DNA from: Methanotrichaceae archaeon | Lineage (GTDB): Archaea; Halobacteriota; Methanosarcinia; Methanotrichales; Methanotrichaceae | NCBI GenBank assembly: GCA_963813075.1 | Contig: CAWEXU010000030.1 | Span: 320,001 to 384,000, forward strand | Length of the DNA: 64,000 bases | Direction of reading: 5' to 3' | Shown here: positions 1 to 64,000 of the stretch, one piece after another | How the letters are laid out: every line of letters starts with the position of its first letter | How positions within the stretch are numbered: the first letter of the stretch is position 1 | Program-made: the position numbers and the translations under genes | Notes under the pieces: model-generated | What the model was told of the DNA's origin: nothing | Databases searched by the model: none | Seen by the model: the letters and a program-made list of their open reading frames with translations, nothing else

Positions 1-707
1 GCTTTTTTGAGAACAGACTCTGCATGCTTATAGTCCGGAGCAGTTACATGAATGCGGTATCGCGGTGCTCCGATATACGACACTGAAAGGGTAGCATCCT
101 TGTCCTTGATCCTTCTGGCCTGTTTTAGAGCCTTGCGGATTACATCCACTCCATCCGCAGCAGGGGATGTGATATCCACATAGCCGCTGATATCAACCGA
201 CGGTATCTTGACGTTGTCTTTAGATAAGCTCTCTAAGATCTTGACGTCCTCTTCAGTGAGATCGGCATCTTTCAGAGCCTCAGCGCCGCTGATCGCTGCA
301 TCTTCCATGGCCAGATAGAGGCTGTCGTAAACGACCATGAGAGAATCAGCCACCCTCTTAGCATCCTCGGGCTGGTCTTTATAGGCCATCTCCAGCCATT
401 TCCAGGCCTTCTGGTCCGCCTTCCACTCCTGGATCTTCTCCCGCCTCTGATGCTCATTAACATCCTTGAGAGATAGATCGATATGATGCCGGGAGGTATC
501 TACATTCAGTACCTTGCAGACTATCTTCTGCCCTTCTCGCACATGGTCGCGAATGTATTTGATCCATCCGCTGGCTACCTCGGAGATGTGAATCAGGCCC
601 TGCTTGCCTGCATACTCGTCTATGGAGACGAAAGCGCCGAAGTCCACCACCTGAGTTACGGTGCAGACCACAAGAGATCCGGGCTCTGGCCAGCCCTCAC
701 GTTGCAT
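1..707 (-). CDS. eif2a: translation initiation factor 2 subunit alpha (aIF2alpha), 3' end outside window
   Basis: Manual translation from ATG at 707: MQREGWPEPGSLVVCTVTQVVDFGAFVSIDEYAGKQGLIHISEVASGWIKYIRDHVREGQ (S1 domain); open to window edge; follows rps27e in the usual archaeal order. Confidence 0.95.
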   Translation of the reverse strand, partial: MQREGWPEPGSLVVCTVTQVVDFGAFVSIDEYAGKQGLIHISEVASGWIKYIRDHVREGQKIVCKVLNVDTSRHHIDLSLKDVNEHQRREKIQEWKADQKAWKWLEMAYKDQPEDAKRVADSLMVVYDSLYLAMEDAAISGAEALKDADLTEEDVKILESLSKDNVKIPSVDISGYVDITSPAADGVDVIRKALKQARRIKDKDATLSVSYIGAPRYRIHVTAPDYKHAESVLKK

Positions 708-713
708 CAGAAA

Positions 714-881
714 TCACTCGAGCACTTCTACTACGGTGGTTTTGATCAATGCCTTGCCCCCGGTGGGCTCAGCCAGTGTGCGCCCGCAGACCAGGCATTT
801 CACCACGGTTGAGGCATGGGCAAAGATCACCTGCTCATTCTCGCAGTCGTTGCATTTCACCTTGACGAACTTGCTTGGCAT
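714..881 (-). CDS. rps27e: 30S ribosomal protein S27e
   Basis: [20 protein letters not shown]...[17 protein letters not shown] zinc ribbon. Confidence 0.97.
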
Positions 882-883
882 AT

Positions 884-1165
884 CTAGCTCTCCACCAGAT
901 CGAACTTGCCCGCCTTGAATCCGGGGCGGTTGTGAGCCTTTTTGCATTCGCCGCAGCGGTATCTCAGGTTCAGCCTCTTGGTGGGCTTGTCTCCGCCCGG
1001 AACCTTGGAGAACTTACCCTGATTTCCTATTCCATTGGCCCTGAGCTTCTGCCTGGTAATGCGGGTTAATGTGGAAGCCCGGCCTTTTCTCACCCTTTCC
1101 ACCGTCTGTGCGGTGTGCTTCTTGCAGAACGGACAATAAGCATTAAGCTTTTTTGGCATCTTCAC
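884..1165 (-). CDS. rpl44e: 50S ribosomal protein L44e
   Basis: [34 protein letters not shown]. Confidence 0.97.
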
Positions 1166-1171
1166 TTTTTA

Positions 1172-1747
1172 TCATCTCTGGATCTTCACTTCTGAAGCTA
1201 AATTTTTGTTGCGCAGATTTCTGGCATGAACGGCAGGGAGGACGGCTACATCGTCCCTGACGAGATGGTAGTTCTTCCCGTCAACTCCCGCAAACATAGG
1301 AACATTATCCAGCAACCGCACTACTTCGTATTCCCGCGATATATCTTTTTTGCCCGTTAAAGGCCTTTCGGTGGGATTCATATGGGAAAGGATGGACTCC
1401 CGGCCGAGAGCAATGGTGGAGAGCATCTGCCGGTAGATCTCCGTCTCTTCTGCCGTCATGCCAGTGAAGACCTCCTCCCGAGAGGCTGACCTGGCATTGC
1501 GGAGCGCCCGGCGGACGATCTTCTTTATCCTCTGGTCGATGAGCTTGTTCAGGTTGTTCCTCTCGCTCTTCAGAGTATCCTGGAGGATTTGAGCCTCCAC
1601 GCTGAAGGGATCGGTGACACGAGAGAGCTCCTGGCTCATGCCTGTCAGATAAGTGCCAACCTGCTGGTAGAAATCCAACTCCAGCGGCTGAAGCTCCGCG
1701 GACTTGCGCTCTTCCCGGAGGGCATTGCCCAGATCTATTCCATCCAC
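1172..1747 (-). CDS. DNA replication complex GINS family protein (Gins15-like)
   Basis: Helical A-domain (LREERKSAELQPLELDFY), C-terminal beta domain (VPMFAGVDGKNYHL..DVAVLP); between priS and rpl44e. Confidence 0.8.
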   Translation of the reverse strand: MDGIDLGNALREERKSAELQPLELDFYQQVGTYLTGMSQELSRVTDPFSVEAQILQDTLKSERNNLNKLIDQRIKKIVRRALRNARSASREEVFTGMTAEETEIYRQMLSTIALGRESILSHMNPTERPLTGKKDISREYEVVRLLDNVPMFAGVDGKNYHLVRDDVAVLPAVHARNLRNKNLASEVKIQR

Positions 1748-1776
1748 CTCATCAACAATTTTTACGCGGACTGATC

Positions 1777-3015
1777 TTAAGAGCGGGGATAGTATATAGT
1801 TTTTTCACCGATCTCGTGCCTTGTCCTAGCCTCTGCCACCCCTCTGGCCATCAGGAATACCGCCAGGTAGAGGGGAAGCTCCTCGGTGCCCTCCTTCAGG
1901 CAATAGCTCTGCCCCTTCATCTGGGTGTTGAAGGGCTTTGTGATCTCCAGAAGAACCGGTTCATCCCCGAAGACCACCGCATCCTCCAGGGGATCGAACT
2001 CCTCCAGGCCGCGGATCGATAAGGGCGTCACCCTCAGTCCCGAGCCGCCGTGCAGGCTCCCAGGACAGCGTATCAGCCGGCGCACGTCCGCTGTCACCGG
2101 CTCGTCGGTCTCCCCCCGTTCCCGGTCCAGGTTCAATCCCACTGCCACTCCTTCGCTCTCCAGGCTCTCCTTCAATAGAAGCTTCCAGATACCTGCACTG
2201 CCCCGAAAGAGGTCCAGGTTCCCCCGGCTTATCTCCTCTATCACCCCCTCTCCCTGCAGGCTGCGGTAGAAGCTGGAGGCCTTCTTGGGGCCGATGCCCC
2301 GGACCCGGGAGAGGACGGCCACCGCTCCGGGCTCGTCCAGGGTGCGCAAACCTTCCACAAAGGAGAGGATCGAGCGGTTGATCCTCCCACCCCAGCCCGG
2401 CGCATCCCGGGCCGGGGCTTTCAGATGCTTGCCCCCCTCCCGCCCCCATCCTTCCACCGGAGCCTCGTGAATGAACCGGTCCATGGACAGGCCCCGACCG
2501 GAGAGGTAGTCCACGATCTCCCTCCGCTCGTCCCCCCCAAAGCCATAGATCCGCGGGTCCCGGACATGGATATGATAGCCCCGGCCGCCGGAGAAGACCA
2601 CGCTGATTCTGCTCTCGGGAAAGCCGAAATCGGATAACAGAAAAGTGAGTAGCTTCAGGGTTTCCCTCTTGACCTGCTCGAGCATCCCGGCATAATTTTT
2701 GGGCGCGCCGCGCAGGTGATCGGCATCCAGGTCGAATATCAGGTCCGCACCCTGCCAGATCTTCTCTTTCATCGTCGGCGCGCCGGGCCGCTGATAGTAG
2801 GCGGCGGAGTGATAGACATGGCGGGGAACCATAGAGCGCACATAGTCCACCACCTCCCCCCGGCTGAAGAAGGACTTGTGCCGGCGCATGCCCGAGTCGT
2901 CGAAGAACAGAAATCCCCATTCCCTGGACTGCAGGCCGGGAGGGACATCCAGGGTGGCCTGGATATAATACTCCCGGAACCTGGAGACGAGGAGGTTCAG
3001 GGTTAGGGCGTTCAA
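1777..3015 (-). CDS. priS: DNA primase small (catalytic) subunit
   Basis: REWGF, DLIFDLDAD, FSGGRGYHIH, DEPVTADVRRLIRCPGSLH motifs. Confidence 0.95.
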   Translation of the reverse strand: MNALTLNLLVSRFREYYIQATLDVPPGLQSREWGFLFFDDSGMRRHKSFFSRGEVVDYVRSMVPRHVYHSAAYYQRPGAPTMKEKIWQGADLIFDLDADHLRGAPKNYAGMLEQVKRETLKLLTFLLSDFGFPESRISVVFSGGRGYHIHVRDPRIYGFGGDERREIVDYLSGRGLSMDRFIHEAPVEGWGREGGKHLKAPARDAPGWGGRINRSILSFVEGLRTLDEPGAVAVLSRVRGIGPKKASSFYRSLQGEGVIEEISRGNLDLFRGSAGIWKLLLKESLESEGVAVGLNLDRERGETDEPVTADVRRLIRCPGSLHGGSGLRVTPLSIRGLEEFDPLEDAVVFGDEPVLLEITKPFNTQMKGQSYCLKEGTEELPLYLAVFLMARGVAEARTRHEIGEKTIYYPRS

Positions 3016-3019
3016 TTCA

Positions 3020-3749
3020 TCACCTCAAGTACACCTCTGGCCGGCGGTCAGCAAAGCAGGGGATCTCTTCTCGCACCCGGTCCCTCTCGGAGAAGTCGAC
3101 CTCAGCGATTATGACCTCTTCGCCGCACTTCGCTTCTGCCAGAACACTGCCCCGGGCGCTGATGATCATGGAGCCACCCCCTTCCGCCCAGTTGCAGGCC
3201 AGGTGGGGGATCTGGTTCTCTATCGCCCGCGCCAGGCTGAGCGCCCGCCACTGCTCGCGCCTATGCGCCGGAAACTGGGCCAGGGTCACCAGGAGGTCGG
3301 CATCCTGAAGGGCCAGGGAGCGGGCCACCTCAGGAAAGCGCAGGTCGTAGCAGATCTCAAGGCCCACCCGGCCCCAGCGGGTGGATATGGGAGAGATCAA
3401 GTTCCCCCCATCGAAGTGCTTTTTCTCCTCGCCGAAGGGATGAATCTTTGGCCGCAGCTCCAAGCCGGAAGGGGCCAGGCAGAAACCGAGGTTCAAGCGG
3501 CCGCGACGGACTGAGCCGATGATCAGGCAATTGTGCTCCCTGGCCAGGGCGCGGAAGGGATCGAGCTCTTCGAATGCAGCCGTCTCCCATCTCCCCGGTC
3601 TCATAGCAGAATCCGGATAGAAAAAGCTCCGGATAGACCAGTATCTCTGCACCCCTCTCCAGAGCGGAGCGGGCCAATGAGAGGGCACGAGAGAGGTTCT
3701 CGGGATCCTGACAGGGCAGGACAGTCTGCTGAAGGAGGGCAGCACGCAT
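3020..3749 (-). CDS. carbon-nitrogen hydrolase (nitrilase family), frameshift near 3588
   Basis: N-terminus MRAALLQ..LVYPELFLSGF in one frame; KIHPF and ICYDLRFPE in another; removing one G from ATGGGAG joins them. Confidence 0.85.
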
Positions 3750-3800
3750 GCTAAAAAGAAGGCAAGTCCGTATATATTAAGATGGACCTGGTTAGCCCGG

Positions 3801-4682
3801 ATGATCAGGAGCTTCAGAAGCTGGACATATGAGACCCTAGAGGAAGGGGGTCATGCCCACGGCTGGCCAAGACTGGTCAACATCGCCCTCATGCTTTTGG
3901 TGGTTTTAAATGTCCTGGCGGTGATCATGGAGACGGTGGAATGGCTCTATTCCGCTTACGGGCCCCTATTTGAGGCCTTCAATATATTCTCCATAGGGAT
4001 ATTCACCATCGAGTATATCCTGCGCGTCTGGAGCTGCACCGAGGACCCAAGATACCGGGCCCCTCAGGGCAGCAGGCTGCGTTTTGCCTTCACCCCCCTG
4101 GCAATAGTGGACCTCATCGCGGTGCTCCCCTTCTATCTGCCATTCGTACTCGCCGACCTGAGGTTCATTCGCGCTATGCGCCTCTTCCGCCTTTTCCGGA
4201 TTTTTAAGCTGGCCCACTACTCGCGCGCCCTGCAGACCTTCGATGACGTCCTCCGGCTGAAAAAGGATGAGCTGGCTCTCATGCTCTTCACCATGATCAT
4301 CCTGCTCATCACCTCCGCCGGCCTGATGTACGAGGCGGAGAATGCTGCCCAGCCCGAGGCCTTCGCCTCCATTCCCGATGCCATGTGGTGGAGCATTGTG
4401 ACCCTGGCCACTGTGGGGTATGGCGATATCTACCCGGTCACCCCCTGGGGGAGGCTGATCGGCTCGATGGTGGTGATCCTGGGAATCGGCCTGTTTGCCC
4501 TGCCCGCGGGGATCCTGGCCATGGGTTTTGTCCAGGTGCAGGCCAGAATGAAGGAGGGGGATAATGGCGCGGGATTGGTATGTCCCTACTGCGGCCGGCT
4601 GATAGGAGAGACTGCCGGACATAAGAGGGAGCAGGATGAAGAGGCTGAGAGGATCGAGACGGGGCGGTTGCGGTGGTTATGA
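3801..4682 (+). CDS. voltage-gated potassium channel (6TM)
   Basis: S4 RFIRAMRLFRLFRIFKL; filter TLATVGYGD. Confidence 0.93.
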   Translation: MIRSFRSWTYETLEEGGHAHGWPRLVNIALMLLVVLNVLAVIMETVEWLYSAYGPLFEAFNIFSIGIFTIEYILRVWSCTEDPRYRAPQGSRLRFAFTPLAIVDLIAVLPFYLPFVLADLRFIRAMRLFRLFRIFKLAHYSRALQTFDDVLRLKKDELALMLFTMIILLITSAGLMYEAENAAQPEAFASIPDAMWWSIVTLATVGYGDIYPVTPWGRLIGSMVVILGIGLFALPAGILAMGFVQVQARMKEGDNGAGLVCPYCGRLIGETAGHKREQDEEAERIETGRLRWL

Positions 4683-4768
4683 GCTATAGCCTTTATGGAT
4701 ATCGATTATCAAGAAGTTTCGCCGAAGTTCCTCTGGAGATGCCGGACGGATGCCTTCCCTCACCGGAG

Positions 4769-4953
4769 GGGATTCATCCGACAAATTCATCTTCTCATAA
4801 TTGCCATAAGATCTGTCAATCCAGCCGATCAGATGGTTGGATGTAACGAGGAGAGGGCCGGGAGCGGCAAAAGGTAAAGGAAGATATTGTAAGGAAAGCC
4901 GCCCCTGGCCACAAACCAGTAGCGGAGCTATTATGCTTATTAATTCTATCGGT
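4769..4953. repeat. ~185-bp degenerate direct repeat, copy 1
   Basis: Aligns to 5854-6038 with identical 32-nt and 27-nt blocks. Confidence 0.9.
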
Positions 4954-5078
4954 TGACGGGAGAATAATCCCTCCTTCAATCCAGAGAATGCAGGAGCGGT
5001 CCGGATCTCCCATTTTTCATGATCATCACCTATTTCGTCATTGGATTTATCCGGGTTAAGATGCTCATTCTGATAGAT

Positions 5079-5843
5079 ATGTACCAGTTCGTCCTCACCC
5101 CGGCGGCGGGAAAACGGCTGATAGCCAAAGCCCTGGCCCTTCATCCTGCCATTTTAAAAGCCCTGCGCTCCCACACCATAGTGATCATCGCTGGCACCAC
5201 CAACGGCTACATTGCAGAGGAGATACTGTTGGCACTGGGCCAGGAGGAGAGCTTCTCTAAGAACCGTTTCTTCCGGGGGATCACCCTTCTGCCGGGAAAG
5301 ACCACCACGGAGGGCCGGCTGGCCGACCAGAGCCATTTTCCCGGAGACGTGGTGATAGAGAAAGGGATCTGGCAGAAGGGCACCACCATATTCGATGTCG
5401 CCGCCAGCCTCAAGGAAGGAGATGTCATCCTCAAGGGGGCCAATGCTCTGGATCCCGTCCGCCATCAGGCAGGGGTTTTGATCGGCCACCCCCAGGGGGG
5501 GACGGCAATCGCTGCCCTGCAGGCGGCAGTGGGCCGCAGGGTGGGTCTGATCATCCCCGTGGGGCTGGAAAAACGGATACCAGGAGATCTGATCGATCTG
5601 GCGGCGCGAGCTAATGCCGCCGGCAATAGCGGCCCCAGGCTCCTTCCTCTGCCGGGAGAGGTCTTCACCGAGATCGAGGCCATAAGGCTGCTATCCGGTG
5701 CCGAAGCGGAGATCCTGGCCGCAGGCGGGGTGGGAGGAGCGGAGGGCGCGGTCTGGCTGGCGGTAGAGGGCAGCGCCGAGGAGCTAGAGGCCTGTAAAAG
5801 GCAAGTGGAAGCGATCATTGGGGAAGAGAATTTCAGGATCTAG
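5079..5843 (+). CDS. conserved hypothetical protein
   Basis: MYQFVLTPAAGKRLIAKA..GTTNGY..LKGANAL..PVGLEK; host-like codon usage. Confidence 0.8.
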   Translation: MYQFVLTPAAGKRLIAKALALHPAILKALRSHTIVIIAGTTNGYIAEEILLALGQEESFSKNRFFRGITLLPGKTTTEGRLADQSHFPGDVVIEKGIWQKGTTIFDVAASLKEGDVILKGANALDPVRHQAGVLIGHPQGGTAIAALQAAVGRRVGLIIPVGLEKRIPGDLIDLAARANAAGNSGPRLLPLPGEVFTEIEAIRLLSGAEAEILAAGGVGGAEGAVWLAVEGSAEELEACKRQVEAIIGEENFRI

Positions 5844-5853
5844 ATTGAGAAGA

Positions 5854-6620
<767 letters not shown>

Positions 6621-6700
6621 GAGCGAGAGAAAGCCTGCCATCAGAATGTTATTCAAAAAAGAGTATGGGCAAGGGAATGGTTGGAGCCCATCGATAATGC

Positions 6701-7801
6701 TCAGTTGCGCGGATCGGGCAGGGGAAGGCTATCCATTGGCGTAGTGTTGACCGTGGTATTGTTGGCCCTCATGCCAGCGTTATCCTCTGGGGACTGCCTT
6801 TTCAGAATCACAAAGCTGGTTTTTTCCTCGGACGGAGCATCATCCGCCACCGGGAGGACCTCGACACTTGCAGTTCCATTCAATCCATTCAATCCATCCA
6901 ATCCATCATCCACTGCCACAGCCACCGCCTCGCTCTGAGGATATGACGGCATCTGGAAGAGCTGAGCAGAACTGGCCTCGGGCGGCAGGACGATATTTAT
7001 TCTCTCATTGAATCCATCAAAGACTATGGAGGTGGTGGAGCTTATGCGAACCGCCATATTCACATCGGCGGCCAGCAGTCCCAGCGACTGGGGAGTCATA
7101 TAAAGGGTCTCGAACACATCTGCCCTCTTTATCAGATGGCTCTCTTTTGATATCCAGTAATGGACTTCCATTGTCATATTGCGGAAGAATTCAGAGCTGT
7201 TCAGGGGGAAGAATGGCATATAGGAGGCCACCTCCTGAGAAAGGGGATCGGCATAAGAGGCAATGTCCATCTCTGCCCGCACCTTATAGCAGTCCTCGTC
7301 TCCCACCCTCTCCGAGCCGATCAGAGTAAGCCGGGACGAATTGAGCATATCGACCTGCTGGTCCAGGGAATTTTGCTCAGACCAGGCGTCGCTCATTCCG
7401 GATAGCTCGAGAGCGGTCCAGTTGCCATCCATCTTCATATAAATGGTATCGTTTTGCAGATACTCTTCCAGGGCCACTGCCGAGGAGTTGCCCTCATCGC
7501 CGGGAACAAATGTAAACGAGGCCAGGACAAGCTTCAGGGCCTGATCGGTCATATTCACCAGGCCAAAGCCGATGGACCGGGTCTGAATCTCTTGGGACTG
7601 GCCGGAAGAGAGGTTCTCAAGCACCATATCCTGCTCCATCTTCATAAAAAAGCTGTAGGATGCCAGTTCGTCCGATGATGCGACGACCAGCTCCCTCAGA
7701 GCGGATGACATGGCATCATCTCTGGAGCGGTCAGTTGTCTGGCATAAAGCGCAGGAGCTTACCAGCAGCAAGGCTAATGCCATAATTATCAGGTATCTCA
7801 T
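6701..7801 (-). CDS. secreted hypothetical protein (possibly DUF6612/LppX-like)
   Basis: Signal peptide; beta-rich body (YWISKESHLIKR); acidic tail. Confidence 0.7.
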   Translation of the reverse strand: MRYLIIMALALLLVSSCALCQTTDRSRDDAMSSALRELVVASSDELASYSFFMKMEQDMVLENLSSGQSQEIQTRSIGFGLVNMTDQALKLVLASFTFVPGDEGNSSAVALEEYLQNDTIYMKMDGNWTALELSGMSDAWSEQNSLDQQVDMLNSSRLTLIGSERVGDEDCYKVRAEMDIASYADPLSQEVASYMPFFPLNSSEFFRNMTMEVHYWISKESHLIKRADVFETLYMTPQSLGLLAADVNMAVRISSTTSIVFDGFNERINIVLPPEASSAQLFQMPSYPQSEAVAVAVDDGLDGLNGLNGTASVEVLPVADDAPSEEKTSFVILKRQSPEDNAGMRANNTTVNTTPMDSLPLPDPRN

Positions 7802-7841
7802 GGGGATGATGTAGCTAGAACAGGGTAAATCTTTTTTGCTC

Positions 7842-8339
7842 CTATTCTACCTTCTTGAACATGCTTCCCTTCACCCCGCAGACCGGGCACTTATCGGGAG
7901 CCTCGCGCTCCACCGTCATGCCGCAGACCGGGCAGACGTAGTAGGGGAATGATTCCTTTTGAGTTTCCAGCCCCTCGAGCATGGCATGATAGAGCCTGGC
8001 ATGGTGCTCTTCCACCGCATTGGCATAGTTGAATGAACGCTCTGCATCCCGAGCGCCCTCCTCTTTTGCAGCGGCGATCATCTCCGGGTACATGTCCTTG
8101 AACTCATGCGTCTCCCCGGCGATCGCTTCGCGCATATTCTCCTTGGTGGTCTTGATGGCCTTCAGGGCGCGCAGGTGGTTGGCTGCGTGCACCGCCTCCG
8201 CCTCCGCCGCGGCGCGAAAGAGCCTGGCGGCCTGATTGAAGCCCTCTTTATCCGCCTGGGCGGCAAATGCGCTGTACTTCCTGTTCGCTCCGGATTCGCC
8301 GGCAAACGCTTCCTGCAAGAAATCCTCTGTTCGGGTCAT
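7842..8339 (-). CDS. rubrerythrin
   Basis: AFAGES, EAVHA, ETHE, EEHH; CPVCG..CPVCG rubredoxin-like tail. Confidence 0.95.
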   Translation of the reverse strand: MTRTEDFLQEAFAGESGANRKYSAFAAQADKEGFNQAARLFRAAAEAEAVHAANHLRALKAIKTTKENMREAIAGETHEFKDMYPEMIAAAKEEGARDAERSFNYANAVEEHHARLYHAMLEGLETQKESFPYYVCPVCGMTVEREAPDKCPVCGVKGSMFKKVE

Positions 8340-8418
8340 ATCGTTAACTCCTTTACATGATTCAGTGGAATTATAGTTGATTTTTTATGAGATAAATCTG
8401 TTGAAATTCGAAGATCAT

Positions 8419-8985
8419 CTACTCATCCAGGCAGAGATCCTCAGATAGATCCTCAGAGTAAAGATCTGAATCAATAGACTGATCATTGGCGGCCAGATCA
8501 TAGTATCCGGTTATCCTCAGTATGTCCAGACTGGATATCTCATAGGCCCCACCTTTTCTCTCCAGTGGGGGATTGACCTGGACCTCCTGCAGTGTTATGC
8601 CCGTCCCACCCTCATTGTAGCGGTCGAATATCAGACCCCAGGGGACGAGGTGGGCAGTCCTGCTCTTTCCCACCCCGTGACGCAGCTCCACCGCCAGTAT
8701 TCCCTGCCGCCCGGAGCGGGTGATGAAATCGGTCTCCCTATCTATCTGATGGGCTCCGGCCGCCATACTGAAGTGCTGCTTGAAATATAGCGACCTCGTC
8801 TTGCGCGCATCAAGGCTTTTGCATTCGATTGCCAGGTAATACTCCGGAATTTTGGAGTCCACCAGGATATCGGCCAGCTGGGTGGCAAATCGAGATTGTC
8901 GGAGCCGGTAGGCTATGGCAGCGATGCCCTCCCTTTTGAAGAAGGAGTTGAGAGAATTGACCATTGCCCACTCAAAGTCGCCCAT
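8419..8985 (-). CDS. Holliday junction resolvase-like PD-(D/E)xK nuclease
   Basis: MGDFE..ADILVDS..LAIECKS motif. Confidence 0.75.
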   Translation of the reverse strand: MGDFEWAMVNSLNSFFKREGIAAIAYRLRQSRFATQLADILVDSKIPEYYLAIECKSLDARKTRSLYFKQHFSMAAGAHQIDRETDFITRSGRQGILAVELRHGVGKSRTAHLVPWGLIFDRYNEGGTGITLQEVQVNPPLERKGGAYEISSLDILRITGYYDLAANDQSIDSDLYSEDLSEDLCLDE

Positions 8986-9113
8986 CTGTAGAGATATTTC
9001 AAAGCCCCAATTAAAGTATCTTTTCCCGAGCAATCACTTTCGCCCCGCCCTCATTCCCACACTTTATAGCCTTTGGGCAAGAACATCCCCTGTTGCTCTC
9101 TGTGAGGATTCAT

Positions 9114-9350
9114 ATGGTAGTGGGAAGAACTCTGTGGGACTTCGCAATTGAGGTCGTTAAAACGCCGGGATTCGGCTTATTTCTCATAGCTCTGCTCATC
9201 TTTATTGAATTTATTTTAATACTGATATTGATAATGACATATGCAGGATTGATCGATATAGAATTCAGCTACGGCGGACTGGGTGTGGTGATGCATCATC
9301 TCACCGGCTATCTGGCTTGTGAGCATGATGGTAATATGATATTGACATAG
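9114..9350 (+). CDS. small hypothetical membrane protein
   Basis: Long hydrophobic run FGLFLIALLIFIEFILILILIMTY. Confidence 0.5.
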   Translation: MVVGRTLWDFAIEVVKTPGFGLFLIALLIFIEFILILILIMTYAGLIDIEFSYGGLGVVMHHLTGYLACEHDGNMILT

Positions 9351-9422
9351 ACATATTAAGAGTCTGAAAAACTTAAAGTACTGGAGAAGGGATGGAGATC
9401 TCATGGACCAGGAGGCAGTGAT

Positions 9423-10106
9423 TTGCCGCATACGGCATCGTCAGAGCTGAAGAGCAAAGATCTGGGCAGGTTTATCCGTGCCCGCTCCATCTCCGATGCC
9501 TGGCACAGGAGCCTGAACCTCATCTGGCGACAGGGAGAGGAGATATCGGATGAGAGGGGGACACGTATCCGGGAGCTTTTATCCCTGCAGGTGGTGGTGG
9601 AGGACCCATACCAGGAGATGATTCCTGAGGAGTATTCCTGGAACAAAGAGCGCCTGGAGGAGTACGCCCATCAGCTGCAGAGCAGCGAGAACCCTGGATT
9701 TGAGTATACCTATGGGGAGAGGCTGCGCGCCTGGTCCCTGCCGGGCACGCCTCCTCTGGATCAGATCGATATGGCCATCAGGCGGCTGAATGAATCCCCT
9801 GCCACCCGTCGAGCCACCGCAGTGACCTGGATCCCGCCGGTGGATTCAGCTAAAGACGAGGTTCCCTGCATGATCGTGGATGACTTCAAGCTGCGCGACG
9901 GTCGATTGCATCTGGCCGTCTTCTTCCGCAGCCATGACTTCGCCGGGGCCTATCCCGCCAACCTCTACGGCCTGGCCAGGCTGCTGGAGTATGCCGCCCA
10001 AAAGGTGGGAGCCCGGCCGGGATCTATATCCACCACCAGTGCCTCCGCCCACATCTATGAGCACGATTGGGACTGGGTGGAGGAGATGCTCCATGGAAGA
10101 GGCTAA
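9423..10106 (+). CDS. thyA: archaeal thymidylate synthase
   Basis: FEYTYGERL, TRRA, VPCM, FRSHD..AYPAN, SAHIY. Confidence 0.9.
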   Translation: MPHTASSELKSKDLGRFIRARSISDAWHRSLNLIWRQGEEISDERGTRIRELLSLQVVVEDPYQEMIPEEYSWNKERLEEYAHQLQSSENPGFEYTYGERLRAWSLPGTPPLDQIDMAIRRLNESPATRRATAVTWIPPVDSAKDEVPCMIVDDFKLRDGRLHLAVFFRSHDFAGAYPANLYGLARLLEYAAQKVGARPGSISTTSASAHIYEHDWDWVEEMLHGRG

Positions 10107-10162
10107 GGATAAACAGGGCGAGCGAAAGGCATATCTGCATTCATCGAAAATCCATTACGCTT

Positions 10163-11176
10163 ATGGTCGATAGCCTTCTGATGATCAAGGCAGAAGAGGT
10201 CCACAAAAGGATAGAGGAGGGCAGGCCGGTTGAGTATGAGAACGTCATCATCTATGGCGACCTGGACCTGCACAATCTGGACCTGCCTTTGAACAAAAAT
10301 AAGCGGAAGATGGTAAAATCGATAATCAAGATAGAGTACTCGGTGATCAAGGGGAATGTGTTCTTCGATCACTCCAGCTTTTTGGGGCTGGTGGACTTTG
10401 ACGGCACCGTCTTCTCCCAGGCGGCCAACTTCTCGGATTCCCATTTTCAGGAGGACGCCGGATTCTCAGAATCTCAGTTCCAGGGAGAAGCTAACTTCTC
10501 CCGCGCCCACTTCACCACCGAGGCCAACTTCTCCCGCGCCAGGTTCAGCGACGCCGACTTCGGCAGGGGGCGTTTTTACCGTAGCTTTCACCTCTCCAAT
10601 GCCAAAGTGTACACCCTGCGCCTCTCCGATGCCATCTTTGAGGACGGCTCGAGCATCCACCTGAAGGACCTGAACTACAACCGGATTGTCGTCCGCTGGA
10701 ACTCCATCCGCGACAATCTGCCCTACAACGGCTCAGTCTATCTCACCCTGATCAGGAACTTCAGGAACCAGGAGCAGTTCGAGGACGAGGACGACTGCTA
10801 CTACCAGTATCGAAAGGAGAAGCAGGCCCGGAACACGAAGCTATTTGCAAAATTGATCGACAAATTGGCATGGCTCTCCTGCGGTTATGGGGTCCGGCCT
10901 TCCCACACCATGCTCCTCAGCCTGTCCCTGATCATCCTCTTCACTGCCATCTACTGGGTAGGGCATGCCCTTCAGCCCTCGGCCTCTGCCGATCCGGGGA
11001 GCATCATAACCCTGAACGATGCCTTCTACTTCAGCAGCATGTGGTTTCTTGGCCGGGCGCCCCAGAACATCAGCATCATTGAGGGCTTGGAATTTCTGAC
11101 CGTCTTTGAGACCCTGGCCGGATGGCTGCTCATGGCTCTTTTCCTGGTGACCATGAGCAAGGTGATGCTGAGGTGA
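10163..11176 (+). CDS. pentapeptide-repeat protein with C-terminal channel-like 2TM module
   Basis: ANFSxAxF repeats; CGYGVRP; TM-DAFYFSS-TM. Confidence 0.85.
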   Translation: MVDSLLMIKAEEVHKRIEEGRPVEYENVIIYGDLDLHNLDLPLNKNKRKMVKSIIKIEYSVIKGNVFFDHSSFLGLVDFDGTVFSQAANFSDSHFQEDAGFSESQFQGEANFSRAHFTTEANFSRARFSDADFGRGRFYRSFHLSNAKVYTLRLSDAIFEDGSSIHLKDLNYNRIVVRWNSIRDNLPYNGSVYLTLIRNFRNQEQFEDEDDCYYQYRKEKQARNTKLFAKLIDKLAWLSCGYGVRPSHTMLLSLSLIILFTAIYWVGHALQPSASADPGSIITLNDAFYFSSMWFLGRAPQNISIIEGLEFLTVFETLAGWLLMALFLVTMSKVMLR

Positions 11177-11186
11177 ATTCACCCCA

Positions 11187-14100
11187 TCAGCTCAAGCCAC
11201 CCTCCGGCCTGGCGACGGCGAGGTTTTGCAGGGCGGCCCGGAGCTCGTCCAGTTGCACCGGCTTGGATATGTAGCCGTCCATGCCAGCATTTAGACATCT
11301 CTCCCTGTCCCCCTCCAGGGCATAAGCAGTCATGGCCAGGATCCGGGGGCGATCAGCCAGATTCATATCCAAAATGGCCCTTGTGGCCTCCAGGCCGTCC
11401 ATCTTGGGCATCTGCACATCCATCAAAACCACATCGTAGCGCTTATGGACCAAAGCTGCCACCGCCTCCGCCCCGTTGGATACCACATCCGCATGGTATC
11501 CCAGCTTGGTGAGCATGAGGAGGGCAACCTTGCGGTTAACCGGATCGTCCTCTGCCAGCAAGATCTTCATATCAGAGTGATCTGCCTCCAGATCTTGTGA
11601 CCTATTCCCGCCCCGGTTCCTGGGAAATAGAGCTTCATTCATCGCCAGCTTCAAGCTGCTCTCGCTGACCGGCTTGGCCAGGGTGACCCTCCCCGGCCAG
11701 AACCTGTCGGACGGGACAAGAATGATGGTGGGCAGCTTTCTTGCCATTTCGGGGAAGAGCTTCTCCGCACCGGGAACATCGATATCCAGAATGGCAGCAT
11801 CAAAGCGGCCCGGGATCATCTCCTCCGCCTCCCTGGCTGAGACCACCGGCTGAATCAGCATTCCTAACCTCTGGGACTGGTCGATCAGCCCAATCAAACA
11901 CTCCTCGCTGCCCATCAGGGCAATTACCCTTTTGCCGGCCAATTTGTGATTGGGGGCGATATCATCCTCGATTGATTCCTCGGTCTTTATCTGAAAATGG
12001 AATGTAGAGCCCCGTCCCAGCTCGCTCTCCACCCATATACTCCCGCCCATCTGCTCGGCCAGCCTGCGGCTGATGGCCAGGCCAAGGCCGGTGCCACCGT
12101 ACTTTCTGCTGGTGGAGACATCCGCCTGGATGAAGGAATGAAAGAGCTTATTCATGTGGTCCTGGGAGATGCCAATGCCCGTATCGGCAACATAGAAGTG
12201 GAGCATATCCGGCTCATCGCCCATCCTCACCCCCAGGGTTACATTCCCATTTTCGGTGAACTTGACCGCATTGCTCAGGAGATTGACCAGGATCTGCTGC
12301 AGCCGGGCAGAGTCTCCCAGGATGGTCTGAGGGACGGAATCATCCAGATCGTAGCTCATCTCCAGCCCCTTCTCTCTACCCTTTGCCGCCACCATGGCCA
12401 TGGATTGATCCAGGCACTTGCGCAGGGAGAAGGGCTCGTGCTCCAGCTTCATCTTTCCCTCATTGATCTTGGTGTAGTCCAGGATGTCATTGATGATGCC
12501 CAGCAATGCATCGCCACTGCTGTGGATGGTCTGCACATAGTCGTGCTGCTCAGGGGATAGGTCCGTCTCCAGCAAAAGGCCGGCCAGGCCGATGACCGAG
12601 TTCATAGGAGTTCTTATCTCATGGCTCATATAGGCCAAAAAATCCCCCATCGAGCGCGATGCCTCATCCGCGGCCTTCTGAGCCTGGCGGAGCTCCTTTT
12701 CCGTCTCCTTGTGCTCAATCATCTCCTCATTGAGGGCCATGTTCACCCTCAGAAGCCAGGCCGTCCTCTCCGCCACCCTCCTCTCCAGCTCCTCCTGGGT
12801 CCGCTTCAAGACGTCCTCTGCCAGCTTCCTCTCGGTGATGTCATGGATAAAACCCTCCAGGGCCACCAGCTCTCCCGAGGGGTCGAATATCCCCTGGCCC
12901 TGCTCCCAGACCCATTTCGTGCCCAAGCTCCCGTTTATCCTGTAGGTCAGCCGGAATGGAGACTGCTTTTCCGTCGCCTCCTGAATCTCATTCCAGACGC
13001 AATCCCGATCGTCTGGATGAATCAGATCGGCATAGGATATCGCATTGCTGTGAAGGAGATCTGAGGGTGAGCGGCCGGTCAGTTCCAGGCAACCATCGCT
13101 TACAAACTCCATCGTCCTTTTGCGGTCGTTCCTGCAGCGATAGGCCATTCCAGGCAGATTGCTCATCAGGGTGGCCAGCTTTCTCTTGCTCTCCCTCAGG
13201 GCCGCTTCTGTCCTTTGGCGCAGGATGGCGTTTCCTATGCTTCCCGCCGCCGCCTGCAGTATTGCCACCTCATTTTCCATCCACTGCCGCTCAGAGTGGC
13301 AGTGGTCAATGGAGATCACAGCGCAAAAACGGCCCTCGATGAATACGGGCAGGAGGAGAAAGGAGAGGATCCCGTTATCCTCCAGAAGTTTCCGACCCGG
13401 ATCGAGGATCTTGGATGTTATGCCCTGAATGGGATTGCCGCGGGAGAGGGTATCCTGCCAGCCGATGAATTGGTCCCAGTAGATATTTCCAGAGAACTGC
13501 TCACCAGGCTCTCTCTGCCACTGTATTGGCTCCTCGGATAGGGAATAGCTCTCCTTCCATTCAGCGCACTCCAGGATCATAATCCGATCAGCTTCAATAG
13601 AGACCCCCAGGATTCCCAGAGCCTTCCTTATGGCATCGGGATCGGTGGTGAGGAGATGGTTGGTGGCTGCTGCCACCCCCCTCAGCAGCATGTCCCGCTG
13701 GCGGAGATCCTCCTCTGCTCTGCGCCTCTGAATTAGCTTGTACATGCCGCTCATGAGAAGTGTGAGCTGGCGCACATCAGCATCATTGTACTCCTCATCC
13801 TTATTGCCCACTCCCGCCACGATGACGATCTTTCCCTTATCCATGATGGGGACGGCAATGTGGCGCAAAATTCGATGATCACCCGGCGAAGAGTATGATC
13901 CCCTGCTGCAGGAGTGGTCATTGATTATCACCGCCTCCCGCCTTTTCAGGGCTTCACCCCAGAGGCCCGGCTCAACCAGATGGTACGCCATCTTGTTCTG
14001 ATCTGCATCCTGCTCCGGCTCGGGGTCCCTGGACCAGTGGTTCATGAAGATGATGCTCTCAGTATCATCTACAAAAGCAAGATAACCAATCCTCGAGCCG

Positions 14101-14609
14101 GTGAGCTTGACCGCCGCCTGAAGGGCATAATTTGCCAGCTCCTTGAGAGAGGCCTCATCCATCTGATTGAGCTTAAGGAGGGCCTCCAGCCGGGACTCGT
14201 CCAATAAGAGCGCCTCCTCTGCACGCATGCGATCGGAAATATTATAGAAGTTGGCCAGGAAACTTACAGAGCCTTGCGAATCCTCCAAAATTCTGGTGCA
14301 GATCATCTCTGCAGTATAACATCGGCCATCGGTCCCCTGTATAGGCAGCTCTCCTTGCCATTCCCCAAGAGACAGAAGGGCAGGAATGACCTCCTCTTGC
14401 AGCTTGACTATGCCGTCCTCATCCGTGAAATCGAATACTGACCGGCCGATCATTTGAGAGGGATCCGAATATCCGCAGCTCTCTAAAAGCCAGGGATTGA
14501 CATACTCGATCCGGCCCTCAGAATCGGTGAGGACGGTGGCGGTGTGAGAGCTTTCCACTGCACGGGCCATCTTTTGCATCCTGATCTCAGCCGCTCTTCT
14601 CCCGGTCAC
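11187..14609 (-). CDS. hybrid sensor histidine kinase (PAS-GAF-GAF-PAS-HisKA-HATPase-REC)
   Basis: [49 protein letters not shown]. Confidence 0.95.
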
Positions 14610-14614
14610 ATCTC

Positions 14615-14860
14615 TTACCAGCCTGCCACCCCCAGAGCTATACCATTGAAGGCAAATCCAAGAGCATCGCTACCCAGCTCGCATAACCGGTCAGAGGCCT
14701 TATCCGGATCACTCTTCAAGAGGGAGATCAGAGACTTGTCATCGCTTTCGCTATTCCTGCAGCGATCCACGCAACGCTCGTGGATCCTCTCTTCGAGATC
14801 CCAACTATCGAGCTTCTCCCTGATCAAAGCCCATCACTTTCCCGCACTCCAGCCAATCCA
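14615..14860 (-). CDS. short ORF, probably the frameshift-separated N-terminus of the histidine kinase
   Basis: Adding one G near 14622 gives ..[17 protein letters not shown], continuous with the kinase frame; RBS-like AGGAG near 14870. Confidence 0.5.
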
Positions 14861-15106
14861 CATATCAACTCCTTAATTAATGTATTGAATATACCTTAGG
14901 ATATATTTTAAGGCAATGAGGTCCTCTGACTGCCGCTGCCGTCTGGATCTAGAGCAGGAAGGAAGATAACAGGAGGAGGAGAATCAGTAAACATCCCCTG
15001 GTAGGTTGCATATGCGCAGCCGAACTTTTAGTTAATTTGTCAGGACATAGGATGCTTTTCTGAGTATAAAAAATGGCTATTGATAACATCTAGAGGAATC
15101 GTATCC

Positions 15107-15613
15107 TTATATAGACCTCTCCAGCAGCTGTATCAGATCCTCTGTGTTGTACTTTGATATCAGATCCAGCATTCTGTCGGTCTGCCGGTAGAAGCGCCTT
15201 ATCCCCTCGATCCTCTCCAGGGATGACACAGGCGAATTCTCCCCGGTCCTAAGATCAGCCTCCGTCCGGTCCAGAGCGATCAGGATGCACTGGAGATCCT
15301 GGCGGATGTTTATTATCATATCCCTCTTCAGCGAGTCGGGATCTGTGACAGGCAGATAGTGATATCTCTTATCCCCCGGTATGACCACCCTCTTCGCCAG
15401 CCCCAGTCTCTCAAGTGTGCCCATATTGGTGCTCACTGTGGACTTGCTGTAGCCGGTCTCCTCCACCAGCTGGTCCATGGAAAGGGGGACATCCGTCAGA
15501 AATAAAGTTCCATGTAATACCCCCACTGCATCGCAGCAGCCGCGATTATTGGCCCCCTTGACACAGGCATCTATCATATGCCTCTTCAAGACGGCCCTCG
15601 CCTCTTGATTCAT
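15107..15613 (-). CDS. GbsR/MarR-type wHTH regulator
   Basis: PLSMDQLVEETGYSKSTVSTNMGTLERLGLAKRVVIPGDKRYHY; divergent from RND gene. Confidence 0.85.
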   Translation of the reverse strand: MNQEARAVLKRHMIDACVKGANNRGCCDAVGVLHGTLFLTDVPLSMDQLVEETGYSKSTVSTNMGTLERLGLAKRVVIPGDKRYHYLPVTDPDSLKRDMIINIRQDLQCILIALDRTEADLRTGENSPVSSLERIEGIRRFYRQTDRMLDLISKYNTEDLIQLLERSI

Positions 15614-15746
15614 CACTATCGAGAAGACCACAACTTTTATCTATCTTTCGCATGTTTCGATTGGTCGGTAATATCCGAACTTTTGCCATTCTGAGCTCCC
15701 CAAGATCCTAGAGCTCTGGCAACTCCACAAAATGAGGCATAAGGCA

Positions 15747-18088
15747 ATGAACAGCTCAGAGCAGCTTGGCCGGTGGATCGCAAAAAATCCCATCCTGATC
15801 ATCGCTGCCACTCTGCTCATCACCCTGGCCTCAGTCCACTATGCCCAACAGATCGAGATGCAGGGGCTGACCACAGAGAGCATGGTGGGCAAGGACTCCA
15901 CCCTTTATCAGATCTATGACCATCTCTTTGTGCAGAACTTTGGTACCGAGTCCATCGCCGTATTGATCGAGGCGGACGATGTGGCAACTCCGGAGATCCT
16001 CCGGGCAACTCTCGTCTTCTCCGATAAGATGAAAGAGGCACCGGATGTCCTCTCCGTCACCAGCATCGCCGACATTGTGGCCGATGCGGAAAAGGAGAGC
16101 AGCGGAAGGAGGATTGTTCCCGATCAGGAGAGGATAGACCAGATACTGTCCAAGGACAGTCCCATACTGGCAGCGATATTGCCCGACCGGAGCCATACCA
16201 TGCTCTCCATAGAACTGCCGGTCTCCCTCACGGAAGGCGAGCAGGGAGAGCTGTACCAGGAGACAGAAGGCCAGATGCAACTGGCCGGCTTTCCTGCGGA
16301 CACCAGACTGACGGTCACCGGCCAGCCTGCCCTGATGAACTCCATTACAGGGGAGATGGCCAAGAGCAACGGCCCCATCCTCCTCCTGGCGGGATTTCTG
16401 ATGATAGTGGCATTGCTTTTGACATTCAACCAGGTGAAGTGGTCTCTCCTCCCCATCCCAATCGTCTTTTTGGGGGTTGGCTGGACCTTCGGTGCCATGG
16501 GCCTCTTGCATATACCTTTCACTATGGTGTCGATGTCCGCATTTCCGGTCCTGATCGGCATAGGCATTGACTATGCCATCCAGTTCCAAAACCGGATAAA
16601 TGAGGAGTTCAACCCGCACCGGCCAGCCAGAAAGAGCAGTGATAGAGACGGTCAAGTCACGTCACCAAGCCGGTGATAATTGCTCTGATCATAACCTCCA
16701 TGGGCTTTGTATCTCTGCTCACTTCATCCATCCCCATGGTCAGGGACTTCGGACTGATCTGCTTGATCGGACTGATCCTCTGCTTTCTCTCCGCTCTCTT
16801 TGTGGGGGTGACCATCCTCTACCTATCCGCCGGAAAGCCACAGACCCGTCAGCCAATAGAGGAGCATACGGTGCAGGATCTGAATGCCCGGCAGAAAGGC
16901 CGCCAGAGTAGAGAGGAGACGATAATTGAAAGGATCCTGGAGGGGGTCACAGGCTTTTGCATTGAGAGGTGGCGGCTGATTTTGGCCATCGCCCTCATCC
17001 TCTCTCTGGTCGGCATATACTCTGATACCCTTGTCCCTGTGGACACCGACTTCAAGAACTATGTGCCCCAGGACCTGCCCCCTCTGATAGATTTCCAGCA
17101 TATGAGCGAGACCTTCGGGGGGACAGACAGCATCCAGCTATTGGTGCAGGCCGATGATATCACCGATCCGGAGGTATTGCAGTGGATGGACGAGTTCTCC
17201 ATTTATCTGAAAAGCTCCAGAGAACAGATATTGGGATTTACGAGCATTGCCAGCCTGCTAAAAGAGGCAAACCAGGGAATTCTCCCCACAGACAGGACAA
17301 TTATCAGGGGACTGATCGATGTCCTTGCACCTAACTGGCGGGATATATACCTGGATGGACACAACACCGCTGTAATCGACCTTGATGTAGGCCAGACCAT
17401 AACCAACCTGGGCACCGAGGGCTCAGACCGGCTGATGAAGGAGATCGAGAAGGATATCGCCTGGAATCCCCCACCGGCAGGGGTCTCGGTGAGAATGACC
17501 GGCGACTCTGTGGTGATGACCACGGTCATAACTGCCCTGACCAAAGGAAGGACAGAGCTGACCCTCTTCGGACTGGTGCTGATATTCATAGTGCTCCTGG
17601 TGATCTACCGGGACCTGATTAAGGCCTTGCTTCCGGTTCTGCCCATGCTGGTGGTGGTAGGCTGGATGGGTGGAGTGATGTATCTGTCAGGGATGAAATA
17701 CACCCCACTCACCGCAACCCTTGGAGCCCTGATCCTGGGAGTGGGATCGGAATATGCCATCCTGATGATGGAGCGCTTCTATGAGGAGCTGAAGACGGTC
17801 GGAGAGCCAAAGGAGGCCCTCTATATTGCCACCAAAGCCATAGGCTCGGCATTGATCGCCTCCGGCCTCACCACCATATTCGGATTTGCCGCCCTGATAT
17901 CATCCCCCTTCCGGATCACCAATAATTTCGGGATAGTGACCGTGCTGGCCATAGTCTTCGCCCTGGCCACCACCTTTACCGTGTTTGTGGTGCTGATCTA
18001 CCGCATGGAATTGAGAAGAGAGCTGGTGAAAAATGCGGTAGGCAGGATATTCAAAGCCTTCCGGCAAATCGGGACCGAGGCGAGCTGA
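15747..18088 (+). CDS. RND/MMPL (HAE3-type) transporter, two apparent +1 indels near 16614 and 16657
   Basis: GIGIDYAIQF and GVGSEYAILM halves; corrected junction EEFNRTGQPERAVIETVKHVTKPVIIA. Confidence 0.9.
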
Positions 18089-18398
18089 TGGATATGTATT
18101 CCCATCATTTCGAAATTCTATATTGCCGGTCGGGATTATAATCGTCTGCAGCTGAAGTCCTGATTGAATGTCAAAAATAGGTATCACATACAAGTAGCAA
18201 GATACCAAAATCTATTGTTAATAATGCAGGTCGATACTGAGCGACTATATAGAAAATTAGGGCGAAATGCCTGGAGAAAACCATCTCTGAAAATCCGGCT
18301 TGAAGGCAACCTGCAAGGCAAAAGACTGCCGAATTTTTCCCCGGCAGCCCGGCCTTTTTATCGCATAAATTTTACACAGTTTTGCAGATCATTCTCCT

Positions 18399-18953
18399 TC
18401 AGGTCATGGCCATGAGCTCAAGCTTCATCCGGTCCGATTCACCAGCGCCTGATGATGATTCTGCCCTTTGGGTATCCTCATCGGAGACATAGGCCAAATA
18501 GAGCTTGCGCCTCTTGCCCTGGCTCATCTTGACATGCTTGGGATCTAGCTCCAGGGCACGCTTCATCACGCTTATGACCGTTGTCTTATTGAGGCCCAGC
18601 ATGTCCACCAGCTCGCTGGTGGTGTATCTGCCCGGCTTATCCGCCATGATATCGATCAGTGATCGGGCATGATTATCCAGGGCCTTCCCATCGCCTGAGC
18701 TGGACTCGACTGCAGCAGAAGGTCTGGCCTGCCTGGTGCGAAGCTGGCTTTTCAGGTCGGATACCTCTTTGGATAAGCGGTCGACCTGATCGATCAGCCT
18801 GCCCAAGAGCTCGACATCGCTCTTCTTGGAGTCCAGCTCCCGGGACATCTTGTCGATAGCGGATACGAGCAGGATCATGGCCTGGGCTTCTTTATGATCT
18901 CTTTCAATCTCTTCAGCTTTTGTTTTGTATAGCTCTAAAAGCTCTTCGAACAT
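18399..18953 (-). CDS. hypothetical protein, coiled coil plus C-terminal HTH-like segment
   Basis: YTTSELVDMLGLNKTTVISVMK. Confidence 0.7.
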   Translation of the reverse strand: MFEELLELYKTKAEEIERDHKEAQAMILLVSAIDKMSRELDSKKSDVELLGRLIDQVDRLSKEVSDLKSQLRTRQARPSAAVESSSGDGKALDNHARSLIDIMADKPGRYTTSELVDMLGLNKTTVISVMKRALELDPKHVKMSQGKRRKLYLAYVSDEDTQRAESSSGAGESDRMKLELMAMT

Positions 18954-19094
18954 TTATTGGCTACTCCTAGTATCTTCTAGTTCGATCTCATTTCGAAGCG
19001 AATTAAAAGGTTGCCAGTCAAGGGAAGAACTGTTAAGGTATATAATACTTTTCCTGAAATTCGCCCGGTTAAGGCCATATATAAAATAATATAT

Positions 19095-19895
19095 TTAAAA
19101 TCCGGATTTTTTAATGATAGCGGGCAGATCGCGGATGCTCTTGATGATCGCGTCCGCAGAATCCCGCAATCGGGTAGAGGGGCGGGTGTTCTGCTCTACC
19201 GTCAGGACCCCCAGGTCTGCCGCCCTCAGGGCATAGATATCATTCAGGCCATCGCCGACCATAACCACATGATCATACCTTTTCCTTAGCTCTACCACAA
19301 TCTCCTTCTTCTGCCAGGGGTTGGCGACGGGGTTCATTCGCGATGGCTCTATACCCAGATCACCCAGGCTTTTCAGGCTCCTTCTGCTATCTCCTGAGGC
19401 CAGATAGACATCCGCACCCATGTCCTTTAGATCGAGGAGCACCACCTCCAGCCCGGGAAACGGAATGCCACCGGTGCTCAATGCATAGACGATCCCGCCA
19501 TGATCCTGGTCGACGATGAATCCTGCAGTACGATAGTTCCCGGGACACTTCGCCTTCACCAGGGAGCATGTCTCCTGCAGTTCGCGCATCTTGACCGGAG
19601 AGCTCTTCAGAATCCTCAGGACCTCATCCGGCGAGATCTGGGATGATGAGCAACTGATCTTAATGCACTGCTCGCGACCTGTGGCCAGCACACCTATGGG
19701 ATCGTCGGGATTGTAGGAGATTATATTATCCGGATCGATCTGGGGGACCACCAGGGCCCGGCCGCTCTTTTCCATGATGAGCTCCCAGGTTACGATCTTC
19801 TCCAGGATCACATCTCGATGAATGTCCTTGGCCACGCGATACATCCTCATAATGGTCCCTGCCACATCCATGACCACAGCGAGATCTCCTGACAT
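19095..19895 (-). CDS. HAD-superfamily hydrolase (soluble P-type ATPase-like)
   Basis: MDVAGT, LASGD, MVGDGLNDIYALRAAD. Confidence 0.85.
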   Translation of the reverse strand: MSGDLAVVMDVAGTIMRMYRVAKDIHRDVILEKIVTWELIMEKSGRALVVPQIDPDNIISYNPDDPIGVLATGREQCIKISCSSSQISPDEVLRILKSSPVKMRELQETCSLVKAKCPGNYRTAGFIVDQDHGGIVYALSTGGIPFPGLEVVLLDLKDMGADVYLASGDSRRSLKSLGDLGIEPSRMNPVANPWQKKEIVVELRKRYDHVVMVGDGLNDIYALRAADLGVLTVEQNTRPSTRLRDSADAIIKSIRDLPAIIKKSGF

Positions 19896-20026
19896 CAGGC
19901 AGGAGTTTGGGCAAAAGGAAGAGATCAAACTATCGCCATTCAGTACAATAACTTTTTTATCTAGAAGATACAAATAGATCTCAAGCAAGGAAAAGGGGTA
20001 GGATTACGAGGGGAGTAGCGCTGGCT

Positions 20027-20722
20027 TTGTTGCTGATATCCCTCACTTCCCTGGAGTTCGTCTGCATAGCGTCTGCATTATCCGGACAGGTCCAGGAGGG
20101 GGAGTTCACCAACGGCCTGAAGGTGGCAGGGACCGGCTATTTCGAGGTGGGCGTCTCAGTAAAGGACAGGAACCTGGCTTTGGAGTATAACAGCTTCATG
20201 ACCGGAGACGGCGACCTGGAAATGGACACGGGTACCGTTGAATCCCAGAGAGCCGGGCGTCTGCCGGGCATGGGCAATAGCTCGGCCATTCCTCTGAACC
20301 TCTGGGAGAACACCAAGATAACCTACTCCGGCACCACACCCATGGTGGGGACGAAGTACATCAACTCCAAATCCTTCTGGGGAGGAATAGGGGCAGAGGT
20401 GCAGGAGTCCTTCTCCGTCACTGAGATGGAGAGAGAGGGAAGCACATTCTTCGCCTCCACTGATCCATCCTCCTACACCACCGATCCGGATAAAATCGCC
20501 AGGCTCCTTAAGACCAGCCCGGTGGATTCGGTGGGGATAGCAACCAGGAACTCCTTCAATGGAACCTGGCAGACCGACGCCCATCTGCATAAGATGTTCT
20601 CCAAGGATGTCAAGGTGCACGAGTCGTTCACAGGAACATTCGAGGTGGAAAAGAGGCTTGTCTTCCGGGATGATCCCGCCGGTGAGAAGAGCGAGGCAGG
20701 ATGCGAGGGCATAGACTGCTAG
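20027..20722 (+). CDS. secreted hypothetical protein
   Basis: Hydrophobic N-terminus; G/T/S-rich beta-type sequence. Confidence 0.7.
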   Translation: MLLISLTSLEFVCIASALSGQVQEGEFTNGLKVAGTGYFEVGVSVKDRNLALEYNSFMTGDGDLEMDTGTVESQRAGRLPGMGNSSAIPLNLWENTKITYSGTTPMVGTKYINSKSFWGGIGAEVQESFSVTEMEREGSTFFASTDPSSYTTDPDKIARLLKTSPVDSVGIATRNSFNGTWQTDAHLHKMFSKDVKVHESFTGTFEVEKRLVFRDDPAGEKSEAGCEGIDC

Positions 20723-20991
20723 ATCCAGCCCCTGAAAGCAGGCCCTCTTAGAGAAGGACGAGCGGTTGTATGAATCGGCATGCAGTTTAGGCGACGAAGA
20801 GTATGCCTCCCACCAAGGGGCGCTCTGGCCTATCCCCGCCGGCTGCGAAAGAAAGCCAGCCAGCCACGATGGATGAAGGCCGAATTCATGGTTTTGCCAT
20901 CTTCTAGAGGGTATATAATATCGCTCTGCCTTCATATGAATCTCATCTCAAAATAAGGCTTTTATAAACCGGAGGGGGATGGGAGGCCAAG

Positions 20992-21201
20992 GTGAGTGGA
21001 TTGATTACGAATATCGACGCTAACGGCAGGGTTCAGCTTCCTCTTGCCATCAGATACGGCCTTGACCTTTGCACTGGAGACAGGATCGCTATAGACCATC
21101 TGGGCGATGGGACCATCATTCTCAAGAAGATAGAGGACAAGGTGATTTTAGAAGGTACAGATGGTTCAAATGCCATGATGAACACGGCATCCAGCAGCTG
21201 A
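20992..21201 (+). CDS. AbrB/MazE/SpoVT-family DNA-binding protein
   Basis: IDANGRVQLPLAIRYGLDLCTGDRI..DGTIILKK; TATA-like TTTATAAA upstream. Confidence 0.8.
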   Translation: MSGLITNIDANGRVQLPLAIRYGLDLCTGDRIAIDHLGDGTIILKKIEDKVILEGTDGSNAMMNTASSS

Positions 21202-21253
21202 TTCATCCTCGCCTGAGCGCGAGGATCCTGGATCATTATCAGATAAAATATTA

Positions 21254-21327
21254 CGGACCCGCCGGGATTCGAACCCGGGCCCGAGGCTCCGGAGGCCTCT
21301 ATTCTATCCAGACTATACTACGAGTCC
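21254..21327 (-). tRNA. tRNA-Arg (anticodon CCG)
   Basis: Reverse complement folds as cloverleaf: GGACTCG/CGGGTCC acceptor stem, GAGGC-CTCCGGA-GCCTC anticodon arm, GTTCGAATC T-loop. Confidence 0.97.
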
Positions 21328-21393
21328 ACATAAAATTATAGAATATATAGGCAGCGGGCTCTCTTCCCAGAAAAGTAGCCCTACCTAATGATC

Positions 21394-21702
21394 TTAGCTT
21401 TCCAGAACGATTTCAATATTCACGTTTTTAGGAACCTGAATCCTCATGAGCTGGCGGAGAGCGCGCTCATCGGCATCAAGGTCGATAAGCCTCTTATGCA
21501 CCCTCATCTCCCAGTGGTCCCAGGTAGCTGTCCCTTCTCCATCAGGGCACTTTCTGGTGGGAACGACCATCCTCTTTGTTGGCAAGGGTATTGGTCCCGC
21601 CATATGGACGCCCGTCCTCTGGGCAATCCCTTTGACCTGGTTGCAGATATCGTCCAGCATCAAGGGATTGGTGCCAGAGAGCCGAATTCTAGCTTTTTGC
21701 AT
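21394..21702 (-). CDS. rpsJ: 30S ribosomal protein S10
   Basis: [24 protein letters not shown]. Confidence 0.98.
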
Positions 21703-21725
21703 ATTTTACACCAAAAAAAGTTGGT

Positions 21726-23000
21726 TTAGCGTGGTACCACGCTTATGCACATGCCGGCAGCGACGGTCGTGCCCATATCTCTGATGGCGAACCTGCCCAA
21801 CTGGGGAATCTCCTTCACCGGCTCAATTACCATGGGCTTGGAGGGGGTGACCATGATGATGGCCGCATCTCCAGCCTTGATGAAGGCGGGATTCTCCTCC
21901 TTAACCGCCCCGGACCTCGGGTCCAGCTTGGCGAGAATGGCAGTCAGGGTGCAGGCGATCTGAGCGGTATGGCAGTGGAATACAGGAGTGTATCCAGCGG
22001 ATATGGCGCTTGGATGCTGGAGCACCACTATCTGGGCCTTGAACTCCTTGGCTACGGTTGGGGGCTTCTCCACCGATCCGCATACATCTCCCCGGCGAAT
22101 GTCTTTCTTAGAGACGCCGCGCACATTCCATCCGATGTTATCTCCGGGGAATGCCTCATTAACCTCTTCGTGATGCATCTCAATGGACTTGACCTCGCCA
22201 GCAACTCCCGCCGGTTCGAAGATGATCTTGTCGTTCTTTCTCATGACCCCGGTCTCAACTCTGCCCACGGGCACAGTGCCGACACCGGAGATGGTGTAGA
22301 CATCCTGCACCGGTACGCGCAGAGGCAGCTTGGTGGGCTTCTCAGGCACCTTGAGGTTGTTCAAAGCTTCCAGAAGGGTCGGTCCCTTGTACCAGGGGGT
22401 GTTTGCGCTCGCTTTGGCCAGGTTGTCTCCCATCAGCCCGGAGAGGGGTATGAAGGGTATATCATCAACCTTGTATCCAACCATCTTGAGCAGCTTGCTT
22501 ACCTCTTCTTTGACCTCGTTGTACCTCTTCTCGTCAAAGGGCGGAGTGGTGGCATCGATCTTGTTCATAGCCACAACCAGCTGGTTGACTCCCAGGGTCC
22601 TGGATAAGAAGACGTGCTCTTTGGTCTGCGCCATGACTCCATCCGGAACGGCCACGATCAGCACTGCTGCGTCTGCCTGGCTGGCACCGGTGATCATGTT
22701 CTTGACGAAGTCCCTGTGGCCTGGGCAGTCCACTACGGTGAAGTAGAACTTATCTGTATCGAAGCGGTGGTGAGCGATATCGATGGTAACGCCCCTCTCG
22801 CGCTCCTCTTTCAGGCTGTCCATAACCCAGGCGAACTCGAATGTCGCCTTGCCTTTGCTTGCTGCTTCTTTCTTGTACTCATCAATGACGTGGGGGTCTA
22901 CAGCCCCGGTCTCAAACATCAATCTGCCTACGGTCGTCGACTTTCCGTGGTCGACGTGTCCAATGAATGCTAGATTGAGATGTGGCTTTGCATCTGCCAT
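21726..23000 (-). CDS. tuf: elongation factor 1-alpha
   Basis: [39 protein letters not shown]. Confidence 0.99.
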
Positions 23001-23076
23001 TTTTATCTCCTCCAACTGGCACTATCCATATTTTTCAGTATTTCCGGCTTTGTGTTTAATCTTTTCGAAAGGCCGC

Positions 23077-25272
23077 TTATACGACCTTCAAGTAATCACT
23101 GGGTTTGGGCATCTCCGGCTTCAAGCCCTTTCTGGTCCTGATCTGCTTGACGGTATCCTGCAGCAGATTAGCGGGCAGGGGCTCGAATCCTGCAAACTCA
23201 GAGGACCAGAGGGCTCTTCCTTCCGTGGCCGATCTTATCGCCCCGGAGAATCCGAACATCTGAGCCACAGGCATCTTGGATTTGAGGATAACCATATCAC
23301 CCTGGCTGTCCATGCTCAGGATGACGCCTCTTCTTCCCTGGATCTCAGACATGGCTCCACCCATTTGATCCTGAGGCACCTGTATATAGACGTTCTGGAA
23401 GGGCTCAAGCAATACGGGATCTGCCATGAGAATTCCGGCCTGCACTGCCTGCCTGACTGCGGGAATGACCTGAGCCGGGCCGCGGTGCACCGCATCCTCG
23501 TGCAGCTTCACATCCATGATCTTGGCCTTTACCCCCTGGACGGGTTCCCTGCAGATGGGGCCGTTCTTCAAGGCCTCCTCGAAGCCCTCCAGGATGAGCT
23601 CCATGGTCTCTCTCAGGTACTGAATGCCCTTGGTCATATTGAGAAGGACATTGGTGCCATAGTAGCCGGAAATGTTCCTGGCCTCATCCTTGTCCATGCC
23701 CATTTCGATGAGCAGCTTTCTGCGTTCGACCTCTTCCATCTTCATGCTGATCTTGCCCTCTTTCAGGGCATCGATCACTCCGGATTCCAGAGGTTCAAAC
23801 TCGACATAGAAGCGGTTGTGGTGGTTGGGCGACTTTCCTTCCACCGGCCCCGCCCGGCCGCCTATTGATTCCCGGTATACGACAATGGGCGGAGAGGTCT
23901 TGAGCTCAACGCCGCGATCGCGCTGGAGCCTGGTGACAGTGACATCCAAATGCAATTCGCCCATGCCCGCCATGAGGTGCTCGCCGGTCTCCTCGTTGAT
24001 GGTGACCTGCAAAGTGGGGTCTTCCTTGGCGATCTGCCTCAGAACCTCCACTACCTTGGGCAGGTCGCGGGTGTTCTTGGCCTCGACCGCCACGGTCATG
24101 ACCGGCTCGGAGACGTGCTTGATCTGCTCGAAGGGGGTCATATTCTCCTCAGAGGAGATGGTGGATCCGACAATAGCATCCCGAAGACCAGTGACTGCGG
24201 CTATGTTTCCTGCCGGGATCTCCTCCACCTCAACCCTCTCCGCGCCCATGACCACACCAGTCTGCTGAATGCGGTTGGTCCCGCCGATGCCCGATACATA
24301 AAGCTCCATGCCCCGCCTGAGGGTCCCGGAGAAGAGCCGGCCTGTGGCCACTTCGCCTGCATGGGGGTCGACCTTCACCTTGTTTATCATGAAGGCCACG
24401 GGACCAGATGGATCGCAGCTGGCCATGGCCTTTCCCACCGGGCTGTCCCAGTCGCCGTGCCAGATGACTCCGACCCGTTCCTTTTGGGACTCGATGGGGC
24501 TGGGAAGGAACTTGACCACCATATCGTTGACCGCAATGTATAGGGGAACCTTCTCTGCCAGTTCCTTCATCTTTCCTTCACGGCAGTAGTCGACCACCTG
24601 ATCGAAGCCGATCCCCGTCTTCTTCATCTGAGGAACGCTTATCGCCCAGTTATAGAGAGCTGAGCCGAAAGCGATATTTCCCTTGGCTGCGTCCAGCTTC
24701 CAGCCGGCCTTATATTTCTCCTCGTCCATCCCTAAAATGAGCTTGTTGACATTGTCTATGACCTTGCCCAGCCGGGCGGCCATGTCCTTCTTCTCCACCT
24801 TGAGCTCATTTATCATCCGGTCCACCTTATTGACGAAAAGGACCGGCCGGACGCCCTCTTTCAGAGCCTGCCTGAGCACGGTCTCCGTCTGGGGCATGGC
24901 ACCCTCAACTGCGTCCACGACCACCACTGCACCGTCCACGGCGCGCATGGCTCTTGTGACGTCGCCGCCGAAGTCAACGTGGCCAGGAGTGTCAATCATA
25001 TTGATCAGATACTCTTTGCCGTCCACCTCATGGACCATGGAGACATTGGCGGCATCGATGGTGATGCCTCTTGCCTGCTCCAGGGGATCGAAATCCATGA
25101 ACAGCTGCTTTCCTGCCAGATCCATGGATATCATGCCCGCGCCGCCCAGCAGATTGTCAGAAAGGGTTGTCTTGCCGTGATCGATATGTGCCACGATTCC
25201 GATGTTCCTGATAAACATGGGTTTATCCATCAGAGTGGTCACACGTTCTGCTATCTTCTTCCTCTTGCCCAT
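23077..25272 (-). CDS. fusA: elongation factor 2
   Basis: [17 protein letters not shown], diphthamide motif HEDAVHRG. Confidence 0.99.
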
Positions 25273-25479
25273 AATACGCCTCGCGAAGTTTGAGATAAAT
25301 CTTATAATCCTGACTAGGACCTAGACTCCTCGGGCTCAATGTATTTAAGCCTTCGGCCCCTTCTTCGGGCGGTTTCTAAAGAGAAATATATGAGTGGCCA
25401 TTTTAGCAGATCTACTTCTTTAGCCTTCGCTGGACAAAGCTTAAATCGATGCGAACATAGCTCTGGTTCGGTTTTTACG

Positions 25480-26874
25480 ATGGCGCGCTTGGTAATGAAG
25501 TTTGGTGGTGTTTCCGTTGCTGACGGAAACCGGCTGAGGCATGTGGGCGATCTGGTGGGACATTTCAGTCGCGACAATGAGATAGTCCTCGTCACCTCTG
25601 CCCTTCAAGGGGTGACGGATGAACTTTTAGCCTGTGCCAGAAGGGCAGCCAGCGAAGGCGATGTCTCAGAGGTGATCGACTTCATGGAGAGGCTTACAGA
25701 CAGACACAACCAAGCGATAGCGGATGCAATCCGGGATCCGGCAATAGCCAAAGAGGTCCAGAACACAATATCCGAGAAGCTCTCATTGCTTGAGAAGGCC
25801 TACATCGGAATCTGCTATCTGGGTGAGCTAACCAGTCGCTCGCTGGACTATATATCCAGCTATGGCGAGCAACTGGCCGCGCCCATTCTCTCCGGGGTGC
25901 TCAGGGACATGGGCATCCCATCACAGCATTATACCGGCTCAGAGGCGGGAATTGTCACCGACAGTAAATATGGAGACTCCAGGCCCCTGGAAAAGACCTA
26001 CAGCCAGATCCCCCAAAAGCTTCTGCCTCTGAAGGGGATCCCTGTGGTCACCGGGTTCATCGCCCAGGACGAGAAGGGGACCATAACCACCCTGGGACGG
26101 GGCGGCTCCGACCTCACCGCCTCATTGATCGGAGCGGCCATCAACGCGGACGAGATATGGTTCTGGAAGGAGACCTCCGGGATCATGACCACCGATCCCA
26201 AGATCGTGCCCGAGGCCAAGACCATCCCCACCATCTCCTACCGGGAGGCAATGGAGCTCTCCTACTTCGGGGCCAAGGTTCTCCATCCCCGGGCCATTGA
26301 GCCCGCCATTAAGAAAGGGGTCCCCGTGAGGGTCAAATGCACCTTCGATCCCGAGGACCCAGGGACCCAGATTGTGAGGGACGATGTTCCCAAAGAGGAT
26401 GTGATCAAGGCGGTCACATTGCATAAGAATGTGGAGCTATTGAACATCTCCGGCGCGGGGATGATAGGAACTTTGGGCGTCGCTGCCCGCGCTTTTACCG
26501 CTCTGGCAAAAGCGGGGATCAACATAGTGATGATCAGCCAGGGCTCCTCTGAGGCCAACATATCCATGGTCATAGAAGAGGGACAGGCGGATCGAGCTGA
26601 TGAGGCGCTGCGATCCGAGTTTACCAGGGATGTGGTCAAGGAGATCTCCCATGACCATGATATCTGCGCAGTAGCGGTGACGGGCTCGGGAATGGCCGGG
26701 ACTCCTGGAGTCGCCGCCCGGGTGTTCAAGGCCATGGGTCAGGCTCGGATCAATGTGGTCATGATCAGCCAGGCATCGGGCCAGCATAACATCTCCTTCG
26801 TGGTAGCATCGGCTGATGGGGAAAGAGCGGTCAAGGAGCTTCATCGCGAGTTTGGCCTGGGCGGTGAAGCATGA
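25480..26874 (+). CDS. aspartate kinase
   Basis: VMKFGG, TTLGRGGSD, ELSYFGAKVLHP, two ACT domains. Confidence 0.96.
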   Translation: MARLVMKFGGVSVADGNRLRHVGDLVGHFSRDNEIVLVTSALQGVTDELLACARRAASEGDVSEVIDFMERLTDRHNQAIADAIRDPAIAKEVQNTISEKLSLLEKAYIGICYLGELTSRSLDYISSYGEQLAAPILSGVLRDMGIPSQHYTGSEAGIVTDSKYGDSRPLEKTYSQIPQKLLPLKGIPVVTGFIAQDEKGTITTLGRGGSDLTASLIGAAINADEIWFWKETSGIMTTDPKIVPEAKTIPTISYREAMELSYFGAKVLHPRAIEPAIKKGVPVRVKCTFDPEDPGTQIVRDDVPKEDVIKAVTLHKNVELLNISGAGMIGTLGVAARAFTALAKAGINIVMISQGSSEANISMVIEEGQADRADEALRSEFTRDVVKEISHDHDICAVAVTGSGMAGTPGVAARVFKAMGQARINVVMISQASGQHNISFVVASADGERAVKELHREFGLGGEA

Positions 26875-27866
26875 AGAAGCTCACCTATGCCGGGGCCGGG
26901 GTGGACATCAACCTGGAGAACAGATCCATCGACGCCATGAAGTCCGTCCTCACCACCAGGCGCAAGGGATTCGGTGCGCCCCTGACCGATATCGGCCACT
27001 ATGCAGGACTCCTGGATATGGGAAGCTTTGCCCTGGCCATGACCACAGACGGTGTGGGCTCAAAGGTCCTGATCGCCAATGCCATCTCCAAATGGGATAC
27101 GATTGGAATCGACTGCATCGCCATGAATGTGAACGACCTGTATGCCATCGGGGCCGAGCCCATTGCCTTTGTGGACTACCTGGCGGTGGAGAAGGTTGAC
27201 CCCGAACGCTCTGAGCAAGTCGCCATTGGTCTCGCCCGGGGGGCAGAACTCTCCAATATGACCATCGTGGGGGGAGAGACCGCCTCCCTGCCGGAGATCA
27301 TCCGGGGATTTGACCTGGCCGGAACCGCTATTGGCATCGTGGACAAGGATAAAGTGGTGACCGGGGAGAAGATCAAGAAGGGTGATGTGCTGGTGGGGGT
27401 CCCCAGCAGCGGCCTGCACAGCAACGGTTACACCCTGGCCAGGGCGATAGTGGCCCAGTCCGGGTACTCCTACACGGACCTCATGCCCGGAGGGAGGAAA
27501 AGCATAGGAGAGGAGCTTTTAGAGCCCACCAGGATCTATCATGAAGTGGTAGAGCTGGTGAAAAGGTGCAATGTACACGGGCTCGCGCACATCACCGGCT
27601 CCGGGCTTCTCAAGCTGCGCCGGATCAGCAATCTCGGATTCGAGATAACCGATCCACTTGAGCCCCAGCCTATCTACCAATTCCTCCAGGAGCAGGGCAA
27701 TGTGGAGGATCTGGAGATGTACCGGACGTTCAACATGGGAATGGGCTTTTTAGTGGTGCTGGCGGAGGAAGAAGCAAAAGAAGCCTGCCGGATCATGGGG
27801 CCCGGCTCTCGAGTCATAGGGTCGGTGGTAAAAGAAGGATTGAAAGCAGGCAGCCTGGCCTTCTAG
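26871..27866 (+). CDS. purM: phosphoribosylformylglycinamidine cyclo-ligase
   Basis: TYAGAGVD, TDGVGSK, GGETA, SSGLHSNGY, TFNMGMG. Confidence 0.97.
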   Translation: MKKLTYAGAGVDINLENRSIDAMKSVLTTRRKGFGAPLTDIGHYAGLLDMGSFALAMTTDGVGSKVLIANAISKWDTIGIDCIAMNVNDLYAIGAEPIAFVDYLAVEKVDPERSEQVAIGLARGAELSNMTIVGGETASLPEIIRGFDLAGTAIGIVDKDKVVTGEKIKKGDVLVGVPSSGLHSNGYTLARAIVAQSGYSYTDLMPGGRKSIGEELLEPTRIYHEVVELVKRCNVHGLAHITGSGLLKLRRISNLGFEITDPLEPQPIYQFLQEQGNVEDLEMYRTFNMGMGFLVVLAEEEAKEACRIMGPGSRVIGSVVKEGLKAGSLAF

Positions 27867-27914
27867 GCCTGCCTGTTTTATCTAAATCACTATCTTCCTT
27901 TCTTCTTTATTTTT

Positions 27915-28679
27915 TCACTGCTTGTTCTCGCCGAACATCTCCTCGAGCTTCTCTTTTATCTTCTGGATGGACTGGACCGCCGGGCAGTCGGCATCTATGG
28001 GAGGCTTGCCTGCCAGGTCTGCCTCCACCAGACAGCGGTCGAAGGGTATGGTTCCCAGGACCGGAATGCCCATTAGGGAGAGCTTTTCCGCTACGGGACC
28101 TGGGTCGTCCGCCTTGTTTATCACCGCGAAGTACCGAGAGATGCCGATCTCTTTGCCCAGCTGCATTATCCTCTCCACGGTCTCAATGGACCTCATCCCC
28201 GGCTCCACCACGGCGATCATGGCATCAACGCCCCTGGCAGTAGCCCGGCCCAGGTGCTCGATGCCCGCCTCCATATCCAGGATAACCAGGTCCTTCTCCC
28301 GGGTTATCACATGGCGGAGGAGGGCTTTGACGAAGGAATTGGCGGGACACATGCATCCCGAGCCGCCGGAGTCGATGGTGCCCATGACCACCAGCTTGAC
28401 GTTGTCCGGACCGGTGCAGCCGCACATAGCTACCACATCGTCAACCTTGGGATTCATCTTGAACATGCCCATGGGCATGCCCGCCCGCTCCTCAACCAGG
28501 TCCTTATGCTCGGTGACAGGCTTGGGCAGAATAGGGATGCCCAGAGCCGAGCCCAGGTTCATGCTCGGATCGGCGTCAACTGCCAGGACATTGTATCCGT
28601 CGCGCGCAAAGAGACGGGCCAGGGTCCCGGCGAGGGTGGTCTTGCCCACACCTCCTTTTCCTGAGATGGCGATTTTCAT
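27915..28679 (-). CDS. cooC: CO dehydrogenase nickel-insertion ATPase CooC/AcsF
   Basis: GKGGVGKT, GSGCMCP, DMEAGIEHLGR. Confidence 0.9.
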   Translation of the reverse strand: MKIAISGKGGVGKTTLAGTLARLFARDGYNVLAVDADPSMNLGSALGIPILPKPVTEHKDLVEERAGMPMGMFKMNPKVDDVVAMCGCTGPDNVKLVVMGTIDSGGSGCMCPANSFVKALLRHVITREKDLVILDMEAGIEHLGRATARGVDAMIAVVEPGMRSIETVERIMQLGKEIGISRYFAVINKADDPGPVAEKLSLMGIPVLGTIPFDRCLVEADLAGKPPIDADCPAVQSIQKIKEKLEEMFGENKQ

Positions 28680-28847
28680 TTCTTTAACCTCTGCAATTGT
28701 AGCCAGTCAACCTTCAAGCCTTAGAAATTTTGCGGCCATCCTCAAAGAGAATGGGGTTTATATCGATTCTGGGTGATAGTATGAGATGATGCGGATGGCC
28801 ATGATTCGATGAAACAGATGGCCAGAGGGTCCGCAGGGGGACAGGGA

Positions 28848-30878
28848 ATGATCGAGAGCATCAGAAAACGGGACGGACGGGTGATGGAGTTTATGCCCGA
28901 GAAGATTGCCCTGGCCATATCCAAGGCCTTTCGAGCCGTGGGCAGGGAGGAAGAAAATGCCCCTCTCAGGCTGGCAGAGGAAGTGGCCGAAGAGGCAGAG
29001 GAGCGATTCGCTTCCACCATCCCGGGAGTGGAGGAGATCCAGGACCTGGTGGAGAAGGCGCTCATATCCGCTGGCTACGCCGACGTGGCCAAGGCCTATA
29101 TCCTCTACCGGCAAAGGAGAGCGGAGATCAGAGAGGCCAAACGCTATCTGGGTGTGGCAGACGACCTGAAGCTCTCCCTCAATGCGCTGGAGGTGCTCAA
29201 GAAGAGGTACCTTTTGAGGGACGAGCAGGGAGTGGTGGTGGAGAGACCGGGAGAGATGTTCGCCCGCGTGGCCAGGCACGTATCCCTAGCAGAAGGGCGC
29301 TATGGCGGGGATAGCGACCACTATCAGTCCCTTTTTTTGCAGATGATGAGGAGCCTGGAATTTCTGCCCAACTCCCCCACCCTGATGAATGCCGGCTTGC
29401 CTTTAGGCCAGCTCTCAGCCTGCTTTGTCCTGCCGGTCGAGGATTCCATTCCCGGGATATTCGAGGCCCTGAAGAACATGGCCCTGATCCATCAGAGCGG
29501 CGGAGGCACCGGCTTCTCCTTCTCCCGGCTGCGGCCAAAGGACGACGTCGTCCGGGCTACGGGCGGAGTGGCCAGCGGACCGGTCTCATTCATGCGCATC
29601 TTCGATACGGCGACGGAGGTTATTAAGCAGGGCGGGCGACGCCGGGGGGCGAACATGGGAGTTCTCAGGGTTGACCATCCCGATATCATGGAGTTCGTAG
29701 AGGCCAAGGAGCGGCCGGGATTCCTGGAGAACTTCAACCTCTCTATAGCGGCGACGGACCAGTTCATGGAAAAGTCCCGCGGTGAAGGCGAGATCGACCT
29801 GGTCAATCCGCGCACAGGCCTGGCTGTGGGCAGGCTGAAAGCAAAGGAGCTTTTGGGTCTTGTCGCCACCTCCGCCTGGAGGGGAGGCGACCCGGGGATG
29901 ATCTTCATCGATCGGATCAATGCCGCCCACCCTCTGCCCGATCTGATCGAGGCCACAAACCCCTGCGGGGAGCAGCCTCTGCTGCCATACGAATCCTGCA
30001 ACCTGGGATCGATCAACCTATCCCGGCTGGTGAGAAATGGGGAGCTGGACTGGGACCGGCTGGCTGAGTTGGTCCGCCTGGGGGTGAGATTTTTGGATGA
30101 TGTCGTCGACATGAACCGCTTCCCTCTGAAAGAGATCGAAAAAATGACCCTGTCCACGAGAAAGATCGGCCTGGGAGTGATGGGATTTGCCGATATGCTC
30201 ATCGGGATGAACGTCTCCTACCGCTCCCCCCGAGCGGTGGCTCTGGCAGAGGAGGTGATGAGCTTCATCACTGAGCATGCCCGCGCCCAGTCGGCGAGCC
30301 TGGGAGAGGAGAGAGGCTCATTCCCCCGATTAGAGGAGTCGGGCCTGCGAGGCTGGAGCGCTATGAGAAATGCCACTGTGACCACCATCGCCCCCACCGG
30401 CACCATCAGCATCATCGCCGGTACGAGCAGTGGCATTGAGCCCCTCTTTGCATTGGCATTCGTGCGCCGGGTGCTGGAAGGGGCACGCCTCCTGGAGGTC
30501 TCGCCGCTCTTCGAGAAGATGGCCGGGGAAAGGGGGATTTACACCCCTGACCTGAAAGCGGAGCTGGCCCGGGTGGGCAGCGTGCAGAACAGTTCTGCAG
30601 TGCCAGAGGACTTAAAGGAGCTTTTTGTAACCGCCCTGGACATCTCCCCTCAGCAGCACGTGCGCATTCAGGCCGCCTTCCAGAAGTATACGGACAATGC
30701 CGTCTCCAAGACGGTGAACCTGCCCGCGGAGGCGACGGTAAGCGATGTGCTCGATGTCTACCATTTGGCATATGAGATGGGCTGCAAGGGGGTGACCGTC
30801 TTCAGATATGGCAGCCGAAGCCAGGTGCTCTATCTGGGAAATGGGGAGACGGTGCCCGGCTGCAAATACTGCGGTTAG
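28848..30878 (+). CDS. nrdJ: B12-dependent class II ribonucleotide reductase with ATP cone
   Basis: IRKRDGR ATP cone, PNSPTLMN, LSACF, RRGANM, TNPCGEQ, TIAPTG; no intein seen. Confidence 0.95.
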   Translation: MIESIRKRDGRVMEFMPEKIALAISKAFRAVGREEENAPLRLAEEVAEEAEERFASTIPGVEEIQDLVEKALISAGYADVAKAYILYRQRRAEIREAKRYLGVADDLKLSLNALEVLKKRYLLRDEQGVVVERPGEMFARVARHVSLAEGRYGGDSDHYQSLFLQMMRSLEFLPNSPTLMNAGLPLGQLSACFVLPVEDSIPGIFEALKNMALIHQSGGGTGFSFSRLRPKDDVVRATGGVASGPVSFMRIFDTATEVIKQGGRRRGANMGVLRVDHPDIMEFVEAKERPGFLENFNLSIAATDQFMEKSRGEGEIDLVNPRTGLAVGRLKAKELLGLVATSAWRGGDPGMIFIDRINAAHPLPDLIEATNPCGEQPLLPYESCNLGSINLSRLVRNGELDWDRLAELVRLGVRFLDDVVDMNRFPLKEIEKMTLSTRKIGLGVMGFADMLIGMNVSYRSPRAVALAEEVMSFITEHARAQSASLGEERGSFPRLEESGLRGWSAMRNATVTTIAPTGTISIIAGTSSGIEPLFALAFVRRVLEGARLLEVSPLFEKMAGERGIYTPDLKAELARVGSVQNSSAVPEDLKELFVTALDISPQQHVRIQAAFQKYTDNAVSKTVNLPAEATVSDVLDVYHLAYEMGCKGVTVFRYGSRSQVLYLGNGETVPGCKYCG

Positions 30879-30920
30879 GAGGACATCCGCCATTCTGAGG
30901 TTCAGCCCTTCCTGCCGGGA

Positions 30921-31631
30921 TCACTTCTCCATCGCTTTCTTTCTCAAATCCACTGGCATCTTCTCGATAGCATAGCGAAGAGCAGTTCGGGGCATGCGGG
31001 CCTTATTTTTCATCACATACTCGAAGACCTCATCCCGGTGAGTTTTGCTCGCCTCCTTGAGAAGCCAGCCGTATCCCTTCTGCACCATATCGTCCCGATC
31101 TTCGAAGAGTATGTCCGCGATTGTGAAGACCTCGGGCAAAAAGTCGCCCCTGCGGGCGGGCAGGATCAGGGTCACCGCCGAGGCCCGCCGCAGCCAACGA
31201 TTGCTGGACCGGGCCCAAATGAAGAGGTTCTCGATGAACTGAGGGTACAATTCGATGAAGCTTCCCAGGGTGTGATTGCACAGGGTGTCGCACTTCGCCC
31301 AGTTGTTCACATACCCCTCCAGCCAGCCCTGGAAGACGGAGAAGTCCGACGGCTCATACTGGCGGCGAAGGGTGTATGCCCACTCAAAGGCGATGAACGC
31401 CTCCTCCCCATAGTCTGAACGGAGCAGATCCTCACAGAGGGCGAAGATCTCCTCTTTGTCCCTCCCTTTTATCTCCCGGAAGTATTTGGTCGCGATCTTC
31501 CTGACCAGGCTGGATTTGACACCATGAAACTTTACCTCCTCTTTAAAGAAGCGCGATGCACTATCTCTGGTCTTCTCATCCTTTCCCTCAAGGAGCTCCT
31601 GGCGCAATCTGATCAGAACATCCCTTTCCAT
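30921..31631 (-). CDS. DNA alkylation repair protein (AlkD-like)
   Basis: NNWAKCD, RWLRR, MVQKGYGWLLKE, PRTALRYAIEK. Confidence 0.9.
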   Translation of the reverse strand: MERDVLIRLRQELLEGKDEKTRDSASRFFKEEVKFHGVKSSLVRKIATKYFREIKGRDKEEIFALCEDLLRSDYGEEAFIAFEWAYTLRRQYEPSDFSVFQGWLEGYVNNWAKCDTLCNHTLGSFIELYPQFIENLFIWARSSNRWLRRASAVTLILPARRGDFLPEVFTIADILFEDRDDMVQKGYGWLLKEASKTHRDEVFEYVMKNKARMPRTALRYAIEKMPVDLRKKAMEK

Positions 31632-31815
31632 ATCCAAACCTAGAATGGCCTCAGCCAAAAATTCTTCGCTGAATAAAGACGGCATGGAAAAGTCTAAATA
31701 TAATAAACATCTATAATCTATTTGTTAAGTAACACCAAATTAAGGATGCATGAGAGATTCGGGGACCACCTCCTCCCTGAATTTCCCAGGCAGTTTCTTG
31801 GGGAAAGCTATCCAG

Positions 31816-32046
31816 TTATGCTTTTTTCGGCTCTTCATCCATTTCGAAATCCATAGAGGCGGCCAGTTCATTGATCAAAGGCCCGAGCTTATCCTTCATA
31901 TCCGGCCTCAATTCAATCAGCTTAAAAAATATCATCATCTTGCTGGCCAGACTGATATCCTCAAGCTCTGCACCGATCCCATCCAGGGTATCATTAATCG
32001 AGATGAGAGTATCGGAAATCTCCTGCAGGACTTCAATTTGGGTCAT
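31816..32046 (-). CDS. hypothetical protein
   Basis: Acidic helical 76-aa ORF with TATA-like sequence upstream. Confidence 0.6.
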   Translation of the reverse strand: MTQIEVLQEISDTLISINDTLDGIGAELEDISLASKMMIFFKLIELRPDMKDKLGPLINELAASMDFEMDEEPKKA

Positions 32047-32106
32047 TTATCTAACACATCCCATCAGCCCTTGGATAAAGGGATAAATATAACTGTCCAT
32101 CCAGAG

Positions 32107-32814
32107 TCAAATAGCGCACCCCGCTGCAAGCTGCGGGGTATTCATTTTAAAATAAATTGACAGAGCGATCAGGATCCCAAGCAGTACGACCAAGGCCCAG
32201 ACCCGGCGATCGGCATCGAAGACCTTCTTGCCGTCCAGGGGTCCGAAGGGGAGCATATTAAAGGCCGCCAGGATCAGGTTGATGAATATGGCAAATCCCA
32301 CCACGTCCACCCAGAGGCCGCTCCCCGCCAGACCGCTCGAGCCCAGAATGAAGAATATCACCGCCAAGACGATGTTGGTCAGGGGGCCGGCTAAAGATAT
32401 GAGGAGCATCTCTCGCTTCAGTTGGCGGGCCAGCTCCTCCTGCTGGAAGGGATCGGGAACGGCAGAGCCGTCCATGCTATCTTGGATATACGCCTGGGCC
32501 GGGAGCCGGGAACGGCTTATCATCACCGCTCCTGGAGCGGCGATAAGAAAGCCGGCGAAGGCGGAGACCACCGCCAAACCCAGGCCCGCGAGATTTGCCC
32601 GGTATTCGGCCAGATAGCCAAAATGCATGGCAGTGAACTTATGAGCCAGCTCATGTAAGAGAAAGCCGCTGGCAACGCCAAGGGTGGAGATGAGGATCAT
32701 ATCCGTATCCAGTTGCCTCCCTCCGAAGAGCACCGAGAAGGCGATGATCAGAGCAATCAATGATATGACCAGATCCCTAAATTCAACCGCTTTTATGCCC
32801 AACATCATGCTCAT
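32107..32814 (-). CDS. site-2 protease family (M50) zinc metalloprotease
   Basis: HELAH, AGPLTN, FNMLPFGPLDG. Confidence 0.9.
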   Translation of the reverse strand: MSMMLGIKAVEFRDLVISLIALIIAFSVLFGGRQLDTDMILISTLGVASGFLLHELAHKFTAMHFGYLAEYRANLAGLGLAVVSAFAGFLIAAPGAVMISRSRLPAQAYIQDSMDGSAVPDPFQQEELARQLKREMLLISLAGPLTNIVLAVIFFILGSSGLAGSGLWVDVVGFAIFINLILAAFNMLPFGPLDGKKVFDADRRVWALVVLLGILIALSIYFKMNTPQLAAGCAI

Positions 32815-32865
32815 GACCTGTTGCCCCTCAGAGCTTTTGCTTTGCTTCCTTGTATTGATTGCAGT

Positions 32866-33120
32866 CTAATGGAGATCATCCTTGAATTTCTCTAGGATCT
32901 TCTCTTTCAGGCGAAGTTCATCCTCTGCGGTCAGCGGGCGCTTTGCGGACATGGCGCACCTTTTGGGCATGGGAATAAGCTCCGCCTCCAATAGATCGTA
33001 GTAGGCCTCATCAAGGTCGATCTCCCCCCTGGCATATCTAAATAGAATGGCGCTGATCCCTTCACAGCCTGGGCTTTCCTTCTTGATACTATCCAGGGCT
33101 ACAACTATCTGCTCATACAC
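32866..33120 (-). CDS. hypothetical protein
   Basis: 84-aa ORF with host-like codon usage. Confidence 0.65.
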   Translation of the reverse strand: MYEQIVVALDSIKKESPGCEGISAILFRYARGEIDLDEAYYDLLEAELIPMPKRCAMSAKRPLTAEDELRLKEKILEKFKDDLH

Positions 33121-33197
33121 GACATAGAGGTGGGTCCGGTTGATATTTATCTCTTATCAAGAAAACGATTTATACCTGGAGCCTGATCTCCCGCCTC

Positions 33198-34292
33198 ATG
33201 GGAAAAGTATTCGTGAGCCCTCTGAACTGGGGTTTGGGCCACTCCACCAGGGATATTCCCATAATTGAGGAGCTCTTCCGAAGGGGCCACGAGGTCACCA
33301 TAGGCACCAGCGGCAATGCCCTGACCCTCCTGAAGAGGGAATGCCCGGAATGCGATTTCATTACATTCAAGGACTACCCTGCTCCCTACAGCTCCACCCG
33401 ATTCTTCCTGCCCAAGTTTGCCGCCAGCATTCCCATCCTCCTGCGCGCCCTGGCCAGGGAGAGAAAAAAGCTGGACCAGATCGTGGCCGAAAATAAGTTC
33501 GACCTGATAATCAGCGACAACCGCATGGGGGTCTACAGTCACGACATTCCCAGCTACTTCATCACTCACCAGCTCCGCTTCAGCCTGCCCCAGTACCTCT
33601 ATCCCTTTGAGATGCTCACCATTCCCGCAAACAGCTTCTTTCATATCAAGTTCGACGGGGTCATAGTGCCGGATATCTATCCCTGGGGCGGCCAGCCCAA
33701 CCTGAGCGGCAAGCTCAGCCGCTCCCGGCTGGATGCCACCAACAAAAGAGCCTATTTCGCCGGAATCCTCACCAGCACCAGGAAGATGAATCTGGATGAG
33801 GATCTGGATTATCTGATCATTGTCTCCGGCCCTGAGCCCCAGAGGACCAAGCTGGAGGAGATCATCTTCCGTCAGGTGCAAAAGCTCCCCGGGGAGAAGG
33901 TGGTGCTCCTGGGAAGTCCCCAGAAGGAGAGGCATGAGAAGATAGATGAGCACACAACAGTTCACTCCTACCTGTCCACGGAAGAGAAAGTGGAGCTGAT
34001 GAACCGGGCACGCTTTCTGATTGGCAGGTCCGGCTACACCACCATGATGGAGATGGCAGAGCTGGACAAAAAGCATGGCCTGTTCACCCCCACCCCCGGC
34101 CAGACGGAGCAGGAGTATCTCTCCCGCTACTATGCCCAACAGGGATGGTTCCTCTCCCGCAGCCAGTACAAGCTCCGCCTTCCCCAGGATGTGCAGGAGG
34201 CGATGAGCTACCAGGGCTTCCCGGAGATGACCAAGACTGCAGAGAACGTGAAAAGGCTCTATGATGAGGTCTTCAAGCAGCATCTGAGCTGA
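33198..34292 (+). CDS. GT-B glycosyltransferase (GT28-like)
   Basis: LNWGLGH, SGPEPQR, RSGYTT, PTPGQTEQEY. Confidence 0.9.
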   Translation: MGKVFVSPLNWGLGHSTRDIPIIEELFRRGHEVTIGTSGNALTLLKRECPECDFITFKDYPAPYSSTRFFLPKFAASIPILLRALARERKKLDQIVAENKFDLIISDNRMGVYSHDIPSYFITHQLRFSLPQYLYPFEMLTIPANSFFHIKFDGVIVPDIYPWGGQPNLSGKLSRSRLDATNKRAYFAGILTSTRKMNLDEDLDYLIIVSGPEPQRTKLEEIIFRQVQKLPGEKVVLLGSPQKERHEKIDEHTTVHSYLSTEEKVELMNRARFLIGRSGYTTMMEMAELDKKHGLFTPTPGQTEQEYLSRYYAQQGWFLSRSQYKLRLPQDVQEAMSYQGFPEMTKTAENVKRLYDEVFKQHLS

Positions 34293-34326
34293 GATATGAT
34301 TTAACTATTTTACAGCATATAGAATA

Positions 34327-34938
34327 CTACCAGTAATTGCGGAGCGTCTCATGCACCCGTTCCACCTGTTCCGTGACCTCCGGGGCAAAAAGCTCCGCAG
34401 GCAATGTGTCGATCATCTGCTCAAGATACCTGGCCTTCCTCTCCATCAGCCGCCGGGCGGAGAAGGAATCAATATCCTCCATCATCTCCCCTGCCAGGCG
34501 GCTGGAGGAGTGAATGCAATTCTCAAGGCGCATCCGGGCAAAATCGGGGCGACAGTTCAGTCCCCACGTATCCAGATAAATCGCTCTTCCCAATTCGCTG
34601 AAGGCCTCGATGAACAGGCTGAAAGACGACTGATCGGAATCACAGCGCCCGTGAGTGGCGGCATAGCCGCAACCCTGGCAGCTTCGGCTCTGGCCAAACT
34701 TGACGCAGAAAGGGCAGGTACCGGGCCGGGTGGGCAGGTGGCCAAGAATGGTGAGAGCGAGGGCGCGGGCGAACTTGTGCAGCTCAGATGGCTCAACCCT
34801 CTCTAATTTGCCGGAGAAGAGATCCAACCAGTGGATCAGCTCCTGGCAGCCGGTGATAACCGCCCTCCGGGCCACTTCAAGAGATGCTGCATCGATCGAT
34901 GCCGCAGCCTCCTCCAGTTCCTTCGCTCTATCGGTCAT
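34327..34938 (-). CDS. hypothetical Cys-rich protein
   Basis: TCPFC..CQGCGYAATHGRC. Confidence 0.75.
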   Translation of the reverse strand: MTDRAKELEEAAASIDAASLEVARRAVITGCQELIHWLDLFSGKLERVEPSELHKFARALALTILGHLPTRPGTCPFCVKFGQSRSCQGCGYAATHGRCDSDQSSFSLFIEAFSELGRAIYLDTWGLNCRPDFARMRLENCIHSSSRLAGEMMEDIDSFSARRLMERKARYLEQMIDTLPAELFAPEVTEQVERVHETLRNYW

Positions 34939-35027
34939 ACCAGTGGCAGTCAGGAGAATTCATCCGAAAGAATCAGAGGAAAGGGTAGAACAAGAAAAGG
35001 GCCATGAGGGGGCCGATCCATTGCCCC

Positions 35028-36392
35028 TCAGTACCCCTTCTGGGTATGGGTCATATTGTTGCAGAACTTGAACTTGTCCCGGTCCTTGTCCTGCAGATAG
35101 ACATACCCTATCCTACGATCCTCCAGATGCTCCTCATACTCCTCTTTTGCATCCTCCCGGCAGGACGGGCAGGCCCCGCGAGGGATGGATACGCAGAAAG
35201 CATTATTCAGGGTGCCATATCCCCTCTGAGCGGAGCTATTGATAGTCATGTAGCCCGGGCAGTGCGGACAGAGCCGGACCGACTCCTCCTGGTTCTCATT
35301 GATCATGTCCGTATCGTAAAAGACCCTCTTTTTCCGGCGGTAGAAGTCGCCTAAACTCTCCCGGGCCATCTGGACCATCTCCTCCCTATTCGACCAGACC
35401 TCATTCACCTGCTCCACCGTCTTTTTGATCTCCCGCCACATGGCATCGGTCTGCACAAAGGCTCCGGGCACATAATCCGGCTCGCGAACGTGAGAGTAGT
35501 CAAGGCCGGCCATGGCCTGGATGATACCGGTGTTCACATAGGGCAGGGCGCTCTCCACCGCATAGCCGCCCTCCAGGACGCAGATATCAGGAGCAAGCTT
35601 CTCGTTGAGCCGGGCATAGCCATTGGCTGAGAAGCGCATGTTGGCCAGGGGATCGGTGTAATGGTTGTCCTGGCCGGCGGAGTTTAAGACCAGATCGGGC
35701 TTGAACTCCTCCAGGATGGGCAGGATGAGATTGTCCAGGACATAATGGATCCCCTCATCGGTGGTGCCCGGTGGCAGGGGGACGTTCAGGGTGCGCGCCA
35801 GTGCCTGGGGCCCACCGATCTCGTTGGTGAAACCGGATCCAGGATAGAGGGTATGCCCATCCTGGTGGAAGGATATGCACAGGACTTCAGGATCATGCCA
35901 GAAGATCTCCTGGGTGCCGTCGCCGTGATGCACATCCGTATCGATAACCGCCAGTCTCTTGTGCCCGTACCTGGTCCTCAGGTACTCCACCAGTATGGCC
36001 ATGTTATTGATATTGCAAAATCCCCGGTTGCCGTGCACCACCCGCATGCTGTGGTGGCCTGGCGGGCGCACCAGGGCAAAACCGTTTCTGATCTCCCCCT
36101 TCTCCAGGGCATCGGCCAGGGTGAGGGTGCTCCCGGCGGCAATGAGATGGGCCTCAGTCACCTGGCTTTCCACATCCGGAACGCAGAAATGAGCGCGAGC
36201 GATGTCCTTGTTCTCCGCCAACCGGGGCTTGTACTCCTCGATCTGGGGTAGGTCCATCAGCCCCTCCTCGAAAATCTGGTCACGGGTGTAAAGCAGCCTC
36301 TCCTCCCTCTCCGGGTGGGTGGGCGATATGGCCCAGTCAAAAGCGGGGAAGAATATCAGGCCGGTCTTTCCAGCTACTGGTTTTGTGGCCAT
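35028..36392 (-). CDS. histone deacetylase family protein
   Basis: HPERE, RPPGHH, GFC, DVHHGDGTQ, AGQD, LEGGY. Confidence 0.93.
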   Translation of the reverse strand: MATKPVAGKTGLIFFPAFDWAISPTHPEREERLLYTRDQIFEEGLMDLPQIEEYKPRLAENKDIARAHFCVPDVESQVTEAHLIAAGSTLTLADALEKGEIRNGFALVRPPGHHSMRVVHGNRGFCNINNMAILVEYLRTRYGHKRLAVIDTDVHHGDGTQEIFWHDPEVLCISFHQDGHTLYPGSGFTNEIGGPQALARTLNVPLPPGTTDEGIHYVLDNLILPILEEFKPDLVLNSAGQDNHYTDPLANMRFSANGYARLNEKLAPDICVLEGGYAVESALPYVNTGIIQAMAGLDYSHVREPDYVPGAFVQTDAMWREIKKTVEQVNEVWSNREEMVQMARESLGDFYRRKKRVFYDTDMINENQEESVRLCPHCPGYMTINSSAQRGYGTLNNAFCVSIPRGACPSCREDAKEEYEEHLEDRRIGYVYLQDKDRDKFKFCNNMTHTQKGY

Positions 36393-38069
36393 TTACCGGC
36401 ACCTCCAGGAGGGGAGCAGGCCAGCGGGAATCTCCATTCTGATATCCATCAGCTTTCCTACCGTCGACCATCCCCGAATCATATTGAATACCTCACTGCG
36501 AGTTATCTCTGCTTCTCCGGCATACTCCTCAACCCCCAGGCGAGCTGCCCTCTCCGCCAGAAGCTTCCTGGCCAGCTCTTCGGCCTGAGCCAGGGACATC
36601 TGCCTATCATTCACCTTGCCCATGATCCCATCCTCTGCAGTCACATACTCACCCCTCTCGGTATCGATGTGAAGGTTTAGGGTGATGGTGGGCCGGGCAA
36701 CGGCAGCGCCAATGGCATTGGCAACCGCAGCATACTCAGGCACAATTGAGGCCACCTTCAATCGGGAGGCAACAAGAGGCACCAGGGCCACTGACCCTCC
36801 CCCTACCCCAACCACATTCTGCGCCTGGAGCTTCTCCTTTTTCATGATCTCCCAGATGCGGTAAGCAGGCTCCCCTTCCCACTCCTGGAACATCTCATTG
36901 ATCTCGGAGGCGATCTTCTCCACCACCGAATCGACCACCATCTCTGCTGCTTTCTCAATGGAGCAATTCAGTTTGTCTGCCACCCCTGCCATCGCCTCCC
37001 TGGCCTTCTCCAGGTCGCCGACATTCAACTTCTCAAGGACGCGCAGAGCATCGGTGGGAGTGGGGCCCGTGCCCCCCAGACAGAAGGGCGAGCCGTTTCT
37101 CTCTGGGCCCACTTGCAGGCAGTCGCCGGCAACATTCACTGCGCTGTCCCCGCCAATGGCCAGGGACTTTACAGCAAAAGCCCGCACATGAGTGAGCATA
37201 GAATCCACCCGCGCTCCTTTGGAAGAGAGCAGAGGCCTGCCGGATAGGATCAGGGCCAGGTCGGTGGTCGTGCCGCCGATGTCCACTACCACAGAAGTCT
37301 GGCCGGGAGGGGTCAGAGCCATGACCCCCATGATGCTGGCTGCAGGCCCGGAGAAGATGGTCTCCACCGGCATTTCCAGCGATCCCTCCAGGGGCAGTGT
37401 TCCCCCGTCCGCCTTGAGAATATATACCGGAGCGGTGATCCTCCTCTCCTTCAAGGCCCTGGATATGGCTACGGCAAACCTGGCATAGCTCTCTTTGGTG
37501 GCCAGGGTCAGTATTGTAGTGGCTGCTCTCCGGGGGAAATTGAGGTGGCCGGATACCAGATGGCCCATCTCGACCTTCGAATCTGGAAGGGCCTGGGATA
37601 TGATCTGGGATACCTTCTCCTCGTGAGCCGGATTCCTCTGGCAGAACTTTCCCACCACCGCCACCTTAGTGATTCCGCTCTCCTTTATCCTGGCAGCGGC
37701 CTCTTTGATCTGGGACTCATCCAGCCGATCGATCTCCTTGCCCCGGAAATCTATCGCCCCATCGAGAATGATGGACTGGCCCAGGTTGTAATCCCTGGGA
37801 TTGGTCCCGGGGCCGGGGATGAGAACCAGTGCCACGGGATCCGTCTTCTTCTCAGCAATCATATTTGTGATCAGAGTGGTGCTTAAAACCACCCTCTCGA
37901 TCTTGCTGACGTCCACTCCTCTGACCAGCTCATCCAGGGCCTCCAGCAAACATCTCAGCAGATCATTGTGATCTGTAGGCACATAGGCCGTCTTCTCCAC
38001 CCGGCTGCCTTCCACCAAAACAGCATCAGTGGTGGTCCCGCCGACATCTATTCCAACAAGCATTTCCAT
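36393..38069 (-). CDS. hydantoinase A/oxoprolinase family protein
   Basis: GIDVGGTTTD, SGPAAS, DIGGTTTD, ANAIGAA. Confidence 0.92.
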   Translation of the reverse strand: MEMLVGIDVGGTTTDAVLVEGSRVEKTAYVPTDHNDLLRCLLEALDELVRGVDVSKIERVVLSTTLITNMIAEKKTDPVALVLIPGPGTNPRDYNLGQSIILDGAIDFRGKEIDRLDESQIKEAAARIKESGITKVAVVGKFCQRNPAHEEKVSQIISQALPDSKVEMGHLVSGHLNFPRRAATTILTLATKESYARFAVAISRALKERRITAPVYILKADGGTLPLEGSLEMPVETIFSGPAASIMGVMALTPPGQTSVVVDIGGTTTDLALILSGRPLLSSKGARVDSMLTHVRAFAVKSLAIGGDSAVNVAGDCLQVGPERNGSPFCLGGTGPTPTDALRVLEKLNVGDLEKAREAMAGVADKLNCSIEKAAEMVVDSVVEKIASEINEMFQEWEGEPAYRIWEIMKKEKLQAQNVVGVGGGSVALVPLVASRLKVASIVPEYAAVANAIGAAVARPTITLNLHIDTERGEYVTAEDGIMGKVNDRQMSLAQAEELARKLLAERAARLGVEEYAGEAEITRSEVFNMIRGWSTVGKLMDIRMEIPAGLLPSWRCR

Positions 38070-38217
38070 TCGCCTTTCGACAGGCGCTCTAGATCAGGAT
38101 ATATATCGGCTTTGTGGTCTTCCAACCGCCTTCCGGAAACAGTACTTAATTTACTTATTTCAAGTAAGAATCAGAAATTATCAATAGGTTTTATAAATAC
38201 AAAGATGAGTAGACTAT

Positions 38218-38724
38218 ATGCTCAAAATCGTCATCATATTCATGTTATTGACCCTGATCGGCTCTCCCATGAATACCACATCAACTGAAAACACAAGCAT
38301 GAATAAATCGCTTCTTAACAATTCGAGCGTGAATGGTACACAGCAGAGCGACTTGGGCATAGATTTAAACCCCTTTATCTGGTTTCCCAGAAATACAAAG
38401 CCAGATGTTGCCTCAGACCTGAGGCAGACCCTGGAGGATATCAAGCACGATTATCTTAAGAATGCAGTGGACTCATATTCATCAGAAAAATCGATGACCG
38501 AGGAAGAATTCTCCAGGCTCTCCATCCCTCCGGCGATAAATGAGGAACTGGATAGATATAATCCCGAGAGCGACCCGGTACCCATAGACCCGATAGAGTT
38601 CCCGGATGATGAATGGAGTCCATGGCTTCAAGAGCCGCCATGGCCTCAAGAAGAGATGAAGAGGGGATGCTACGAGCCGGTCTGCAACGAAGACGGAATC
38701 TGCTATCAAGAATGCTGGGATTGA
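38218..38724 (+). CDS. secreted hypothetical protein
   Basis: Signal peptide, N/T/S-rich N-terminus, Cys-rich C-terminus. Confidence 0.65.
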   Translation: MLKIVIIFMLLTLIGSPMNTTSTENTSMNKSLLNNSSVNGTQQSDLGIDLNPFIWFPRNTKPDVASDLRQTLEDIKHDYLKNAVDSYSSEKSMTEEEFSRLSIPPAINEELDRYNPESDPVPIDPIEFPDDEWSPWLQEPPWPQEEMKRGCYEPVCNEDGICYQECWD

Positions 38725-38734
38725 ATAAGGCTAC

Positions 38735-38968
38735 CTAATCCAGGGTTTGGATCAGCGGATTTATCTCATATACGTCCAGTTGCCGCTTTATGGTAAACAG
38801 CTGATTGCCCATCTGATGGCTCTTGAGCAGGGAGTTCCCAACATCTTTTGGCAGATAAAACTCCTCATCTCCCAGCTTCACCCAGAAGAACTTCCTGCTT
38901 TTGCCCAGCTCCATTCCGCTGTACCTGCCTGTGACCTTTTCACCGACCCTAAGAATTCGGGGCTCCAT
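38735..38968 (-). CDS. hypothetical protein
   Basis: 77-aa ORF with RBS-like GAGGTGA. Confidence 0.65.
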   Translation of the reverse strand: MEPRILRVGEKVTGRYSGMELGKSRKFFWVKLGDEEFYLPKDVGNSLLKSHQMGNQLFTIKRQLDVYEINPLIQTLD

Positions 38969-39207
38969 ATAGTTTCACCTCATTGATCGTTATATTTAGT
39001 CCTGCTACTACTTCTACCTTCCGATTGGTGGCTGGAGATGGACCCTCCGAGAAGAAGAAAGGTTTTTAAATCAAGCAGCACCACGCTGTCCACAATTGTA
39101 CATCATAGTGCAAAATAGGAGAATGATACTAACATGAATTCGATGCAAAGGGACGCAGATCAGCTTATGCATCTTATCTGTGCTCGATTATTTCGGGGTG
39201 AAGAGAT

Positions 39208-39303
39208 ATGAGCATGCCCTTATCCTACATGCTGCTGCTGATATCTCTAATAGCTATGATCTCCATAACTATATTTATACTTATGAGGACGTACCATGAT
39301 TAA
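39208..39303 (+). CDS. 31-aa single-TM peptide overlapping the symporter start
   Basis: MSMPLSYMLLLISLIAMISITIFILMRTYHD*, RBS-like GGGGTGA, overlaps ATG at 39296. Confidence 0.6.
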   Translation: MSMPLSYMLLLISLIAMISITIFILMRTYHD

Positions 39304-40714
39304 TCAATTGCTTCTCCTGGCCTATGTCCTGGCTATCATCATCCTTTCATTCAAACTGAGACAGGGGACATTCTCAGGCTTTGTTCTCTCCAACCGCAAC
39401 ATCGCCTATCCTGCGGTCATCGGCATAGCCTATACCGCTGCCTACTTCAGCGCTGCCTCCTTCCTGGGAGGAGGAGGTTACGGCCTTGCTGCCGGCATGC
39501 CCTGGGTGGTCTTCTGCTCCCTATTTCATGTTGGATTTGCCTGCATCGCCTGGATCATGGCGGGGAGAGTATGGGCCATGGCCAAGCAGTATGATGCCAA
39601 GACGGTCCCCCAGCTCCTGGAAAGGAGGTACAACTCCCCTCTGGGAAAGGTCATCTTAGCGGTGATCATGCTCATCCTCTATACCGTCTATCTGGTCCCC
39701 ATCTTCAAGGGATGCGCCACCCTATTTCAGGGGATGATCGGTGTCAGCTACCTCGAGGGCATATTGATCACCGTGGCTATAGTTGCCGTCTACTTTGCCA
39801 TCGGAGGCCTGCCGGCGATAATCTGGATCGGATTCATCCAGGGCGTACTGATGCTGATAGGAGCCATATTCCTTTATGGCGGCCTGTTCTCCGCCGGTGG
39901 TGGCCTGGATATCTGGGAGAGGATTCCCCTTGAGGTCCTCAGCATGGATGGACTGAACATCCCCTGGCAGCAGACATTTGGCCAGGCCTTCGCCATCAGC
40001 CTGGGCCTGCTCGCCCTCCCGGACCTATTGATCATGATATTCTCCGCCCGGGACAGAAGGGTGGTCCGTTTCGCCGGCATTTACGGACCAATATCCATCG
40101 CCATCTATTCAGTATGCATATTCTCCCTTGGAATCCTGGCCTATGGGGCCTTGAACGCGGAAGAGATAGGGCCATTTCTCAAGAATCCCGACGGCCTGGT
40201 GCCATTCATCGCCAGCATGGTTCTTCCTGCGGGCTTTGATGGCATCATTCTCCTGGCGGCGATATCCGCAGCCATGTCCACCATGAGCGCCATAGTGCTG
40301 GTCACGGCTACCTCCCTCACCTCGGACATCCTGCGCTACCTGAATCCGGGAATAGCCGACCGAATGGTCCTCTTTCTCACCCGCATAATCGGGGTTGTGA
40401 TACTGATAATAGCCGGCATCTCGGCGATCAATGTCCCTCAGCAGATCGTGCCTCTGGTGGCAGTGAGCATGGGGGTCATCGCTTGCTGCGTCCTGGTGCC
40501 GCTGTTCTTCGGCATCTTCTGGCAGCGGGGCACTGAGACCGGCTTTATCGCCAGCCTGCTCGCCTCATTCCTCTCGGTGGTGGTCTGGTACTTCTACGGC
40601 CACCCCCTCATCCACCCCGTATTTGTAGGCCTGATCTGCGGTACGGCAGCCTATCTGATCGGCAGCCTGGCGACGAGCCGACCGGAAGGGGCAAAGGTTG
40701 CTGCTCAGACATAA
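39296..40714 (+). CDS. sodium:solute symporter (SSS/SLC5, PanF/PutP-like)
   Basis: Multi-TM; YFSAASFLGG, LLAAISAAMST. Confidence 0.92.
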   Translation: MINQLLLLAYVLAIIILSFKLRQGTFSGFVLSNRNIAYPAVIGIAYTAAYFSAASFLGGGGYGLAAGMPWVVFCSLFHVGFACIAWIMAGRVWAMAKQYDAKTVPQLLERRYNSPLGKVILAVIMLILYTVYLVPIFKGCATLFQGMIGVSYLEGILITVAIVAVYFAIGGLPAIIWIGFIQGVLMLIGAIFLYGGLFSAGGGLDIWERIPLEVLSMDGLNIPWQQTFGQAFAISLGLLALPDLLIMIFSARDRRVVRFAGIYGPISIAIYSVCIFSLGILAYGALNAEEIGPFLKNPDGLVPFIASMVLPAGFDGIILLAAISAAMSTMSAIVLVTATSLTSDILRYLNPGIADRMVLFLTRIIGVVILIIAGISAINVPQQIVPLVAVSMGVIACCVLVPLFFGIFWQRGTETGFIASLLASFLSVVVWYFYGHPLIHPVFVGLICGTAAYLIGSLATSRPEGAKVAAQT

Positions 40715-40721
40715 CGCCCTT

Positions 40722-40772
40722 AATAGGAGGATGAATAGCGCCATTCATCCCTCTATTCGCTAATTTTTTTTT
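40722..40772 (+). terminator. hairpin plus T tract after symporter
   Basis: AATAGGAGGATGAAT..ATTCATCCCTCTATT followed by T run. Confidence 0.6.
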
Positions 40773-40925
40773 GAATATTTACGAAATTGTGGATCACTAT
40801 TGGGAGCGAAAGGCACTGATCCGGCTGCCAGCTCTCGTCTTCAGGGGAGCAATTGAGGGATACTCTTGGATTAAATTAATATACCGAATCGGAGAGCCTT
40901 ATCATAACCAATAGGAGGGAATAGT

Positions 40926-41198
40926 TTGGCTGAGATGAGAAATTTTGCCCTGAGAGACGCCCAGGGAAATGAGATCGGAGTCTTTACTGGAAAATCGCCC
41001 AGGCAAGCGGCACTGAAGGCTGCCAACCGCGGCTACACCGAGATAAAGCTGCGCGAGCGCGGCACCAAGAAGGTCCATGTCTTCTCTGGAGAGAGAGTAC
41101 AGGTGGACAAGCCCAAAGGAGCACCTGCCTGGATGCCGGATAAGATCTGGAAGCCGAAGGTGAAAAAGGAAGGTATTGAGAAGCTGGATGAGGTCTGA
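40926..41198 (+). CDS. chromosomal protein MC1
   Basis: RNFALRD..GVFTGKSPRQAALKAANRG..LRERGTKKVH..PAWMPDKIWKP. Confidence 0.95.
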   Translation: MAEMRNFALRDAQGNEIGVFTGKSPRQAALKAANRGYTEIKLRERGTKKVHVFSGERVQVDKPKGAPAWMPDKIWKPKVKKEGIEKLDEV

Positions 41199-41234
41199 AG
41201 CTACCTAAAATTCGGGTTTTCTATATTTTTAAAA

Positions 41235-41260
41235 TGGAGCAGAATAATTCTCCTGCTCCA
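41235..41260. terminator. stem-loop between convergent MC1 and aspS
   Basis: TGGAGCAG-N10-CTGCTCCA. Confidence 0.45.
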
Positions 41261-41283
41261 CCTCCGCCCAGTGCCCTGGATAA

Positions 41284-42588
41284 CTAGGGCACCAGGCGCC
41301 TTCTATCCCTGGGGAAGATAACTGCATCGCGGATATTGTCCAGATTGAGCATGGTCATCACCAGCCGGGAGAGCCCCAGCCCCCAGCCAGCATGAGGCGG
41401 CATACCATAGCGGAATGCTTTGAGATAGAACTCAAAACCATCCGGGTCCAGACCCTTTTCCTTTATCCTCTCCACCAGAAGATTATAGTCGTGCACCCTC
41501 TGTGCCCCGCTGGCCAGCTCCATACGCGGGTGCATGAGATCGAATCCCCGGCAGATCTGGGGCTCGTCCTCATAGGGCAGAGTATAGTAGGGTTTGATGG
41601 ATGAGGGCCAGTCGATCAGGAAGTAATGCTCTCCTATGCTCTCTCCTAAGAATCTCTCTGTCTCGGTATCCAGGTCGTCGCCCCATTGCATCTTGGCACC
41701 CGCCTTCTCTCCCGCCAGATCCAGAGCCTCGGTATAGGTGATCCTCTTGAAAGGAAGCCGTGGCACCTCCAGCTCCAGGCCCAGGACCTCCAGCTGGCGG
41801 CGGCAGTTCTCTCTTACATAGCTATAGGCCCCGGCCACCCCCTCCTCCAGGATCTCCATCACATCCTTATCATCAGCAAAGCTGATCTCAAGGTCTATGG
41901 AGATGGCCTCATTCAGATGGCGCCTGGTATCATGCTCCTCCGCCCGGAAGATGGGGCCGATCTCATAGACCCGGTCCATGCCTGCTGCCATCAGCATCTG
42001 CTTATAAAGCTGAGGGCTCTGGTTCAAGAATGCCTCCTTCTCAAAGTAGCTGATGGGGAAGAGGTCCGTCCCTCCCTCTGTGGCCGCGGCCACTATCTTG
42101 GGAGTGAAGACCTCGACCAATCCTTTCTTAAAAAAATAATCTCGAAGGCTATGCAGGACCGCACTCTCGATCTCGAAGGCCGCCAGGACACAGGGCCTGC
42201 GAATGTCCATGAACCTGGAGTCCAGGCGGGTGTCCAGCTCACACTCCACCTTCTCAGTGGGATCAAGAGGCAATGGGACCTGGGCAGCACTTAGAACCTG
42301 AATCTCCGCGGGAAGGATCTCATACCCTCGCGGCGCCTTTGGCTCCGCCTTCACATTTCCCCGGACCATCACCACGCTCTCCCGGCTGATGGAGCGCGCC
42401 GTCTTGAAAACATCCTTTCCCAGCAGCTTTTTGACCAGGGTGATTTGAGCCATTCCCTCCCTATCCCTGAGCACCAGGAAGGCTATTCCTCCCAGATCCC
42501 TGATCTCATGGGCAAAGCCCGCCAGCGTGACCTCTTTTCCGTCCAGTTCCGCAGATATTTCGCCTGAATAATGAGTTCTGAGGATCAA
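41284..42588 (-). CDS. aspS: aspartyl-tRNA synthetase
   Basis: [34 protein letters not shown]. Confidence 0.97.
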
Positions 42589-42652
42589 TTCATCTCACGG
42601 CTGCGAGAATGAATTCCTGATATAAAAGCAGTCTGATCAAAACCGCTTTCAA

Positions 42653-42958
42653 GTCAACTATCGCGTCCTGAAGGGCGCGGCTTGCGACTATGCAAAAAGT
42701 CGTGTCGCGTTTGGCCGGTTGACACAAGACTAGCGAAGTCCCGAGGGATCATAGATTTCCCTCTACCCGGGCGACCTGCTTTGCATGGAGATCTTAACGC
42801 CGTTGTTGCCGAATCTTTCCATTCGGCTCAGATCATTCCCTAACAGGAATCATGCCGAGCAAAGCGATTTGTCTTTCATTCACCGTCTTACTCCGGTAGA
42901 TCCGGAGTGCCCTACCTCATAGAGGCGAAAGACTGTTGCCCGACTTCATCGGGGAACT
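42653..42958 (-). ncRNA. putative structured RNA ending in a TnpB reRNA/omegaRNA-like scaffold
   Basis: No ORF of 60 aa or more; many stems; TTAAATA about 25 nt upstream; 3' part parallels the tnpB right-end RNA. Confidence 0.6.
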
Positions 42959-42961
42959 AAG

Positions 42962-42988
42962 CTTACATAGTATGTGATACTATTTAAG
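42962..42988. promoter_or_regulatory. palindrome holding two opposed TATA-like boxes; candidate operator
   Basis: CTTAcATAGTAT-GTG-ATACTATtTAAG, 11 of 12 positions pair. Confidence 0.6.
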
Positions 42989-42992
42989 ACTT

Positions 42993-43172
42993 ATGTTCAC
43001 GAACATACAGTTGAAGGTTGAAACGAGGGATCGCCTGAAATCGATAGGTAAGAAGGGAGAAAGCTATGATGCAATCATTAATAGGATCTTGGATGAGGAA
43101 TCTTGCAAGGAGCACGATTCATCCCACCCTGAAGGGCTGGGGTCTTATCTACCCCTTGAGCCCACGAGATAG
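42993..43172 (+). CDS. small ribbon-helix-helix / antitoxin-like DNA-binding protein (59 aa)
   Basis: MFTNIQLKVETRDRLKSIGKKGESYDAIINRILDE: beta-strand, helix, GESY, helix pattern; below ORF-track cutoff. Confidence 0.75.
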   Translation: MFTNIQLKVETRDRLKSIGKKGESYDAIINRILDEESCKEHDSSHPEGLGSYLPLEPTR

Positions 43173-43286
43173 AGATTCAGCACATATGCCGCCCGTACAG
43201 CCATCTTAAAGTTACATGCAGTAGATATATCTGCTAAGGGAAGGTATATCTGCTAAAGAAATGACAGTCTATCCAGGATTACAGCC

Positions 43287-43493
43287 ATGGCCTCATTCAA
43301 AGACCTCCTCAACCAGAAGGATTTCTGGATTTTCCTTTTCGTCTTAGGGTGGCTGCTGCTCAACTGGCCCCTTTTAGCGCTGGCTGATGGCCGGGTGGTC
43401 CTCAACATGCCTGCGATCCTGATATATATAACAGCCATCTGGATAATTTTCATCCTCCTCATGTACCTGTTCGACCGGGGGAATTCCGAATGA
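43287..43493 (+). CDS. small 2-TM protein coupled to the SLC5 fusion
   Basis: Two hydrophobic segments; ATGA overlap with next gene. Confidence 0.8.
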   Translation: MASFKDLLNQKDFWIFLFVLGWLLLNWPLLALADGRVVLNMPAILIYITAIWIIFILLMYLFDRGNSE

Positions 43494-46400
43494 TCGGCCA
43501 GAATACCGCCCTGATAGTCATGGTCCTCTATCTGCTGCTGCTCTTCGCCATCGCCAGGTTCTCCGACAAAAGAAAGCTCCTGGGCAAGAGCATAGTCAGC
43601 AATCCCTATGTTTATGCCCTCTCCATTTCCGTCTATGTCTCCGCCTGGACCTTTTTCGGCTCCATAGGGAGAGCGGCATCTACCGGTCTCGAGTTTTTGC
43701 CCATCTATGTGGGTCCAATACTGGCCATGACCCTGGGCTGGGTGGTCATACGAAAGATGATTCGCGTCTCCAAGGAGCACAGGCTCACCTCCATCAGCGA
43801 CTTTTTGAGCTTTCGCTACGGGAGAAGCTATGCCATAGGCGCTGTTGTGGCCCTGGCCAGCCTGATCATGGTCACTCCCTATGTCGCCCTGCAGCTCATC
43901 GCCATCTCCACCTCCCTGGAAATCCTGGCCGGATCCCATACCCTATTGAGCTTCTCCTGGGAGAGCACCCTTGTGATCGCCCTCCTCCTGGGGATCTTCG
44001 CCGTCATCTTCGGAGCACGCCAGCTAGACCCCATGGAACGCCATGAGGGACTGATCGCCGTGGTGGCCTTTGAATCCCTGGTCAAGCTGATAGCATTCCT
44101 GCTGGTGGGAATTTATGTCGCTTATGGCGTATTTGGAGGGTATGGAGAAATCCTCAGCCAGATGGTAGACCAAGCCCAGCACAACCCTGCCTATGCAGAC
44201 CTCATGAATGTGGAGTACCCCCTCTGGTTCTCTTTGACGATTATATCCTTCTTCGCCATCCTATTTTTGCCCAGGCAGTTCCATGTCATGGTGGTGGAGA
44301 ACTCAGATGAAAAGCACCTCAGAAGAGCGATGTGGCTCTTTCCCCTCTATCTTTTGCTTATCAACCTGTTCGTTCCCGCCATAGCCTGGGGAGGACTGCT
44401 CCTCGGTACTCCTGGGGCTAAGGACTCCTTTATATTAAACATACCTTATAGCCGCAATCATGACCTTCTATCCCTGTTGGTCTTCATCGGAGGGGCATCG
44501 GCTGCCATTGCCATGATCCTGGTTGAATCGGTAGCTGTAGGAACTATGCTGCTCAACGACCTCGAGCTGCCTTATATATTACGTCGTATAAAAAAGCAAA
44601 AAAGCCTGGCCAATGCGCTCCTCAATACCAGGAGGCTGAATATATTTCTGGTGGTCCTCCTGGGATATCTTTACTCTCAGGTTGCTGCTTATCAAATACT
44701 GGCGGATATCGGCATCGTCTCATTTCTCGCCGCCAGCCAGCTGGCGCCTGCGGCCCTCGGAGGCCTTTACTGGAAGAAGGGAAACAGGAAAGGAGCTATG
44801 GCAGGACTGGTATCAGGATTTCTGCTCTGGTCTTATACCGCACTCATACCCACGATCAGCGGAGAGGACAGCATGCTCTCCAGCCTGGTAAGGGACGGAG
44901 CCCTTGGCCTGGCATTCCTCAGGCCCAAAGACCTCTTCGGCCTGGGCCTGGACCCGTGGACCAACTCCGTCTTCTGGACCCTCCTGGTCAACACCAGCCT
45001 GTACATCCTGGTATCCCTCCTCACAAAGCCCAGTGCAGAGGAGGCTGTAATTGCCAAATCGTTCATAAATGCCGGGAAAAAAGGGATCATAGAGGGCCAG
45101 GAGCTTTCAACTGAGCCGCAAACCCTGCTCTACGGGACAATTGATGAGCTCCAGACCACCCTGGCCAAGTACATTGGCGAAGAGAGAGCGAATAAGCAGG
45201 TCGACTTATATCTGAAAGAGATGGGGGCAACGCGGGAAACGATAAGCACCGAACAGCTTCAGGAGCTATGGGAGCAGTTCGAGAAGACACTGACCAGCTC
45301 AGTTGGTCCCTCCGCCACCAGGATGATCGTCGAGGACCAGGTGCCGGTAAAGCCGGTAGTGGAAGAGAGCAAGGAGACCATTCCTGCATTTGACCTGTCC
45401 ATGGGAAGAATATATATCGTCCCTGATATCGCTTATGAGGTCTTCACCGACCAGATCACCCATGGAGTGGAGGGGCTGTGCATCACCCATTCCGCACCGG
45501 AGGAGGTAAGGCTCCGCTGGGGATTCAAGGAGACGCCCATCATCAAATTGAGCGATGAGAAAGGAAGCGATCGATACATATCGCCCCGAAATCTGCCGCT
45601 TCTTTTCATGACCATAAAATCCTTCGTCGACTCCAGCCGGAATAGCATTGTGCTCGTGGACAGCATAGAGCAGCTGGTAGAGGAGAATAAGGGCAGGGTG
45701 CCGGAGAGGGAGATCTTGGACTTCGTCTACCAGATGGAGCTATTGGGCAGGAGGACTCATCTGATCCTGGCGGAGAGAAAGGAGTTCGTCCATATGGAGC
45801 TGAAGTCCGGCATCAATGAGGCAAAAGAGCTCCTTTTCATACTCGGTCCGCTATCTGCATACCTATTCCGGGTCTTCTCGGATGTCATGCTATCCTCATT
45901 GAGCGAGGGGGTGAGAAGAGATGCGGTCACAAAGGCCAATGAATTGATAGCAGCAGGCGGATTCTTCGAGACTGCCTCACGGAAGGGCCAGCCCTCTGAC
46001 GAAGCTGGTGCGGCCTGTGAGCCGGATATGCATGATGCTCTGGCCACCATTCCCACCCTTAACATCAGGCAGGACCTGGTGCTTACCAGGCACAGCTTCT
46101 TCCTTGCTCTGAGGAGGCTGGACAGGGTGATCAGGAGCTACGATCCCTCCTTCGACATAACTGTGGCATTGGCTGAGATCATGAAAAGCTATGGGAGAAG
46201 CCATTATGAGGTCTCGCTTATCCCGGGAACCACGTATATAATCGAAGAGGAGAAGCCCAAAAAGAGCCTGGAGGTATTCAGCGAGCTGGTGGCTCATGGC
46301 ATGGAAGGGCTGTGCCTCAGCCGCTATAATCCCGAGAACCTGCTTGAGAGGTACAGCATTCCTCCGGAGACGGTCATCTGGCTGACCCAGAAGAGCGAGC

Positions 46401-46675
46401 CGGGATTCAGGACGGTAGACCCAACGAACTTCCCCCGGCTGAGCAGCATGATCTCAGATTTCCTTGACCGGGCCAACTATCCGGTTATTCTCCTGGAGGG
46501 GATGGGCTATCTCATCACCCAGAGCAACTACGAGACCGTGCTGCGGTTCGTTCAATTCCAGAGAGACGAGATCGCCTTGAAGAACGCGATAATGCTGATC
46601 CATATCGATCCGTTATCTTTGGACACAAAGGAATTGCACCGCCTGGCAAGCGAGATGGAGCCGTTTAAAGTCTGA
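43490..46675 (+). CDS. SLC5 symporter-like domain fused to STAC and two DUF835-like domains
   Basis: SNPYVYALS..WTFFGSIGRA, FLPRQFHV; LAKYIGEERA..FEKTLTSSVGPSATRMI; GLCITH and GLCLSR..IWLT..VILLEGMGYL. Confidence 0.85.
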   Translation: MIGQNTALIVMVLYLLLLFAIARFSDKRKLLGKSIVSNPYVYALSISVYVSAWTFFGSIGRAASTGLEFLPIYVGPILAMTLGWVVIRKMIRVSKEHRLTSISDFLSFRYGRSYAIGAVVALASLIMVTPYVALQLIAISTSLEILAGSHTLLSFSWESTLVIALLLGIFAVIFGARQLDPMERHEGLIAVVAFESLVKLIAFLLVGIYVAYGVFGGYGEILSQMVDQAQHNPAYADLMNVEYPLWFSLTIISFFAILFLPRQFHVMVVENSDEKHLRRAMWLFPLYLLLINLFVPAIAWGGLLLGTPGAKDSFILNIPYSRNHDLLSLLVFIGGASAAIAMILVESVAVGTMLLNDLELPYILRRIKKQKSLANALLNTRRLNIFLVVLLGYLYSQVAAYQILADIGIVSFLAASQLAPAALGGLYWKKGNRKGAMAGLVSGFLLWSYTALIPTISGEDSMLSSLVRDGALGLAFLRPKDLFGLGLDPWTNSVFWTLLVNTSLYILVSLLTKPSAEEAVIAKSFINAGKKGIIEGQELSTEPQTLLYGTIDELQTTLAKYIGEERANKQVDLYLKEMGATRETISTEQLQELWEQFEKTLTSSVGPSATRMIVEDQVPVKPVVEESKETIPAFDLSMGRIYIVPDIAYEVFTDQITHGVEGLCITHSAPEEVRLRWGFKETPIIKLSDEKGSDRYISPRNLPLLFMTIKSFVDSSRNSIVLVDSIEQLVEENKGRVPEREILDFVYQMELLGRRTHLILAERKEFVHMELKSGINEAKELLFILGPLSAYLFRVFSDVMLSSLSEGVRRDAVTKANELIAAGGFFETASRKGQPSDEAGAACEPDMHDALATIPTLNIRQDLVLTRHSFFLALRRLDRVIRSYDPSFDITVALAEIMKSYGRSHYEVSLIPGTTYIIEEEKPKKSLEVFSELVAHGMEGLCLSRYNPENLLERYSIPPETVIWLTQKSEPGFRTVDPTNFPRLSSMISDFLDRANYPVILLEGMGYLITQSNYETVLRFVQFQRDEIALKNAIMLIHIDPLSLDTKELHRLASEMEPFKV

Positions 46676-46713
46676 GAGACTTTTTAATAGTTGGCGGACT
46701 CTAATATGCAGTT

Positions 46714-46956
46714 ATGATTGAAGTTGGAATCGTATTACTAGCCATTGTGCTGATATTCGGAGCCTTCCTGTTGCTGAGATCGGTGAAGAATTTCGTCATT
46801 AATGCAATCGCCGGGCTTTTCATTCTCTTTCTTGCCAACCAATTCATCAGCCCGGATATAGGCTATAGCTGGCTGGTCATTCTGATCTGCGGAATCGGCG
46901 GAGCGGTGGGAGCGGTGCTATTGCTGGCCCTGCATTTCATTGGGCTTGGGATATAA
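46714..46956 (+). CDS. BofA-like small membrane protein
   Basis: FVINAIAGLFILFLAN..ILICGIGGAVGAVLL. Confidence 0.75.
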   Translation: MIEVGIVLLAIVLIFGAFLLLRSVKNFVINAIAGLFILFLANQFISPDIGYSWLVILICGIGGAVGAVLLLALHFIGLGI

Positions 46957-46973
46957 TATTTTAAATGTATAAA

Positions 46974-47011
46974 ATAATATATTGGATATATAAGATAATA
47001 TATTGGATATA
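46974..47011. repeat. AT-rich 17-bp direct repeat, two copies
   Basis: ATAATATATTGGATATA at 46974 and 46995. Confidence 0.8.
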
Positions 47012-47015
47012 AAGT

Positions 47016-48248
47016 TTATCCCAGGCCCAGGCGGGCCTGCTGGGGAACACTGACATTGGCCAGAACCTTCAGCCGGTAGTCCTGCTGCAATACCGCTTTG
47101 AGCTTGCCGGAGTAAACGCTCAATGTGATCTCTTTGGTCCGGCCGTATCTGCCCTTGCTGATTACAATGGTATGCAGAATGCCCAGCATATCCAGCTCAG
47201 CAATGAGATCTGTGATCCGGCGGTGGGTGAGAAAATCAGCTTCAACCAGAGGGCACAACTGCTTGTACATATTATAGACCGCACTGGTGGTGATGTTTCT
47301 TGTTCCCTGCTCCTCTAAGAGAATAATGCCGTAGAGCACCAGCTTGGACTGAGTGGGCAGGGTCTTGATCACCTCTTCCACTCTATCCTGCTCGATCTTC
47401 TCCCTTGCCTGGCGGACATGAGCCTCTGTGACCACGGCGGATCGGGCCCTTTCCGCCAGCTCGCCTGATATGCGCAAAAGGTCCAGTGCCCGGCGGGCGT
47501 CTCCATGTTCCTGGGCAGCAAATGCGGCACAGAGAGGTATCACGCTCTCCTGCAGAGTTCCGGGACAGAATGCCACCTTTGCCCTCTGTTCCAGGATCTC
47601 TCTGATCTGCTCGGCGTCGTATGGCGGAAAGATGATCTCATCCTCGCCCAAAGAGCTCTTCACTCTGGGATCGAGAAACTCGGTGAACTTGAGGTCGTTG
47701 GAGATACCGATTATGCTCACCCGGGAGCGGAGGAGGTCGGAGTTCACTCGTGATAGGTTGTAGAGAACGTCATCTCCCTTCCTCACCAGTTTATCAACCT
47801 CGTCGAGCATAATTACCACTACTTGTTTCTCTTCATCCAGGGCATTTCTGAACTCCGCATAAACCTGATCTGTGGGCCAGCCAGTCATGGGGATATCTTT
47901 ATCGAAATGCCTTGCCAGATGGGCCAGAATCCTGTACTGAGTATCGACCACCTCGCAGTTGATGTATATCACAGCGCATTTCATATCTCCAAAGCCAGCT
48001 TCTTCCAGCTCTTTGCCCACGTATTTGGCTACCGCTGTCTTTCCGGTTCCAGTCTTTCCATAGATCAAGACGTTAGAAGGCGTTTCTCCTCTCAGAGCTG
48101 GAACCAGGACCGATGCCAGGTTATTGATCTGCTCTTCTCTATGGGGCAGTTCAGTTGGTGTATAGGTAGGGCGCAGGACGTCTCTGGTTTGAAATATTCC
48201 CCCTTGCGCCAATAAATCAGCAAATAGCCCTCTGGATGTAGGTACCAA
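47016..48248 (-). CDS. cdc6: Orc1/Cdc6 replication initiator
   Basis: LPHREEQI, YGKTGTGKT, LDEVD, GDARRALDLL, GRYGRT. Confidence 0.97.
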   Translation of the reverse strand: MVPTSRGLFADLLAQGGIFQTRDVLRPTYTPTELPHREEQINNLASVLVPALRGETPSNVLIYGKTGTGKTAVAKYVGKELEEAGFGDMKCAVIYINCEVVDTQYRILAHLARHFDKDIPMTGWPTDQVYAEFRNALDEEKQVVVIMLDEVDKLVRKGDDVLYNLSRVNSDLLRSRVSIIGISNDLKFTEFLDPRVKSSLGEDEIIFPPYDAEQIREILEQRAKVAFCPGTLQESVIPLCAAFAAQEHGDARRALDLLRISGELAERARSAVVTEAHVRQAREKIEQDRVEEVIKTLPTQSKLVLYGIILLEEQGTRNITTSAVYNMYKQLCPLVEADFLTHRRITDLIAELDMLGILHTIVISKGRYGRTKEITLSVYSGKLKAVLQQDYRLKVLANVSVPQQARLGLG

Positions 48249-48249
48249 G

Positions 48250-48990
48250 ATAATTCCCCTTGAACATTTTTCAAATCACCCTGTGGGATATTAAGAGTTA
48301 TGGTTAACTCCCCTTCGTTTCCTGTGGAAATACTACTCCCCTACCCTATGATTTCCTGTGGAAAAGAAATAAAATTACCATGCACGCTCTTGATAGATAG
48401 TGAAATAAAATTAGCCGGTTGTAACTTTCTTTTTTATGCTATATATAGTTTCCTATTCAAGATAAAAAGTACGTCGAATTATTATATGGGGTATAATATC
48501 CTTGAGTTATGGTTATTTGATATAGGAAGCTCATTAAAAAATGACATTTTCTGTATCTAATATCGGAGGATACCGATGATCTATATCGCGATACCAGCAA
48601 AAAATTTGTTGTCTGATTGCTAAAGCGGTTAGGGGACCAAACTGACCTGATAAAGGTAGAAAAGATTTCTAAGATAAGTCAGAGCCATGCAGACCAGCTT
48701 ATAAAGCCGTTAAGGTTTTCTAAGGCAAGTCAGAGGCCTATATAAGACTGCTTTTAAGGAGGCTAAGTTTCTCTAAGGCAATTGAGAACTATACAGGCCT
48801 GCTTTTAGGGCCACATAGATTCCAAGACCAGTCAGAGGATCATAGAGGCCTGCACATAAGGCTGCATAGATCAGCAGATCTCACCTCCATTATGGTGCCT
48901 GACCCGGTGGGCAGAGGGAATGATGTTCCCAGAGAGACTCAGGTTCCAGTGGAAACCATACGGTCTCTCTCAGGAGACTTGAAAGCAAAT
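48250..48990. other. probable replication origin (oriC)
   Basis: ORB-like boxes at 48310-48329 and 48344-48363 (minus; first is TTCCACAGGAAACGAAGGGG) and 48943-48960 (plus, GTTCCAGTGGAAAC), either side of an AT-rich tract, upstream of cdc6. Confidence 0.85.
48662..48871. repeat. degenerate ~51-bp tandem repeat, four units
   Basis: Units like TTCTAAGGCAAGTCAGAG..CTGCTTTTAAGG; C(T/C)AAG anchors at 48669, 48720, 48773, 48822. Confidence 0.75.
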
Positions 48991-49014
48991 CGGCCTTTCT
49001 ACCAAAAGAGGAGT

Positions 49015-49275
49015 TCAGGCGACGGGTATGGTCTCAAGCTGGCTGGCAACATTCCAGATCAAGGTTCTGGTATGAAGGGGAATATTGGGGTCATTGCTTA
49101 TCTCATCGAGTATGGAAATAGCAGATGCTGCCTTTATTGCTTCGCTCACGCTCTCGTCCATGAGGATGGTCTTGACGCTCTCTGCAGAGCGCCTGATATT
49201 CCTCGGCACGGCATCATCGCTCATAATACGTTCTAATACTTCAACACATTGCTTAAGGACATTTTCAGCTGTCAT
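49015..49275 (-). CDS. UPF0147 family protein
   Basis: [27 protein letters not shown]. Confidence 0.92.
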
Positions 49276-49386
49276 AGAACCACCACCCATATCTATGGGA
49301 AAAAGGTTATGATGTTTATCTGCCTTTAACTCAAGGATGATATATCGTTGTATTTAAACGTATGTGGTAATGCAGGTGATGGATCA

Positions 49387-49824
49387 ATGGACGAGGATGA
49401 GGTTCTCAACAAGATAACCAGGCTTCTGGAAAAGGGATGCACAATGCTGGCCACGCATCATGACTGCGGTGCGCCTCTATTCCGTTGCCAGGGAGAGGTC
49501 GTCTGCCCGGTATGCTCATTTCCGGATGAGCCGGGACAAGGTGAAAAAGCCGTTTTTACGGAATCAAAAAAGGATGAGCCGCATCATGAGCGCGAGCTAA
49601 ATGCAGCGCCTATGGTCGGGGAGAACAGGTCGAAGATAGAGGGTTCACTTAAAGGCAAGGTGACGGATGACGAGGTTGTGGAGGCCAGGTCAAGGCTACG
49701 TGCATCATTGATCGCGCGGCTGGATGAGCTATCGCGGGAAATAAGATCTGAAGGGGATCTGGATCGGCTCAAGAAGCTGCTGGGCTGCGCAGAAGGACTG
49801 CTGCGTGTGCTCGATCTTTTGTGA
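49387..49824 (+). CDS. UPF0148 / autoantigen p27-like Zn-ribbon protein
   Basis: LEKGCTML..DCGAPLFR..VVCPVC. Confidence 0.85.
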   Translation: MDEDEVLNKITRLLEKGCTMLATHHDCGAPLFRCQGEVVCPVCSFPDEPGQGEKAVFTESKKDEPHHERELNAAPMVGENRSKIEGSLKGKVTDDEVVEARSRLRASLIARLDELSREIRSEGDLDRLKKLLGCAEGLLRVLDLL

Positions 49825-49910
49825 GCAAATCTCCCTCCTTCCATCTCCAAATCCATGTGGGATTGCAGCTGGCCCAGGACGGAAGGGCACAATTCCGGGG
49901 TTTCTCGCTC

Positions 49911-49929
49911 TCCACTGGAAATCAAGGGG
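49911..49929 (+). promoter_or_regulatory. outlying ORB-like box
   Basis: TCCACTGGAAATCAAGGGG. Confidence 0.6.
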
Positions 49930-49937
49930 TTGATCAA

Positions 49938-51068
49938 TTGAATTTAAAAAATTTTAGAAAGTGTGGAATAACTCCGCTATTATTTCCGCTTATACTGGCT
50001 TTGTCCTCTATGACCGGCTGCATCGAAGGGGTGCCTCAATCCCTCCATGCCTCATCTATGAATGGTGCTGATCTGCAGTCTGGGGAGTGGTCGGGCCAGC
50101 TGAGAATGGAGATCGACCCTGAGCTGGACAGCGATCTATTCAGCCTGCGAGGAAACGTCATTCTCACAGGCAACGGCACTCTTCCCTATCTCCTGCTCAA
50201 TGCAACCCTTCGCCAGGGGGCGGCTTATGTTGTGAGCACGAAGTACCTTATGATGAATCTTGAGCCGAACAGGGATTACAGCTTTGAGATCGCCAGGAAC
50301 TCGAGGCTCCTGCCGGGCGAGTACATCTGCACCCTGGAGGCATCCGGTCCCAGTGGCTCACTGGCCAGTGAGAGCAGAATGTGCTCTCTGGCTGAGGATC
50401 CGCAGAATTCGCCCTCTTCTGTTATCTCCCCTGAGGGTTACATTTCCTTATCCGACGCCCAGGCCCTCTTCACCGGCCGGGGACTCTATGAGAGGACTGG
50501 TCAAATGGAGAGCACATCCAGGGTGGAAAGAGAGCACGAGAAAGAGAGCGAGATCGAGGCTGAGGAAGAGAGCAATATAAAGGCTGAGGAAGAGAGCAAT
50601 ACAGAGGCTGAGGAAGAGAGCAATACAGAGGCTGAGGAAGAGAGCAATATAGAGGCTGATAAAGAGAGCGGGATAAAGGGTGATGAAGAGAGCGGGATAG
50701 AGGCGCAAAAGGAGCACGAGAAAGAGATGTATGCAGGCGAACCAGAATCTAAGGTGCGGGCAGAGGGAGAAGAGGAGCAGCGAGAGGATGAGAACGACTA
50801 CTTAGATCGATCGGTAGAAAATGGGGACGAAACAAAGGCGGGCACCGCTGGCGACCATGCTTTAGAATCCATTGCTGCTTATGCCGACCATGAGCGGCCA
50901 GATGAAGGGCCTGGCGAATTGCTCGTGGCCAGCAGCACCTCCAAGAAGTACCACCTGCCAGACTGCCGCTATGCTCTGAAGATCAAGCCGGAGAACAGGA
51001 TCTCTTTCCAGAGCGCAGAGGAAGCAAAAAGTCAGGGCTACCTTCCCTGCAAAAGCTGCCACCCATGA
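49938..51068 (+). CDS. lipoprotein-like protein with acidic repeats and C-terminal Ada metal-binding-like domain
   Basis: Lipobox-like MTGC; SKKYHLPDC..FQSAEEAKSQGYLPCKSCHP. Confidence 0.75.
   Translation: MNLKNFRKCGITPLLFPLILALSSMTGCIEGVPQSLHASSMNGADLQSGEWSGQLRMEIDPELDSDLFSLRGNVILTGNGTLPYLLLNATLRQGAAYVVSTKYLMMNLEPNRDYSFEIARNSRLLPGEYICTLEASGPSGSLASESRMCSLAEDPQNSPSSVISPEGYISLSDAQALFTGRGLYERTGQMESTSRVEREHEKESEIEAEEESNIKAEEESNTEAEEESNTEAEEESNIEADKESGIKGDEESGIEAQKEHEKEMYAGEPESKVRAEGEEEQREDENDYLDRSVENGDETKAGTAGDHALESIAAYADHERPDEGPGELLVASSTSKKYHLPDCRYALKIKPENRISFQSAEEAKSQGYLPCKSCHP
50556..50699 (+). repeat. 24-bp coding tandem repeat, about six units (EAEEESNT)
   Basis: GAGGCTGAGGAAGAGAGCAATA(C/T)A units, degenerate toward the end. 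Confidence 0.9.
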
Positions 51069-51078
51069 GTTCACCTTT

Positions 51079-51651
51079 TCACAGCGGGCTGATGAGAACG
51101 CAGGAGAGGCCCGGGGCATGGGGGGGAGAGGCAGTGCTCCCTCTCATGATCTTTTCCTGGGGATAGCCGAGGTCGACCAGGGCGAAAACGCTTCGCGCGA
51201 GCCCCTGCTCCTCCAGGTACCGGCAGAGCCCCTCCAGATCGGTGCTCTCATCGGTGAGAAGAAAGACGGATTTGTTCCGGTTCAGCTCCGAGGCTATGGC
51301 CTCCGGGTCCATCCTCCGCCCGTGAACGGTGATGGGGACCACATTCAGTTCACTGATCTTCAGACGGGCGCAGGCCACCTGCAGGCTGGAGATGCCCGGG
51401 ATCACCCTGCCCGGCAGATAGCCCAGGCCGGAGAGCATGGGGTCCCCGGTGCTCAGGACCACGGCATCCTCTGGCAGGCTGGAGAGCTTTTTGTAGTCCT
51501 TGATCTCCAGGACCTGGCAGTCCGGGCGGATGCACTCTCGGGCCAGGTCTATTGACCTCTTCGATCCATAGATCAATCCCGCCCGGCCGATGGCCTCCTC
51601 CGCTTCCCTTGTCATCATCCCCGGGCCTATGCCCACTCCCACAATGATCAA
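51079..51651 (-). CDS. cbiE: cobalt-precorrin-7 C5-methyltransferase
   Basis: IVGVGIGPG, LSTGDPMLSG, IPGISSLQ, TVHGR. Confidence 0.85.
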   Translation of the reverse strand: MIIVGVGIGPGMMTREAEEAIGRAGLIYGSKRSIDLARECIRPDCQVLEIKDYKKLSSLPEDAVVLSTGDPMLSGLGYLPGRVIPGISSLQVACARLKISELNVVPITVHGRRMDPEAIASELNRNKSVFLLTDESTDLEGLCRYLEEQGLARSVFALVDLGYPQEKIMRGSTASPPHAPGLSCVLISPL

Positions 51652-52674
51652 TTTGCCTCCGCTAAAATCTGCCCATTCCGGTGGAGGAGAACGATGCGGG
51701 TGTAGGGCAGCCTTTCTTTGGCCTTTTTCAGTCCCAGGGCGATGTTCTCATGTCCAGGCTCTTTTTCCACCATCTCGGCCACGGTGTTGTAGCCGGTATT
51801 CTCCAGTATCTCCGGCCAGGCCCATTTGAGGATCAGGGCGGGCAGGCCGCACAGAATGCTATCCTGATCGGGACCGAACTCCAGCCGGTCCAGCTGGCTG
51901 CCCATGAGGATCGCTTCGTGATCGGGAAAAAGAATTCGGCTGAGCTTCAGGCCGGTTCTGCCCGTGCTGACCACCACTTTTTTTGCTCCTTTCAGCTCCT
52001 CCGCCCTCTCGCTTTATCAGGTGTTCATTCCAGGGCTCCACAAATCCGGTCGAGCCCAGGATGGATATGCCTCCCACTATCCCCAATTTGGGATTGAGGG
52101 TCTGGCGGGCGATCTGTTCTCCCTGGGGGACCGAGATCCGCACCCGCACATGCTCAAGCCCTGCCTCATTGCACCCTTCGGATATGGCCATCATGATCTG
52201 CGCTTTGGCGGAGGGGCTTATGGCCGGCCGGCCGATATCGTCGCACAGGCCGCCGGCTCCTATCCTTCCTATCCCCTCCCCGGCGAGTAGAACCGTCTCT
52301 CCAGAGGGCTCTGCCCATGCCGATATCTCCAGGCCGGCGGTGACATCGGACTGGTGGTCTCCTCCATCCTTGCGGGCAGTGCATTGGCCCCTCTCCGCTT
52401 TGACGGAGACCAAGACCCGGATTCCGGCTGGCGTCATCACCTCCAGTCTTTCCGTCGCCCGGAGCAGGGATATGACCGCCCCTTTGGCGGCGGCAGCGGC
52501 GGTGGTCCCGGTGGTCAGGCCGCGCTTTAAGAGAAGGCCGTCCGAGAGGATGGTCCATCTGCCCGTCCGGATCTTCTCTTCCGCCAGGGGATCGGGACAG
52601 GACTCGATCCAGGAGAGGGGTATGCTAAATCCAGTGACCGGATCGGCTATCAGCTCAGGTTTTTTCTCTGGCAT
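51648..52674 (-). CDS. cbiD: cobalt-precorrin-5B C1-methyltransferase, frameshift near 52013
   Basis: GLTTGTTAAAA, KDGGD, TLNPKLGIVGGISILGSTGFVEP; continues in next frame VVVSTGRTG. Confidence 0.9.
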
Positions 52675-53288
52675 AGGTGTTTATGATCTCGTTTATGGCC
52701 GCAACGGCTATGGGGGTCCCGCCGCGGGTTCCGGCAGTGGATATGGAGGGGACGGATATCTCCCGCAGCCTCTCTTTGCTCTCCAGAGCATTGACAAATC
52801 CCACTGGAACTCCTACTACCAGGTCGGGCAGGACCCGTCCCGGACTGCATGAGCTCGCACAGGGTCAGCAGGGCAGAGGGGGCATTTCCTATCACCACTA
52901 TCGATCCGGAGAGCTTCTCTTGCAGGGCCAATACCCCGGCGGAGGTGCGGGTGATCCCCAGGGATGCCGCCAGCTCATCTCCCCGGTCGATGAAGGCCTC
53001 TATGGGGCTACTGTGGCCTTTCTTTAGCACCCCCGCCTGGACCATCTTGATGTCCACGTAAATGGGAGCGCCCCGTTCCAGGGCTTTCAGACCAGCCTGG
53101 ACAGGGTCATTCTGAAATCTCATGATCTCGGCCACGCTTGGGTCGCCGGTGGCAATGACGCATCTTTGGGTTATTCTGTCCTCCAGGCTCCGGTCCCCAA
53201 TCATGCTGGATATGAGCTCCCGGCTCTTTCTGCTGATCTTCATGGCCTCGGGCGTGCTGGCCCCAATATCGGTATAGTTCTCTATCAT
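52655..53288 (-). CDS. cbiC: cobalt-precorrin-8 methylmutase, frameshift near 52840
   Basis: TRTSAG, IGNAPSAL; after removing one G: PDLVVGVPVGFVNA..GTRGGTPIAVAAINE. Confidence 0.9.
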
Positions 53289-53299
53289 ATCAATCAGCT

Positions 53300-54730
53300 C
53301 TAGTAGCTGTATTTGGTATCGTATCCCCTTCTGGCGATGATCCTGCCCTCTCTTATTTCCGCCTTCGGGCAGGATACCAGAAGGGTGAACCGGAAGCCTG
53401 ATGGCCTGGTCTGCATCAGTTCTTCCGCTTTCATTATTATCATCTCTTCTCCATTCCGGGCCACGTCCCTGGCCAGGGCCACCGCCCTCTCCGGCTCCAG
53501 GTCCTGGAGGAGTGCCTGCACCTCATGCCCTTTCACATTATAGATCACAACCCCAAAGCCGGCTGCCGCCAGGAGGGATGGCGTTGCCGGATCATCCGGG
53601 CGGGAGAGGAGGGCGAAGTCCCCGGAGAGGGGGGCTCCTGCCCTTGCCGCCACCGATGAAAAGGCGCTCACTCCTGGAGATAAATGAACTGGAAGACGGT
53701 TTCTGGCCAGGTCCATGATTCTCCAGGCGGCGGAGAATATGCTCGGGTCGCCGCCGGTGAGGATGCTCGACTTCTTTCCTGAGCGGGCGAGCTGTTCTGC
53801 CTCCTGGAAGCGGGCGTATGACCTCTCCGGGCAGGGGCCGGTGTGAGTGACCTTCTCCCCTGGATAGTTCCCGACAAGGTCCAGGTAACGCTCTGCTCCC
53901 AGGATTTTTTCAGAGGAGCTGAGGATGGCCTGGGCCTGTGCGGTGAGATTGGCCCGCTCTCCCGGTCCGGTGCCCACCAGGTTGATCGCCGCTTCCCGGG
54001 CCACATCTCCCCGGTAGGTGCCCCTGCCTGGAAGGATGAGGAGCGTGGTCATATCCACCTCTTCCCGCAGGGAAACGCTTTCCATCAGGGCTGGGGCCGT
54101 GGTCCAAAAGAGCCTCTCACCATCTCTACCCACCTCTTTGGCCACCAGAACATCTCTGTTTTCATAGATGTTCAGGGCGCGCAATAGCTGCCAGTCCCTT
54201 TTCCGACTTTTAGGGTTGTAGAGGGCGACGGGCATGCCAAAATCTGCTGCCTGACGCAACCGGCCCTCGATCTCCTCCCAGGGGGTGAGAAGGTCGCTCA
54301 GACTGATTATCGCTATGCATTCCCGGAATAGGAGGCCGGCCCCGCAGGCAGCGGCGGTAAAGGAGGTGACTCCAGGGACCACCTGTACCTCCGCCGGATG
54401 CTCGGCCATCTCCAGCCCCAGGCCGGCCATGCCATAGACATTGGCATCTCCCGAGCTGACCAGGGCCACAGATCCGCGGTCGGCAAGGTCCAGAGCCGCC
54501 CGGACCCTGTCTGTCTCCTTTCCCATGCCGCTGGAGTAGACCTCCTTTCCCGGCAAGAGGTCTTCTATGAGCTTCAGATAGGGCCGGTAGCCGACCACAT
54601 GGTCCGCTCCTTTTATGGCGTCCACTGCCGCCCGGGTACGAAGGGACGCATCCCCCGGCCCGATACCCACGATTGAGAGCCTGTTTGCAGAATGCTTGTC
54701 TTTTAATAGGCTGGCTGCAGAATCATTCAT
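53300..54730 (-). CDS. cbiH: cobalt-precorrin-3 C17-methyltransferase with two tandem methylase domains
   Basis: VGIGPG, SSGDANVYG, SLSDLLTPW, LYNPKS; second VGTGPG..TGGDPSIF..RRGY. Confidence 0.9.
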   Translation of the reverse strand: MNDSAASLLKDKHSANRLSIVGIGPGDASLRTRAAVDAIKGADHVVGYRPYLKLIEDLLPGKEVYSSGMGKETDRVRAALDLADRGSVALVSSGDANVYGMAGLGLEMAEHPAEVQVVPGVTSFTAAACGAGLLFRECIAIISLSDLLTPWEEIEGRLRQAADFGMPVALYNPKSRKRDWQLLRALNIYENRDVLVAKEVGRDGERLFWTTAPALMESVSLREEVDMTTLLILPGRGTYRGDVAREAAINLVGTGPGERANLTAQAQAILSSSEKILGAERYLDLVGNYPGEKVTHTGPCPERSYARFQEAEQLARSGKKSSILTGGDPSIFSAAWRIMDLARNRLPVHLSPGVSAFSSVAARAGAPLSGDFALLSRPDDPATPSLLAAAGFGVVIYNVKGHEVQALLQDLEPERAVALARDVARNGEEMIIMKAEELMQTRPSGFRFTLLVSCPKAEIREGRIIARRGYDTKYSY

Positions 54731-54760
54731 TGAATTCCAATCCCTTTCCCGGCAGTCATT

Positions 54761-55643
54761 TCATTGCTCTCCAATGGCAACGGTCACCCTCCCATAGGCC
54801 TTCTTGGGAAGGACGAGCCTGTCTGCCAGGGCGAGGACTGCGGGCTCGGCAACTCCCGCCAGTCCCAGGTCCTCTGCCCGGGAGGGGGTGGAAGGCTCCT
54901 GGGAGTTGAGTTCATCACGGGAGAGGAAGACGATCTCCCTGTCCAGAGCCTTTGCCGCCTCCAGCAGGCCTTCTTCCTCCTGCTTGAGCCAGGCGGAGGC
55001 CAGGAATGCTATATCCTCTCTCTTCCGGCCGGATTCCGCCAGGGCCAGGTCTATCGCCTGCAGGACCTCCTCAGAGGATACCCCCTTTCTCGCTCCCACC
55101 CCCAGGACCAGCCCCTTTCCCTTGAGCACTGCCACATCCTCATCCACCAGCAGTATCCTGGGCCCCTTCAGCCTCAGTATGGGGACATCTTCATTCAAAA
55201 AGGCGAGGTTGATGGATTTTGAGGCGCTCTTGTTCAGGATATCGGCCTTCAGCCGCCGGGCTACGCTCTCCAGGCAGGGTCGGCCGGAGGAATCGGTGGC
55301 GGTGGTTATGGCCGGATAGACTCCTAGCCTTTCCGCCAGGTGGAGGGCCAGGTCATTGGCCCCGTGGTGGCCTCCCACCACCGGCACAGCGCAAGTGAGG
55401 GCGGAGTCTACGGCCACCACCGGCCGGTCACGCCATTTGTCCTGCAGGTGGCGGCAGAGGCTTCTTGTCACAATCCCCACTGCCATGACCGCTACCAAAA
55501 GGTCGTACTTCTCCAGGATCCTTTTCATCCTCTCCTCCTCATAGAGGATCAGAGTAGACTAGATAGCGATCGCTCAAGGCCCGAGCGATCTTTTCGCCCT
55601 TATCTCTATCTCGGGGGAAGACCAGGATGGCTAGCGACTTCAG
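54761..55643 (-). CDS. cbiG: cobalt-precorrin-5A hydrolase; N-terminus split off by an indel near 55556
   Basis: [27 protein letters not shown]; upstream frame from CTG overlapping cbiF stop reads [22 protein letters not shown]. Confidence 0.88.
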
Positions 55644-56350
55644 CGGCTCCGGTATAGGTGAGACCTCCCAAAACCCGTTCTCTTCACCACATCGCCCACC
55701 AGTATGAGGGCGCTGCGGTCTATCTTCGCCTCTTCTACCTTGTCGGCGATGTCATCTATTGTTCCGCACAATACCTGCTGGTCCGGCCAGGAGGCATGGT
55801 AGACCACTGCGACAGGGGTTGAGCCCGGCCGGTCCAGGGACTGGACGATATCTCTGATCTTGTCGATCCCTAAAAATATGGCCATGGTTGTCCCCAGGCG
55901 GCCCAGAGCGGGCAGGTCGTCCTTTTCCAGGGTGGTCCCCTTGGGCCTGGTCAGGATCAGAGATTCAGAGACCCCCTTGAGGGTGAGCTGGGTCTTCAGG
56001 GCGGCGGCGGCGGCAAAGAGTGAGGAGACGCCAGGGACCACCTCCACCTCTATTCCCATCTCCTCTAAGGGTTTCATCTGCTCTAATATGGCCCCATAGA
56101 TCGAAGGGTCGCCGCTGTGCAGCCGAACCACCTTCTTTCCCGCTCGCAGGAACTCGACCATCTTTGCCTGGGTCTCTTCTATTGACAGTCCATTGCTGTC
56201 CACCTTGACGGCCTGCAATCCTTCCAGGAGCTGGGGGTTGACCAGAGAGCCGGCGTAGACCACCAGGTCCGCCTCATCCAGCAATCTCCGGCCCTTGACG
56301 GTGATCAGCTCCGGGTCGCCAGGCCCCGCCCCTACGAAATAAACCTTCAT
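55640..56350 (-). CDS. cbiF: cobalt-precorrin-4 C11-methyltransferase
   Basis: [37 protein letters not shown]. Confidence 0.95.
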
Positions 56351-56955
56351 TCTCTCCTCCGGGCCAAAAGGACGCTGAAGTAATCGCTCCTCTCCGGCAT
56401 CTCTCCCCGGAAGATCCTCTCCTCCGGGGTGTAGAGCCTGGTGCCCAGGGTGAAATCAGTATAGCCCTCAGCGCGCAGCTCCTCAGCCAGTTTCCTGGGC
56501 CTGGTGGCTTTTATCCTGATCACCGACTGAACGGGGGATCCGTCCGAGACCAGAAAAGACTTTTCCAGAGGGACACTGAATCTGGAGGCCAGGGCGGGGA
56601 CCACTCCCACTCCGGGAATGGTCTGGATCTCCATTCCCGGATGGATCTCTTCGATCACCCTTTTCAGATGGCTGAAGGTGGAGAAGGTGTTGACGTCGCC
56701 AATGCAGGCAAAGCCCACCTGGCTGGAGCCAGCGTCGCGGGCGATGATCTTTGCGTTTTCCTGCCAGATCCTTTTCAGCTCCAGTTCGTCCTGAATCATG
56801 GGAAAATCCAGGATCTGGGGGGAGGAGTAGGGCCTGGCCAGCTCTGCTGCCATCTCCCCGGGAACGAAGACCCTCTTGCAGCTTTTCAAGGCCGCTGCTG
56901 CCTTGAAGGTCAATAGCTCCGGGTCGCCCGGTCCGAGGCTTATGCCGATTAACAT
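56347..56955 (-). CDS. cbiL: cobalt-factor II C20-methyltransferase
   Basis: [35 protein letters not shown]. Confidence 0.9.
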
Positions 56956-57461
56956 TTTCCGATCACCATGAATATGGGGTTTATGGGCTTGAAGGCAATG
57001 TCCCCTGCCAGATCGTAGCCCCGATTGATGTGAATCTGCAGGATCTCCCTGAATATGCCCTCCCTTTTCATCAGCTCTGCCACCTTGCTGGCTATGCCCA
57101 TCCTGGCCAGGTCGGCGACGATCATGCAGCCAGGGCTGGCCTTTTCCAGCAGGATGGGAAGGAATCGGTCTATTCCCCGGCTGCCGCCGATAAAGCACCT
57201 GTCCACCGCTGGCAGCCGGGGTATGATCTCCTCTGCCTCGCCCAGGAGGAACTTGCCGCCGGGAACCAAATCTTGGCTGAGATCTACCGCCTCCGGCCGG
57301 CGGTCCAGGCCATAGATCCTGTCCGTGTAGCGAGATGCGGCCAGGGATACCGCCCCTGAGCCGCAGCCGATATCCAGGAACAGGTCGCCAGGCCGGATGG
57401 CCAGCTTTCCCATGGCGATGTGGATGTTCTCCTCTGCTGTCGCCGTGCCCGGAAGCTTCAT
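56949..57461 (-). CDS. cbiT: cobalt-precorrin-6B C15-methyltransferase
   Basis: LDIGCGSGAVS, FIGGS, INPIF. Confidence 0.88.
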   Translation of the reverse strand: MKLPGTATAEENIHIAMGKLAIRPGDLFLDIGCGSGAVSLAASRYTDRIYGLDRRPEAVDLSQDLVPGGKFLLGEAEEIIPRLPAVDRCFIGGSRGIDRFLPILLEKASPGCMIVADLARMGIASKVAELMKREGIFREILQIHINRGYDLAGDIAFKPINPIFMVIGKC

Positions 57462-57551
57462 GGCCTCTAGGAGAAGTGGGCTGGAATAAAAGGTTAATTG
57501 CTGGCCATCAGATTAGTATAGCCCGCCCGGCAAAGGCAGTCTCGAGAATTC

Positions 57552-58469
57552 ATGGACATTTTCGTTGCCGAGTACGCATCCGCCCTGGGTCTGGGCGGAA
57601 CCCATGAGCTGGAGGGAAGAGCGATGCTCACCGTCCTGGTGGAGAGCTTCCTGTCCAGCGGCCATAATGTGGCCTATCCCACCAGCGGCTCAAGGATTAG
57701 GGCGGGCGAGCCCATAATGCTGGAGGGCGAAGGGGGATTTGAGACTCTTCTAGAATCGATCGATGTAGACGCCGCCCTCCTGATTGCTCCTGATGGCCTG
57801 CAGGCGCAATTTTTGGAGATAATTGAGGGCCGGACGGCCAATCTTGGCAGCAGCCCCGCCGCCGCCCGTCTGGCTGCGGACAAGCTGCTATGCACCCGGG
57901 CGCTCGCGCGCGCCGGCGTTCCGGTGGCCCAGATCGTGGACCGGCCGGACCCGGTGGAGAAGGGCTGCCTGCAGTATGTGGTCAAGCCGCGCACCGGCTC
58001 GGGCTCGGAGGGGGTGAGGATCACATCTTTTGCCCGGGCGGGGCCGGAGGAGATCGTCACCCGTTACCATGAGGGGCTGCACCTCTCCGCCAGCTTCATC
58101 GTGGGGAAAGAGGGTTTTCTGCCCTTAACCCTCAACCGCCAGCTGATCGACTTTGGGGATGGGAAGATTAGCTATCAGGGAAGCCAGGTGCCCTACAACA
58201 CCCCGCGGGCGGAGGAGATCTGGGAGGCGGCGAAAAAAGCAGCAAACGTCTTAGGTTTGCGCGGGTACGCGGGGATCGACTTCGTCCTGGGCGAACGAGC
58301 ATGGGCGGTGGATGTGAACGCCCGGCCGACGACATCCATCATCGGTATTGCCAGGGTGATGAAAGAAGAGATCGGGGAGCTGATCGTCAGGGCCCGGTTC
58401 GGAGGATTGCCGGAGAGGGTGCACCTGGAGGGGGAGTGCATATTCAGGAAAGGGGACCTTGTGGCCTGA
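57552..58469 (+). CDS. ATP-grasp enzyme, possibly tyramine--L-glutamate ligase (MfnD-like)
   Basis: EGRAML, LIAPD, ADKL, VVKP, GYAGID, DVNARPTTS. Confidence 0.75.
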   Translation: MDIFVAEYASALGLGGTHELEGRAMLTVLVESFLSSGHNVAYPTSGSRIRAGEPIMLEGEGGFETLLESIDVDAALLIAPDGLQAQFLEIIEGRTANLGSSPAAARLAADKLLCTRALARAGVPVAQIVDRPDPVEKGCLQYVVKPRTGSGSEGVRITSFARAGPEEIVTRYHEGLHLSASFIVGKEGFLPLTLNRQLIDFGDGKISYQGSQVPYNTPRAEEIWEAAKKAANVLGLRGYAGIDFVLGERAWAVDVNARPTTSIIGIARVMKEEIGELIVRARFGGLPERVHLEGECIFRKGDLVA

Positions 58470-58606
58470 GCATAATGAGGGTGGGCCCTCCCCAAGGCCC
58501 TGCCGGCACCTCATCGCCCTCCTGGTCGAAGCAGGCTCTAGCCCCAGGACGCCGTCCCCCAATCTCAAGTTCCAGGTGGACGCGAGTATTGCTCAGGTTC
58601 CCGAAA

Positions 58607-59588
58607 TCACGCCTCCAGAAACTCCGCCGTCTTCATGAACTCGACCACATCCTCTGTCGCTGGGCAGGTCGGTGCTCGCTCCCGGGGTGAGGATGTTCAG
58701 GGCGGCCACTGCAGAGGCGAACTTGACTGCCTCTTCATTCGAGTACCCCTGGTATTTGGCATGGATGAATCCGGCGGTGAAGCTATCCCCCCCACCGGTG
58801 GTGTCCACCACTTCGACCTTGTAGGAGGGCACCCGGAAGGTCCGTTCATCATCCAAAACCAGCGCACCTTTGACATCCAGGGTGACGATCACCGTCTCTG
58901 CACCGTACTCCTTCAGCTTCTTTATGGCGGAATCGACATCCTTCTCCCCGGTTATCAGCATTGACTCCTTGCCGTTCATGATTATCACCTGGCTGTTATG
59001 CATGGCATGCTTCAGCTCCTCCGGCCGGTGGTTGACCATGCTCATGCTGGGATTGGTGATGATGTAGATCCCTCTTTTTTTGGCCTCTTCTATCGCCTTT
59101 TTCATCAGGGCCATATTCTCTTCGCTTATCAGGCTGGTCAGGACCATGGTATCGACTTTATCGAAGACCTCGGGATTTAGGTCCTCTTCACCCAGGAGAG
59201 CATTGGCTCCTCTGCTGGTAAGAACGGTCTTCTCGCCTTTATAGAGAAAGACCAGAGACATCCCGGTCAGGCCCTCCTTTAAGGTGACATACTTGGTGAT
59301 GGCGCCGTGAATCCTCAGGTTTCTCAGATATTCCTCGCCGTGATCGTCCTTGCCCACTGAACCGAGGATGTAAGTGGTTGTGCCAAGCTCTGCCAGGTTG
59401 GTGGCCAGGTTGTGTGCTGAGCCTCCTGTATCCTGGTTGAGCTGATCGAGGGTGATCTTGGAGTCAAAGGGAAAACAGAGATTGTCATCCACCACCTTGA
59501 ACTTCTCAGATCTGGCAATCAGGTCTACGATTATCCCGCCCACTACGAGCACACCCTTTTGGCTGAGCTTGCATTCTTCAAATGGCAT
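58607..59588 (-). CDS. PfkB-family carbohydrate kinase, probable indel near 58663
   Basis: GGSAHN, DTTGGGDSF; corrected end LPATEDVVEFMKTAEFLEA*. Confidence 0.9.
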
Positions 59589-59674
59589 GCCGCTCTGGAT
59601 AGCTCTGCTGATAGATAACCTTGAGGGATCAAATACCAGGCTCCTTCATTTCTTGGCTCATCCGTATTTTATTG

Positions 59675-60436
59675 CTAAAAGAGAGAGAATATCGATCGGC
59701 CATAAGCCAGATAGATCAGGCCAAGCAGCAGCGGCTGATGGATAATATAGATGGCCAGAGAGTTGCGCCCCAAGAATATGAGCCCTCTGGCCAAAGGCCG
59801 GGCGCTGATATCGGGAAGGGGAAAGCGGCGGACGAGATCTCTGTAGAGCAATCCTCCCCCGGCCATGCCCATCAGCACCATCCCAAACCAGGGAAATAGA
59901 GGAACGTAGTCCAGGGAGACGAAATCCCGCGGAGCCAGGCCCAGCCAGATCAGCCAGAGAAAGTCGACCTCCAGCTGCTGGATGTACAGGCCCAGCAGGA
60001 TCGCTGCCAGCCCTAAAAGGAGGTTCATTCTGCCCAGGGGGAGGAGGGGATAGGCTAAGAGTATGGAGATGGCGATGAGGTGAAGGATTCCAAAGACAAT
60101 AAAGCCCCTTCCAATGACGATATAGGTTACCAGGCTGATTCCTGTGGCCAGGCAGAGTATCCACAGGCTCCTTTTCAAAAGTCTGGCCGGGTACTGGCTC
60201 AGCTCGCCAGCTAGCTTCGCCCGGGAATGGCTCAGGGTGAGGGAGATTCCAACCAGCAGGAGAAAGAGGGAGGCGGTTAGGCGGGCCAGATAAAACCAGA
60301 ATCCTCCGGATAGATCAATCTCATAGATCCTGAAGTAGTTCAGGTCGAATGCCAGATGGAAGACGACCATCAATAAAATGGCCAGTCCCCGAAAAAAGTC
60401 CACCTCCCAGAGGCGAGCCGCCTGGCGGTTATTCAT
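59675..60436 (-). CDS. DUF1624 membrane protein (acyltransferase-like)
   Basis: VDFFRGLAI..FH, FGILH, DYVPLFPW, LGRNSLAIYIIHQP. Confidence 0.88.
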   Translation of the reverse strand: MNNRQAARLWEVDFFRGLAILLMVVFHLAFDLNYFRIYEIDLSGGFWFYLARLTASLFLLLVGISLTLSHSRAKLAGELSQYPARLLKRSLWILCLATGISLVTYIVIGRGFIVFGILHLIAISILLAYPLLPLGRMNLLLGLAAILLGLYIQQLEVDFLWLIWLGLAPRDFVSLDYVPLFPWFGMVLMGMAGGGLLYRDLVRRFPLPDISARPLARGLIFLGRNSLAIYIIHQPLLLGLIYLAYGRSIFSLF

Positions 60437-60521
60437 AGAGCATGATGTGCGGCCAATGCTTTATAGGTCTGCTCCTGCTATGCCATTTGCGAGACCTGCA
60501 GACCGTGAACGGCCTGGCCTA

Positions 60522-60833
60522 TTACTTCTTCGTTTCTCCTAAAATCATTGAAGCAGATGCGAAGCCTGAACCCAGACGAACAAGTCCTCCTATTGCGGCG
60601 GCTTCGAGCATTTCTTCTCTGGTGGCTCCGGCAGATATTGCTACTTCTTTATGGAACTCGACGCAGTAATCGCATTGAAGTGCCACCACACTCGCCAATG
60701 CAATAAGTGCTTTTTCCTTGGTGGATAGGGCACCATTTTTCATAATTTCTGATCTCAAGTTAACAAAGGCTGAGTTGACACCTGTACCTAAGGCTTCTCC
60801 AAACTTAAAATGTCTGGGCATCTCTTCTGTCAT
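60522..60833 (-). CDS. carboxymuconolactone decarboxylase/AhpD family protein
   Basis: LSTKEKALIALA..CDYCVEFH..GATREE; RBS AGGAGGT. Confidence 0.88.
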   Translation of the reverse strand: MTEEMPRHFKFGEALGTGVNSAFVNLRSEIMKNGALSTKEKALIALASVVALQCDYCVEFHKEVAISAGATREEMLEAAAIGGLVRLGSGFASASMILGETKK

Positions 60834-60876
60834 TTCTACGACCTCCTGATTTCTATTAAATATCATATCTTTCATC

Positions 60877-61328
60877 CTATATAATTTGCCAGTAGATGAG
60901 CGGAACAAGAATTATATAATAACTGCCAGAACAAGCCGGAACATAGCAGCAGTGGACTTTCCCTGTAGAATGTTGAATAGGCCCACTCCAAAAATTATGT
61001 AGACCGTAAACATGCCCAGGGAAAAGGCAACTACCATAGCCAAAATATCCCTTCTGTGGCCTGTACTCGATAGCATCGAGCTTGCCAGAAAAACCAGTAT
61101 GGCCAGGATACAAGGATTGAAGCCCGCCAAAAGGCCTGCTGCAAAGACAGTAGCTACAGAGGATACGAAGAGGTCCTCGAGAGCACTTTCGGTAGCACAT
61201 TTATCACATGCGTGAGACGTGATTGTGGTTTTCGTAGAGTTATCGCTAGCTAGGGCAAATGATAACATCGTGACTGGTATCACGACAAACAAGATTGCTC
61301 TGATGCAAATTCCAATGCTCGCATCCAT
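60877..61328 (-). pseudogene. truncated CcdA/DsbD-like membrane protein
   Basis: AAGLLAGFNPCILAILVFL motif, then early stop; IS left end 20 nt upstream of the ATG. Confidence 0.6.
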
Positions 61329-61348
61329 TTATATGTACCGCAGCTTAT

Positions 61349-62570
61349 CTCGTGGGGTCAAGGGGTAGAGAAGACCCCAGCCCTTCAGGGTGGGGATGAA
61401 TCGTGCCCCTTGCATAACCACCAAAAACTATAAATTTAATAAAATTATTAACTACCCATTAACATGTACCGCACCATCAAAATAAAGCTAGATCGATCAA
61501 ATGAACTCATCCAAACAGCTCGGCTTTGGAACACCGCCTGCCAGGATGTCATAGACTACGGCTTTGCGGCACATGATTACAACAAGACCAGACTTAACAA
61601 AGCTACATACAAAGACCTCCGAGAAAAGTATTCTACATTGCCTTCCGCCCTCATCCAAACAGCAAGGGATCAAGCCAGCGACATGCTCAAGAGGCTCAAA
61701 TTCGAGACTAAGCCTTTCAAGCATCCTTTCGGAGCAGTTCGATTCGACGTTAGGACCATGAAGGTATTCTTGGAATCGGGATACTGCAAGCTCACAACCA
61801 TTTTTGGGAGACTACGATATGACTTCCAGTTAGCAGACTATTACCAGAAATACGCTACATGGAAAGTCATGAATGCTCAACTCAAGATAACTAAGAATGC
61901 TTGCTACCTCAATGTTCAAGTAGAGCAACCCGATCCAGAAACACTTGTTGGAGATAAGAGGATCGGCGTAGATCTTGGGATCAATAACATAGCAGTATGT
62001 AGCGATAATACGTTCTGGCAATCTGGACCAGTTAAAGCTGTGAAAGGCAAATATCAATATTTGAGATCAAACTTCAGTCCAAAGGCACCCGATCAGCTAA
62101 AAGAAAGCTTCAAGAGCTTTCTGGTCGAGAGAGACGGTTTCAGAAGGACGTGAACCATCAAATCGCAAACTGGATACTATCTAAACCATATGACGTAATC
62201 GCTCTGGAAGATCTAACCCACATCAGGAACGGCAAGAAGAATAAGAAACTTGGAAAATGGAGCTTTGCAGAACTACGAAGCATCATAGAATACAAAGCGG
62301 GCGCTATCGGAAAGAAGGTAGTTGCCATAGACCCAAGATATACTTCTCGCACATGCTCCAAATGTGGATTTCAAAAGAAGGAAAACCGTAATGGTAGGAC
62401 CTTCAAATGCAAAAGCTGTGGCTTCCAGATCGATGCAGACTTGAACGCATCCAGGAACATCGCTACCTTCAGTAGAGCTGACCGTAGCAGGCTGCCTGTC
62501 AACCCGCCAATCGTAGCAGGCTAACTAACCACTAGCTACAAGCCCCATCCTTTAGGGTGGGGTAGTTGAC
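61349..62570 (+). mobile_element. IS200/IS605-family element, tnpB only (IS1341-like)
   Basis: Subterminal hairpins CCCCAGCCCTTCAGGGTGGGG and CCCCATCCTTTAGGGTGGGG; ends TAGTTGAC; no tnpA. Confidence 0.92.
61464..62524 (+). CDS. tnpB: RNA-guided endonuclease TnpB, one missing base near 62070
   Basis: RuvC GVDLG / ALEDL / DADLNAS; zinc finger CSKC..CKSC; restoring one A gives LRSKLQSKGTRSAKRKL..RERRFQKDVNH. Confidence 0.93.
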
Positions 62571-62683
62571 TCCCCTGCTTTGTATGCTTGCGGAAACCCT
62601 CAACTCTTTATACGTTGGTCTCCAAAATATACTATGACTGGCAGGGATAATTGCAGAATAAATTTCATCGGGAGGAAGAATTT

Positions 62684-63145
62684 ATGGAACTCAAAACACC
62701 CCAATCACTAAAAGTGGAACATGAAGAGCTACATGCCCAGCTTGCCAAAGCCATGATATCAGGCGGAGCTACGGGCGAAGCCGCGAAAACAGTGGCCAGG
62801 GTGCTTCACCCTCACTTCTTAAAAGAGGAGGAGTACGCTTTGCCGCCATTGGGATTGCTGCCTATTATCGCGGAAGTAAAAAATTTACCGGAAATGGAGG
62901 CGGCGATAGAGATGACCGACCGCCTGAAGGCAGACTTAAGCCATATGCTCGTTGAGCATAAGCAGATTGTAATAGCTCTCAAGGCACTGACGGAGGCGGC
63001 GAAATTAGAGGGCAAAGAGGAGGTCAGTCACTTTTCTGAAAAGCTGATTTTGCATGCTCAGACTGAAGAAGAGGTCCTGTATCCTGCGTCGACTTTGATT
63101 GGCGAATACCTGAAGCTGAAAATCCTGCAAAAAACTGGGAGATGA
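62684..63145 (+). CDS. hemerythrin/HHE-domain protein
   Basis: EHEEL, HFLKEE, EHKQI, HAQTEEEVLYP. Confidence 0.85.
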   Translation: MELKTPQSLKVEHEELHAQLAKAMISGGATGEAAKTVARVLHPHFLKEEEYALPPLGLLPIIAEVKNLPEMEAAIEMTDRLKADLSHMLVEHKQIVIALKALTEAAKLEGKEEVSHFSEKLILHAQTEEEVLYPASTLIGEYLKLKILQKTGR

Positions 63146-63151
63146 TGATCG

Positions 63152-63574
63152 ATGTCAATAGAGGATAACAAAAACATTGTACGTCGCTTTTTCGAGGAAG
63201 GACCATCCAAGGGAGATCTGAGAGCGGCAGATGAGTTGCTGGCCGCAAACTTCTCCCTGCATATACCGCTTCCATCAGCTCCAGGAATTAAGGGGATGAA
63301 CGATGTGATTACCGCATGCAGGTCCGCTTTCGAGCATCTGAATGTTACCGTCGAGGATATGGTGGCAGAGGAAGACAGAGTCGTTGCACGCTTCACAGCT
63401 CGCGGCATACACAAAGGCGCTTTCATGGGCTTACTTCCCACAGGTAAATCAATAACCATGACCGGCATGGAGATCTTTCGGATAGAAAACGGAAAGATTG
63501 CCGAGCTTTGGGGTGAGGCCAATCTTCTTGGGCTGATGCAACAGCTGGGGATCTTGCCGCCCTTGGGGGAATAA
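63152..63574 (+). CDS. SnoaL-like ester cyclase family protein
   Basis: NKNIVRRF, EDRVVARF..GIHKG.F.G..PTGK, GKIAELW. Confidence 0.9.
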   Translation: MSIEDNKNIVRRFFEEGPSKGDLRAADELLAANFSLHIPLPSAPGIKGMNDVITACRSAFEHLNVTVEDMVAEEDRVVARFTARGIHKGAFMGLLPTGKSITMTGMEIFRIENGKIAELWGEANLLGLMQQLGILPPLGE

Positions 63575-63877
63575 AGGTAGACGATCCAGCTGGAAGTTCA
63601 TCCTTTCCACGGGAGGGGTTCATGTACCGCTCAGTTGTATGCTAAAGTGGCCATGAATCTCGATTCGCACCCAAAGCTATGAAAACTGATTCAACCTAAA
63701 TGGATGCGGGCAGAGAAGGCTTCCGGAGGTAGCGAGACGATTTTGCTGTAAAATTTCCAGGAATATCCTTAGCAGAAACCGACTTGCTTTTTACGAGATG
63801 ACAGCAAGTTATTTCTACGAGATATTATAATTGGCCCTGTATCCCCAAGTCGCAAAACTCAGGAGGGACACAGAGCC

Positions 63878-64000
63878 ATGAGTATAACTGACTTAGAAGA
63901 TGATTATCTTGTCGATGTCCCGATGCGATCGGGACTCTTTCCCCGTGCGAGAGGGGCGTGTGCTCCACCAGGGCATGGGCTGCCTCGATCTGGTATCCGC
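63878..64000 (+). CDS. possible CDS start running off the window
   Basis: AGGAGG upstream, ATG, open to the edge; no recognisable motif. Confidence 0.35.
   Translation, partial: MSITDLEDDYLVDVPMRSGLFPRARGACAPPGHGLPRSGIR

What the first reader, a model, noticed from the sequence alone, without database searches (positions are those of the whole stretch)
42653..42725. reRNA-like 3' scaffold kept by compensatory changes; possible trans-acting TnpB guide
Seen on minus strand: GTCAACCGGCCAAACGCGAC..AGTCGCAAGCCGCGCCCTTCAGGACGCGATAGTTGAC, versus GTCAACCCGCCAATCGTAGC..AGCTACAAGCCCCATCCTTTAGGGTGGGGTAGTTGAC in the tnpB element. GTAGC/GCTAC becomes GCGAC/GTCGC and CCCA/TGGG becomes CGCG/CGCG, so pairing survives sequence change, and GTCAAC/GTTGAC is retained. 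Inference: a functional scaffold whose guide would be the flank TTGAAAGCGGTTTTGATCAG, just upstream of the aspS TATA-like box, loadable by a TnpB encoded elsewhere.
Basis: partly seen in the sequence, partly recalled or inferred. Interest (0 to 1): 0.75.

Follow-up and report, generated by a model that had tools for sequence, protein, structure and literature searches.

The report
Mini-transposon carrying an enlarged guide RNA
The flagged hairpins are the tail of a small jumping element in a methane-making archaeon that has swapped its DNA-cutting gene for a long, elaborately folded guide RNA, which most likely borrows the cutting enzyme from other elements; such borrowers are known, but the extra folded parts of this RNA appear undescribed.

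Summary
Its core is 66/71 identical to the end of another tnpB family and 44/71 to the window's (frameshifted) tnpB element, so the 'compensatory changes' mostly separate families. The element holds a divergent DUF7557 mini-gene and a promoter that in relatives drives tnpB but here drives a ~310-nt RNA. Homologues occur in 25 of 104 family genomes and six viral contigs, at many sites after TTTAT; none follows a tnpB gene directly. Covariation supports the TnpB omegaRNA pseudoknot plus extra parts: a 5' three-way junction, a multibranch domain and a kink-turn-like arm. GNRA/UNCG loops fix the strand (38/66 against 1/52). Metatranscriptome contigs cross the right end in three of four runs (unstranded). 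The guide is the insertion flank: 14 nt of it are a local insert missing in relatives, with no second target in the genome, so aspS is incidental. Best reading: a stand-alone omegaRNA loaded in trans to cut the empty site. The kind is published (PATEs, ghost loci); the added domains were not found in print. TnpB binding is untested.

The parts
43169..43173 (-). Target motif next to the left end (TCTAT here; TTTAT in most relatives); expected TAM at the empty site
   Evidence: TTTAT at 41 of 48 distinct left flanks
43110..43168 (-). Left end with subterminal hairpin (~43123-43143), nearly identical to the left end of family-A tnpB elements
   Evidence: 89% over 85 nt to the window's tnpB element
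42993..43172 (+). DUF7557 mini-gene, 59 aa (relatives mostly 43-56 aa; this copy reads on through the left end); probable ribbon-helix-helix repressor, divergent from the RNA
   Evidence: PF24434 E 1.3e-7, PF02697 E 0.011; 24 homologues; two-helix model, pLDDT 76; only weak fold matches, E 1.5 or more
42961..42992 (.). Bidirectional promoter: TATA-like TTAAATA at 42987-42981 (minus, towards the RNA), 7-3-7 inverted repeat at 42967-42983, TATA-like run at ~42963-42969 (plus, towards DUF7557; one base off the other two copies)
   Evidence: sequence; the same promoter precedes a tnpB reading frame in L206, L214, L215, L217; promoter and operator function inferred
42871..42960 (-). 5' accessory domain of the RNA: hairpin P1 (42957-42935) and three-way junction P2 (42933-42871) with conserved unpaired motifs
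   Evidence: 26 sequences, 94.5% of cells paired, 17 of 26 pairs with changes on both sides, 0 of 500 shuffles; start site inferred from the TATA box
42778..42865 (-). Multibranch domain P3 in the place of the single hairpin that precedes the pseudoknot in family-A tnpB ends; GNRA-type loops in relatives
42772..42776 (-). 5' strand (GGTCG) of the crossing helix; pairs with 42717-42713 (CGGCC)
   Evidence: 96% of cells paired, 2 of 5 pairs with changes on both sides; 24 of 25 parsed homologues pair 5 of 5; found independently by RNAalifold
42724..42771 (-). 48-nt insertion (3 nt in most family-A tnpB ends): kink-turn-like arm (42763-42749) and hairpin with TTCGCTA loop (42737-42731) that could pair with GGTGAA of the 5' domain
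   Evidence: kink-turn pattern in 16 of 28 sequences against 1.3% of shuffles; loop complementary in 19 of 21 parsed sequences, weak covariation, biased by the search pattern
42653..42723 (-). The finding: omegaRNA 3' core and transposon right end (GTCAAC, covarying stem, terminal hairpin, end motif TGAC)
42633..42652 (-). Predicted guide = right flank; its first 14 nt belong to a 58-nt local insert absent from close relatives
   Evidence: crossed by RNA contigs in 3 of 4 runs
41284..42588 (-). aspS (class II tRNA synthetase), neighbour downstream of the right end; not part of the element
   Evidence: element absent there in 7 of 7 relatives aligned
61349..62570 (+).

Best explanation
A non-autonomous IS200/IS605 element that descends from a 'small repressor gene + tnpB' cassette in which the tnpB gene has been replaced by a ~310-nt structured RNA gene. 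Steps: (1) a Y1 TnpA made elsewhere moves the element to TTTAT sites (mobility shown by copies at many sites; the enzyme is inferred). (2) The former tnpB promoter transcribes the RNA through the right end into the flank (promoter identity shown by sequence; transcription weakly supported). (3) The 3' core folds like a TnpB omegaRNA (shown by covariation) and is loaded in trans on a TnpB made by a full element, most likely family A, whose elements share the left end, the TTTAT flank and the anchor motifs of the core (inferred). (4) The complex cuts the empty site left by excision, and repair from a sister chromosome restores the element (inferred from published TnpB systems). (5) The extra domains are kept by selection and probably stabilise the RNA or help it capture a TnpB that it does not encode; DUF7557 probably damps the promoter (both inferred). 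The aspS position of this copy is incidental.
For: Three genome copies with different flanks; 44 distinct right flanks among 71 loci; TTTAT at 41 of 48 distinct left flanks, background 7.5%. Right end in 70 of 93 and left end in 72 of 89 motif loci with enough flank; tnpB within the locus in 5 of 101, all on the opposite strand. Same left end + DUF7557 + promoter in front of a tnpB frame in four loci of two genomes. Covariation: 51 of 84 pairs, 20 of 38, 17 of 26, 0 of 500 shuffles in the last two, far above slid registers. GNRA/UNCG loops 38 of 66 on the element strand, 1 of 52 on the other. The two crossing helices have the same order as stem 1 and the pseudoknot of ISDra2 omegaRNA (PMC10097598 section 9; topology only). 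Intact tnpB genes of families A, B and C and six stop-free tnpA matches in the genome. RNA contigs bridge the right end with 0-2 differences in 3 of 4 runs from 4 studies.
Against: No test of TnpB binding or cutting. RNA evidence is assembled contigs: no strand, no ends, DNA not excluded, no DNA run laid. A 48-nt insertion lies inside the pseudoknot region that TnpB grips, and could block loading. The 3' core is closest to family B (sites end in TCAA) while the left end is family A (TTTAT), so the partner is uncertain; co-occurrence favours A (9 of 17 against 7 of 87) but B is enriched too (5 of 17 against 6 of 87, read), kin are not independent, and 4 of the 17 genomes with a strong RNA match show no hit to families A, B or C at the thresholds used (draft assemblies). 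This copy has small departures from consensus (TCTAT flank, a GTTA loop, two mismatches in the terminal hairpin). Many relatives' copies are truncated or internally deleted. The kink-turn arm is absent or altered in 12 of 28 sequences and its flanking helix is only 73% paired.
Confidence: 0.68

Rival explanations
1. The RNA is functional but not a cutting guide: it acts as a decoy or inhibitor that sequesters TnpB, or as a scaffold for another protein, with the omegaRNA-like core kept for binding only.
For: About three quarters of the RNA is extra structure, conserved as tightly as the core; an insertion splits the pseudoknot region; the left end and the core point to different TnpB families; copies sit in viral contigs, twice inside a reversed tnpB fragment.
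Against: The end motif, terminal hairpin and crossing helices are intact and abut a variable flank, as a guide needs; L270 shows the related 5' domain joined to an unexpanded family-B end; TnpB can trim 5' RNA (PMC10278001 passages).
Confidence: 0.17
2. Only DNA-level recognition by TnpA keeps the pairing; the interior is a decaying relic without RNA function.
For: The last ~33 nt (hairpin, end motif) are what TnpA recognises (established for IS200/IS605; 10.1101/2023.03.14.532601 passages); several copies in relatives are decayed.
Against: Compensatory changes run over ~300 nt, far inside the end; RNA-type loops are strand-specific; the interior shows no convincing likeness to tnpB coding ends; the RNA is kept in many copies that have lost the DUF7557 gene (gene seen in 31 of 89).
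Confidence: 0.07
3. A domesticated guide or promoter that regulates aspS or targets a host or viral sequence.
For: The right end lies ~25 nt from the aspS TATA-like run, and RNA contigs run from the element into aspS in three studies, so read-through is possible.
Against: Seven of seven relatives aligned lack the element there, and the closest three also lack the first 14 guide bases; the occupied site has no TAM before the flank; no motif-flanked match to the guide in the genome; flanks differ from copy to copy. Viral targets were not searched.
Confidence: 0.05
4. The functional RNA is on the plus strand, a HEARO/IscB-type omegaRNA with a 5' guide.
For: The plus strand also folds well (z -3.7 against -2.3); one homologue's right end gives a weak reverse HEARO match (E 0.062, 24.7 bits against a cut-off of 83).
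Against: GNRA/UNCG loops 1 of 52 on that strand against 38 of 66; the promoter points the other way; no Rfam match for the window region.
Confidence: 0.03

Closest known systems
PATE-like IS200/IS605 elements that encode omegaRNAs (Meers et al., 10.1101/2023.03.14.532601; passages seen)
   Same: Both ends, no transposase or nuclease, an omegaRNA that the authors say would have to be acted on in trans by TnpB of other elements; retention by cutting the donor joint.
   Different: Those are described as lacking protein genes; this family often keeps a DUF7557 gene and a bidirectional archaeal promoter, and its RNA carries ~240 nt of extra covarying structure not mentioned in the passages seen.
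Stand-alone omegaRNAs of OMEGA systems (as summarised in PMC10691335; passages seen)
   Same: Mobilised omegaRNA loci without effector, in genomes that hold effector loci; reported to work in trans; biological role called unknown.
   Different: That the demonstrated cases were IscB-type with a 5' guide is recalled, not read here; this one is TnpB-type with a 3' guide, in an archaeon, with added domains.
Fanzor ghost loci of Spizellomyces punctatus (PMC10432273; passages seen)
   Same: Multi-copy nuclease-less elements of ~550 nt with a conserved interior and an omegaRNA at the right end that works with the nuclease of full elements.
   Different: Eukaryotic, inverted-repeat ends, 75-nt scaffold; no structured 5' RNA domain, repressor gene or TnpA hairpin ends in the passages seen.
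Arc-containing IS605 elements (10.64898/2026.09.24.754181; abstract, passages and first part of Results seen)
   Same: Small ribbon-helix-helix-type gene divergent from tnpB across a bidirectional promoter that it represses; L206, L214, L215 and L217 show this layout with DUF7557.
   Different: Tested in bacteria with tnpB present; the text has no mention of DUF7557 or 'non-autonomous'. Here the regulated unit would be the guide RNA itself. Homology of DUF7557 to Arc was not shown.
ISDra2 TnpB omegaRNA (PMC10097598; passages and section 9 seen)
   Same: Two crossing helices in the same order, the second using the 3'-terminal bases; terminal hairpin with a TT(C/T)A loop; guide from the flank.
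   Different: ISDra2's RNA overlaps the tnpB frame and its 5' part is dispensable; here the RNA is a separate gene and the 5' part is conserved by compensatory change.

Membership tests
IS200/IS605 non-autonomous element (PATE type) | Left and right ends with subterminal hairpins, no terminal inverted repeats | tested here: met
   ends shared with tnpB elements of the genome
IS200/IS605 non-autonomous element (PATE type) | Insertion after a fixed short motif at varied sites, without target duplication | tested here: met
   TTTAT at 41 of 48 left flanks; 44 distinct right flanks of 71. An exact empty allele of this locus was not found
IS200/IS605 non-autonomous element (PATE type) | No tnpA or tnpB inside; transposase available elsewhere | tested here: met
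   7 Y1 matches in the genome, 6 without stops
IS200/IS605 non-autonomous element (PATE type) | No protein-coding gene at all | tested here: not met
   DUF7557 gene present in this copy and in 31 of 89 loci; so it works like a PATE but is not a gene-less one
IS200/IS605 non-autonomous element (PATE type) | Excision by a TnpA in trans | not testable with these tools
   needs an excision assay
TnpB omegaRNA (reRNA) | Scaffold ends at the right end, guide from the flank | tested here: met
TnpB omegaRNA (reRNA) | Pseudoknot before the guide | tested here: met
   crossing helix 96% paired with compensatory changes; the terminal helix is invariant and gives no covariation
TnpB omegaRNA (reRNA) | Expressed as a discrete RNA across the right end | tested here: inconclusive
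   contigs bridge the end in 3 of 4 runs; no strand or ends
TnpB omegaRNA (reRNA) | Binds TnpB and guides TAM-dependent cleavage | not testable with these tools
   candidate intact TnpBs exist
TnpB omegaRNA (reRNA) | Overlaps or follows a tnpB gene | tested here: not met
   0 of 101 motif loci with a same-strand tnpB; one further locus, L177, has a same-strand tnpB ending ~0.9 kb upstream
Arc-regulated IS605 cassette | Small gene divergent from the tnpB promoter | tested here: met
Arc-regulated IS605 cassette | Ribbon-helix-helix fold | tested here: inconclusive
   two helices after an extended N-terminus; best fold matches include SeqA, NikR, Reg576, TacA2, ParD2 but all E 1.5 or more; PF02697 below cut-off
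Arc-regulated IS605 cassette | Binds and represses the element's promoter | not testable with these tools
   inverted repeat at 42967-42983 is a candidate site; it may partly reflect two facing TATA boxes
HEARO / IscB omegaRNA | Rfam HEARO match over cut-off, guide at the 5' end, iscB downstream | tested here: not met
   no RRXRR match in the genome, but that control was silent
L7Ae-bound kink-turn RNA | Tandem G-A/A-G with 3-nt bulge ending in U between two helices | tested here: inconclusive
   pattern in 16 of 28 against 1.3% of shuffles (pattern from recalled consensus); flanking helix 73% paired; L7Ae-family genes present; binding untested

The most novel reading that the evidence does not exclude
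The 5' three-way junction, the kink-turn arm and their long-range pairing form a dedicated adaptor that lets a nuclease-less element capture TnpB made from other elements' mRNAs (a SINE-like parasite of TnpB), possibly as a three-part complex with the host protein L7Ae and under the control of its own repressor; the same adaptor serves two target classes (TTTAT and TTCAA elements) and moves between Methanotrichaceae and their viruses.
Probability: 0.25. Interest if true: 0.8.

Novelty: new variant of a known kind. Interest (0 to 1): 0.55.

Why it matters
Stand-alone omegaRNAs are known, but their role is called unknown (PMC10691335), and native TnpB makes its guide from its own mRNA (PMC10278001), which leaves open how a nuclease-less element gets a TnpB. 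This family gives a clean test: a defined promoter, an RNA with separable, covariation-backed accessory domains, candidate TnpBs in the same genome, a natural intermediate (L270) and natural deletion variants. If the domains improve loading in trans or stability, they explain how these parasites persist and offer natural scaffold extensions for TnpB tools, which must be loaded in trans. If they do not, the finding is an ordinary PATE-like element with an undescribed RNA motif.

Tried and rejected
Rfam: only a tRNA in the window at gathering score; four chance matches near the element; one sub-threshold reverse HEARO match in 4 homologous loci. Origin of the 5' part from tnpB coding sequence: a profile of the 3' ends of the tnpB loci L228-L257 gave one match at E 0.008 and three weaker among 27 RNAs, and the reverse search gave none; the covariance model R1 scored no tnpB end significantly; not supported. 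The idea from an earlier finding that the leader also precedes intact tnpB genes: not seen here. R1 finds the second RNA type of this genome only at E 1.1, so their kinship rests on shared motifs read by eye. R1 found nothing in 76 genomes of other families of the class (a sample). Guide targets: none with a TTAT, CTAT, TCAA or TTAC flank for the three type I copies; five weak hits for three other elements' guides, judged chance. Exact empty allele: not found; the left part of the 58-nt insert matched none of 104 family genomes. RNA coverage: the bin 42956-42996 has no cover in any of the four runs, and two contigs stop at 42935 and 42943, near the predicted start, but no DNA run was laid, so this is not counted as evidence; 4 of the 24 listed runs were laid, and small-share rows were not used. 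DUF7557 dimer prediction: no verdict, score 0.33 against a mark of 0.42; single-sequence fold was poor; sequence search of solved structures gave E 0.11 at best. IscB search of the genome was empty with a silent control. The Chloroflexia match L038 has neither end and was taken as chance. Look-ups of earlier findings by place, sequence and one word set were empty.

Full report
1. Observation. BLAST against the genome shows the site is the right end of a longer repeat: two more copies of the interior (C31, 97% over 520 nt; C4, 92% over 428 nt, without the left end) and three 73-nt matches at 93%, which are the ends of intact 395-aa tnpB genes of another family, here called B. The 71-nt core matches family B at 66, family C at 57 and the window's family A at 44 positions. 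The window's own tnpB is split into two frames; stop-free 353-aa copies lie on C5 and C9.

2. The element. It spans 42653-43168 (516 nt). Its left end is 89% identical to that of the family-A element and follows TCTAT. It holds a 59-aa DUF7557 gene on the plus strand and, facing the other way, a TATA-like box at 42987-42981. Named records with the same interior motif are Methanothrix, Methanosaeta or Methanotrichaceae in 16 of 17 cases, which places the host by inference. The interior matched 18 of 104 family genomes by DNA and 25 of 104 by a covariance model of its 5' domain, none of 76 genomes of other families in the class, six viral contigs and 78 metagenome stretches. Of the 101 motif loci, 70 of 93 with enough sequence have a right end, 72 of 89 a left end and 31 of 89 the small gene; five have tnpB sequence in the locus, all on the opposite strand. 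Right flanks are 44 distinct among 71. Left flanks end in TTTAT at 41 of 48 distinct sites; the script preferred TTAT within a ~21-nt window, where chance gives about 7.5%.

3. Where it came from. Most DUF7557 matches in the family are unrelated to these ends (20 of the 30 loci examined), but in L206, L214, L215 and L217 (two genomes) the close homologue sits behind a left end and faces away from a tnpB frame across nearly the same promoter sequence; tnpB begins where this RNA begins. That is the layout reported for Arc, a ribbon-helix-helix repressor of IS605 promoters (10.64898/2026.09.24.754181; abstract, passages and first part of Results seen). DUF7557's fold is compatible with that class but unproven. 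I infer a repressor + tnpB cassette whose tnpB was replaced by an RNA gene.

4. The RNA. From ~42960 to 42653 it folds into a 5' hairpin, a three-way junction with conserved unpaired motifs, a multibranch domain, and the omegaRNA core. RNAalifold on 16 sequences gave 84 pairs, 51 with changes on both sides. For the named-structure counts I reduced 50 distinct sequences to 27 (dropping those under 290 nt or over 95% alike) and added the window. The 5' domain was counted on 26 of these 28 (L042 and L088 left out): 94.5% of cells paired, 17 of 26 pairs compensated, 0 of 500 shuffles. The 3' part was counted on 22 of 28 (L046, L053, L058, L059, L082, which lack the kink-turn arm, and L088 left out): 91.7%, 20 of 38 pairs, 0 of 500. 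These controls do not remove relatedness, and the structures were drawn from these sequences. GGTCG (42776-42772) pairs with CGGCC (42717-42713) across GTCAAC, which can pair with the terminal GTTGAC; the crossing order equals that of stem 1 and the pseudoknot in ISDra2 (PMC10097598 section 9). The first helix covaries (24 of 25 parsed sequences pair fully); the second is invariant. Family-A tnpB ends show the same anchors with a short linker, mostly 3 nt, where this RNA has 48 nt holding a kink-turn-like pattern (16 of 28; 1.3% in shuffles) and a loop complementary to a motif of the 5' domain (19 of 21 parsed; weak evidence, as the search pattern fixed one side). GNRA or UNCG made up 38 of 66 predicted tetraloops on the element strand and 1 of 52 on the other, which points to RNA and to this strand although the plus strand folds with the better z-score. 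Rfam has no match.

5. Expression. Twenty of 24 listed runs hold part of the stretch. In four laid runs from four studies, contigs with 0-2 differences bridge the right end in three (42358-42799, 42300-42836, 42454-42943); the fourth covers 42657-42935 and overlaps the junction by only 25 nt. These are contigs: no strand, no ends, DNA not excluded.

6. The guide. Seven relatives aligned (of 13 loci fetched) lack the element before aspS; the closest three also lack 58 nt around it, including the first 14 guide bases. The guide has 12 near-matches of its first 12 nt and 41 of its first 16 nt in the genome, none after a TTAT, CTAT, TCAA or TTAC motif. Its natural target is thus the empty site, as in the retention model of Meers et al. 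(passages seen). Read-through into aspS is possible but incidental.

7. Partner. Family A shares the left end, the TTTAT flank and the core anchors, and has D/E/D catalytic motifs by inspection. It occurs in 9 of 17 genomes with a strong RNA match and 7 of 87 others (sets read), but family B is enriched too (5 of 17 against 6 of 87), so this may reflect element load or assembly quality. A second RNA type in this genome (C5, C6), found after TCAA like family B, shares the junction motifs by eye (model score not significant), and L270 has that 5' domain joined directly to a family-B-like end: the domain behaves as a module.

8. Known kinds. omegaRNA-bearing PATEs, stand-alone omegaRNAs (PMC10691335 passages) and Fanzor ghost loci (PMC10432273 passages) cover the principle. 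Eight literature searches (listings only, except the papers named) and a term search in PMC12558985 showed no description of this RNA, of accessory domains on stand-alone TnpB guides in methanogens, or of DUF7557 in such elements; the library lacks most subscription papers, and preprint supplements were closed. Earlier notes of this scan report similar elements, two with added 5' domains, in other genomes (unchecked). The names PATE, RHH, K-turn consensus and SINE analogy rest partly on recall.

9. Verdict. Real feature, larger than flagged; new variant of a known kind. Stand-alone guide working in trans 0.68; decoy or other scaffold 0.17; DNA-only relic 0.07; aspS regulation 0.05; reverse HEARO 0.03. 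Interest 0.55; 0.8 if the added domains prove to be a loading adaptor (probability 0.25).

Noticed in passing
G000 C5:147125 and C6:63104 (L271, L258); homologues L259-L268: A second family of tnpB-less elements (after TCAA) with a ~300-nt RNA that shares the junction motifs and crossing helix; matches in 12 of 104 family genomes; its right end also appears in RNA contigs as loose ends.
   Followed up: partly
G000 C29:4500-4957 (L227); L221; L267; L269: Further tnpB-less elements with other long interiors before the same kind of right end; L221 has a DUF7557 gene and the same promoter.
   Followed up: no
L270 (G050): The 5' junction domain joined directly to an unexpanded family-B tnpB end: an intermediate or recombinant.
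   Followed up: partly
L016:1494-1532 (G024): A CRISPR spacer matches 29 nt of the RNA's 5' domain exactly as found in several copies, viral ones among them.
   Followed up: no
L051-L056 (viral contigs): The element is carried by viral contigs; in L054 and L056 it interrupts a reversed family-A-like tnpB fragment, and a second-type element follows ~300 nt behind its right end.
   Followed up: partly
window 42639-42652 and 43169-43212: A 58-nt insert of unknown origin surrounds the element; close relatives lack it and its left part matched no other family genome.
   Followed up: partly
window 61349-62570: The window's tnpB element is frameshifted; another family-A copy (C27) is internally deleted.
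   Followed up: yes
L174 (G075): A full tnpB element has inserted end-on into a copy of the RNA and cut off its 3' core.
   Followed up: no
L022, L026, L235, L238, L239; G000 C13 near 31200: A palindromic insert sits inside the left-end hairpin of some elements, with and without tnpB.
   Followed up: no
L183-L212: Longer DUF7557 proteins lie in front of ~90-aa genes that look like RelE/ParE-type toxins (label recalled, not from a call), so the family includes antitoxins as well as element-borne members.
   Followed up: no
window 40926-41198 (+) and 21254-21327 (-): Chromosomal protein MC1 gene behind aspS and a tRNA gene; ordinary.
   Followed up: no
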